Shown: positions 1 through 64,000, counted from the first letter of the stretch. The stretch is 64,000 nucleotides of DNA from Cystobasidiomycetes sp. EMM_F5 (GCA_051047955.1 JBPGPT010000010.1:124001-188000); one strand, 5' to 3'. Program-made: numbers and translations. Notes: generated by a model from the sequence alone, not told the origin.

Positions 1-1813
1 TGTAGATTGCCGGTATCTTTCTCGTCGCTGAGCTTCGGGTTTGGCACTCCAGGTGGTATGCGTGGGGTTTCCTCATCCGCGTCGAGATCGTCTGTCGGAG
101 GTCGAGTCTCCTCGGAGAGAGGATCGCGTACCTCCCTCAAGCAGTCTCCAAATATTCCAGCCCGGTGAAGGTATGGCTTGGTATCGAAAAATGCGATATC
201 ATCCATGTTTGGCATGACGATGGACTCGGCAACCTGTAATTGAATATATGTCAGCCTATAAAATACTTTGATGGCTGACGATTGCCATACAAGCTCGCGT
301 AAACGAGATTCCATTGGCTTCGTAACCATTGACCACTTGATCTGCCTAGTCGAAACGACTGGCTCGACGCTAATGACCATTCTCGGCGCATGAGTAAAGG
401 AAAACCACAGTCGATTAGAAGGTGGAGGGTTGATCTTGAAGACCATTGTGCCTTCAAGCTCTTTCAAGACTACAGCCAGTACCAAACTAACACTATATGA
501 TTTGAAGCGGGTTCCAAGATCTGCAAATCCATCCCGTAAGTGTGAGTCATTATTCCTTGATAGCGACGTTGCTTACTCAAGGTAGCAACTGTACCTATAG
601 TAATACGAAACTCGCCGACATACTTGACATGCATTTCCATGCTTGCCGAACCATCAGACTTGAGCTCGCGTAGTAACGGCTTGCTGAAGAATGGTGTTGT
701 GACTCCGACGTTGGCTTCCTTAACGACAATATCGCTCAAGAAGCTGGGCTTGTTGACTTTGTTGAGCTTCCGGACTAGCTTGCGGATAATGTAGTTCTCC
801 ACAGCAGATGTTCCTGGCAAGTCCAGTCGCATCAGCCAACCATACAGTTCCGTGTGGAGGTGAAAAAGAGGCGTACTATACACAGAAAAAAACAAGCGGC
901 CGATCATGGCATTCAGCCAGCGGGTCGGTATAGGATCCGGTTGTTGGTCAATAGCATCAACAAGGCGAGTCATGTCCGTTGGATCAAACAGCAGCCTGTC
1001 CTTGGCCAGATCTTCGGGATGTTCCAGCCGTGAGGCATTCAGGAGGTGATGATACCAGTCTTCTTTCTGGTGCGTGTATGTAGTCCAAATGTACCAATTC
1101 TGGTTCTGCCCGTGTTCCGATGTGTCTGCGCCTGTACCAGCATTTTGACGATGCAGCGGATTGGAGCCATTTGATAGATACAAAGGATCGCGCGGTCGCA
1201 GGCATATCGCGTTGCGCTTCATGAAAAGCTCTCCTTCTATCAGTCCTTCCGGGTAAATGACGACATCACATAAAGTAAGCGGGATGGCTGCGCATATTTC
1301 CGCTTCGTGTTCGTCAGAATACAGGTATAGCGCTGTATCCTTCAAAACAGCGTAGTAGCGGTCCTTGTACTTTGCTCTTTTGGGATCTAGTTTACGGGAT
1401 TCCATAAATGACCGAGTAAACGAGTTGATGGATTCCATGTAAGTCCCTTTCGCAGCCGGTATATCCGCGGCGACACTGCTAGAAGAAGCTGCATTCGGTG
1501 CTGCCCCATTGCTAGCGACTTCAGTCGCATTTGCTACCGCCGTGGCAGCAGCAGCCGAATTGAATGTCCGGCGAGCTATTATCCAACCACGCGGAGCTCT
1601 ATTGGGGCTGCCCGCATCTTTCGTTACAGACGTAGCATCGAAGCCATCGTCGACCTTGTCCTTGCCGGTGAGAAAGTCACGGCCTCTGTCAATTGCAGGC
1701 CGAAACGACGTATGCCGGTAGTAGATGTAGACGAGCGACGCTGCAAGCAGGATGGGGAGAAGCGTCACACCGCCAAAGATGTAGGCCGCAATGAGAGTCC
1801 ATGGCAGTCCCAT
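1..1813 (-). CDS. Nvj2/TEX2-like membrane contact-site lipid transfer protein (N-terminal TM, PH, SMP domain); 3' end runs off the window
   Basis: N-terminal TM (LIAAYIFGGVTLLPILLAASLVYIYY), PH-like segment (RYYAVLKDTALYLY...QKEDWYHHL), SMP motifs (TRWLNAMIGRLFF; KLNKVNKPSFLSDIVV; downstream PPSNRLWFSFTHAPRM). Several short introns, e.g. 814-876. Confidence 0.8.
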
Positions 1814-2031
1814 CGCATGTGTACAGTCATGGGCTGGTCATTTGGTAGTGACCTGTGAGACATGGACAGGCGTGGCAAACGAGCAATGACGGATTGGACC
1901 GTAGGCGTTGACACGCTTTGTACGGATTATGCCGGAGCAGACTCTTTCGTCTCTCATTATGCATTGCGAATACAACTACTACTCCTCGAACGTTGGACTC
2001 AGGATGAATGGCATTACAGGACATGAGATAC

Positions 2032-8228
<6,197 letters not shown>

Positions 8229-8475
8229 GGTTGCAGAATCATCTGTTAACCTGCAAGGGTTGTTCGCAGCGCAATGACGGACTTGGGCAAAATATCGCGA
8301 AATGACTTGGCTGGAACCGCGTCAGACAAAGTACATCATCAGACTCGACAAAGCTGACGTTTGGGCTTGTGCAAACAACTGCTCATGAGTCGACCGTCCT
8401 GTGCTGGCATTACTCTCTACAGTGTACAGCATGCTTGCAGTTTGCGACTAACAAAAAACCGAAAGTTTGGTTTAT

Positions 8476-10025
8476 CTACGCCTTGATGGCTGCAGCTCGT
8501 TGCTTCTGAGCTTGTGCAATAGCATGCTCTTTTGAGATCAGATGCGATGTAGACTCGACCAGGGCCTGTTTTGCGAGTCAGCCTACATGATGAATGGCAG
8601 CAATCACATCACTTACCATCAACTTGCCGACATCTCTACTCCACTCATTGAGAACCTTGTAAGTTCCCTTGTTGGAATCCTGGAAGTCGACTACACCCAG
8701 CGGCCTGTCAATCTTTGCAAGGACCTGTTTGCTGACAACCATTTGCGACAGCGACGTTTCCGTCACCTTTACATCCTGATCAAGCAGCTGTGACAGACGG
8801 TTGAGAGATATCCTGGTGTAGTATTTCGCAATTGTCCGAATATTGTGCTCGACGAATCGCTTTTGGAGTTCGGCAAACCGCTTGTCGCCTTGCCCTGAAG
8901 TAATCTCCTCTTCGATATCACCTTCGACACCTTGTGTTCCGTTTGCTCCAAAGACTCTTGTCTCTCGCAGTCCGGGTCCATACAGACTCTCGATACGCGG
9001 CCAGCGCGTTAACTCCGGTGTCGTAAAGCACTTTGCCAAATTCAGGCACTCAGGTAACCGAGCCAGTCGTTCATCTTCGTTCTTGAGCGTGCGGTGTAAA
9101 AAGTCGTTTTGGTCATTGTCGAAAGGCGCTAGGATGATGAAGAAGATAATGTTGCGAAGGATGGGTTGCCATTTATCCTCAGATGTAGTGATGGAGGGTG
9201 TGGTGTAGACGGATTGATAATGTTTGGCAACTTCGAGGTATTTCGACAGATGTAGACAGTATTGAATCATCAAGCTATAAAACTTGAACTTGAGATCTTC
9301 ATTCGCTTCCTCCTCTAGCCATTTTGTATTGATCTTCTTGCTGACGATGCCTAGCATATCCCAATTGTCTTTCGCTCGCAGTAATCGCATCTGCTCAAGG
9401 ATGATTTCAAGCTTCTCTCTCCGCTCCATCGACGCAAATGTCTCGACCTGTAGCTCTTGTAGGAGATCTGAAGCGGAAGTGACGTCTCCAGAGGCCTCCT
9501 TGATACTGGATAGCAGCCGCGTCACTCTCGCTCGTGGCACTTCGAGGTAGATCTGTTTTACGCAGTGTGTCAGTGAATTGCATTATGGGGCCCTGTATAG
9601 ACGGGCCGTATATAAACGTGTTATATATTTTCTGGACCTACTTTGCCTTCCGTAACTTCACGCAGGGTTTCAATCAATTTCAGCCGCTTGTCGGCGTCAT
9701 TCTCCAGTTCTGGCAGCCATTCCATAGCCTTATCGACCATCCTCCTAACCGCCTCGCGTAATTGACCATGTTTCCTGCTCAGGGCGGATAATTGGGTATT
9801 GACTCCATCGTAGTCATTGGCGGCATGGAGCAGTTCGATAATCTTGATCAAGACTCTTGACGTGCTCGACAAGTCTGCAGCACCCCGAGTCTGCTTCTCG
9901 AGCACCAACAGCCGCTCGACCTTTGCTGACGCGGTCTGCTCATTGTCGCCGTCCAAACTTGCAAACAGCTCGTCGGCCTCTTTCGTGTAGTCGTGCTCCT
10001 GCTTGCGAGGTGCTAGATCCGACAT
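8476..10025 (-). CDS. RPN5: 26S proteasome lid subunit Rpn5 (PSMD12)
   Basis: LLVLEKQTRGAAD, KHGQLREAV, LIETLREVTEGK, ELQVETFASMERREK and PCI-domain EHNIRTIAKYYTRI...AKIDRP; 2 introns. Confidence 0.95.
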
Positions 10026-10168
10026 GGTGAACGAGGTATGCTGTTGGTTGAGAGTGCAGCCTGACTTGCACCAGCCATAGTCAAGTACCGTTCGATCATG
10101 CCAAAATGATGGGCATGGCTTCATTTCGCATTCAAGCGTGACTTCACTCCTGCAGCCAGTTCTGAATC

Positions 10169-11358
10169 ATGTCATCTAATGAGCTCAGCGACGTAGTCTC
10201 ACAGCTCGGGAGCTCGCTCAATGATGTCGAAAAAGTCATGGCAGAGCTGTTGGAACGTCCGCTCGCCGAAACATTGGCTAGCCTGCCCGGACCCATCGAG
10301 AGAGCAAAGTTGATGTTCTGGATTACTTATACCATCCATAGCTGCTCGTGGAGTTGGTCGAATTTACTCACATTGCTCGAAACTTGGACTGATGAATAAA
10401 CGTAGTGCATGCGAAATTACAAGCAACAGATCCACAAGAGACGGGAGTAATGGACGAGCTAGTCAGTCAAGCGTACTAGGTCATTGAGGCTATAGTGACC
10501 AGAACGATTTTACAGAATCGCATAAAGAGCTACAATGGTAAAATCAACGCTGCACAAAAGGCCGGTACTGCTTCGGCAGATGAAACAGAAGCGACGACCA
10601 GTCAAAGTTTGTCCACACTTGATCTGCAACGTGCACACCGGTTGCAGAGCTAATTTGGTGGTTATCCAGGAAATATGAAACTAGACAAGGATGCCGCTTC
10701 CCGGTTTATAAAGGCCGCCATATCGAATCAGCCCAAAACAAAGTCGAGCAATAAAGCTCTGTATACTGTAAATGTAACCGTGTCAGATCCGTTGGATGGA
10801 CCCGGCAAACATAGTCGATTTAGTACCTATGGTCGACAAGACGATTCACGAAAACAAGCGGAGAATAGCGGAGACCGCTCAAGCAGCGAAGATGAAGATA
10901 TCAGTATAATCAACGGGGACGAAGATACACAGCAGGCTGGAAGTGCTGGCGTCGAAGCGAATATGCCCAAAAGGGAGAAGCGGAGTAAAACGAGCCAGTC
11001 AGAGGATGTTAAGGGCAAGAAGCGCAAACGGGCAGATGCTGAAGGTCTTCCCTCGTCTCTGGAGTCTGATATTGCACATGCCGTATCAGCGGTCCCTTCA
11101 GGTATGCGTTCGCTTCAGGAGTGCTCTCCGCAAATGTCGACTGAAGCTATGACAGACGAGACCGCAGCGGCAGAGGCTGAACGCCAACGGAAGAAGGATA
11201 AAAAGGAGCGGAAGGAGCGGAAAAAGAATAAGCTTGCAGCGGCAGAGAATGCGGGGACGAGCAGTGCGCAGGCTAGCTCGACAGAGGCTGATGAACTCGC
11301 TCGCAAAGAGAGGAAGAAGGAGAAGAAGCGGTTGAGAGCTCTACAGCAGCAGCAGTAG
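10169..11358 (+). CDS. C1D/Rrp47(Lrp1) nuclear exosome cofactor (Sas10/Utp3/C1D family) with Lys/Arg-rich tail
   Basis: Spliced product has PIERAKL...YTIHS...DP...VMDEL-NRIKSY...KLDKDAASRFIKAAI; KKEKK-rich C-terminus; 3 introns. Confidence 0.8.
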
Positions 11359-11456
11359 TCGTAGATTCGTTGCGCGTAGACTATTAATCATTAGACATTT
11401 ATTGCAATCACCAGACGAGACCAGCGTATGTCTTTCGTTCCGACCGACTCTGATCT

Positions 11457-13117
11457 ATGCAAGCGTTTCGCACGCAGACACTTCTCTGCCGAAATTTGTG
11501 TCTGATCCAAAATGCTTCATGCAGCTTGCCTGCCTGTCCTGTTCGTCGTTCGTACTCGTCCATAAATCTTGCACAATTCGCGTCCGCTACAGAAACCAAG
11601 ACTCTGCCGACACCGCGACCCGACTATGCAAAGTTCCTCAACGATCCTGAAGCAGTGCTGCAAAGTATCAAAGCGCGCGGCTCTCTGTCGGCTGGCAAGA
11701 ACGCTGCAGACCTAATCGAATCTATTGCCAAAGGACGTGCAAAAGTTATTCGACTTCAAGACGAGATCCGCGAGTTACAGACTGAAAGAAACCGGATAAC
11801 AAAGTTGCTGGCAGATAAGAGTACATCTGTTGCAGACAGAACGGCTGCGAAAGAGAAAGCTGTCAACATCCGCAACGACCTGCGTGCAGCTGAGAAGGCT
11901 CATGACAATGAACAAGAAAGGCTTTTGCCCGTAGCATTTCAAATACCCAATGACATCGCTCCAGACACGCCAGTGGGGCCGTACGACTCTCACATCGAAG
12001 TGCAGACAACTCATCACATTACCGAAAAGGGTGGATCACCTCAAGCGGACGACAAAGCAGATCATGTTGCGCTGCTAGGACTGCTAGGCTGGCTCTACAT
12101 GCCCACACATGTCACTGGCTCTAGCTGGCCTTATCTGCTTGGAGGAGGTGCTCTGCTCGAGATGGCTTTGGTCCGATACGCCCTGCATATGGCTATACAA
12201 GCTGGCTACACTGTCGTCTTCCCGCCGGACGTTGTCAAGAACGACATAGTCAGGTCTTGTGGATACGCTCCCAGAGATACCGGCGAGGAGTCTCAGACCT
12301 ACTTTGTCTCGCGCTTGAATGAGGGAAACGGGCAGGCTGCGGAATTGGCTCTGGCGGCTACTGCCGAGATTCCTCTCGCTGGAATGTTTACAGACAAGCT
12401 CTACAGAAATCCGGAAACGGAACTTCCCATCAAGGTCGTGGCTTTTGGGCACGCATTCCGCGCCGAAGCTGGATCTCGAGGAAAAGACGCACGGGGACTG
12501 TACCGCGTGCACCAATTCACAAAGGTTGAGCTATTTCAAGTCACAAAGGGCGATGTAGATGTCAGTGGTAAGGCACTGCAAGAGATGAAGAGTCTGCAAT
12601 GGACCATTCTTGAGCAATTGGGTTTGCCGTTGAGGTAAGTCACGGAGAGGTTTGAAAGATTATATGGATAAAAGCTTGACAAGCGTGCCATCTATATAGA
12701 CTACTCGACATGCCAACGCAGGAGTTGGGAGCTGCAGCATACAAAAAGTATGACATTGAGGCCTGGATGCCCGGACGAGGTAGTTGGGGAGAGCTCGCTT
12801 CGGCTTCGAACTGTACCGACTTTCAAGCACGCCGACTTGGTATCAGACACTCGCCCTTGTCTTCTGATGCGCAGGCAAGGAACCAATTTGCGCACACCCT
12901 GAATGCAACTGCAGCTGCCATCCCAAGATTGATAGTCGCACTGGTCGAGAATGGGGCTCGCTTTAACGAGCAGGGTGACTTCACTTCCCTTGAGCTGCCC
13001 GAATGTCTGCGACCTCATTGGATCGGCGGAGAAGCATCTCAAGACCAGACGAAAATATCCCTCGTTGGCGGGCTTAAGAAAGATCAGGACATAGTGTTGC
13101 AGTGGAAGGCACCATAG
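11457..13117 (+). CDS. DIA4: Mitochondrial seryl-tRNA synthetase
   Basis: Presequence-like N-terminus, coiled-coil arm, LAATAEIPL, FRAEAGSRGKDARGLYRVHQFTKVEL, KYDIEAWMPGR, SASNCTDFQARRL, HTLNATAAAIPR; 1 intron near 12635-12700. Confidence 0.93.
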
Positions 13118-13138
13118 ACATCGCCTGCCGTTTCTGAA

Positions 13139-14968
13139 TCAATAGAAATTGCCTGCGAAAGCAAGAATCACGGCGCATGCTAGGTAAGTGACCTGCAAAG
13201 CCGTCGCCAACCGAGTTCCCGAATGGTGGCTGATATTTTCCGCCAGCGAAGCTGGTGTCTGACCAAGATCGTATCCGTCGTATTCATCCGATGGCGTGGT
13301 CGCGTTGTTCGACGCGATGGGCGGCTGTCGCTGTTTCCCGCTGTTGGTGCACCTCAAATGGCATTTTGATGCCCACGATGTAGGGTCGGCCATGGTGCCA
13401 CTGTCAGGGCATTGTGCAGAAGACATGGGATCTGTCTGACAGTCATTGAGAGTCCATGGCGCTGAGCCCTTGGGGAACATTCCTCCAAAACGATTTCCTT
13501 GCAGTCTGAGGCTGGCTATGACAGGCAGATCTTGTATGTCGGGAAATACGCCCGTTAGCTTATTACGAGAAAGATCCCTGCCAAGCAGTACAATGTGTTA
13601 GCAGAATAGTAGATCTGAAAGCAGGAGGGACATACAGGATTTTCAGTTTCTTGCCTCCTGCTAAGGGTGGGACCGAGCCTTGAAGCGAGTTCCGGGCTGC
13701 TGCGAACAGCGTGAGATTTACGAAGGATCTTATATCCGGTACTGCTACGCTAAGGGCATTGTCGCTCAGCACAACGCGTTGTAAACGTGTATTCGCGCTA
13801 ATGTTGAGGTATGTGAATTGATTGTGCCCGGCGTAAAGATCGACAAGCTGCCAGGCATTAGGAAACAGGAGCGATCCAGACAAGGAATTATTTCCAATAT
13901 GTACGGCTTTAAGGCTCGCCAACGTCCGGAGGCTTTCAGGTAGCGGCCCGCTCAATTGGTTGCTGTCAATACTCAAATAGGCCAGCCGTGGGAGAGAGCC
14001 GAATGAGTCCTGCAGACTGCCGGATACTGCATTACGTGATAGATTTCTGCAGATTTTTATCAACTCAGTCAGCTTCGCAGCCTTCATTCAGCATCTTGGA
14101 CAGCTCACAACGTTGTCAAAGTATTCACACTGAATAAGGCGGACGGAAACTGCCCACGTAGACCGTTGCTAGCGAGCTGCAATGCTGTCATGTTGCTGTC
14201 TTCGTCGCAAGTAACGCCATGTCTGCGACAGCATGTCCAGCTGTCGGTCGCAGGTTGCCATCCTGTCTTGTTTTTCCAATTGTCTCCGTCAAGATCTTGA
14301 TACACTTGTGACAAGACGGTGCAAAGGTCCGCTGCTTCGTCTGAATCTTGACGAGAGGCTTGATTGGACGGTGCAGGTGTGCGGTAAGGTGGACTGCTGG
14401 GCTCCGTCACAGAAGGCGACCATTGTACAGCAGAGGTTAGGGTTTGCCATTCAGGCTTCGCTGTAGTAGTGGTGGAGTCTTGCCAGGCATCATCCCACGG
14501 ATGTGCGTTACCTTGCGGGCTATCATGGCTCTTGGTGTGTGGTTGTGTTTGCTTTGTCTGCGGCCTTTGAGTACGCGTTGAGGTTGGCGGATCATCGTCG
14601 CTGCGGCCGTCATTTTCTGCCTGGTTCTCATCACTGTCCCCAGAGTCACCTTCCTCGTTGTCGTCATCAGCTTGAGAATGGCGATTTCTGCGTTTCTTGA
14701 GTCCCATTGGCAGAAGAGGATGTGGCTCGGAATCTTCTGCTGGCCTTACACACTTTGGTGAGATCCAGCTTATACAGAGATCGAGGTGGCTTGGCTTTCC
14801 GGTATGGTCGGGTGAATCACGAGCGACAATACGTTGAGAGCGTTGGGTTGCAGGAGCCAATAAAGGCCTATTGACAGGCGTCTCGAAAGCTTCTACTAGG
14901 GAATTGAAAACTATCAGCAGGAGTATCGCACGTAGAGACTGGCTCCTGGCCAGCAGGGCCGCCCGCAT
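13139..14968 (-). CDS. Secreted, probably GPI-anchored leucine-rich-repeat protein with plant-type LRRNT cap
   Basis: Signal peptide, S/T/P- and acid-rich linker, cap DGDNWKNKTGW...CCRRHGVTC, repeats of the LxxLxLxxNxLxGxxP type (LAYLSIDSNQLSGPLP), hydrophobic C-terminus; 2 introns. Confidence 0.85.
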
Positions 14969-15251
14969 CTTCTGAAAATCGAGGAGGGGAAAGGCAGCGA
15001 CCAGCGCCGTCTATGAAGATTTAAGTCAGATGAAAGAGCGACGATGGATTGAGGAATGAGTGCGCTGGCGCATACATGGACGTTAGTACGCGTTCTGTGG
15101 CGGGCCTGCGCAAAGATGCTGCATGAACATGGCGGGTGCCATTCTTGACGTCAATAGAGAGGCTCAGATCTGTCAGACAGGTGGTCCCACCGCGTTACGC
15201 GCGGTAGCCATTGACGTTGGTATCCGGAAAAACACTTCAAATTTCTCAGCT

Positions 15252-17300
15252 ATGACGGCCCTTCAGCTCAAACCACCGATGCCAACGTATGTCAGTCAAT
15301 GGGAACCCAAGAGGGAGCTGCAGAATGCCAAGTTTGAAAGCTACAAGCTCAGTTTCAGTGACGATGACGATACGGGTGCGGATGACGAGGTTTTCGAGAT
15401 CAAGCTGCCATCAAATGCTGGACTCCCCGGCCGAACGCTCCAAGCAGAATCTGACGCTAACCTAGGCTTTAAAGAGGCCAGAAACCGTGCGAAATGGAAC
15501 CATCTGGCCTGCGGTAGAGGAGCGGAAGTCGCTTGGATAGATTGTGAAGGATCATTTTGGTTGCTAAACCTGCAAGACGTAAGTCCTGGATCAGCAGAGG
15601 TCGCTGCTAGCAGGCTAATTACTATGGTCTCGGCGTGTCAGCCCGCGACTGCCCAGGCTCAGTTCATCCTTCAGTTGCCGCAGCCCATAGAAGCTGTGGC
15701 CAGCTCGTCCAGGTCGCCAGCCGAATATCCCGTGGCTCGTCACGTTCAAGGCGCAATATGGATTGCGACTGATGGCCTGGGCAGAGCCTACACTATCGAC
15801 GTCGAAGCCAAGGCACTTCGGGCGACCTTCGAATTAAGTCTTTCCGGTAGTGACGGCATCACACCTTTCCGCTTGCAAGCAATCCAGCCGGTATCATTGA
15901 GTGAAGTCCAGCTACTCATGTCAACTATGTCTGCGGCTGCATCCAAAGCTCTACGGTATCGTGTGATCATCGGAAAGATTGGTCTGCAACAAATGTGTGA
16001 AGCGCAACAGATTGTAGTGTTGACCGAACTGAGCGGGTCCGACCTCCCGTCGTTCTCCATGTTTCTCGACGGAAAATGCTGCATCGGCGCGACTGATGTT
16101 TTTACGGCTTCAGAGCAAGACGCGGATATCATCCAGCTTGAATCAGAAAGCTTGACAGCAGAATTCATCGGGACCCCCGTCGAAGCGCGCGAATCTACCG
16201 CACTCGATTCAACTACAGCGGCTGCAGCGACAAGCGAGCCATCAAATCCGCCGTTCTCGTGGACGCAAGACTTGGAGACTGTTACACTCATGTTTCCGCT
16301 TCCGTCTGAAACCGCTACGAAAGACATCAAGATAGTGTTTAGGCGGAACGATATCTCACTCCTTATCACGAACGACGCAGTACCGGGAACAACGAGCTTC
16401 ACGACGCCACGATTGCTGCAGGCCAAGCTGTGGGATACCATTGATGCGGGGGTCTCGACCTGGACCTGGGAGCCTGCAACAAGCCACTTCGGGGCTTTGT
16501 GCCTTCATCTAGAGAAGAAGAATGAAGGAGTTCGATGGACCTACGTATTCAAACAAGACGATGCAAGCGTTGGCAAACTATACCACACTGTGGAAGAGAC
16601 CCTTGACCGCTCGCAACTGCTCGCAATTACCGAAGCAATGGAGAAGTATACAGCAAGTGGCCCAGAAGCTCCCCACGCGGAACAAACGCGCGACAATGCG
16701 CAAAAAGGAGGCATCCTTGGCGAATTCGACGAGGATTTGGATTTCACTGATGGCAGCGAGGGCAGAAACATGGTCTTTACGTATGTGAGCGGTCTGAATG
16801 GCCCTTCACTGCCGCAGACGAGTCACAATACGGAAGCCGTCGAGATCATTTCGATGCCCATAACAACCAATTCCATCATTGAACGCGGCATTCTCATCAA
16901 ACACGATGTTGACGCAATGCTGTTCACGGCATCGTCAGTAGAGCCTGTATCTTGGACGCATCGAACGACATATCCAGCTCTTGCTTTCATTCTCGCTTCC
17001 AAACGCGATGTTAGTCACGTCTATCATATTGATCATCGGTTGTGCTTTGGGCTGGAAACAGGATTGCCTGCTCAGCACGCGAACACCGCTACTTCCTCCT
17101 CTGCGAAACGCAATGCCTACCTCTACTACCCACCTCCTCCAGGTTCATCCGCTCGCACGGCAAGGCAAAAGTTATATAGTCTCGGCAACCCTTCCTTCGG
17201 TGCGATACTTGGGGCAGTTGCTATCAACAGGCCGCAGAACAGGATAGATGTGGCAGTACTTTGCGAAAAGGCAGTAGTTGTCTTGTCTGAAGTGCTATAA
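15252..17300 (+). CDS. NUDCD1: NudC-domain-containing protein 1 (CS/p23 domain)
   Basis: CS domain PPFSWTQDLETVTLMFPLP...LWDTID...STWTWE...LHLEKKNEGVRW; C-terminal KHDVDA and TYPALAFILASKRD. Likely in-frame intron 15579-15641. Upstream in-frame ATG at 15123 is an alternative start. Confidence 0.82.
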   Translation: MTALQLKPPMPTYVSQWEPKRELQNAKFESYKLSFSDDDDTGADDEVFEIKLPSNAGLPGRTLQAESDANLGFKEARNRAKWNHLACGRGAEVAWIDCEGSFWLLNLQDVSPGSAEVAASRLITMVSACQPATAQAQFILQLPQPIEAVASSSRSPAEYPVARHVQGAIWIATDGLGRAYTIDVEAKALRATFELSLSGSDGITPFRLQAIQPVSLSEVQLLMSTMSAAASKALRYRVIIGKIGLQQMCEAQQIVVLTELSGSDLPSFSMFLDGKCCIGATDVFTASEQDADIIQLESESLTAEFIGTPVEARESTALDSTTAAAATSEPSNPPFSWTQDLETVTLMFPLPSETATKDIKIVFRRNDISLLITNDAVPGTTSFTTPRLLQAKLWDTIDAGVSTWTWEPATSHFGALCLHLEKKNEGVRWTYVFKQDDASVGKLYHTVEETLDRSQLLAITEAMEKYTASGPEAPHAEQTRDNAQKGGILGEFDEDLDFTDGSEGRNMVFTYVSGLNGPSLPQTSHNTEAVEIISMPITTNSIIERGILIKHDVDAMLFTASSVEPVSWTHRTTYPALAFILASKRDVSHVYHIDHRLCFGLETGLPAQHANTATSSSAKRNAYLYYPPPPGSSARTARQKLYSLGNPSFGAILGAVAINRPQNRIDVAVLCEKAVVVLSEVL

Positions 17301-17455
17301 CAAAGTGAACTGGCCGAAAAATACTCAACAGCCGTTGAAAAGCATATCTTTGATCGCCTGATTACCATCGACATGCTTTCCATAGTTCGGTCTTGATAAG
17401 CAGCGCCTGTCATGGATTGATTGCTACGTTGGTGCAGGCCTTACGTGTGTACAGA

Positions 17456-19951
17456 TCATGTATGTTGGGCATTGGTATAGGGTTCGACGTTCTTCCGATA
17501 GACGGTCTGAAGCTCTTTAAGGTGGTTTTGAAACCATGGATGCTGGAGCGTTTCTTCAGCGGTGTAACGGCATCGTTCATCGGCGATGAGGTTTCGTATT
17601 ACATCGATAGCTGCACTGGTCTCAGTATGCGAGACTAGTGCCGCTACAAAATTTCACTGACCGTTTTTGTCTACGAACTTCAGTATTGGATGGCTTTCGA
17701 GTCGTAGATTCATATTCATGATCGCTGCCGACAAAGCGAGTTCGCTGGCATCGAGATGACCGTGCAGATCGGGTCGTAAGGCTGTTAAGGCGCGGACATC
17801 CGATGATGATGGATCTCGGTTGAAGTCTGTCGATAACACAATGCGCTCGATGCGAGTCGGAGTATTGTCGCTCATGCACCCGTCTTCGTCTTCGTCTTCG
17901 TTGTCGGAACAAACTTCGGGCCGTTCGAATGGCAATGTTCCGCTACGGACTGGATTAGACTAGGAGCCCATGTTCATTTGAGAGCGACTGACGTAAGTAG
18001 CATATAGATGCAGCATCCAAAGCCATACATATCAAGGCTTCGAGCATCGTAATCGCGCATGAACATTTCCGGCGCCCAGTAATCTATCGTGCCAACGATG
18101 TCGATCGATCGTTGTGCCGTTTCGTTCTGATAGCAATACGCCGCTCCGAAATCGCTTTCGTGAAGTATGGTCAGTCAGCACTCCGAGAAGGTTTTTAACC
18201 AGATAGTCATACGAGATCAGTACATGCGGGAAAGGACCATGGTCTCGCAACACGATGTTCTCCAGCTGCAATATGAGCATGAAGTGTCAGTTTTAAGCTC
18301 ATTACGATCAATCTGCAGGACCTTGATATCTATAATATATTTAGTATGGTGGTTAGATCATCAGGTACCCGTATGGTGCGCAGAGTACCGACCTCGATAC
18401 CCCACGCCATTGTCGTGGAGATACTGGCACGCAAAGAAATGTTCAGATATTCGAATAATAACGATTACGGCTGTGATCTACCTACTTGCAGTCCCTTCAG
18501 TATCTGGAAAGAGATAAATTTGGTTTCGGCACCCTCGAGATGGTTTCGCTGTACCAGATAATTGTGCAGATCTCCGCCCATCAGGCTGTCATCGGGAAAG
18601 AAGGAGTGAATAAATGACGTTTGTCACAAGTGCATACGTACAGATCCAAAAATACGTAGATGTTGTTTGCATCGGACACGCATTCTTGTAGGCTGCAAAT
18701 GTTGGGCTGAGAATGCAACGCAACAAAGTCAGGCGGGTAGAGTAAGCCGGATCAAGACGAAGCTAGGCATACGTGATTGACTTGTTGTAGTAGCTCTATC
18801 TCCCGCATAACGTTCGTCTTAGCTGTGTTCTTCATCACGTCCTTTAAACGCATTATCTTGCAAGCGGCCTGCAGCCTTGTTTTGCAATTCACTGCAACAA
18901 ACACAGTTGCGAAAGCGCCGCTGCCGACGAAGCGATGTTGGGCACGAGTATGTAATGGAACGATTCAAATGTATACGTACGTCCCCAATGTGCGATTTGT
19001 GATACGGTATCGGTTATAGTCATAGTCGCTGAAATCAAATCCTGTCCGATGTAATGAGAGTCGGTTATCGTGCTTGACTTTCTGCGTGTATGTAAAAACT
19101 GAGAGATTGCAATGTCAGCCGGCCACCAATTCCCTCTCATACGGAAGTGGAACACAATACCTTGGTTCGATATGGACAGGGTATCACCATCACTTAGAAT
19201 GACCGTGTTTTTCATTAAAAAGACTCGGTCGTTCCAGATCGTCCCGTTAGTCGAACGATCCTGTCGGTCAGTATCAGACGCAGAATGGCCTGGAGAACAT
19301 TTCGCTGGTATACCTGGTAGATTACGAGATCGTCATTAGTATCGTTCTCGGTCTAATATAGCTCACTTCATCAGTGTCGAAGCGTCAGTGTGCAGAATTA
19401 GCTTACGCACAACATGCAGCGAGCCATGAATGTTTGAGACGTGCTCTCTGTTTAACACGAAGTGGGCCGAACGATGTCTGCCAATGTTGAAGGGAAGCAG
19501 GCGTTTGTAGATTCGAATAGCTGTGTGAAACAGCGCCCATCAGCGTGGCACAATTCTAAGTGCGCAATGGCAGCCAACAATGCTTCTCGGAGCCAAAAAA
19601 GGTGACTAGACGCCCGACTTCATCCCGGTCGTACTCTTTCTGCTCCTTTAGCGGTGTTTGGGTGACGAAATCAGCTACTTCTGCGTGCTCCGGAATACTG
19701 CTTAGAGCGGTGGAATCCACTGGTGACACAGCAAGCGGACGCGTCTGTCCAGGTATCTGCCTCGTTGGCTTTGTAATTGGCGTTAACTTTTCTGGTTGTC
19801 GCTGCTGTTGAATGCGGGTCGGATGCAGTACGCGCTGGACTGCGGAGCTCTTTCGAGAAGGCTCAATACGCAGCGCTACATCATCGTCGTCCTGCAGAAT
19901 ACGTCTTCGCTTCCTGGCTCTGCCAGATTTAATACTGGATTTCAGCTTCAT
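17456..19951 (-). CDS. FHA-domain Ser/Thr protein kinase (Mek1/Chk2/Dun1 class), many short exons
   Basis: FHA motifs IGRHRSAHF...VSNIH and STNGT...ILSDGDTL. Kinase motifs VGSGAFATV, AACK, REIELL, GGDL, YRDIKLEN (spliced), DFG, VGTIDYWAPE, RYTAEETLQHPWF. Confidence 0.85.
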
Positions 19952-20043
19952 TGCTGCTAGATCCTTTCCACGTTGGCGAGACAGAAACCGCCAATCTTTG
20001 TAAATGTTGGAGATGGCTGATTTGGCTAAGAAAGGACCGCACA

Positions 20044-20763
20044 ATGAGCAGCTCTGCAAAAGATGTCCCTAGTCAACTCCGTACACCCTCTGCCATCGCT
20101 GCCGCTCATACTCACAGAGACCGCCTTCAACCGGTAGCCGGGTCAAGCAGTGGCACATCTGGCAACTTTAGGTCTGCAGCAAGTCAGCCCCGCAACGAAG
20201 CCTTCAATGCGTTTCTAGAAGGGAAACATCCAGAGTCTCCATCTTCTCCCACTCCCGAAAGCCTCGATACTGCAAGAATATTTGCGACATCGTGGACCGC
20301 TGAAGATCTCAGTGCACACCCATCTGATGGCGCAGATATCTTGCAATTGTTGAACGAAGAGAACGCTTTGGCAACAGTGAACGATCCCAACGAATCTCCT
20401 GACTTCAGCCCGTATGCATACACGTCCCACGAACGACATGCGGGAGTCTCGTTTGATCAAACAACGGCCCCATTCCTGTTTGAAGCGTTACGTCAGGATG
20501 ACGGTGAAGCCATCGTATCATATCTCCAGTCGACATCATATACAGATGACGTTTGGGGTTTGCCTGCGTCTCTGAAAAGTGCCCTTGACACTGTCAAATC
20601 CGCTTCGGCTTCGCAAGACTCTCGTCAAACAGCAATACAGCGCCTACAGCAGCTCCAGAGTCATTTGAGGATAGGCAGACCCTCCAGCTCCGCTGCTAAA
20701 GTCGGTACCTCCACATTTTCAGAGGCCGACTGGGAAACTATCTGGCGGCAATGGTCAAGTTGA
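20044..20763 (+). CDS. Hypothetical protein (single exon)
   Basis: 239-codon ORF from an ATG in good context (acaATG); ordered-looking segments DGADILQLL, YLQSTSYTDDVWGLP, AIQRLQQLQSHL; divergent from the kinase. Confidence 0.65.
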   Translation: MSSSAKDVPSQLRTPSAIAAAHTHRDRLQPVAGSSSGTSGNFRSAASQPRNEAFNAFLEGKHPESPSSPTPESLDTARIFATSWTAEDLSAHPSDGADILQLLNEENALATVNDPNESPDFSPYAYTSHERHAGVSFDQTTAPFLFEALRQDDGEAIVSYLQSTSYTDDVWGLPASLKSALDTVKSASASQDSRQTAIQRLQQLQSHLRIGRPSSSAAKVGTSTFSEADWETIWRQWSS

Positions 20764-21106
20764 GGTCGAGGCACCCACATCAAGCAGCGTAGACAAGGTC
20801 ATTTGTCACGAAAAGCATACTACTGCCAAAGCTTGGCGATGCATTATTATCTATCTCGCGGTCGTGTGGATGCTTAATACACAACATGGATGCTGTTGAT
20901 GTCAATGCGTGGCACTGCAACGTGTCTGTCTTTTCATGTATGATGTAACTGCCACTTCAAGATTACTAAATTAGCAAGTAGTGGATCGCGGTAACGTCGA
21001 GCCGTATCGCTCGACTCTCGCATGCGACAACGCTACTGCGGTGTGTGTTGGTATCCGGTGGCCGGCTGCTGTGCGAAGCATCTTAGCGGGACCACTCTAT
21101 ATTACG

Positions 21107-23011
21107 TCAAAACACAGCAAGACGTACGGGTAGCAAGTCCGACAATACGGGCGGCACGAAACGTGTCCCTTGCGCATTCCCGTGAGTCGAATATGCATCA
21201 GGATGTGCTGGATTGACGGGCAAAGTTGGATATGCAGCATGCTGCGGGACTGTTGTCTGTTGCTCGTAAGGGTAATATTGCTGCCCATAAGCTGTCGTGG
21301 GCATGGCGGGCGATGGCATGGTGTAATATGAACCTGGAGAACCGACATCTGCTGGAGGCTGGCTTTGCGAAGGGTAGCCTAGCACAACGCCTTGTCCATC
21401 GGTGGAATGCGATGGGGCGCCGGAAATATTCGAAAGAACTGGCGATTCGACTTTAACTATGGAGCCAGATCCAGATACGCAACGGGCTCCGGGCGCAGAC
21501 ATGGAGTGCATGCTCTCCGCTGCGCTGGCACGACGGGCATACTCTGCTCTCTGCTCAAAAGACCTTAAGGACGAGGCGGACGTCGGCGTAGCTGGAGACT
21601 GCATAGGGTACGGGGATGCAGCCTGCGAAGCCGGCAAAGAACCGGGAATGGGCTGAATGCGAAGTTGATGATAGTGTCGTGCATATGCCGGTTGGGCTTG
21701 TGCACCAGCATGATGATGCATTTCTATGGCAGATGGCATGTAGTGGGACGAAGTGCCGTATCTAGCGTATGGGTGTGGGTACTGCGGATGCGATTGTGGG
21801 TTGGATGACCGGGGATAGCCTGCATATCCATAGGCATAGGCCGAAGAAGAAGCTGCAGGAAGAGACGATGGTCCGCTCGTCAGCGGACGCGGCGGCGACC
21901 CTGTGCAAAATTAGGCAAACATCAGCGGGACCTCACATGGCTTTGTCTCAGCACAACTGACATTCTGACCACGATTCCCTCCGGTCGTATATGTCCGAGA
22001 CTGCTGAAGCTGACGCAGGTCGCGAATCTGGCTGATTCGTATAGTCTGGCGCTGCCATACCCATACCTGACGCAACGAGCGGCGGCGAAGACGGCCATGT
22101 CGCACTTTGAGGTGCGGAAGTAGACATGAGTGACTCATTACCGCCGTCGCTTCCATCTTGTGACGCTTGCCCGCCGCCTGCGACCGCTGCGCTTGCCATA
22201 GCTTGCAAGCGAGCGGATACTTGCACATTGGCGAAATCTGGAGTTTGCGATGGTGTCCGAAGCCGGCCACTCTGGACATCGTCGAGGCTGAAGTATGAGA
22301 TGACGTGGTACTGACCAACACACAGCGTCTTCTTGACGAGACCTTCCCTGGCGTATTGCGGCGATGTTATCAAGGAGGCAACGTACGGTTTTTCTGCAGC
22401 CGCAACATTGGGGTCGATAAGGGGCGCGCGACCTCCCAGAGCTGCTAAAGATAGGGCTTCTATCTGCTTCATGCTCGTTCCCCTGGGAACTTTGGTCGTC
22501 ATTTCTGTTTCAGCGAAGCAGGTTAGTCCGGCCGCACGGGCCTTTGCGTTGGGCAGCCGACTATGCGACGTACGCCTGTAAACAAAGAATGCACCGATCT
22601 GCCGCGATGGTGACCAGACAAGCTTGTCTGTCCATCTCTTCATCTGAAACACCAGGGCCATTGTCAGCCAGCCGGTCTGCTCACGCTAGAAATCAGCCAG
22701 AAGAGGCGCTGGCACAGACGTACATTGGCTTCCGCTTCGTTGAAAACGAACACTGCTCCCGAGCGGACAAGTCCATGCTCTCGATTATGTAGTCTTCTCC
22801 TGATTCTTCGGCAAAGGCCAAGATATGAGCCTTCGATGAGTAAGAGGGCATCTTCGGTCGTTGAAAGGTAACCTTGGAAAGTGGTGCAATCGTCGCTGAC
22901 TGCCATGGCGGCTGAGCTACGTGTGGGGGCGGAGGAAGGGGATGACAAAGATGCTATGGACGTCGGTCCGGGTACGTGTTGGCCGTATCCACCTGGTTCG
23001 ACCTGGTCCAT
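21107..23011 (-). CDS. WOPR (Gti1/Pac2, Wor1/Ryp1/Sge1 family) transcription factor
   Basis: TFQGYLSTTEDALLLIEG, RRLHNREHGLVRSGAVFVFNE, MKRWTDKLVWSPSR, GLVKKTL, YHVISYF...LRTPS, then a P/Q/Y/S-rich tail; 3 introns. Confidence 0.93.
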
Positions 23012-25241
23012 GTAGCCGACGACCAGACTGCTGAACTGCCTCTTTCTTTCCTTTACTAATGACAGACACCTGAGCTCCCTCTACTGATGGGAGACACCTG
23101 AGAAAATGTCCAATGCGTCTCTTCTTCGAATAAAGCGGCGCGCTGGATTCGCCAGGGTCGGTTATGGAGACTGCCGTAAAAAGTACTTTCCTACACTGAT
23201 CCTAAACGAATGACTGCCGACTATTATTCTGCTTGGTAGTAGTTGTACTTCACGTCATGCCTCTGGCCCGCATGGGTCGCGTTTCGATGTAGTGGTTGTG
23301 TAATTCAAGGCGCGATGGCCCGACCCTGTGCCGAAAGTAGTGGCGCCAAGGGTGTTGTCGCACGGATGTTTTGAAGAATGGGCGGCCTTGACAGCTCAGG
23401 ATACTTCTCAGCTGTCAGATTATGCGAGTAATCTTCCGTCTACTCTATCGATGCTTGACTTTGTCGCCTTTGCAAGGAAATGCTGGTGATGAGCAGAGGG
23501 CCCGGGGGGCACGCAAGTCTAATAAAACTTGTTCAAAAAATCAAAAACCCCGTATTCTTGCAGTATACCCTCGAACCGGTACGCTTCCAGACGTACCGAT
23601 GGCGGTCTTCTCTGTCTCGAGCTCTTCGCAATTCTGTCGGTCGCGCAAGCTTTGGACTTCGATGGCCTATGCGAGCCACGCTGGCTTTGGTCACCTATTC
23701 TAACGAGCGTGTAAGGTGGGGAAATTGGTTTTGTGCCGATTCATAGGTATCTCACCTCGGTATTGGTGTGCTTTCTCAGCAAATTACGCTCGGCATCTGC
23801 GAATTTCAGATACCGATAACACCTGGAATTACGGCGCAGCTGCAGTAGCACCAGCGATGTCCCGAGATTACACTGACTGATCTCGCACCGACTCCTTATG
23901 GACACGCGCGAGCGTGTACAGTGGGCGGGGCCACGCTCTGCGACCAATAAACGCGTCGAGTCGCTACTTCAGCGAACAAAACACAGATGGACGGCCAAGA
24001 CCCACACGTGCGGCTGAAGTCAGTTTGCGCACAAATTTCCAACTCTACCGACTGCACTTGCCGCGGTCCGTGTTAATGCGATGCGGTGGATTTTTCAGAT
24101 ATGCAGCCTCTATGCCGATCACGGCTCGGCTCGTGCAGATCAAAAGGCACGGCAATCAGTCGTATTCGATGCCCCTCTTGACGGTATCGTAGCGTCCTAG
24201 ACCTCTGCTCTATCCCTTTTGCGAAACACTCTGTCCTCGATTTGCGAACACACGATCCAGCTCCAATCCTGATTACGTGCGTTGAACACGCCACTTTACA
24301 GCCGTCAACGGTGCAGCTCGTGGGCTGAGACATCTCTCGCGTTCAACTGGGTCAACGGCTTCAGAAGTAGAACCACGCCCCAAGGACGGTTACTGTACTG
24401 CTGCAGTGCGGTCCCGGTATCATCTAGCAAGCCCGACACGACTTCTGCATGCGCAGCTTATGCCGTAGCCCAAGTCTTCATCCCTTCAACAACTGCCTGA
24501 GGATATTCTGACACTACATGCCTGCTGCGGCCTGCTTGACCCAAGTTCCAACTACTATTTGGTCTCTGCAATGCATGGTCCAGGCCTAGATTACACTTAA
24601 CGCGGTTTGCTGAGCGGCCCGCTATGCCGACGGAGTAATACGTGCGGGTCGACAGTTGCAGGACGCCTTAGTGACAACACCTGCGGCTCGGATTGAACAC
24701 CAAATCCGCGGTCCTGACCACGCGTGTTGGCGATGTTGCTGATAGAAAGCTGAAATCGCACCACGATAGCCAAGCCCAAGACCCAAACACTTCGGCATAT
24801 TTTCGGCGAAATCCTGAACTTGCGCGGAACCTACCGCAGTCGGCAGCATGGTAGGTCAACAGGATGCAGGCTCTGCGACGATTTCGGACGGCCAAATCGC
24901 CCTCGCGTTCGGTATGCAAAATCCCGGTATCATAAGGGATGAAGGCGTCTTTATGCGGATGAAGAACCATTTTAAAGATGTCGGGAGGCACTCGACCGAT
25001 TCTTGCTGATGCTTTTGCGCATGAATCGTATTGACATGTTGTACCCAGCTCAGGCATCATCGCGCATCTTGAGTCATAATAATCTCAGGATTCGGCCTGA
25101 CATACTACAGTCGCTTCAGGCAACAGCAATTGCAGTACAGACTTGCACTGGCAGGTCTTTCCGTGGCCTACTACTGCATGGCGCGCTTACAACATACGTA
25201 GTTCACAGGAACAGTAAGGCGTATCGTGTCGACTTTTCAAT

Positions 25242-26530
25242 TTAGAAAGAGACAGATCGCGGCTGCAAACGAGCGTCATGTAGCAGTGAAGCTCGCGCTG
25301 CGACTTCAAGATTCACGCGAACTACATTCGCAAGATAGGATACCATGAGCAGGTCCTAAGTGTCACAAAAGATTCAGTATGTCAGATTCAGTCATAATCC
25401 AACAATGGATCTCCAAACGACAGCCTTACCGCGAGATGAGTATTGAACTCCTCGTCGAATGAGGCTTTTGTGGATGTTGCGACGGGCACGGAAGCAAGAG
25501 CTTCCAAAAGGTATCGACCGACTCTAGCGTCACCCGCTTGTTGGCCATCGTTGACGGATTTGACATATGTAAGGACGGTATCAAGCATTGAGTTGACTTC
25601 TTGAAGCATGCCGCCTAGAGAAATCAATGGTGCAACAAGCTGCTGCGTATTTGACGATTGTGAGGCCGCATTGTCGGGTCGCATACTCGGCAAAGAGTGT
25701 TTGCTCAGGACTTCCACTGTGAATTCAAGCGGAGAATTAGCAGGATTAGATGTGCACACGTGAGAAGCACATACATCCGCTTTGCTCTGTTTTGGCAATC
25801 TTCATTTCGGTGCTCAGCGGAACGAATGTCCTGTTCGAGGACTCGGGCGCAAGGCCAAGTTTTGCGGCTGCGTAGGTTTTGATTTGCAGGGAGTTGACAT
25901 CGAGGGTGAGGTGTACCGGGGCAGCCGAAGATACTAACGGCCCAAGGCCTCCGAATTGAGGTGTACTTCCTCTCGATAAAGTCGCATATTCGTCGTGAAT
26001 GAGAGGTGTCCAGGAGTTCAGTTCGGGAGAGGTAGCATACCTGTGGCATATCTGCTCAGCGTTTCGAAACTCTGCAGATCGTCACTGTAGCCGTACCATC
26101 CGACCACACCGAGCGCTGGTGCAGCTTTTACGACAATGTCCAATTGCTGCCGTAAAGAGTCGGTATCGAGCAACAGCTTGCCGTCGACCTGTCCAAAGGG
26201 AACACCAAATGAGGATGCGATATTCACGTGGCCGGCCTGCAGCAATTGGGAGTTTAGGGAGAGTCAGCATCCTGATTTTGCAGTTCGATAGCCCAGGCCT
26301 GTCCATCCTTGCTGCAATTCGGACAGGCAGTCGTGTGACAGAGCCAGACGAACCTCGCTGCGAGTACCCATCAGCGTGCCTATAACGCGATCCTGCTCTT
26401 TTCCATCTGCTTCTCGTGGCCGCCTCAAGTGGTGGTCCAAAATTGATGCAACGGCCACGGGGTGGATCGTGACCAGACTTGGGATATCATAGTCTGCGGT
26501 GCCCGACAGCACCAGAGGTGTAATAGCCAT
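25242..26530 (-). CDS. EIF3F: Translation initiation factor eIF3 subunit F (MPN domain)
   Basis: VTIHPVAVASILDHHLRR...RVIGTLMG, SSFGVP, VVGW/YATS, VHLTLD, VGRYLLEAL...FNTHLA-DLLMVSYLAN; 4 introns. Confidence 0.9.
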
Positions 26531-26748
26531 GTTTGCAGGTTTGTAGGGATTGAAATTGACTGTCGTGTATGGCTTGTCAAATCTCGCTGCAATATCGATC
26601 ATGGCCTTAGGAGCGCACCGCGGTCAATCCGCTGATCTCTATGCGAGCTTGTTTCATGTAAGCTCATCCACAGATCGACTACAAGAACGAATGCTTCTAA
26701 GTTGCTGCGCCTTCCCAAGGAGGCCATGCTAAACTAACGTGGCGCAGG

Positions 26749-28497
26749 CTACTTCGTGACCTCGTGCAAAGACTGAGCCAAGTGCTTGACGTTGTCTTCC
26801 GTAACGCCTGCAACGGATATGCGGCCGTCACGAGTCAAGTATACGTGAAACTCAGTCTTGAGCCGCTCCACTTGTTCTGGAGTAATGCCCAAGAACGCAA
26901 ACATGCCTAGTGGGAGACGTAGAAGATCAGCTTGCCATGTTACAAAGTACTGAAATAGCACACACCGATTTGACTGGTAATGTGGTCCCAGTTACGTTTT
27001 GAGCCGAGATCGTTGACCAGCAGGTTGCGAAGAGTGCTCCTCATTCCAATGATGCGGTCGGCCATATGCTTGACTTCAGACAGCCATTGCGCATACAACT
27101 TCTCGTCTGCCAGAATCGAGCCAGCAATACGGGCGCCGTGCACTGGCGGATTGGAGTAAAGCGGTCGGACAAGAATCTTGAGCTGACTATCTACTCGCGC
27201 CTTCTCCTCCGCCGAGGTTGTAACGACACTGAAGGCACCGACGCGTTCTCCGTACAAGCCCATATTCTAGTGTGCGACGTCAATTATCAGTATGCTGACA
27301 AACAATATGGCACCAAATCGTACCTTGGCAAATGATTGGGAAAGGCAGATCGGGATGCCTTGCTCAACAAAGTACCGCGGCGCGAAGGCATCGCCATCAA
27401 CGTCACCAGATGCGAAGCCTTGGTATGCCATATCGAAATAGACAAAGTGATTGCGCTCCTGTTTGTTGACAAAGGTTTAGTGTTTGAACCTTCATCGAGG
27501 GCAGTACGGCATACCTTGACGGCGGCAGCAATCTCCTTCCATTGCTCCTTGGTAGGATCAACACCGGTTGGATTATGCGCACATGCATGCAACAAGATGA
27601 TGCTCTTCTCGGGCACCGTCTTGATATCTTCAAGCATGCCCTTAAAGTCGAGGCCAACCGTGTTTTTATCGTAATATCGGTACTGCTTGACATTCAGGCC
27701 AGAGTCCTTGAAGATGGGAATGTGGTTGCCCCAAGTCGGTGTCGGTAGGTAGATTTCCTTGCTGTGCTCGTAAAATCGTTGCAGGAAAGCTCCGCCGATA
27801 CGCAGAGCGCCAGTACCAGAAATGGATTGAGTAATGGCGATCTAAAAGTTGTTTGGTGATCCGTTATCAGTATACTGAACAGACTATATTGAGGGTAGAC
27901 TCACGGTGCCATCCTTTAACGGTTTGCTGTCCTTGCCGTACGCCAGAAGAGCTGCGTGTTTTGTGAATTCGGGATATCCGGTAATGGGGAGGTATTCCTT
28001 GTCATATTTAGCCTTGACGATAGCCTCTTCCGCCTGTGTAAATCATTGCAATCAGTCGAACGCCTAATAATGTTTTCACCCGATAGGCATCGGTAAATCC
28101 AGACTCAGCGTGAAGCCTTACCTGACGAACAGATGGCAGCACGAACGGCTTGCCCTTCTCATCGCGGTACGCTCCTACACCTAAGTTGATCTTGCGCGAA
28201 TCGGTATCGCGTTTGAAGGCCTCAGTGACACCTAGGCACGAGCGGTCATAGCGAAGTCATTCAGCGAGATTCGACCATTAACATAGTCAAGCAGAGCGCA
28301 TAGCGAAATGATGATGAGCACCATACAGCTAGTATGCCGTCGTTCCCGTTCGTTGACTCACCTAGGATTGGATCTGGAGGTCCAGCAGGTACATTCTGCC
28401 ATGTCGATACAAATGCACGGCCGGCAAACGCTGTTCGCGAGACTGCAGCCTTTGGAGCATGCACTGCATTTCGAACAGATATCCGTGCAAACATCAT
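26749..28497 (-). CDS. GOT2: Mitochondrial aspartate aminotransferase
   Basis: Presequence, then [81 protein letters not shown]. Confidence 0.96.
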
Positions 28498-29579
28498 GGG
28501 TTAGACTGCTTGGTGGGCAAATGCAGACGTGCACTGCCAAACGTTGCGCAATGCGGACACTCTGGGTCCGATTACATTATGGCCACCATATATATACACA
28601 CCCGACAACTGGCCAGCGCTTTCTGTCTTTTACGAAAGCTCTGGATCAAGATCATCTGTGTGTACTAAAGCAAAAAGATCGAGATGGCTGCTGATACTTC
28701 ACCAGAATTTCCTCATGCCTGGGTTGCTACCTCGAGCGTCACGGCAACAAGACTGCCAAAGCTCTTACCCAGGCCTCAGGCATTGAGACTAACGGGGTAT
28801 TACTAATTGTGCGCTGGCGAGCCAGTAACTACTCCGGTTATGGTTGCTAATTTGTTGCTCAGAGCCGAACCAGATCGATATTCGTACATCCATCCCTGGA
28901 AATTGGTGCACCGTGACTCGTCTGCCCCGTAACTTATGGCTAGCTGGCAGCGCATCGCGATTCGTCGTAGACTGCATAGCTGCGAAGGTCTGTTGCGCCT
29001 ATTATTAGTGAGAATCGATAATGAAGCATTCCAAAAGTGTTTGGCTTCTGCCAGCAACACTGCATGTCGAAACACGCCTCGAGTAGATTAGCCGTCAATC
29101 ACCGGTCAGATATATAGGTAGATTATCCACTATGCATCTGAATGCAACGCTCTGCCTCAGGTTCAGTCGACCTGCAGCGCCATGCAAAGCTGTCTCCGCA
29201 ATGCACTGAGAGACCGTTAACTCGGTGTAGGCGCAGCTGCAGGTGTTGGATGAAGTAGGTATGATTTGGCCTCGAGCGGACTACGGATACAGTCTATCAG
29301 TATTGAAGTCAGCTCGCCAACATAATCAGTACGAGAGAGGTAGACTGGTCTTTGTACAAGAGGAAGCTAGCAGGTGGGTATGGGAAGATTCACGAATAGT
29401 TAGTAGACAGAAGCATTGCTATCGTTGTCTGTCTATGACAAGCCTGTTGCCTTTGATTCGTTATCTTTTCAAATCCCGATCACCGCGTCATCGCTCTCGG
29501 GGTCCCCTCCGCTACGCTTTTGCTGGGCTCCCTCTCGCCGAAGCAACGCAGCAAACTCAGAAAGTACACAATCACAAAC

Positions 29580-30674
29580 ATGTCAGGACAGCCAATCTCC
29601 CAACAAGCAGCCAACTCTGCAAGCGCAGCAGCCTGTACGTTTCGAGTCCCCGCTTCAAACGAGGCAAGCGTTGAGAAAACTAGCTAATTCTATTCCCGTC
29701 ATAAATTTGACTTGCAAACAGCCCAAGCTGCGACTATCGCTCAGCAGACTGCCAACACCATCTCTGCAAAGGCCAACGAGATTTCGCACACCCAGACAGG
29801 CAAGGGTATCAGCGAGCACGGCGCCGTGAGTAAATTTGTGCCTGGAAAGACGTTAGCACCAAGCTAGCGCGACTGTCGAAAGCTGTACTGACGTTACCTT
29901 TCTGCTCTGCAACAGACACTGAGTGAGAAGGCAGAGACCCTGGCTACTCAAGCCGCTGAGAAGGCAGAGACCCTGGCCACTCAAGCTGCTGAACTCGCAA
30001 AAGGTGCGCATACGAACGAATGAATAGCTGATTCAGTCGACTCACGTTATCTACAGGTCTGTTCTCAAGCGCTTCCGAAAAGGCAGGCGAGGCTACTCGC
30101 TCCGCAAGCGCAACTGTAGGCCAACATTGACCCTTCTTTATTCACCATATGCTTACTGCGGGAATCGCAGCACGTCCCAGGATCTCAACAAACTATTGGT
30201 GGTCTCGTCAATGAGTCCAGGCAATTTATTGGAAAAGTCCTCGATACTGCCTCTCAGTGAGTTGTACACCGATAAATCGGCAACACTTTGATCTGACTTG
30301 GATTATCTGCTAGTACCATTGCTGTAGAGAAGCCAGTCTCTGCGACTGCTACTCCGGTTACCGGCGAGAAGGAATTTGCAGACAAGGCTTCAGACTTCCT
30401 TGATAGTGGTACGAACCCTCATTCTTGCCTGACCGTTCTTGCAAGCTGAATATTGTTCCACACTACAGCGCGCAATACCATCGCTGCTGGCTTGAAGAAG
30501 GCCGAAGATGTGGTGCTTCCATCGCCTACCACATCCGGCACTGTCGGCTCCATAAACTCATCTGTCGGAAGCACTGGCATTTCCAGTCCTGCTGGAGCAT
30601 CTGGCATTGCTGCCAATATCGGCACTCACGAGCCATACACTACGGATGTCATCGGAGTACCCAAGCATCAATGA
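29580..30674 (+). CDS. Small Ala/Thr/Ser/Gln-rich LEA/hydrophilin-like protein, 7 exons (not resolved by the ORF track)
   Basis: Manual splicing gives MSGQPISQQAANSASAAASQAATIAQQTANTISAKANE...TLSEKAETLATQAAEKAETLATQAAELAKG...VPKHQ*. All six introns are GT-AG and keep the frame; ATG in A-rich context. Confidence 0.7.
29925..29990 (+). repeat. 33-nt tandem repeat x2 encoding the 11-mer EKAETLATQAA
   Basis: gagaaggcagagaccctggctactcaagccgct / gagaaggcagagaccctggccactcaagctgct; the 2 differences are synonymous. Confidence 0.9.
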
Positions 30675-31282
30675 ACCACTCTGCAGATCGCGTTTGGTTG
30701 TGCCGTCAACGGCTCCTTACTCTCACAGGAGGCCACCCCTCGTAGCGTTGTTGTGATATGTAGTCGCAGCTAAATTCCAATAATAATAACGACTGCCATG
30801 AGTGGTCCTGCACGACAGTGAGCATGCATCAATGGCTAACCCTACAGGGATCCGCTTGAATGGGGAAAAATTTCGCAGCCAAACGCAGCTGATGACGGGC
30901 ATAACTAATTTGCCGCAATCTAATCTGATCAAAATCTTGGCCGTGGGGTAGTAACTTATACATTGAAAAAGCCGTCAATCACAGCCATCTCATCGCTGAC
31001 TTGAGTCAGCCGTATGTTCCAACACTGTTCGTTGTATGTGCTTGTGCAGAATTAGTGCATGTTCCAGTCGAGTCGCTTGCCTTTCTATATTGCGAGTTGA
31101 GACGCCTCGATGTTCCGAGTTGAGCGGTATTCGTGCAGCCTGAGTTGCAGGGAGGCGCAGGGAATGCTAACGGAAGAAATGGATACGTCCCTCGGATCTA
31201 AGTAGAGCGTTGGTGCCTCGGAAATGATCAGATCCATCGCAAGCTTCGTGACTCCGCCGTTCGCCCGGTCCTCATCTTGGCC

Positions 31283-31291
31283 ATCTGATAA
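31283..31291 (+). promoter_or_regulatory. Iron-responsive GATA-factor site (ATCTGATAA)
   Basis: Exact match to the SreA/Fep1-type ATCWGATAA consensus, about 170 bp upstream of the siderophore transporter ATG. Confidence 0.6.
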
Positions 31292-31462
31292 AAATTGCAG
31301 GATGGGAAAGAAGACCCGAGGCCGGTCTCTTTTTTCTCTTTCCTCTCTAGAAGTCAAGTCTCGCGGTAACCCATCGTTGTGAGGTGTGCAAGCCTTACAT
31401 CGAGCATAAGCTGACTCTTACGTCTCGCATCCCTCTCTTGCAGGCTTGTTGCGTCGCGCCAA

Positions 31463-33911
31463 ATGGATCAGTCGACCGATGTCAAGAGAAGCCGAAGCAG
31501 GCCAGATCCGGGAGAGAATCCGTTTGACGAGGAAGCTCACCGCGTAGTAGCTACACAGGCGGGTGTCAAGAAAGCCGAAGGTAAGCTTGTCATTTTTCAC
31601 AAGTCCCGATCTTATCTGATTGGGCGGGGCCAATCTGATCTGGCGAACTTTACCCTTGCGGCCGCAAAATTCGGAAACCTCAGCTCTTCAGAATGCTAAA
31701 GTCTGGGGCAAGCACTCTACCGTTCTCTTATTTGCCGGTATGTATTTTACTGTTCACACGTTCTTCATCCGCTTATATCGTACGCATCCTCAGGCATCGT
31801 CCTCATCTCCTATACGTACTCCCTCGACGGAGTCACGACATGGCAGTATCAGGCGTATGTTGGCGTGAATGTGCAACAGATGCAATACTGGTATTGACGA
31901 CTCAACATGCAGGATTACCACTTCAGCCTTCGGACAACATTCGCTGCTCGGCGCTGTAGCCACAGTCGGTGCAATCATTCTGGCCGTAGGTGTCGTACCT
32001 CATCGTCGGACATACCGATAGCTGATGCAACCACTTGGCGCAGGTTGCGAAACCCATCACCGCCAAAATCGCAGACTTGCTTGGTCGAGGTGAAGCATGG
32101 ATTATCGCAATCGCACTATATGTCATCGGATATATTGTCCTCGCTGCATGCCAAAGTGTTGAGTCTTATGCTGCTGGCTGGTGGATCCGCACTTGCGGGT
32201 ACGCTGGTGTGCAAATCCTCATTCAAGTGAGATCGTACATTTGGCTTTTACGACGAAGGATAATAATCTAAGTACACTTTTCTAGATCATCATAGGTGAC
32301 GTGACAACACTACGATATCGTACCTTTGTGTCTGCTCTCACTTCGGCTCCGGTAAGTCTGCTCGACTCATGACCATCCGGCATCCAGCTCAACATCCATT
32401 CTTTAGTACTTCGTGAATGCTTTCGTCGGCTCAAACATCGGAGGCGGCATTATTGGAAGTGGAGGGTGGCGATGGGGCTATGGCATGTTTGCCATCATCC
32501 TGCCTGCTTGTGCACTCCCCATCATTGGCATTCTGCTCTGGTCTCAACGTAAAGCCAAGAAGTTGGGTATCGTACACAGTACAAATCCCTACGAAGAAGT
32601 CCAGATGCGCGAAGACGTTGCCAAAGTCCCCGTTCTGCGACAAGTCATCATGGCTGCCAAGGAGGTCGATATTGTTGGCTTGCTCCTGTTCACAGCTGGA
32701 TGGACTTGTCTGCTACTGCCGCTGACTCTCGCCAAGTAAGCTATATTGAGCTGAGGAGGAATACATTTTGTCTGACCGAAATTTTATCGACAAATCGTGC
32801 AGCGGTGGGACACTTGCGTGGTCCAACTACAAGATCATTGTTCTTCTAGTATTCGGGCCCCTCATCTTGATCGGTCTTGCTTTCTACGAAGGCCTGATTG
32901 CTCGCTTCCCCTTCATCCCTGCTCGCTTCCTGAGGAATCCTACAGTATTGGCAGCAGCTCTCATCGGATTCTTCGACTTCATCAGCTTTTACCTGCAGTT
33001 CACCTACCAGTACTCCTTCATTTGTACGCATCCTCAGTTTGTTGCGCGTATGCTTGTGTGTGGAATACTGACGCCGTGTGCTTCTTAGTCATCGTCAAGA
33101 GTGACTGGTCGTACACGGACCAAAACTACTTCTCTCAAACGCAGACCCTTTCCCTGACTTTTGCTGCCATCGCCGCTGGAGCAATCATCATTTATATTCG
33201 CCGCTACAAATGGATGCTTATGTTCGGCCTTCTCCTTCGTTTGTTCGCAGTCGGCCGTGAGTGCAGCACATTTCCATGGCTAGAGCTCCTTGCTGACATA
33301 ATTGAGACGCTAGTCATGATTCACTCCAAGGGTGCCAATGGCTCTACCGCCGAACTCGTCATTGTTCAATTGCTACAAGGTCTTGGCGGCGGTATTGCGG
33401 GCGTCGTGCCACAGACGGCTGCTCAGGCTTCCGTACCGCATCAAGATCTGGCCTCGGTCACCGCCGTAGTGCTACTCTTTGCTGAGATCGGAGGCGCTAT
33501 CGGTACAGCCATTGCTGCAGCAATCTGGCGCCATGTCATGCCAGGCCAGCTGAACGAACGTTTGACTGGACTCGCTGGAATCAATCAAACGACAATCGAT
33601 GGCATCTATGGCGCTATCACCACCGCCGTTGTCTACCCAGATGGGTCTCCCATTCGAGCGGGGATCGTGGGCGCGTAGTGAGTGTCCCCTGATTTGGCTC
33701 GCACCATTCCCATATTGAGCATTACTTTCGCAGCGACTATACAATGAAGATTATCCTGATCGTAGCAACCATCGTTGCAATCGTTCCGCCAGTCCTCGTC
33801 TTCATGATGAAGGATATCAGACTGGATGAGCGCCAGAACGCTGTCGAGAACAAGGGGACGGACGGCCTTAGTATCACAGATTCGGAGTCCGAATACGATA
33901 TGAAGAAGTAG
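31463..33911 (+). CDS. MFS siderophore-iron transporter (Sit1/Arn/MirB family)
   Basis: QAGVKKAE, YVYSLDG, VAKPITAKIADLLGRGEA, QIIIGDVTTLRYR, WRWGYGMFAII, QASVPHQDLASVTA, GGAIGTAIA; many introns. Confidence 0.92.
31612..31620 (-). promoter_or_regulatory. Intronic iron-GATA site (ATCAGATAA on minus strand)
   Basis: TTATCTGAT in intron 1 of the siderophore transporter, followed by ATTGG/CCAAT and a second ATCTGAT. Confidence 0.5.
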
Positions 33912-34258
33912 TGATTGAACAGATCGATAGATCCGGCAAAGTAGTAGTGTCGACTCTTGAAGACTTACTTTCGTTCACTAAGGCCGCACGAGTCAGTGGT
34001 CGAATGAATGGCTCCGCGTTAGATATAATCGATAGTAGCGTAGAATACCAGGATACTCTGTTAGATGGTCTTTACCAGCTCTTCCTACATTGTTTCGGAG
34101 TAGTAATGCAGTAAATCATCTAGGTCCTCCTCAAGTCAACCTCGTTGGCTCGAGCCAAGACGTAGGATTAGGAACAGGATCTCGGCTTGCGGTCCTACCT
34201 ATGCTCTCAGGCATTGCTGTCCACGCACACCCGGGGCATTAAGCCCGAATGACGGCAA

Positions 34259-36098
34259 ATGACAGCGTGGTCGCTTATCGGACGTTGCATTCTGCACACT
34301 GCTCTAGGAACCGCTACATCTCACATAGCATACCTCTATGCTAGACTATGCGCACCCATTTGGTCGCACACCACGCCTAGCTACGCTATCGCTCAGACTC
34401 TCTCTATTGCATTACTGACCGCCACATACTGGCCACACCACACGTACCTCTCTGCAGGATCTTCTTTCTATGCACTGCCGCTGCCTCACAGCTTTCTGCT
34501 GTTTTCGTTCTCCCTGGCCATCGGACCATGGCTCATACACAACTATCTATTCTCGCGAAGTTGGCTGCTAGGACCTGTGTGGGGACCGCGGCTGGTTCAG
34601 TCTACGTTCGTGTGGCCGTTGGTATGTCTATGTACACTCTTGACTGTCGATGCTACCAGAGTGGGTCTTTTACACAAAGTGATTAGCACTTCCTCCGTCG
34701 CTGATGCCTAGCCTTTCTCTGTAAGGTCACCACAAGGAGCCGAATAAACACAGCTATTATCCCGACAGTCTCTCGAGCTTTCTGCTGGGTGTTCAATCGC
34801 TGGGAGGTTTGGTCATACATCCCGGATAGATATGCTACGCTTGATCCCATGGCAGGTGTACGTTAACGAATGACACTGCCAATGCGTGGAGATCACCTAA
34901 CAGCACTCTCCAGATCAATGCGTATAAGGACATATTTATGGTTGCCTCTATGATATTCTACGTAACGCTACACAAGTCCCAGTCAGCGAGCCCGAGATCT
35001 CCCACAAAGATGGCTCGCATGATGATGCCGCAAATTATATTCGGCTCTGTTATTCTTCTCGTCCTGCGAAATTTGAGTCAATCTCGTCAGAGCGGCGATT
35101 GTGACATTGCACAGCGCGGATGCCGTAGCTCAACCGATACGCGCATCCTCGCAAGGCGCTTCAGCTTGACAGGAGCAATCTCGGTTGCTGAACACCTCGA
35201 GCAAGGTCGATGGCTGCGAGTCCTCCGTTGTGATCATTCCATTTTGGGCGGTGTCTGGCTGGATCCGGGTCTGTCAGACTTGACGCTGGCTGACTCCATA
35301 TACGCAACCTTCCACGTCCAGGAAGCGGTGCGACTCATCAAGCGCAGTTTCCATGAGGTGCCCAGGGCGCTCGTCATCGGTCTTGGTATCGGAACAGTCG
35401 TGAATGCTTTGGAAGCGCACAATGTGCCGACAACGGTAGTCGAGATTGATCCCGTTGTCTATCAATTTGCTACAACCCATTTTGACCTATCAAAGCCCGC
35501 CGGCGGTGTCTACATCATGGATGCTCGACAGCATCTGCAGGATACTCTGCAGACTTACCATTATATCGTCCACGACATTTTTACTGGCGGCTCCATGCCG
35601 CCACATCTGCTCACTATCGAGACCTGGAGCCTGATGAGGACACGGCTAGCCCCTGAAGGCATTGTAGTCATAGTGAGTCATCAGTCTGGGAATCCGGCAG
35701 AGTATTTTCTGATGTGTATGCAGAATTTTGCTGGTCACCCGTACACTGGCAATGGCAAGACTGTCTTGAATACGGCAATTCGCTCTTTCGAGCATTGCCG
35801 AGCATTCAAAAGTCCTGAGGCGAGTCACTCCGAATATGTCAATATGGTATTGTTTTGCTCATCGGCGCCACTCACGTTCCGGCAAGCACGCTCTGCGGAC
35901 TACCTGCGCACGCATCAAAGAAAGGTTGCACTTGAACAACTGGACTCGCTGGAATTTGATATGAACAGACTCCGAGACGACGCGGAAAGACCACTAACGG
36001 ACGCAAATACTGGCCGCTTCGATCAGCGTAGTGAGGTTATTGATCATTGGTATATCATGCGCAGTGTATTTAGCAGTGAATTTTGGCAGCTCTGTTGA
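34259..36098 (+). CDS. Membrane-anchored spermidine-synthase-like SAM-dependent transferase
   Basis: Hydrophobic N-terminal half, then SLTGAISV, LRCDHSILGG, LVIGLGIGT, VVEIDP, MDAR, YIVHDIFTGG and NMVLFC; about 3 introns. Confidence 0.85.
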
Positions 36099-36120
36099 GT
36101 ATATCATCGCTAATCCCTGG

Positions 36121-38235
36121 CTATGCAAATTCTGCTTTGATGACAAGCTTTTTATCAGCGCCCATACTTGCGACTTCTTTTGTCACCTGCAAGATGATGT
36201 CGCGATTCCGAGTATCCCTGGCCATTGCGATCTTGAAGTGCTTTAACAATTCTTTGGTCGTCGGTCCTCTCTGACGAATGAAGTCGACAATGTCGCTTCT
36301 TGGTATCAAAGCAGAGTCATCGCCTGGCGCGACAGGAGTAATGGGTGGTGCGGGAGACGGACTGCCCGGCTTGCGACGCTTCTTTGACTTCTCCTCAGTT
36401 GCCACCCCATCCCCATTCGGTGATTGACCCTCCTCAGCCTTACGTTTGCTTAGTGACGGAGGCGGCGTGGGTGACGCTTGTCGAGACTGCGAAAGAGCAG
36501 GACTAGTAGCACGTCTCGCCAAATTGCCTGGCGATGCTCCAGCGGCCGGCGATCCGCTACGGGACGTCGGGCCGGCCGATGGCTGTCGAGACGTCAAACC
36601 GCCAGGCAGTCTCGGTCCGCCGTTCGGAGGAGCTTGGGATCCGCTGCGCGACAAGCTAGCTGAGCTTTTCCCAGAGTACCCTCGTTTATCCTTTTCGTCC
36701 TTGATCCTCTGGCCTCTGAGTCTATCCGACTCCGAGTCCGAGCTTTCAGAGCTGTTGCCAAAGGCATACGGGTTGATATCGTCCTCGTCGTCGTCTTCTC
36801 CATCGTCTTCATCCTCTTCTTCGTCTGGCCTACCCTGCCTGCCTCGTTTCGCAAGCAACTTTTTCATCCGCCTGCCAGCTTTTGTGAGTTGTTGGCTTGC
36901 ATTCGTATCATCCTCTTCCGGCTCGTTCACTTCGAGAGCAGGATGGGCACCACGCATTTCCCGTCTGATACGCTCCTCGAGTTCCTTCGTGCTCTCCTCC
37001 TCGATAGCCTCGTCACCAACTTGTCCGATACCCTCTTCATCGTCCTGGAAGTCCTGTTCAAACTCGAACTCTTCATACTGATCTTCAGCGAGCTAGGGCA
37101 TTACAGTCAGTGAGTATAGCCCGAGTTTCATTCGATCAACAGGAGGACTTACCGCAGCCCTTCTCTTCGGTCTGACTGCCGCTTTACCAGCCCTGCGCTG
37201 CGAGGGTCCCGCTGCTTCCTCGTCGTCGTCATCGTTGGCAGGTTCGTCATTGACGACCGTTTTGAACCCGCGCAGATGGGTTTGGCCCTGCTCATCGTCT
37301 CTCGAGTTCGCAAAGCGACTTCTGTAAGTCATTGGCTGAACAGAACCATTCGTGGTTGCGTTGCCGCCAGGCACTCGTATTTGACGGGTTGCCGAAGGGC
37401 CGGAGGCAGCTGGTGCAGAAGTACGACGCTGCGCAAACCACGTCTCCATGTCACTCGATTTCTGCATACGCTTGTACTCGTCTTCGGCTTCATCGGCCGT
37501 CAGACCTGCAATTTTGGATTTGCTCGAGAAGCGATACCATCTGTTGGCAGGGACGACCTTGAAGGCGGTTTCGGATCCAGGCGACGTGTCTAGCACAAAC
37601 AGAGCGTATGATGATCCCTCTCCTCCTGTAGATGCAGCAGTCGCTCCGGAATCCATCTGACCTATCCATTGCGTTTGAATAGGGGGCTTATGGTCGTCGG
37701 TGGTTTCGAGCACCCATGGATGTTGCTCTTCAAAGTGCACGCGACGATTCTTGCTAGACTCTTCTGTAATGTAGACTCGCCGTGTCTTTTCAGACGGACC
37801 AAATCGCCCTTTGGGTCGGTATGAGACTGCCTTGGGTCCGTTGTCCCCTTGCGCTTTACCGATAAGGCTCTCGTCGCGTTCTTCCTTTTCTTTCTTGACC
37901 ATGGCAGCAGTGTATCCTGGCATACCGGGCTTGAGTTCTCCTTGCTGGATATCTGTGCCATTCGCTGCAGCGACAGCAGCGGCCTCGGCTGCGGCAGCAG
38001 CTTCTGCGGCTTGACGTGCGGCAGCTTCCTCATCCCACCGCATTCTTCGCAAGTCTCTTCGGTTCATTTTCGCACTTCGCCAGTGCCGTGGATCTGATAC
38101 ATCGCTCGAAGACGACGACGGCGCCAAACGCATCACATTGTGACGCCAACCTCGAGTAAAGTCTGCCGAGCTCAGTAGCAGGTAGTCGGTGTACTCGCCC
38201 AGCTCGTCCCCATTATCTTCAGCCTTCGCGGCCAT
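36121..38235 (-). CDS. TFG1: Transcription factor TFIIF large subunit (Tfg1/RAP74)
   Basis: EEQHPWVLE, WIGQ, FKVVPANRWYRF, LTADEAEDEY, acidic YEEFEFEQDFQDDEEG, C-terminal winged-helix-like segment (TTKELLKHFK); 1 intron. Confidence 0.9.
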
Positions 38236-38533
38236 TGCGTTTCCAGCTTCAGACAGTCAGCATTGGCAAATTGGCCTGTTGTAGAACAGTGTCTACAGCG
38301 CTCCAAAGAGGTGGCAATAAGCGCGTAAAATGCGAATAGATTCGGCGTAAACATGTGTACTACGGCATACATGCAGCTATCTGTGACGCGCTCAGCATCA
38401 AGCAACCGCTAAGGATCAAGAAGTGGCGTAGCTAGGAAAGCGCTGATGTCTAGGTTCTCCACCCAGCGCGACAGCACTGTGGACGGTAACATTTGCTTAC
38501 AACAGTACTGAGCCCCTGCACGAGCTGACGTCT

Positions 38534-39300
38534 TCATTCATCATAATTCAGGTCAAATGTGTCCGGTGACTCCTCGAACACCTCCGCCGGCAGCAAGACC
38601 AAAAGGTGTCCGAAGCTGACGATGGACCATAGACAGCCATGTACAAGCATCCCTGTCCGGTAATCCCACCACTTCAAAGGTAGTGGGGTATCGGCGCTGG
38701 AAAATCCAAGGGCGCCTTGCATGTACATTGCACCAGACCAGCAGCACGCCGCTATGGATACCGCCTATGGAAGTGTGTCTTCCATCAGCGTGCATGTATG
38801 GGCCAAATGCGAAGAAGAACAGACCCGCCCTGCTCTCTTCCAGTCATCGATGGCGCAAGCATCCGCATTGGCGAACCTTTGATCAAGGTGGGCCGTCAAC
38901 ATGGATAATATCCACATCATCAGGGGTACCGCTGGCAAATCTCGCGTAATTTTAACGTTATAGTCACGCACACATGCCAGAACACCTATGACCGTGAGGT
39001 GTATGCTGTGCACCACAATTTAGCAGCACGGGATACTGAGTATGCACGATCACCAACAAATAAAAGAGGCGAATGATGTCAACTGCTTAAACGTCTCAGC
39101 CTGTTTGCCGCATGCTAGTAAAGCGTAATCTGCATAATCATTGCGTGCTGACCTATCAGAATGCGTAAATGCCTGTTTGTCCGCCACCACAGGCAGCGAT
39201 GCCGTATGAATGAGGAGAAGACGGCCCGGTAGTGTGTAATTGATTGACGTGTCATATACGTAGAGACGGACATCGGGACGCTGCTGGCCGTGATACCTGT
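38534..39300 (-). CDS. Hypothetical multi-exon membrane protein; 5' end unresolved
   Basis: Splicable hydrophobic exons IHLTVIGVLA / VPLMMWILSML...WKRAGR / AVSIAACCWSGAMYMQGALGF...MLVHGCLWSIVSFGHLLVLLP...YDE*. Confidence 0.4.
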
Positions 39301-39903
39301 TAAAAGGAATGGAAGCAAGACGCTGGGACAGTTTGGATCTGTCGTATCGTTGTATGCTTCACGGAACGACTGGAATGCCGTTCCGCAGATGCGTCCAACG
39401 ATTCAAGTTGAACAGATGGGTTGAGATATCACTCGGGCGTGATCTTGCCGTCAGCATTTGCGATGGGCAAGACATTAGGAGCCGGACGTGCGCACGCTGA
39501 TACAACGTCCGATGAGCGACCGGGCGGCATCGCGGATAGATTTTCGCGAGAAGTCGAGCGGGAGCTCGTCGCAAACACCACATCTAGAGGCGTAGGAAGC
39601 TTGTGATGTAATCCCAATCTTCTATTGCTTGGAGGCGTTAGCTGGGAGAGATGCATCTATTCATTTTACACCAGGCGAGAAGGGATAAGAGGTCTTCGAT
39701 GCAGGGTTAGCCGAGAGAGACATCACACAAGTGGCAGGTCATTTAGGGAGAGGTCTCCGACGCATGCTTAGCTCTGCAGAGCCAACCTGTGCATCGATCA
39801 GTGCTTTGCGATTTGAAGTCGGAGAAGCTCGTGCTGAGCTTGATAATTCGCCAACACCTTTGCGTCCTGAAATCGGTCACTTCTGCTAATTCTACATCTC
39901 AAG

Positions 39904-40514
39904 ATGCGCACCTTTGCACGCCTCGCTCGTCCGGTTGTCTTTGCTGCCCGAACTGCAGCAGCCAGTCGACCGGCTTTCCTGGCGCAACCATTGGTACAGC
40001 GAGCAGCTATTACACCACTTTTCAATTCGCAGCAAGTGCGTCTGGCGAGTGGGTTGTCGAAAGCGGATATCACATCCCGTATCGTCGAAGTGCTTAAGAG
40101 TTTCGAAAAGGTCGATGCGACCAAAGTGCGTGCATATTTCAGCGAAGATTGGCTGTCTTCATAGCTACACCAGCGTAGGAGAAGACTGGCTGACGGTTGT
40201 TTTATTGCCGACTTCTGCTATCAGTTGAGCGAAAGTTCGAGCTTTACTGGCGACTTGGGTCTCGACTCGCTCGACGCTGTCGAGGTGGTCATGGCTATCG
40301 AGGAGGAATTTTCCATTGAGATTCCAGACGATGAGGTACGTTGGCAGTGTTGTAAGTCTACAACGCCGAATAAATAACATGTCCACACCGTAGGCGGATG
40401 CCATTTCTACGGTACAAGAAGCAATCGACTACATTAGCAAGACGCCAGATGGTAAGAACACTCGCTGTTTATGTCTATCATTGTGCTGACTTTCCGCATT
40501 CTACAGCTCACTGA
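39904..40514 (+). CDS. ACP1: Mitochondrial acyl carrier protein
   Basis: Presequence, [38 protein letters not shown] (phosphopantetheine Ser); 8-nt terminal coding exon. Confidence 0.96.
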
Positions 40515-40729
40515 ACTACCATGGGCAATCAACCGTGATAGCATCGTGTATGATAGTGCCTAAAGTAACAATCTACATGAGAACTTGACCAGCAGCTGTC
40601 GCAGCTGAGAGCTTGCCGTCGATGCTCTGCCTCGTCTTGCGGAAGTCGGCAGTCTAGAATTATTCTTTACACCACTCCGTTGAGTTCAAGGATTGCATGA
40701 GATGTCATCGGAGATTGTACAACGCCATA

Positions 40730-43037
40730 TCACGCTGTCGACTTGAATGACCTAGGGTCACGAGGGAACAGACTTGCCCATCTAATGTTGGGTAAGCCCA
40801 GGAAGAACATGACTATGCGCTCTAGACCCAACCCAGCACCGGCATGGGGTGGGGCGGCCCATCTGAATGCATCAAGGTATTCTTGCATCTCTTCGGGCTT
40901 GATGCCGACAGCCTTCATCCGCTCTTCCAGTAGTGGCGCATTGTGCACACGTTGAGCACCTGACAAGATCTCCTCTCCTCTCATAAAGAAGTCGTAGGAA
41001 TTTGAGAGGGTCTGCGCGCGTCAATGGTCATCAGCTCAACCATTCTTGACAGTACAAAGCACTCTGCATTGCACTTACAGGATCAGCAGCATCTGGCATT
41101 GTATAGAAGGGCCTGAGAGCCAACGGGAACTTGTCGAGTATGTAATAGTCCGTCTGATGCTTCGCTTTGACGAGCCGGCCAAGTCGCTTTTCATTCTCGG
41201 TATTAATGTCTGCATCATCTTCGATCTCTACGCCGTCGTCGCGTAGCATTTTCAACCCTTCGCGATACGTAAGAACAACCGTCTTGTCGGGAAAGGTGAA
41301 ATTTTGGCTCGGAAATTGTGTGCGAACCTGCTCAATCTCTTTGCTGTACCGCTCCTGTAGGCCATGGAAAACGAAGCGGAGCAGTCCATCAAGGAGCTCC
41401 ATTACTTCGTGATAATGCTCCTCGAACGCCATCTCTAAATCAAGACCCATAAACTCTGTCATATGACGGTGAGTGCTGAGTATGAATAATTTAGCACGCT
41501 TGAATAGACATGTGAGGCCGACGGCACTTACTTCGAATCCTCAGCGCGGAAGACTGGTGCGATCTCGTACACTTTATCAAAGTCGGCGGATATGCACATC
41601 TGCTTGGCAAGTTGCGGGGATTGCGCCAAGAAAGCAGGACCTGTAACACCAAAACATCCTTTAGCCCGATAGTTGGCTTCGCAGAGCGCTGAAAACTTAC
41701 GCTTGAAATAGTCTACCTTGAAAACTGACGCACCGCTCTCGGTAGCGGCACCCTGCAGTTTCGGCGTGTGGATTTCGAAAAATCCTTGCTTCTCCAGATA
41801 TTCGCGGAACAGTAGACCGACGCCGCCTTGTATCCGGAATATTGCACGGTTTGTGGCGGTCTAACGACAGCCAATGTAAGCTGAGGCTAAAGATCGCTTC
41901 CGAAGGCGACATACTCTCAAGTCAAATGTTCTAGATTGCAATCGAGTATTGAGCTCGACACGACTGTATGTCGGGTCCTGTATGAAGGTGCGTGCATCAG
42001 TACTGATGTATTGGTGAGCTGTCAGAGCATCGGTATGTCTACCTTCTGGAAGTCTGCCTCTGGTCGTCCGGCATCCTCGAGCACAAATGGCAATTGTATA
42101 GGCGCTTCGGATATTGTGTGAATCTATGGCCTAAAATCAGCCAGAGATTACGCTCACTGCGCAATTATACGCACCTTTGACACCAGGATTTCAGCATCCT
42201 TCACGCTGCACGATTTTATCGGTTCTGGACTTGCTTGCACAGTTCCTTCTACAAGAACTATGCTCTCATTTGTGATGCCCTGCGCCCATTTGACCATTTG
42301 TTTCGAGATTGTCTCTGGTTTCTGCGATAGCAAGCCTTGAATGGTATTGCCGCCAGATTGACGGAACGTGAAGAATACCATCTTTGCTCCTTGTGCACGG
42401 GAATTGTGCACTCTTGCGCGGAACAGTATGCTTTTGCCTGCTTCGGACGCCGAAAGTGTCGATATGTTGGTCCTGGTGAGACCTGCGAAACGATCGCTCA
42501 GTAATGTGTATCCGTCGCATGCTACAGTCGTGGCGCACCAGGACGTTCCTGTGACTGATGCAGAGGCAATGCGCCGTAATTTTGCGATGCATAGTCCTGA
42601 GACAACAAATTAGACATACTCAAGCACGACTGGGATACATTGGAAGTTACGTACCACATCTGCCGCCTCTTTGGCAGCCTTGGCAGCAGCTTCCTTGGCT
42701 TCGCGTTCTTGTCGTTTCCGTTCCTTCTCAGCCTCTTTGGCTTGCTTTTTCAGTTCGCTCTTGGACGGGCCTTTCTTCTCGCTATCGTCTTGCACTTGTC
42801 TGCACAGTGTTATTGGTACGTAAGAAGAGGTTACAGACCAGTACAACCCGGATCCAACAGAAGGTTCGCCGAATAATGCGATGCAAACAATTTCCATTGA
42901 GTCACAGGTTGACAGGAACTCTTGCAATAAACTCACGGTTCATCCGCGCCGCCATGGGTCACTCTTGCATCAGTCGGCGCATCAGCCTGCTTAGCCTGTT
43001 CCACTTGGCCTGCCGGCGTTGGCTCTCCTGCTGTCAT
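40730..43037 (-). CDS. DPS1: Aspartyl-tRNA synthetase (cytosolic type); in-frame upstream ATGs at 43187 and 43241
   Basis: OB-fold [90 protein letters not shown]. Confidence 0.95.
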
Positions 43038-43411
43038 GGTCGTGTAGGCTGATACGAATGATCGATGTGCAGCAGGATGTCGAGGTAATCTTTGCGAGCA
43101 GGCTGGCGATGTAGTCTGCTGTGATTGCAGTAGTCTAGCAGGTTGGCGAAAGCGGCAAAGTCCAGCAATACCGCGTCGAATCAGCATGCAATGGTCGTGA
43201 GGCAATCTAGTCAAAGCCCAAAAAGTCTGGGAGTTGAGCATCCGAAAGCCGTCGCTCCTTTGAATAGCAGCACTACATACAATTACTGATGCGCACTAAA
43301 TTGACTGTCTGTGGCTGTCACAGACAGATTCCCGCTGCATGATGCGATCCCAGAACCCCCGCTCTCCCTCCTGCTAATTTGGTGACTGCTACTGATGACA
43401 TCCAGCGTCTC

Positions 43412-44302
43412 TTACACGTGAGCTGGAGCCGGCGCGGCGACAGAAGGATGAGTGGCCTGATAATGGGGCGGCGTGTTGTTCATGGCGATACCGGTCTGAC
43501 CGGGTTGAGTAGCCTTTGTGCCAGCACCCGCATGGGTGCCTGGGGCGCGTTTCCAGATGTAGTTCTTTCCATAGACGCCTGAGGAGAATAATAACGCGGG
43601 ATCAGCACAATCTGCGGCTTCAACTACAGGAACTCACCATCTCGGAGATCAGCGTCGTGTCTCCGGTAGACATGCCACCAGAAAGCAAGCGGTACAAGGG
43701 TGAACAGGATCCAGCTTGTCATGCGGAACAACCTTAGGCTTCGCTCAAGTCAGAAAGGACGAGTAATAGTGTCGCTCACATAAGCCATGCAAATGCCTGA
43801 ATGGCTTGCCATCTTCCGACGCTCCCAAAACAGTAAATAATCTGAAAAACCGTAATGACATGGTGAGTACAGAAGCTAGCGTTATACGCACTGTGCTTAC
43901 ACTGTCATCAAACTCTACGCAGTCTGCCGATGAGAAGAGCGATGCAGCAATGAGCCATAGCAACCAGGTGAAAGCAACCTGCATAAACTTTCAGTGAGAT
44001 GTGCCGAGCATAGCTGAACAGCTAGCTTACCCAGATGCCTGCGAAGAGGAAAGGCAGGAAGGCGTGTGCGATGAGACCAACAAGGGTCCAGACAACAACA
44101 AATATGCCGAAGTTGATACGCGAAGGGTAACTGCCATTGATGCCCGACCAGATGTGACGCCAATCCGCAATGAGACCGAGCTCGATGATGGTGAAGAGGC
44201 TGTTGTAGGAAATGTGCGTCACAAAATGTCAGTATCTGCTCGAATGCGGTGCAGGGGGACTCACGCAATGATGCCGAACAGCACGGAGTGGTACCAGAAC
44301 AT
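43412..44302 (-). CDS. MARVEL-like 4-TM membrane protein, paralog 1 (6 exons)
   Basis: Spliced product MFWYHSVLFGIIALFTIIELGLIA...RINFGIFVVVWTL...FTWLLWLIAASLFS...C...C...RWQAIQAFAWLIWILFT...GVYGK...*; four hydrophobic helices with a Cys pair in loop 2. Confidence 0.75.
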
Positions 44303-44731
44303 GTTTGGATAGTCAGCTCTCACGGTACGATGATGTTGGTTGTGTGAAGCAGCTGGCTGTTGGTGCAGCTCAGGCAAGCGAATTAGTCGCGACCACGCTG
44401 AGCCTGTAGCTGCGTCGCCGTGACACCCGTGTTGCAGTCATGCAGGAAATCCAAAACCGTTGCGTCAACTTGAAAGGTCTGAGCGGAATTGAAGAAGCAG
44501 AACTGATGTATCTTGAGGGCAAGTGCATTGTGGATACTGTAATGGTTGGAAGAAGGCAACAATGACAACGCAATGTCGTTGGCTAAAGGCGTGTCGGCTG
44601 TACAACCGACTGGAATCGCGTCGGAATCTCCACACGAGCGAAGTGACTTGAATGAACCATCACAGATGCCGTACTTGCATCTCCAAACTATAATGATACG
44701 TCTCGGGTCTACGGCCCGTCGATGAAAGACC

Positions 44732-45577
44732 TCACGAACCAGGTACTTTGCGAGATTCTGGTTTGATAATGATTCCTCCCAAAGCATTGTCATCTTTCCA
44801 AAGCAGCCTGCGACCATAAACGCCTAATGACAGGTGATGAGACAATTTCAACGTGTATTTGTGAGATCGCCTCACCTTGGCCCCAGCTAGCGTCCTCTCG
44901 AACGCGGACATGCCAAAAGAGCGCGATTGGCAATAGGGTGAAAGCCAGCCAGCTGTCGAAATTGGTAAACAGCATCAGCTTACTGTCTCTTTACTCCGTC
45001 TTGCCTTCGCATTGTACTGACATTAGCCAAGCAAAGGCTGTTGCCGCACGAACGCGACCTGAGTCGCCCAAGCATACCATCTGTAGAGGAAACGACAGGC
45101 AGACATGCAGCAGTTAGCATCGCAGCAGCAGGGAGAATGTGTCTGTAGTGCGACCTACGTCATCTGCTGTACCATCGCAGGGCATGCTGGACAAGAGGGA
45201 CGCCGCAATAACGAAGAGAACCCATGAAGCGATACTCTGCAACACAGTAAGGGGTTCTTAGTCAATGCTACAGAGGGAGCGAGATGCGTAATCACCCACC
45301 CAAACGAAAGCCACAATGAAGGGCATCAGCCAGTGCAGAGCCACGCCCAGGAAGGCCCATATGGCGCAAAACAGGGCAAAGTTGAGCCTCTGGTGTGCAA
45401 GGCTGCCCCCAATATCACCGTATAGGTCGACGACATCGGCTGTGAGGTACAGCTCCGTCAAGACCAGCACGCTGCGAATCGGTAAACAAACATGGAATCA
45501 GCCTGATTTGCTCCAGCCGCGAGCGGAGGAGCAGCCTACGTCAAGACTGCAAATATGGGCGAATGGAACCAGACCAT
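44732..45577 (-). CDS. MARVEL-like 4-TM membrane protein, paralog 2 (6 exons)
   Basis: Spliced product MVWFHSPIFAVLTVLVLTELYLTA...RLNFALFCAIWAF...SWVLFVIAASLLS...C...C...RVRAATAFAWLIWLAFT...GVYGR...*; same five intron positions as paralog 1. Confidence 0.75.
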
Positions 45578-46164
45578 GATCAGGTCGATGTCAGGACTGT
45601 CCTCAGCAGCCAGCCAAGGGCCAGCTCCTCGCACGTCATTGCGCAAAGAGGCAGGCACATAGGCCGAAAGTCGTTAGAGGATGCTCTGCTTTCGCTCAAC
45701 GCCTCGGAGAGACCAAAGCTTTGCAAATGCGACACCTCTCCGTGACATCCATCTTGGTGTGCAGAAAGGTCGTGGTCGTCTTGCTGACCACTCCTGCGCC
45801 CGCATGATAGGTGTATGCAAGAACTTCTCATTTGCGGAGATGCAAAAGGTGACAGACGGGGCACTTTATAATCTGGCCTGGCCGTCATGGAGACGAGGTC
45901 ACATCAGTATACCGCAGTGTCGCTCTATGATATTGTCAGCGGGAGACAGGCGATCCGATGCTCCGATATCCACTAGCGGAACACCAGCATGAAGGACTGG
46001 CAGCGAAATTCCAAAATCTTACACCATATTACAACACGCAGACCCAAAATAATGACTAACGCATCAACGCTTCGAGGATCAAGGCATGGTAGGCTTGTCA
46101 CTCATTGCAAGCAGAATATTGGCCGCACTTTGTTTGCTGCCCAGCCGGATCTGATGTATTCGGT

Positions 46165-46751
46165 TTAAGCCGAACTTCGCCATATAGAGTACCGCACAGG
46201 CGTCTGCACCAGACCTGCAGCCACCATGAACCATGCATACAGCCTGATCGCCGTTGGCTTCGGGATGCCGTCCGATTTGACAGAGACTGTGATGGCTAGT
46301 GCAAAATGAAGGAGAAGTAAAGCGAGATACTGCAATATGGATCAACACCTTTCTTATTGCAGGAACACCTTTACGCACTGATATCGGAATCAACGGTGAT
46401 CTCTTGCCTGCCGGCGCGTAAAAGTCAATGTGAACAGTGACAGCGGTCAAAACGGATTCTGCGAAAAGCAGTATCGTTGCCCAGAAGACCACTGCAAAGT
46501 TAAATGAGTCGACAGCGATCCCGGCGCCATTCAATAACCCGATGAGCCACGCGATAAGAGCACCGAATCTGTGACAGGATGTCAGCCTTCGCGGGCCTGG
46601 TGTGACGCTTCGATAATGGCAGAAAGGCGCAACGTGAATAATTGGACGATTGCGTAAACTGGCCATCACAAGGTTTCAGCTGACGTATGATAAGGAACGG
46701 CATATCATACGAGAACATACAGCCTTGGCTTCTGATCCAGGATGGTGACAT
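46165..46751 (-). CDS. Hypothetical small multi-pass membrane protein
   Basis: Hydrophobic exons FGALIAWLIGLL...FNFAVVFWATILLFAESVL and YLALLLLHFALAITVSV...IRLYAWFMVAAGLV...*; start and first exons uncertain. Confidence 0.5.
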
Positions 46752-47429
46752 CGCTTCGAAATGAGTAATGTCCGAGCGCCTTCGTGTGTGTAGCTTGCAA
46801 ATTGCAAGCGAAGATAACGAAGTGAGCATCAAATATTCTTTTTTGAAGCCAGTGATGGCTGCGCTTGGTTTCAGATACGAATCGCAAAACGGTGAGGTTC
46901 TGTCTGCGAGACAGTCAGACGCTGATATTGAACCTATACGGTCAGACTGCGCTGTACGCGCCACTAGCTTCGGTAGTCAAGTAATTCCCGAGACACGGCG
47001 TTCTCATCTAGCACGGTCCGCGATGTTTCACCTAACGTGCACCCCGTCTGGTCCGTTGCGATGGAGTCTGAGCGTGCGACCCGCACATAATTTGATTTTC
47101 GATGAGCGTGTGTGTGTATACATACATTCGAAGAGTCGTGTTTTTTCCACGCAAATATGGCCGGCACAGAGGCTGCCTTCCTACGATGTTTCCCCTGAAA
47201 TGCACTCGCGAATGCCGCTAACAACTGCAAGATCGGCACGCAATGCGAGTGTCGCCAGTATGATTACCCATACTGCGATTCCCCGAGCGCTGTTATGCTT
47301 ACGAGTCCACAGCTGACCAGGAGAGCCACAGCGCAAGCCGGTATACGTTGTCGATTCCTTTCGCTACGATCCTGTATGACAAACCACTTTAGCATGCATA
47401 CTCTACGAGGCGTGAATGTACATACGGTA

Positions 47430-49000
47430 TGATGCGAGGCATAACAAAGCCAAGCAGTGATGGAATTCGAAGAACCTCAAATATCACGCCGATAGACATC
47501 AGGGCGCCCCTTCAACCATCTTTTTCTTCTGTGCGTATGAGACGCAGGCCAGGGCTCGACTCGTCATTAGCTGGGACGACACGAAAGCCCGCAAATGCGA
47601 GATTCCTTCCATTGAGACCGCCTGTCTGGGTGCTGATCACGGTTTCGAATACTGATCCAATCATTCGTGGAAACCGTTACCTGGACGGCCGTCCGAGCGA
47701 GATCCATGCCATCCGATCACGCTTGATGGCAAGATGAAGAGGGGTATGGGTGCCTCACGACCAAAGAGCTGTTGGTGTATAAGGGCTACGTGCTGTTTAT
47801 TGCTAGCACGCCGGTAGGGCTAGCTCGAGGTAAACCGATGTCGAGGACGCCGCACTCTGCGAGAGCTTCATTCACTTGCTTGTTGGCGCCAATCACAATC
47901 GTACAGAAGATTGCAAGCATCCAGATGCAGTTGCTGATCAAGTAAGCCGAGAAGTTGACGAAAAGGTGAGCGCATCTGTTGGGTGCGCTCACGAGGAGGA
48001 TGAACAACACTGCACATAAGACGGCAAGCTGAAAGACAATCCTGTTGCTTAGTAGTGTCTGACACGTTGATCAGCTATGCTCACCGTCACAGGCCGGCCC
48101 TTGACGTTCTTGCACACGTCACGGAGGAACACGGTACCGGTAATGTGCGAGGGAGGAAATTGTGTGGAAGAAAGAGTCCAGGTTGAGGAGACTTTTGCTT
48201 GTATCTCATGAAACATTCGCGCAACGTTCAAGCTAGGGATCGCGAAACTGTATGTGATCCTTTTATTAGGCAAGTGTGCGGTCGACATGCCAATTACCTA
48301 CGAAGTGCGTTGGGGAGACCTGCAGTCTATTGAGAGCACAAGTATACAGAGGCAGAGGGACAATTCCGTTTGCTTAGCCAAAGCGAATCACGCTCGATTC
48401 TGTGCCTACCTGAAATCGTGCTCATAGCAGTCATGTTGCACATTGTCAAGGTGACTGCGCGTCAGATATTGCAGGCAGGAAACCTGTAGGGTAAGTGCGA
48501 TGTATATATGCTGAACAGTCTGTTGAACGTGAAACAGTAGCGCAGAGGATAATCTGACTTTCAGCAAGTCTGGTTAAGGCAGTGCCGGAAACAGGCCGGC
48601 GACATCCTCCAGTAACGAAGCTGTACCAAAGCAAGCAGTAGCCCTTTGTGACGTCCGCCTGATGTCGTGACATGCTTGTCTGCGAGCTTGCCCTGAATAT
48701 TGTCACACTCTGAATGACCAAATCTTTGCAATGTGCGGGACACCGTTCGCAGTGTTAGCAGCACATTAGTTAGAAGCCGTCTTGGACCTGAATGACAGAC
48801 TCATTCAGGCCTAGCAACACCGATTCGCTGCTCTCTGCGCTGTTGGAGGGCGAAGTTTAGAAACGCAAAAATCAAGTCGTCCATAATTGTATAAGGGTCC
48901 GTGTCTGAAAGCTCAAAGGTTGGTGTAAAGCCATCGCGCCGCATGTTTTGGCCTTCGTCGGCGTCTGAGTATAGCAGAATTGCCGATAGCTTCGACATGT
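47430..49000 (-). CDS. Probable multi-exon hypothetical gene with a hydrophobic part; structure and limits unresolved
   Basis: Several minus-strand GT...AG intron-like segments and hydrophobic frames (IVFQLAVLCAVLFILL; CIWMLAIFCTIVIGA); I could not close a full reading frame. Confidence 0.3.
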
Positions 49001-49777
49001 TGACATTTATTATCAGTTCGCCGTCGCATCCATTCGGGCCGGTCCAATCAGTTCTGTGCGATGGACGAGGTCACGCCCAACATCCCATTCAGAACTCTGT
49101 TAGATGCTTTCACAGTATCGAAAGATGCGTTAGCTATCAATGTTAACGTTCTTCCCGGCAGGAACAGGTGTCGGTTTTGGCTGAACAACGCCGCGGGTTG
49201 TTTAGGCTGCTGCTGGGTTTCGAGCTTTTTAGCACTGTGTGTAGAGCTGGCTTTGTCTGTCGGATGTCCCAATGCCTCGCGGAGCAAAACTCAATGGGCT
49301 TGTCGGAGTCGGCACAATGGGGTTGTCTGGGCGCAACTGAGCGGAAGATCCAGCCAATAGCTATAGGTCTTCGTATGGCCCCCAAAAACCCAGATGACCA
49401 GTGTTCCGTGTCCCCCGATACCGAGGCATGCCTCACTTCTCGCTCGGCGTAGATTTATGAATACAGAACGTTCTTGACACAATGCAAACCCTCACTCCAC
49501 GACCAAGGCAATTCCGTATGTTACAGCAATTGTTCAGAGTGCAGATGCTTGTGGTCGTACATCCTGGTCCGAGTGATTTTCGGTTGTAACAGATGTGAGG
49601 ACGGAGATGAGCAACAACGATCCAGCCCTCTGACGCCCGGCCACCTGTTCGCGCTTCTTTACGCGGATCGAGCCTCTGCATGGCCAGGTACACGCGCCTT
49701 CCTTTCATTCCTCATCACCTGCAGCATATAGCATTTGCTCCCGTCTGCACCTCCGTCTGACGAGGTCAAGCTTGTGT

Positions 49778-51533
49778 CTAGTCAAACACAAGACTAGCAG
49801 CCATATCTCTGAAATAGGCACGAAGTTACAAGTTGATACAGGTCAAGCCAAGTCAACGGAGTGCGCTTACACGTTTCCGTCTGCAGTATCCAGTAAGCGA
49901 ATAGCCTCCTCCCGCGGCACGCCCATGCCTGTCAAGGCCGTAATTTTGTCTTCGGACCATCGGGACTCTTCAGGCAATCGACTTGCATCACGCTGAGCAG
50001 AGGCCCCCGTGTTTGTCCCTCCGAGCGTTTGACCTGTTCCAGCAAAGCTCTGAGTTCCGCCAGACTTGTTCGCCATCGACCGGCCAATAGCCTCATTTGA
50101 AGCTGATGCAGCAGCTCCTAACGCAGCCCCGTGCGACGCTTGCTCGGCTGGTAGCTTGATATTTCCGTTGCTATGCATTTGATTCAGCCATGTCTCACTG
50201 AGAATTAATGTACATCAACTTACGCATCTGTTTCCACATCGTCCTCGAGAGCGTTCCTCGGTAGCTCGTGCTCGTCGAGAAAGCGTACGCTTCGGCCTTG
50301 TATCCGTAAGCAGTTCTTTTCTAGATCTATACACGCTTGATATCGCTTGAGCATGTCAAGACCGAATAGGAGATCGACGCCTTTGCCCTGTTGTGATGGC
50401 AATCAGCTTCGTCTGACGGTAGCCTGCCAAAAACCCTATACTGACTTCCATGACTGTGAAAGCGACTGGAAGAAAGAGATCTTGGCCCACCCGGATCTGG
50501 GCGGAGTGGATGCGACCCAGTATTTTAGCTGTCCCGACGCCGCGAGCAATGCCTGCGAAACGAGTATCTAATAACCGCATGATACTGGAAGCTGTCTTAG
50601 CCTGGTATCAAATCTGTAGAATTACTTTCAAACTCACCCACACGACGCAGCCAGATCTGGACTGACTGAAAAGTAACAAGACATGAGCCATGGCATGATA
50701 GACCGGCTACATCCGGACTTACTGATTGTCGCTTGAGCGCCGGAATCGACGAACGCTTTGACATCGTGACCGTTCACTTGTACATTGACGTACAGCATCT
50801 GCACCCTTCCGAAACTCTCTGGCGAAAATTCCATTGCGTGCTCCATATTCTCGTAGACTTGCTCTTGCCGAATCAACTCTTCAATCTTCTGCTGAGCAGC
50901 GACGTCGAATGGATCGGCCATGAGCAATTCCTCCATGTGTCTCTTCTCATCCTGCATTCGTCTCTCCGTCTCTCGACGAGCGTTGTACAGCTGTTGAAAC
51001 TTGGCAGGATCGTTTTGTGCTGCATCCGCGAATTCAGGCTCTGCTTCTCGCAGCCTTTGCAGCAGCTCTGGGTTGGATAAGAGAGATGCTCGCGCCATTT
51101 CTACACTAGGATCGATAATGTTGTTGTTGGCAGACGCCATTTGATTGTTGGATGCTGGACCACCCTGTTGCAGATTGCTCGTGGATGGACTTCGAAGGTT
51201 TTGCAGGAGGAGAACATCATCGTCTTTGACGTTGTATGCCCTCAGCGTCTTTTTCGGATCAAGTAGGGCTGTTCCGTCAAGCACGATGGATTGGTCAGGA
51301 ATCGGAATATCAGACTGCAACAGGATCTAATTCAGCGACAAACGTCAAGATCAGACTTCACGCGCTCACTTCTGCTTCCAGCAATGCCATGATGTCGCCC
51401 AATTCCTGAGAGCATGCCGCTGTCAGCAGCTGTCTACGAGGCCACGTCGTCGTCATCCGGGTGCATCACACACCATGTCTGCGTCAACGTCGACGCTGTA
51501 AGCCTGGTCATCTGTCGCAAAAGTGAGACGCAT
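49778..51533 (-). CDS. DDI1: DNA-damage-inducible protein Ddi1 (UBL, retroviral-like aspartyl protease, UBA)
   Basis: UBL N-terminus, [69 protein letters not shown] ending [12 protein letters not shown]. Confidence 0.95.
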
Positions 51534-52044
51534 GATGGTACGCTGCCGTCAATTGAAAAGGCAGTAAAGTGACAAGTCAACAGCCTGTTCCGTTCCTTGT
51601 CGTGTACTGGAAAATAGGAGAAATGTGGCAAACTGCTCTATGGCCCCTGCAACAAAGGCTCTAGCGCACGTCTCTCCTTACAACGGTGTAAATTATGCAC
51701 TCTGTCTCTTCCCATAAAAGTCTCCAACGCTGGTAGATGCTATTAGCATTTCGTTACCGTTGGGAATCATGCAATTCGTCACGTAGGTCCAAGTCGACAA
51801 TTATCTTGGGTAGTAAGTTTGCGCCTGGAATTTGCTGTGTTGGCGGAGAAACCTCGCAGCTTCCTGTCCTCCGCGCGTGTGTTGTACCTCACCAAGGGAT
51901 TTGAACACAGGCGATGTCATCTCCTTGTGCTGTTCCTTCCAATTTACTCGTTGCCTCCATGACGAATAGCATCTCACAATATTGCAGCTGACAAAACAAG
52001 TATCGTCGGCTCTTGTTCGCTCGGATTCGTTATGGTCTCACCGG

Positions 52045-53011
52045 TCAGGGTCGCGGCGCGTTTTCCGAAAGTTGCTGTTTCTTTTCTTGCGCCTCTGCTT
52101 CAGCACGACTGAAGACATCTCCAATCGCTTTGGCATACGCGGAGCACTCTCGGCTGTGAACCTCCCTCCAGTCTATGGCTTGATGAGCAGACGAGCAGTA
52201 GAACCTGACCTTGCATCTACTCAAAAGCGTCGTCACGACGTACAGTGTCAGCACAGCTCCAGCTCCCGACATCTCCTCTACTTACCGAGAGCATCGCTTC
52301 ATATTCTCTCTTACGCACATACATATCGGACATATGTCAATGTAGTCTCTGGTAGACATGGTCTCGAGTTTGATTACTCCGGGTACTTCGCGGATGAAAC
52401 GCTGGATAACGGTACACGAAGGATCAATTAGGCGCAATTTCACTGCACATCGTCCTAATGGGAAGCTCACCCCAGTTACTAGATGCGCCGATGCTAGTCG
52501 CCCAAGTAGGGCAAAGTCCTGGATGTGTTCTAGCATGGCTTCCGGCGTAGTGACCACTAGAGGCAGTTTCGGGGCTCCTTCTGGAACGACGCCTGATAGC
52601 TTACCACTCTCCAAGAGAGCTTCCAAGAAAGGGCTGATGGTTTCTCGCTCGTACTCGCTCAAAGTGAACCAGCCATACGTTTCTTGAAAATATCGTGCAA
52701 TCAAATAGTAAGGTCGCGGGATCTGCGGTCCTATCTTGTCTCCCCATATCTTCAACAAGACCGACCGCACAGCAATGATATCTCCCTGGGCTTGCAGCGT
52801 TTTATAGCCCTCAGCGTCGCCTTGCAGAGCTTCTAGAGCGGGGAGGGCTTTGGAGAGTAGGCGAGGCCCCGCAATATCTGCGATACACAACGTCAGATAA
52901 GTGTATTCCAGCCAAAATAGTGTTGCAATGCTGACCAGGCCGTCCAGGGAATGAATGGTATTGGCGCAACGCGGCGAGTTCTTGCCCGTTCACGTTGATC
53001 TGGTAGAACAT
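52045..53011 (-). CDS. Unknown-domain + MYND zinc-finger protein, tandem copy A
   Basis: MFYQINV...PRPYYLIARYFQETYGWFTLSEYERETISPFLEALL...CPICMCVRENMKRCSR/CKVRFYCSSAHQAIDWREVHSREC; 3 introns. Confidence 0.85.
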
Positions 53012-53325
53012 GTCGTGAGCAGACTGGCGGAGAGATCTCAAACAAAAACGATAATATCGCTAGTTTGAACAGAGTCAAGACGCGCCAGTACAGCATGTAC
53101 TGCATCGGAGTAATCGCCCGGAAAATTTCGTCAAGGCTGTCGGACGGCTGAACACGGAGTGAATGGCCCAGAGGGCCCAAGCTCACGGACTCTCGTGCTT
53201 GAGCACCCTTATGCTCTAGGAACTTGTGGCCTGATTTCACAGCTTATCACAAACAGCGTCTACAGATTACATTCCGCAAGTTTCACGCAGCCCTTCCGCA
53301 CAACGAGCGAGCCGCTACTTCAGAC

Positions 53326-54251
53326 TCAAACTTTGGCTTTGGAGGCTGCTTCAGCACGGCTGATTGCATCAGCGATAATTCTGACGAGTTCAGGACACTC
53401 CTCCTTGTGGCTCTGCTTCCAGTCCATTGCCTGACAACCAGACGAGCAGTAGAAAGTAACTTTGCACCTGGCCACGCGTCATATTGTCAGCGAGGCGCTG
53501 TATCACCTGCTCGTCCACCAAATATCTTACCTTGCACAGCGCTTGAGGTTTCGGAATGTATGAGAGCAAAATCGACACCAATCTCGTAAATGTTCCATCC
53601 TGACGTTTTCGAGTGACATCAAGTGCGGGGCTAGACTGATGATGTGCTGCAGGAGTAGTAATCATTCAGCATTCTACATTCGATGGCGGACAATGCCTTA
53701 CTTTGAGAATGAGATGGGTCGCCGCCAACCTCGCGACGAGAGGTAGATCGGTTATGTGGGCCATCAGAAACTCTGGGGTGGTTACCAGTAAAGGAAGTCC
53801 AGGCGCGCCCGCTGGTACGACCTCCGTCAAATTTCCACCCTTGAGCAGCGCTTCCAGCATGGGGCTGATAGTCTCGCGTTCATACTCGGTGAGCGTTGAC
53901 CAGCCATACGGTTGTTGGAAATATCGTGCAATCAGGTAGTATGGGCGAGGGACGAAAGGCTTCAGGATCTCCTGAAATACTCTAAGGAGTACAGATCGCA
54001 TCTCAACGAGAGCTGCCTGATTTTCCAGACTTTTGTATAGATCATCATTGCCCAGAAGGGGTTCGACAGCGGAAATAATGTGCACAATGCCAAAAGGCCC
54101 GGGAGCAGCTATCACCGATATCAGCATATGCAGCTACACACGCAACCATTTGCAGACAGGAAAGTCGTCACTCACCATGTTCCTCGCGGACAAGCTGATA
54201 TCGTCGGAGTTCCTCAATCTCGTAGGCGCATACGTTGACTTGATAGAACAT
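53326..54251 (-). CDS. Unknown-domain + MYND zinc-finger protein, tandem copy B
   Basis: MFYQVNV...PRPYYLIARYFQQPYGWSTLTEYERETISPMLEALL...CRFCSHTFRNLKRCAR/CKVTFYCSSGCQAMDWKQSHKEEC; 3 introns. Confidence 0.85.
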
Positions 54252-54528
54252 CGCGCAAAGACGAGCGACAGTGAACCACTGTACTAAAGGATGCGCGCCA
54301 TGCAGAAACTAACGGCAGTACGAAGTGCAAAGGAGCGTAAAGTACCTGCACATCGGCCAGGTCCCGCTTGTAGCAAACGTAGTATGTAATTTCAGACAGC
54401 TAAAGATGAATGCAGGGCAGCATGATAATGTGATCCGCCATCTATTCTCCCCACAAGCTTTCAGCCCTCCCTCCCACACAATGCTCTACAGCAGGAAGAA
54501 AGATATCATTTATTGCGAATATGCCCAA

Positions 54529-55434
54529 TTAAGCATTCGAGCGTGCCTCAGCAGCTGTGATGGCATCTCCGATTGCTTTGGCGAATGTGGAACACTCAAG
54601 TTTGTGACCGTCCTTCCAATCCTCTGCTTGACAGACAGACGAACAATAGAAGGCAACTTTGCACCTTTGTATTTGGATTGAAAATCAACCAAATGCCGTG
54701 TCGGTCAGGCCACCATCCTACCTCGCACAGCGCTTGAGATCTTTGGCCTGCTTGATGCAGTTGCGACACAGGTCGAGCGAGTCCCTCATTATAAAAGTCT
54801 GGAGCGTGTACAGCCCAGGAAGCTGGCTGACGAAGCGCTGCAAAGAGGTATGGGCTTCAGAGGGCTACTGAAAGGAGAAAGAAGAGACATCGCGTACTCC
54901 GACGAGCAGATGCGCAGCAGCAAGTCTCGCTACCAGGGGTGTGTCGGAGATGTGGGTCATCAACGTATCCGAGTCAGTCACGACCAAGGGAAGGTCAGGC
55001 GCGCCGTCTGGGACGGTGCCCGTAAGTGTTCCGTTGTTCAGTAGCGCCTCAAGCATGGGACTGATGGTCTCGCGTTCATAGTCGCTGAGCATCTGCCAAC
55101 CATACGGTTGCTGAAAATAGCGTGCAATCAGGTAGTACGGACGAGGAACACTGCGGCACACGCTATTGCCATAAATCTTCAGAAGTGAGGATCGCATTGC
55201 AATCAACGCTCCTTGCTTGTCCAACGCCTTGTACCGATGGTCGTCACCTTGAAGAGATTCGACGACAGCGATGACTTTCGACAGCCCACTGTTAGCTGAA
55301 GGGTCTATATGCACTGCTTTAGACTCCCTCAGCCACAATACAAGAATTTCATGCGTACCAGGGTTCCTAGGGGAGAGCTGAAACTTTCGGAGCGCTTCGA
55401 ATTCGTCGCTGGTAGCGTTGACTTGATAGAACAT
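54529..55434 (-). CDS. Unknown-domain + MYND zinc-finger protein, tandem copy C
   Basis: MFYQVNA...PRPYYLIARYFQQPYGWQMLSDYERETISPMLEALL...CRNCIKQAKDLKRCAR/CKVAFYCSSVCQAEDWKDGHKLEC; 3 introns. Confidence 0.85.
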
Positions 55435-55880
55435 GGAGCTGCGGAAGATGAGTAGTCTGTGCGTAGGAAGTAAAGGGCCGCCATGCAGAGTCTTGTCTGG
55501 CGTCTGGCGTGGCACCTGTCACACTCGCTTTGCGACTGTGGCGGCTGTCCGACGTCCGTACTCTACCCAACGAGGCGTACTTGACGCCATGGCGGATGGC
55601 ACGAAAGATTACTACATTCTCGACGAGCATTCATTGCATTCAGTATTCGCACTTCTATACAATGTTTAGCGAGCCGGTTGTGCGGAGACAACAGGAACAT
55701 CTTCCTATTGTCTACCTAGTCTACTGGCAGGGAACACAACAAGGACATTGCATGTCCCCTCTCATCTATCTGCAGGGAGGAGATGTGCAGACTGTTGGAA
55801 TTAGCGTGTGCACATCTACCGAAAGTCATTTTTGGCTGTCATTCTCGATGGTGCGGCTGCAACAAGCACACGCCCGTATC

Positions 55881-56851
55881 TCATGCATCCGTTGCTGCTT
55901 TGTTCGCCGTTTGCTGTTTCTCTGGCTCCATTGATGCAATAGCATTGCCTGCACATGTTGCGTACTTCTGACATTGCTGCTTGTGCACATGCTTCCAGTT
56001 ACTGGCTTGACATTTGCGGGAGCAGTAGAAGACAACCTTGCATCTGTGAGAGCAGAGCATAAAGTCAGGAAGTTATTACACAGAGTGATTTGAATTCATT
56101 GACAGTCTCGCCAACGTACCCAGCGCATCGTTTCAGCTGCGTCGAGCTGGCACCACATTCACAGCACCGGTCGCGCATAGAAATGATTGGCGTTTCCTCC
56201 AGTCTGAGCACTAACGAGACGGACTGGGCATAACGCTAAAGCGCATGTCAGTAGGCGCTAGCAATGACCGCACATGACCATGCTCACTATCAAACTGAAT
56301 TGACTGGCCAACAGTCTGCTGACGAGCAAAGTGTCCGGAATGAGTTCCAACATCTTTTGCTGAACGGTGGGGAATGAGACATCCAAAGACGATCGAAGCG
56401 GAGTGGATCTTGCTAATCTTTCGTCTGCGAACAAAGCTTCCAGAAAGGGGCTTATCGCTTCTCGCTCGTGCTCTTGCAGGGTTGCCCAGCCGAAGACTTG
56501 CTGATAGTAGCGAGCCAACAGGTAATACACCAGCGGCACATTGGCGTCTTTTACGGTGTTATGAATGCTGGAGAGAATGCTTCTCATTTGGATGATTGCT
56601 GCCTGGTGTTTGAGAAGCTTGGAGCGCTCGTCATCTCCTTGGAAGGACTTGATCAAAGGAACGAGATCCTCGTCGTCCAGCTTGGGCTCGTTCAGCACGT
56701 CTGCAAACCGTATCCATCCACCTATCGAGGAGAGTCACAAGTTTTTCACTGGAGGCCATCACGCCTACATACCACATGGACGTTCACGAGCCTCAGCGTA
56801 CGCCTGCAGCGTTTTCAGCTCAACTGCCGTTGCATTCACCTGGTAAAACAT
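55881..56851 (-). CDS. Unknown-domain + MYND zinc-finger protein, tandem copy D
   Basis: MFYQVNA...PLVYYLLARYYQQVFGWATLQEHEREAISPFLEALF...CCECGASSTQLKRCAG/CKVVFYCSRKCQASNWKHVHKQQC; 3 introns. Confidence 0.85.
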
Positions 56852-57264
56852 AGCCGAGAGATAGGGAGAAGTGAGAAGAGAGGAAAGTAGTGAGCGGAGA
56901 GTGCACGAGCTTGAGAAGATCGTGATCGAGCGTGGCTAGGGAGATACCCGCACGGAAGGTCTGTGCGCACTCAAGTAAATTCAGTGCAGGCATCTGACCA
57001 ATATTTGCCGATGGCGCTCCACACGTCTCAGTCACCTCTACTATGCTTAGCATGCGGACTCTTGCTTATGCTCGGAGCAATGTCAAGCGCGTGCGCAGTG
57101 TGATATTTGGCAAGGTATACGGGACATACAGTCCGAGAACGTCGCTTCCTGCCACTGCCATTGCACATTCACCGACAGTCCGCAAATGACTGCCAATCTT
57201 CAATGTTGTGCTCAGCGTACGAGCTTCTGAGTTGTTGTTGCAAAGAGCGTTTTCTCGGAGACTA

Positions 57265-58216
57265 CTATTCTTCGGTCGCCAGCTTTCTCCGTTCCTCCGC
57301 ACGTCCGATGGCGTCACCCGCATGTTTCGCATAGACAGGACATGCAGTCTTGTGATCTACGGTCCAATCGCGTGCTTGACATGCAGACGAGCAATAGAAT
57401 GCGACCTTACAGCTGTAAGTCGTCCATGGCGAGCGACGTCAGCCTGACTTACGGCAGAGGGAAGTAATCGAACTTGCCGTCCACACCGCTTCAGCTTTGC
57501 CGATTTCTTCAAACATCCACCACACAAGTCGCGCATGTCCGTAACCGGGTACGACTTGAACGTGTAGGTGGGGTGGCCCTGACGAACCTGCCGCTACGAG
57601 ATCAAAGTTAGGCTTAGATGAAAGTACATCAGAAACGGAGTTACAGTAAGCTTACTACAAAGTGGAAATGTGCAGCCACGAGTCTGCTTGCGAGCGGAAG
57701 GTCGGCGACGTGCTCCAGCAACATCTGGGCTGTATCGGACAAGGGAACCGATTGGGAAGTGCTCGCTTGCGGCTTCCGGCTGTCGCAAAGCCTCTCCAAC
57801 AGAGCCTCCAGCATTGGGCTGACGGCTGCTCTCTCACAATCATTGAGCGACTTCCAGCCGAACACCTCTTGGTAGTACCGTGCGATCACATAGTAGGCAC
57901 GGTGTACTTGAGCGTCCACTTTGTCGGGATAACAGCACAGAACAACATTGCGCATTGTAACAAGTGCAGCTTGTACCGAATCTTCTTTGTAGCGATCAAG
58001 TTTGCCTTTAGCAGACTGTATAAGATCGAAGGTTTCCTGATCCAGCTGAGCAGTTGGGTTTTGGGATGAATTCGCAGGTCCACCTACAGCAATGCAGCTC
58101 AGAAAATTGTGTTTGACATAATACGACAACGGACACGAACCTAGCCGGATTTCCAACTGGATGACTTCTTGATAGGCCAGCATTTCCTGCGCTGTTGCAT
58201 CAGGCTGATAGAACAT
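57265..58216 (-). CDS. Unknown-domain + MYND zinc-finger protein, tandem copy E
   Basis: MFYQPDA...HRAYYVIARYYQEVFGWKSLNDCERAAVSPMLEALL...CGGCLKKSAKLKRCGR/CKVAFYCSSACQARDWTVDHKTAC; last intron needs a GC donor (57413-57477). Confidence 0.82.
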
Positions 58217-58654
58217 GTTGCACGGTTGTCCGGCGACGGAGTGACAAGTAGAAAGGCAGCCTGACTGCTACATTTGCATGTCGAGCCACCAGAAGACCTC
58301 GATCGGGCCGTTGTGTCATGCCAGCGTTACGGAGGGTCTGTGCATCGACGATAACGAAAGATACGGAAGTCTTGCGAAATATCGCTCCTACATGCTGGTG
58401 TACATTCACGTCCGCTTCATATGCGACAGCTGAGTCATAAACCCACTGGTCTTGCAGCAGTTGGAGCGAGTGAAATGGGGATGGTCAACTTAACATTGCC
58501 ATAGGCGAATCTTCCGTAATCAGCTAGAAGAGGTCAGCTGGCTTTAAGCTGAGTACAGTTCACTGCTGATTAGCCTGAAGAATCAGCAGCGAGAAAACCC
58601 GGAAAGGGGCGTCTCGTGATCAGTCCGAGTGAGCGCTCCACAGCCTGATTTACA

Positions 58655-59593
58655 TTACGCCAACAGCTGCTGATGATCGCTGATCTCAAAACTCATGCTC
58701 TGAGTAGTCTTGAGATACATCTTCTGAATCTCTGCCATATTCTTCCGATTCGATGCCGTAGAAGCGATCTCGGCTTGCGTCCCCACGCCATTCGAGACGT
58801 TCAGAACTTCTTGCGTGAATTGCCGAACGTTGTCTCGTATCCGGTCGATGTCAAAATGCGCACGCGCGACGGGTACGCTGACGACTCCTCGAGCTGCTTC
58901 GGTTTTGCCTCCTCCCCGCTTCTTCAGAGCTGGCGCTTCCATTGCCTTCCAGTCCAACCCTCCCCGTGCATCCTTCAGAGCTTGTGCTATGTCATCTGTC
59001 ACTGTACCACGCTTAGCTGATGGCATCAAGCCTTTCGGCCCAAGTATCCGCGGTAACTGCGACCGCGAGATTGTAGAAAGCAGTTCCGGCGTGGATATAA
59101 TCTTGGTCGGAGATATGTTTGCAGATATCAACTATGGCGGTGGAAAGTCTTCAGCACGTAGTTACTGCGCATCGTTTATCCATGGGTAAAGAGTACCCAC
59201 CTCATCGATGAGTTCCTTGCCGCCGACGATATCGGCACCCTCTCGGCGGGCTTCGTCTGCCTTTTCTCCTTCTGCAAACACCAATATGACTTCCTTCTTC
59301 TTCGAATTACTCGCATCGTGTGTCAGGAAACACCTCCCTCTGAGCGAGTTGATATTCACGCTCGTCGCCAGTTTCGACACCAGAGTGAGCTCGTACGCCG
59401 AGAAAGCCTTGTCGGCAGAGAGCGCCTTCAGACACTTGACTGCTTCATCGAGAGAGACCACGTTGGGCCCGATGACTGGAGGCAATCGTTTCGCTTTCTT
59501 GCCAGCGGATTTTAGCCTGCCGGAGCTGCTGGAAGCGCATCGAATGAATGTATTTCGAGTGATTGGCAGAACAGACGTTGATGCGACTTGCAT
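58655..59593 (-). CDS. MRPL1: Mitochondrial ribosomal protein uL1m
   Basis: ILVFAEGEKADEARREGADIVGGKELIDEV, LPRILGPKGLMPSAKRGTVTDD; presequence-like N-terminus; 1 intron. Confidence 0.9.
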
Positions 59594-59728
59594 GATTGGA
59601 AGTGTGGTGTAGTCCAAGTCGTCGAAGGAGCAAATGTCTGGCGCAAGTGTTCGCAGGAGTGATCAATAATAATTTATGCCATTGCACGACGATGCAGTCT
59701 TGGAAGCTGCCAATAACCTGAAACAAGT

Positions 59729-60742
59729 ATGGACGCTGTTATTGCTCTACCGCCGATGCCCGTCGAGGCTGGTCCACCGGCCGATGCTGTGATGCAGGCC
59801 GTTTCAGCTCCAGCTGGCGAAGTATCCGCCGACCAAGATGCTGCTCCAGCTGTTCCGGAGCCTACGCCTGTCGAAACGCTCTACGTCAGCAATCTGAACG
59901 AGAAGATTACACTCAAAGTCATGAAGCAAACTCTGCGGAATCTCTTCCGCCAGTACGGCGTGGTGCTGGATGTGGTCGCTCATCGCAATATCCGGATGCG
60001 AGGGCAAGCTTTCATTGCAATGACAGACAGAAGCGCAGCTGCAAGAGCTGTGAAAGAAGTTAAAGGCTTCCCTCTGTACGGCAAGCCCATTAGTATCGCT
60101 TTCGCAAGGACACCTTCAGACGCAGTTGTCAAGCGAAAAACGCCAGCGCTTCTGGATGTGCATGTTCAAGAACGCAAGAAGACGAAGAGTGTGTATAGAA
60201 AGCTGGTTCGCATAAAGTCGTTGACAGTGGTTGCAATCCAGGAATCGCTAGGCGGAAGAATCCGTTACGGGCCAAGTCTGCAGCAGCAAAGTATGCAGCC
60301 AAAGTCGGTGAGTGCTCGTCTTGTATATCATTTATAATCTTGTTTGAAAAGATATCCTCCTATATCGCAGCTGCCGCATCAGGCGACGGCACAGGCGCAG
60401 CAGTCGCACCAAAACGCAACATTGTACAAATGCCCGACGAATACCTTCCGCCAAACAAGATTCTTTTCGTACAAAATCTACCCGACGCAACCACCAAAGA
60501 TCAACTCGAAGAGCTGTTCAAGACCTATCCCAATTTGCACGACATTCGAACTATTCCAGGCAGAAAAGGAATCGCTTTCGTGGAATTTGCAGACGAATCA
60601 TCTTCTACGACCGCACGCGAGGCTTTGCATAATTACAAGATTGACGATGATCACAAGATGAAGGTGAGACATGTATTGCTTGCAACATTTGTCACGGCAC
60701 GCTGACGCTCATTACTCGCAGGTCACGTTTGCAAAGCAATGA
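59729..60742 (+). CDS. U1A/U2B'' snRNP protein (two RRMs)
   Basis: TLYVSNLNEK...LDVVAHRNIRMRGQAF...GFPLYGKPISIAFART; second RRM QMPDEYLPPNKILFVQNLP...IAFVEF...MK/VTFAKQ*. Confidence 0.93.
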
Positions 60743-61207
60743 GAGCACTATGCCTATGCGAGAGCCCAAGAGATTGGCTTTGCCGGCTTCTGCTGCGAAA
60801 CGTGTTTCACGTCTTTCTGATGCAATGAAAGTCTCTACTCCGTTGTCGCTTTTGCGATCCTCACTGTACGAACGACCTGGCGCATCGGTCTCTGTTGCAA
60901 GGCATACCTAGAGGAACCAAGTCGTAAAAGCACTTCAGCAATAGCTTACTGAAGTTTAAGCAGCGTTGATAACAATCACGTGGGACCATCCTGAAGCCAC
61001 CGCGAACATTGTATTCCTTTTTATGTCCACGTTGAGGTGCCATGTATGCGCCCTTTTCACTGGAGACAGTACATGTTGTCCTATGTTTGTACAAATGAAT
61101 CGAAAAGACGGAAGTTTGAATGTCTGATGTTTGCTAGCTGTTTTGACCGACCTTGCGCATGTTTGAATTGACAACATGGTTTGGCTTTCTCATTCGTTCC
61201 GCACAAC

Positions 61208-62460
61208 ATGGCTCACAAGTATGATTTCCTAGCAATGGGCAACCCGTGAGCTTATACAAAAGTGCTTGCAAGTAGCTGTTGACATGGTTGATGCCACAGC
61301 CTGCTCGACATGCAAGTGTCGAATGGAGAGGAACTGCTCGAAAAGTACAATTTGAAGGCCAACGATGCCATTTTGGCTGAGGGCAAGCAGAAAGAAATGT
61401 AAGAAAGAGTTTATGTATGTGAAGTGCTCGCTGACATGTTTCTACACGCAGTTACAACGATCTCGAACAAAATTACAAATTAACATATGTCGCTGGAGGT
61501 GCTGCGCAGAACGCGGCCAGAGCTGCTCAGGTCAGTCTTTCAGCTCTCTCTGTACATCGATGTACAAAGCTGAGCGCTTGCACAGTACGTTCTGCCAGCC
61601 GACTCTACCGCGTACCTTGGTTGCGTAGGAAAGGATGCGTTAGCCGATCAGCTACGAGCAGCGAACGAGAAGGAGGGGCTTTATTCAGCATATCAAATCG
61701 ACGAGTCTGCGCCGACTGGTGCTTGCGCAGTCATCCTTACAGGCCTGCATCGCTCCTTATGCACAGAGCTAGGTGCTGCCGAGAAATTCAACAAGTCCCA
61801 TCTTGAAAAGCCAGAAATCAAGGAGCTCATCAGCAATGCCAAATTCTTCTATCTCGGAGGATTTTTCTTGACGCACGGCATCGAATCGGCAATGATCCTG
61901 GCGAAGCACGCTCATGACAATGGCAAGGTGTGCAAAAGATCTGTTATAACAGTGTGAACAGAAGTACTGACAATTGCGGTACTCTACAGACTTTCGCCAT
62001 GAACATCTCCGCACCCTTCATCGCCCAGTTCTTCAAGAGTCAGGTTGATCAGATTCTACCTTACGTGGATGTCCTCATCGGCAACGAATCTGAGGCCGAA
62101 GCCTACGCACAGTCTCACGAGTGGGGCACAACCGATTTGTCAGAGATCGCAAAGAAGCTTGCAGCCTCGCCCAAGGAGAACTCCGGCAAACCGCGGACGG
62201 TTGTCATCACACACGGTGCTGAATCTACTATCGTAGCGACCGGTAGCGGTTCACACAAAGTTTACGATGTCGAATCTATCCCCAATGACAAGATTGTCGA
62301 CACGAATGGTGCAGGCGATGCGTTTGCTGGTGGTTTCTGCGGTGCTATTGTCTCTGGCAAATCCGTCGACGAAGCAGTAGAAGCTGGCCATAAAATGGGC
62401 GCTATGTGTGTCGGGCAAGTAGGCCCTGCCTTCAAGTGGCCGAAGGTACAGATCCTGTAG
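61208..62460 (+). CDS. ADO1: Adenosine kinase (PfkB family)
   Basis: AMGNP/LLDM, VAGGAAQNAAR, PTGACAV, NISAPFI, LIGNESEA, IVDTNGAGDAFAGGF; 4 introns. Confidence 0.96.
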
Positions 62461-62640
62461 ATGCCTGCTCAGGATTTAAGGCGTCATCGCGATTAGTCGG
62501 CCAAAGCAGTAACATCTGTATCAATACTCATCAACTGAAATAGATTAGATTCTGCACTTCTTCCAATGAACAACAGACGAGCTCATCCTCGTGCCCAACA
62601 TGCTATCGGTATGACATTCATTGATAAGCTGACCAGAACT

Positions 62641-63211
62641 TCAATCTTCCGGAGTCAGGTCCAATCGCTTGTAGACGTCTATAATGCTGCAGAGGTGAGG
62701 CTTAATTATGACGATACCATTTCAAGGATGTATTATAGCTTGCGTCGTATTTTCAATGTCCGCAATCTGTGCGGGTATGTAAGTCAGCTTCGGTAATATT
62801 AACAAGCAAGATCCGTCCGAAGTTACGTACTTTGCCTATCATCACGCCGCACGCGTCCTGCAGAGCGATCGTCATCATGAAGTCATCAGAAAGCTATCTC
62901 TGTGTCCTACTTTTCGCTCGTTGTACTGAAGCGGCAGGTATCAGCTGCATTCTCCTCTCCCTCAACCTGCTTTGGAAAACGGCTCACCTCATTCAGAGCT
63001 TTGATGTGATCCTTCACTATCTTGTCCACATCCTGGCCGCGCAGCGCCTCTTCTAAGGCTTGTATTTCCTTTTGGACAGCGAGTAATCGCGTGTATCGTT
63101 GCTGATCAGCCTTTCAGTCGTGGTATGATCAGCAAGTCCAGGTTAGCAGTCCGGCTACGAGAACCAGAGGAACAGGCGAGCAAGCACCTTCCCAAGGGTC
63201 GAATTGCTCAT
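62641..63211 (-). CDS. SAE3: Swi5/Sae3-family recombination mediator, 6 short exons (missed by the ORF track)
   Basis: Spliced product MSNSTLGK/ADQQRYTRLLAVQKEIQALEEALRGQDVDKIVKDHIKALNE/YNERK/DACGVMIGK/IADIENTT/IIDVYKRLDLTPED* matches the HIxxLxEYNExKD...G.IA signature. Confidence 0.85.
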
Positions 63212-63470
63212 GTATTATTGGTTGCGGCCTGTTGGTGTGAGCGAAGCCGGATGTCAGCGAACTCTGAAAACGACTCCTCGGCCCGTAAGCGTCTGGGCAC
63301 AAAAGTATTCGCGTCATCGTAAAATTGACGTGTATACGTCGAACTATGCGAGAGGCTGTAAGTACTGAGCGTAAGATGAGCACGCTAGCTTCATGTTCAC
63401 GGCAAAAGGCATTGAAACTTCATATCGACAAAATTAAACACAAATACTTCGAGCCTTACTTCTACTTTTC

Positions 63471-64000
63471 TCAATCCCGATACATATCCTCCACGTCGCT
63501 GGCGCCATCTGCTTGGTGTCCTTGGCTTCTAGCATGCACCTTGTAATATTTGATCGCCCTCGCCATGTCTTGGAACAGTCTGTCGCGAGCGGGATCAGTG
63601 GACTGCGGAAACTTGTCCAACCAGCTATGAGAAGTTTTGAGTCCCTTCAGACACTCAGTTCGCTGTTGCAGTTGCTGAACATAGCCTTTGCTCGTCAGGG
63701 AAGAGTAGAAGATATCGGTCTCGATTTCGAGCGCAGTGTAGATGACCGCGTCTTGTCTGTGTAAATACATTCAGCCGAATCTTGAAAATTCTTCGCGAGT
63801 GACGCACCTTTTGCTCGTCCGATCCTCCGGCAGCTTCAGCCTTCGAAACAATTCATGCTCCTCTGAGTACGCTCTCATGCCAGAACTGGATAGGAAAATT
63901 TCCGACAGTAGTGAAGCAAGCTGTTTGATAGTATCTTTACGCAGGCTTCTGTCGATTGGCTTTGCGGATACTTCTGGTACGAGCTTGATTTTGAGATTAG
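63471..64000 (-). CDS. 3' end of a hypothetical protein running off the window
   Basis: Open frame from the window edge (NLKIKLVPEV...RTSK), one GT-AG intron, last exon QDAVIYTALEIETDIFYSSLTSKGY...MYRD*. Confidence 0.6.

Follow-up and report, generated by a model that had tools for sequence, protein, structure and literature searches.

A tandem array of five genes joining a lineage-restricted N-terminal domain to a MYND finger in the yeast Cystobasidiomycetes sp. EMM_F5

Gene models and neighbourhood

The locus, from the phyllosphere yeast Cystobasidiomycetes sp. EMM_F5, comprises five separate genes that are old tandem duplicates. They lie head to tail on the minus strand between positions 52045 and 58216 of the 64,000-nucleotide stretch of DNA that was analysed (the window), with a start-to-start spacing of 1183-1417 bases. 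Each product is a soluble protein of ~250 aa (range 241-263 aa), made up of a lineage-restricted, predicted helical N-terminal domain (N-domain), a C-terminal MYND finger, and a short tail that is probably helical. In the following list, the higher coordinate of each gene belongs to its MFYQ start codon and the lower one to its stop.

52045..53011, minus strand, copy g1, 256 aa; exons 53011-52936, 52877-52471, 52401-52286, 52216-52045
53326..54251, minus strand, copy g2, 246 aa; exons 54251-54176, 54108-53702, 53646-53531, 53467-53326
54529..55434, minus strand, copy g3, 241 aa; exons 55434-55359, 55295-54898, 54837-54722, 54664-54529
55881..56851, minus strand, copy g4, 263 (or 256) aa; exons 56851-56773, 56721-56288, 56235-56120, 56043-55881
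57265..58216, minus strand, copy g5, 255 aa; exons 58216-58141, 58083-57656, 57593-57478, 57412-57265

Splice sites of all copies were deduced from open frames and paralogue conservation only. On this basis every copy has three introns of 51-76 nt, in phases 1/0/2 and at equivalent sites, the third of which interrupts KRCxx/CKV. Donor position +5 is G in all 15 introns, and the borders are GT-AG in 14 of them and GC-AG in one (g5 intron 3). The MFYQ ATG is in each copy the earliest in-frame ATG, 51-87 nt past an in-frame stop. The models, built from coordinates, agree in all five copies with an earlier sequence-only reading of the window, which had listed the stops, the MFYQ starts, the three equivalent introns, and the split motif. 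That reading had also seen no transmembrane segment, and none is found in the five products, since the 19-residue Kyte-Doolittle means peak at only 0.89-1.45. Two models have alternatives. In g4, another in-frame acceptor of intron 1, at 56700, gives the 256-aa product, either acceptor being a candidate. In g5, an in-frame GT-AG intron (57473-57406) would delete zinc ligand 4 of the finger, which is kept only with the rare GC donor. A search with the five proteins (tblastn) gave 51 matches, none outside the array, and the window holds no pseudogenised copies. One 322-nt contig (55166-55486), from a run whose kind was guessed, is identical to the window and may be DNA; it is colinear through g3 intron 1, which it retains.

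The array is flanked by housekeeping genes, namely those for Ddi1, a mitochondrial-type ribosomal L1, an RRM protein, a pfkB kinase, and a class II tRNA synthetase. The sequence-only reading had considered the array the best candidate in the window for an undescribed system; nothing in these neighbours indicates a multi-component system.

In the deposited annotation, pieces of all five copies are joined into a single model (GenBank KAL7007649.1, 1053 aa), as if the array were a set of five repeats inside a single long gene. The exons 1-3 of g2 are spliced identically there and in the present model. However, the joined model skips four in-frame stops and at least four MYND exons, reads g5 exon 3 partly in the wrong frame, and terminates within a MYND finger, and it has no Pfam zf-MYND match. 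Each unit, moreover, opens with a first ATG of its own past an in-frame stop, and closes with a separate stop. Annotation of the genome was done with funannotate, with no mention of RNA data (PMC12697161). A single gene is thus extremely improbable, and we infer that KAL7007649.1 is an ab initio fusion artefact and that the deposited annotation of the locus is wrong. The GenBank model of a sixth paralogue is likewise mis-spliced. As a result of these mis-annotations, the finger is missed by domain-based surveys of the EMM_F5 genome.

The MYND finger and the N-domain

All five spliced products fit the 40-residue pattern C-x2-C-x9-C-x2-C-x4-YC-x3-[CH]Q-x3-W-x3-H-x3-C, as follows.

52144..52332, minus strand, MYND finger of g1, aa 185-224, split by intron 3; PF01753 28.3 bits
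53395..53577, minus strand, MYND finger of g2, aa 185-224; PF01753 30.9 bits
54592..54768, minus strand, MYND finger of g3, aa 182-221; PF01753 32.4 bits
55971..56166, minus strand, MYND finger of g4, aa 195-234; PF01753 28.5 bits
57340..57524, minus strand, MYND finger of g5, aa 192-231; PF01753 30.3 bits

The scores for zf-MYND (PF01753), 28.3-32.4 bits against a curated cut-off of 22.7, cover the last exon only, in which lies the second half of the finger (profile positions 17-39 of 39), and the cut-off is passed in all five copies. The C-terminal finger claimed from the sequence is confirmed. The eight zinc ligands (C4-C2HC) are present with canonical spacing in all five products, that of g5 depending on the GC donor. 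Ligand 6 of g1 is His, replacing Cys, and 39 of the 40 ligands over the five copies are intact. The Gln and Trp of Q-x3-W (the CQxxxW motif) are invariant. The best PDB sequence match of the g3 half-finger is the SMYD2 MYND (residues 64-89, E 8e-5).

The N-domain, of about 160-180 aa, lies upstream of the finger, and its core, aligned among the copies, has 26 invariant columns. The cores are encoded by the second exons.

52471..52877, minus strand, N-domain core, g1 exon 2; core alignment, no Pfam match
53702..54108, minus strand, N-domain core, g2 exon 2; core alignment, all-helical AF2 model (pLDDT 59.4)
54898..55295, minus strand, N-domain core, g3 exon 2; core alignment, AF2 model (pLDDT 57.4)
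56288..56721, minus strand, N-domain core, g4 exon 2; core alignment
57656..58083, minus strand, N-domain core, g5 exon 2; core alignment

Both AF2 models show 7-8 helices, and the fold is not settled because both have low pLDDT. The N-domains of g1-g3 contain a proline-rich loop, VPxGAPxLPL. A prediction of the g3 exon-2 homodimer scored 0.00 against a mark of 0.32, the partner's own fold being uncertain, and weighs neither for nor against self-association.

The N-domain had been described as unrecognised, and it remains so by Pfam, by PDB sequence, and by any convincing fold match. In Pfam scans at E<=10 of seven N-terminal sequences (the five copies and two dispersed relatives), eight families were matched, each by one member only. 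SET was matched neither there, as the sequence-only reading had held, nor at E<=1 in ORFs P0001 and P0002. PDCD2_C did not match the N-terminal sequences either, so that a likeness to SMYD or PDCD2 is not seen in these scans. They also gave no NACHT, TIR, HET or other death/effector domain, and no DNA- or chromatin-binding domain. For ZMYND10/ZMYND19-type proteins, the PDB chains at E<=10 were at chance level only, and none came up in the fold searches, which used the low-confidence models.

Several leads were dismissed. The N-domain profile drew seven PDB chains at E<=10 (PmoC and others, E 0.1-1.5), which are short and chance-like. Foldseek with the first AF2 model gave 117 PDB matches at E<=10, none at E<=0.001. 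In the wide VIA fold searches, for which the noise level for helical models is stated as Z under 8, the best values were Z 6.4 (three-helix bundles, residues 1-73) and 5.4, and none reached 8. The best ESM Atlas matches were helicase fragments (WHD_HA2, 0.89; recognition 2076, below the 2300 mark) for one query and bacterial hypotheticals (0.86) for the other; the two disagree, and therefore no lead was taken.

Range, age, and selection of the family

The N-domain profile was run against 1.84 billion proteins and found six matches in all at E<=0.001: three ORFs of the window, two relatives (P0006 and P0007), and a bacterial repeat protein that was dismissed as spurious. The family was thus found at the array locus and in two other records only. 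One of these two is a second gene of EMM_F5, and the relatives with a named source all come from this one organism, whose 18.6-Mb genome has at least six members. When the unspliced g3 ORF was used in a word-index protein search, 180 candidates came up, none at E<=0.001; the family alignment, in the same kind of search, returned at E<=1 only P0006, P0003, P0007, and P0005. Among JGI metagenome contigs, 29 matched the pattern of the family alignment and none was confirmed. The neighbouring Ddi1, which served as control, finds 219 proteins in the same collection, many of them from named fungi, and is at most 56% identical to any. The apparent orphan status of the family is therefore partly due to the isolation of the organism. 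The N-domain plus MYND family is real and a fairly ordinary lineage-specific one.

The duplications are old, and the array is not a fast-turning one. The copies share 35-56% amino acid identity pairwise. Mean pairwise identity is highest in the MYND finger (0.55) and falls through the N-domain core (0.42) and the tail (0.34) to the linker before the finger (0.23). Exon identity is 0.62-0.67 vs 0.55-0.59 in shuffles, and introns, flanks and intergenic DNA are at about shuffle level; no k-mers (k = 7-9) are shared by at least four of the five copies in the 300 nt upstream. In a tree of seven core domains, the split between the five tandem and the two dispersed members is supported (86/94). Three of the four inner branches lack resolution, and therefore no order of duplication is claimed.

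All five frames are open although the non-coding DNA is at shuffle level, as had been remarked of the heavily diverged copies. Synonymous sites are saturated in seven of the ten pairs, making omega unreliable; NG86 omega is about 0.18-0.25 in the three pairs computable over full length, and YN00 gives 0.84 for g4-g5 over 64 codons (MYND and tail). Frames that are intact despite deep divergence and computable dN/dS well below 1 together fit with five copies kept by purifying selection. Decay, or neutral persistence of functionless duplicates, might be read into the altered zinc ligand of g1 and the non-canonical donor of g5. However, with every frame, all 15 splice sites, and all but one zinc ligand intact against non-coding DNA at shuffle level, and NG86 omega below 0.3 wherever computable, it is hardly credible.

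The sequence-only reading had suggested a diversified family of intracellular adaptors or sensors kept by selection. An intracellular adaptor is a reasonable reading of the MYND finger. Nothing, however, indicates ubiquitination or nonself or defence recognition, the neighbours being housekeeping genes. A diversified defence family would account for tandem multiplication with strong divergence of one domain, and for the apparent limitation to one lineage. However, the duplications are ancient and appear purified rather than diversifying, the window has no pseudogenised or further copies, the Pfam scans gave no death/effector domain such as NACHT, TIR or HET, and the array is set among housekeeping genes. 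We therefore consider a defence role very unlikely.

Possible roles and relation to known MYND proteins

We lean, by a small margin, towards the products being paralogous intracellular adaptors, with a MYND finger that docks on a proline-rich motif and with specificity coming from the diverged helical domain. The finger would dock every paralogue onto the motif of one shared partner, and the diverged domain, with the poorly conserved linker, would supply a second, paralogue-specific contact, either with a client or by self-association; purifying selection would retain the paralogues. Docking on a proline motif is proposed because the peptide-contact pair of CQxxxW is kept. This Gln/Trp pair contacts proline-rich peptides (PPPLI / PxLxP) in ETO, DEAF-1, and BS69. 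The two residues, Gln529 and Trp533 in DEAF-1, are reported to be important for co-repressor peptide binding in DEAF-1 and ETO (PMC3555993).

The same pair could serve nuclear adaptors of the co-repressor type, like ETO, BS69, and DEAF-1, in which the finger would recruit a co-repressor or transcription factor with a proline motif and the N-domain would oligomerise. In BS69, a self-associating coiled coil beside the MYND is described, in the part of the source available, as pairing two fingers and strengthening PxLxP binding (PMC4742278), so the logic of an oligomeriser next to a MYND has a precedent. In both low-confidence models, the second half of the N-domain core weakly resembles SAM domains over 61-73 residues with Z 4.7-5.2, below the noise level (chains 3bs7_B of Hyphen/Aveugle, 3bs5_B of CNK2, 9k1l_B, and 9rpv_N1 across the two models). 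SAM domains are oligomerisation modules. However, no Pfam SAM family (SAM_1/SAM_2) is among the matches at E<=10, the Pfam scans gave no domain for DNA or chromatin, and inspection of the sequences by eye showed no obvious basic nuclear-localisation stretch. Co-repressor-type function is therefore unlikely.

Alternatively, the proteins might serve a ubiquitin ligase as adaptors or as receptors for its substrates, with the finger or the N-domain binding the E3 and the diverged part picking substrates. Mub1, a MYND-type adaptor of Ubr2 in the available parts of the reports, is the model for this (PMC12505455, PMC3567142). A conserved docking finger with a diverged second domain is what receptor logic would lead one to expect of paralogues. 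All seven family members, five tandem and two dispersed, begin with Met-Phe-Tyr-Gln, a Met plus bulky hydrophobic N-terminus, a kind of terminus that the N-degron and N-acetylation machinery is able to recognise. However, the N-domain profile drew no relatives outside the family at E<=0.001 in a library rich in annotated fungal proteomes, and no E3 gene adjoins the array, the neighbouring Ddi1 being a conserved housekeeping gene. These points make a ligase receptor quite unlikely. A bolder version, to which we give a low probability, is that the MFYQ-domain of roughly 170 aa is a new fold or family, limited to a Microsporomycetaceae-like lineage, for variable client recognition, and the array a set of substrate receptors docking by their fingers on one proline-rich hub. 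The hub may be, for example, an E3 ligase or a co-repressor, and the VPxGAPxLPL loop of g1-g3 may in addition be an internal pseudo-ligand by which one paralogue binds the finger of another.

In Basidiomycota, few gene families expand and contract as much as those with a MYND finger, and to our knowledge almost no fungal MYND protein has a known partner or role. The present family is tractable, consisting of simple two-domain proteins with five genes in one 6-kb block that could be removed in a single deletion. Biologically, the family is a modest surprise: fungi often have old tandem arrays and domains limited to one lineage, and EMM_F5 has no close sequenced relative. Basidiomycete surveys report, in the parts available, 1-41 zf-MYND per genome (PMC4469406), expanded RING/MYND clusters in Polyporales (PMC8596683), and depletion of MYND proteins in Aimea (PMC13082103); these parts count the finger only and describe neither the N-domain of the array nor a tandem array.

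The nearest solved sequence, human SMYD2 (PDB 5kjk, 3s7b), has the same C4-C2HC ligand pattern and spacing. However, in SMYD proteins the MYND is inserted in a SET enzyme with a TPR-like C-terminal domain, whereas the array proteins have neither domain and carry the finger C-terminally. Unlike PDCD2, they have no PDCD2_C beside the MYND. Mub1 of S. cerevisiae is, in the available parts of the reports, likewise a fungal MYND adaptor, its partner being the E3 Ubr2 (PMC12505455, PMC3567142). Mub1/SamB proteins are absent from the N-domain profile matches at E<=0.001, a strict bar for 1.84e9 proteins. Mub1 is also much longer than the array proteins. BS69/ZMYND11, DEAF-1, and ETO have PHD/Bromo/PWWP, SAND, and NHR domains that the array proteins lack, and the N-domain has no detectable sequence relation to them. 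What the array proteins share with these three is the C-terminal MYND, the Gln/Trp pair, and a helical region, here predicted, before the finger.

Gene models and surroundings of the array

On the minus strand between 51.9 and 58.4 kb, stop-to-stop frames show the same set of open pieces repeated five times. Gene models built from coordinates only yield five open spliced frames, numbered here from the low coordinate upward.

Tandem genes of the array
g1: MFYQ start 53011, end 52045, minus strand, spliced frame of 256 aa
g2: MFYQ start 54251, end 53326, minus strand, spliced frame of 246 aa
g3: MFYQ start 55434, end 54529, minus strand, spliced frame of 241 aa
g4: MFYQ start 56851, end 55881, minus strand, spliced frame of 263 aa
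g5: MFYQ start 58216, end 57265, minus strand, spliced frame of 255 aa

The sequence-only reading of the array was right in every testable particular (frames, starts, stops, introns, finger). The stops it placed at 52045, 53326, 54529, 55881 and 57265 are the ends of the five open spliced models, and the MFYQ starts and three introns at equivalent positions that it described are seen in g1 to g5. The introns are 51-76 nt long, in phases 1, 0 and 2, and carry G at +5 in all 15 donors; 14 of the 15 are GT-AG, the exception being the GC-AG intron 3 of g5. An in-frame stop lies 51-87 nt 5' of each start, the MFYQ ATG being the first in-frame ATG after it. Stop codons are not the same among the copies, and the spacers between copies measure 277-446 nt. 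Intron 1 of g4 has a second in-frame acceptor, giving a product of 256 aa. For intron 3 of g5 (57478-57412), an in-frame GT-AG alternative (57473-57406) would drop zinc ligand 4 of the C-terminal finger, so g5 may yield an isoform that lacks the finger or be in the process of losing it. Outside the array, tblastn with the five proteins as queries found no further copies in the window (51 hits, all in the array).

GenBank has one protein at this locus, KAL7007649.1 (EMMF5_002725, 1053 aa). It is composed of exons 1-2 of g5, g4 and g3, followed by exons 1-3 of g2 and exons 1-3 of g1. Part of g5 exon 3 is read out of frame, most MYND exons are skipped, the terminus falls within a finger, and Pfam finds no zf-MYND match in the product. 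The EMM_F5 annotation was made with funannotate, and RNA data are not mentioned (PMC12697161). Five separate genes fit the starts, the stops and the conserved intron phases far better than the 1053-aa model does.

The following genes, all intron-containing, lie around the array.

Genes of the surroundings
41034-42609, minus strand: class II (D/K/N) tRNA synthetase
50637-51326, minus strand: Ddi1-type aspartyl protease, with HDD domain
58658-59662, minus strand: ribosomal L1-family gene
59717-60702, plus strand: two-RRM protein
61574-62457, plus strand: pfkB sugar kinase

The proposal of an undescribed system gains no support here, as the flanking genes are of housekeeping type, GC content is flat over the array region, and no upstream motif common to g1 to g5 was found. 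Flanking genes, GC and upstream DNA give no sign of an island or a multi-gene system.

Age and maintenance of the array

Pairwise amino acid identity among the five products is 35-56%, g1 to g3 being closest to one another. Synonymous sites are saturated, NG86 dS being undefined in seven of the ten full-length pairs. In the three pairs where it can be computed, NG86 omega is 0.18-0.25; by region, four of ten pairs are computable in each, with omega 0.14-0.28. YN00 gives one value, 0.84, on 64 codons. Introns and the DNA on either side of the genes show no more similarity than shuffled sequence does, and exons are slightly above shuffles. Mean pairwise identity is higher in the finger (0.55) than in the exon-2 core (0.42), and lowest in the pre-finger linker (0.23). 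A tree of seven cores, which adds two dispersed relatives, resolves only the split between tandem and dispersed copies. The divergence, the saturated dS, the omega values and the conservation of finger and core indicate an old array that has been maintained, not a cluster in rapid turnover or diversification. The suggested role in nonself recognition or defence is without support.

An orphan N-terminal domain

The domain upstream of the finger has its core in exon 2 (132-144 aa), where the alignment of the five copies has 26 invariant columns, with stretches such as YY-x2-ARY-x-Q-x3-GW and ER-x3-SP-x-LEAL. It has no Pfam match at E<=1; at E<=10 the seven members match eight families, each through one member only. 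No PDB sequence match is better than E 0.1. Two AlphaFold2 runs on seven-sequence alignments predict an all-helical domain with low confidence (pLDDT 59.4, pTM 0.49; pLDDT 57.4, pTM 0.46). Foldseek returns nothing at E<=0.001, an exhaustive structure aligner finds generic three-helix bundles only (Z up to 6.4), and two ESM Atlas look-ups give low-scoring matches that disagree with each other. In both low-confidence models the second half of the core aligns at Z 4.7-5.2 with SAM domains, which is below the tool's stated noise level for helical models and thus a lead, not a finding.

A profile built from exon 2 of g1 to g5 has six matches among 1.84 billion representative proteins. Three are unspliced ORFs of the array locus itself and two, P0006 and P0007, are true relatives that both begin MFYQ. 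P0006 is known from a single assembly contig only. P0007 corresponds to KAL7008152.1 (EMMF5_002334), a dispersed paralogue in Cystobasidiomycetes sp. EMM_F5. The raw ORF goes on to encode half a MYND finger, the first, and breaks off at the equivalent intron position; the 240-aa GenBank model of this gene (P0011) splices that finger half out and ends in unrelated sequence. The sixth, P0008, is a 1087-aa bacterial protein of near-identical repeats of ~115 aa, matched at E 3e-5 through eight short stretches and judged a spurious, compositional artefact. A word-index protein search with the domain alignment and a metagenome scan added no relatives.

The control query, a fragment of the adjoining Ddi1 gene, had 219 protein matches, many of them in named Pucciniomycotina, Ustilaginomycotina, Agaricomycotina and Mucoromycota, so annotated fungal proteomes are present in the collection. 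The best Ddi1 identity is only 56%, which indicates that no close relative of this yeast is among them. EMM_F5 is a phyllosphere isolate of Magnolia grandiflora with an 18.6-Mb genome and is without a sister taxon among 27 Cystobasidiomycetes genomes (PMC12697161). Within the reach of these libraries the domain thus appears lineage-restricted, an appearance due partly to the isolation of the organism and partly to the demanding E-value threshold that comes with a library of this size. A public run whose kind is no more than a guess contains a contig of 322 nt that is identical to window positions 55166-55486 and colinear across g3 intron 1; it is mute on expression and points to the same or a near-identical organism in another data set.

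The N-terminus Met-Phe-Tyr-Gln is invariant in all seven members (g1 to g5, P0006, P0011), the remainder of exon 1 being ~40% identical. NatC-type acetylation and N-degron pathways recognise N-termini of this type, methionine followed by a bulky hydrophobic residue. A proline-rich loop of low pLDDT, VPxGAPxLPL(V/L)VT (exon 2, ~aa 120-135), is kept in g1 to g3 but in neither g4, g5 nor the dispersed paralogues. Its P-x-L-P makes it resemble MYND ligand motifs without being equal to them, and the loop could be a pseudo-ligand.

The MYND finger and its possible partners

Since intron 3 splits the finger, the last exons were scanned alone, from unspliced sequence. The MYND assignment held: all five score 28.3-32.4 bits against Pfam zf-MYND, above its cut-off of 22.7, and align with positions 17-39 of the 39 in the profile. 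The spliced products all fit the 40-residue pattern C-x2-C-x9-C-x2-C-x4-YC-x3-[CH]Q-x3-W-x3-H-x3-C. In g1 (aa 185-224; 52144-52332) ligand 6 is His, not Cys (HQ vs CQ), and probably still binds zinc. No TM segment is found in the five products, which by their sequences form a soluble two-domain family, an intact MYND finger joined to a predicted helical domain.

The earlier suggestion of a selected adaptor family, here MYND adaptors that carry an orphan domain, is reasonable but unproven. Such an adaptor would dock through its finger on a proline-rich motif, and the diverged N-terminal domain may provide a second, paralogue-specific contact or self-association. The hub docked by the finger could be a ubiquitin ligase (Mub1-like), a co-repressor or other, among which sequence alone does not discriminate.

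The nearest solved sequence to the array finger is the MYND domain of SMYD2 (E 8e-5), and the proposed docking would be like that of the ETO, DEAF-1 and BS69 fingers. All of g1 to g5 share the Gln and Trp of Q-x3-W; in ETO and DEAF-1 the equivalent residues (Gln529 and Trp533 in DEAF-1) have an important part in binding to the SMRT/N-CoR motif PPPLI (PMC3555993). In BS69 a coiled coil pairs MYND fingers and strengthens binding (PMC4742278), a case comparable to the self-association proposed for the N-terminal domain of the array family.
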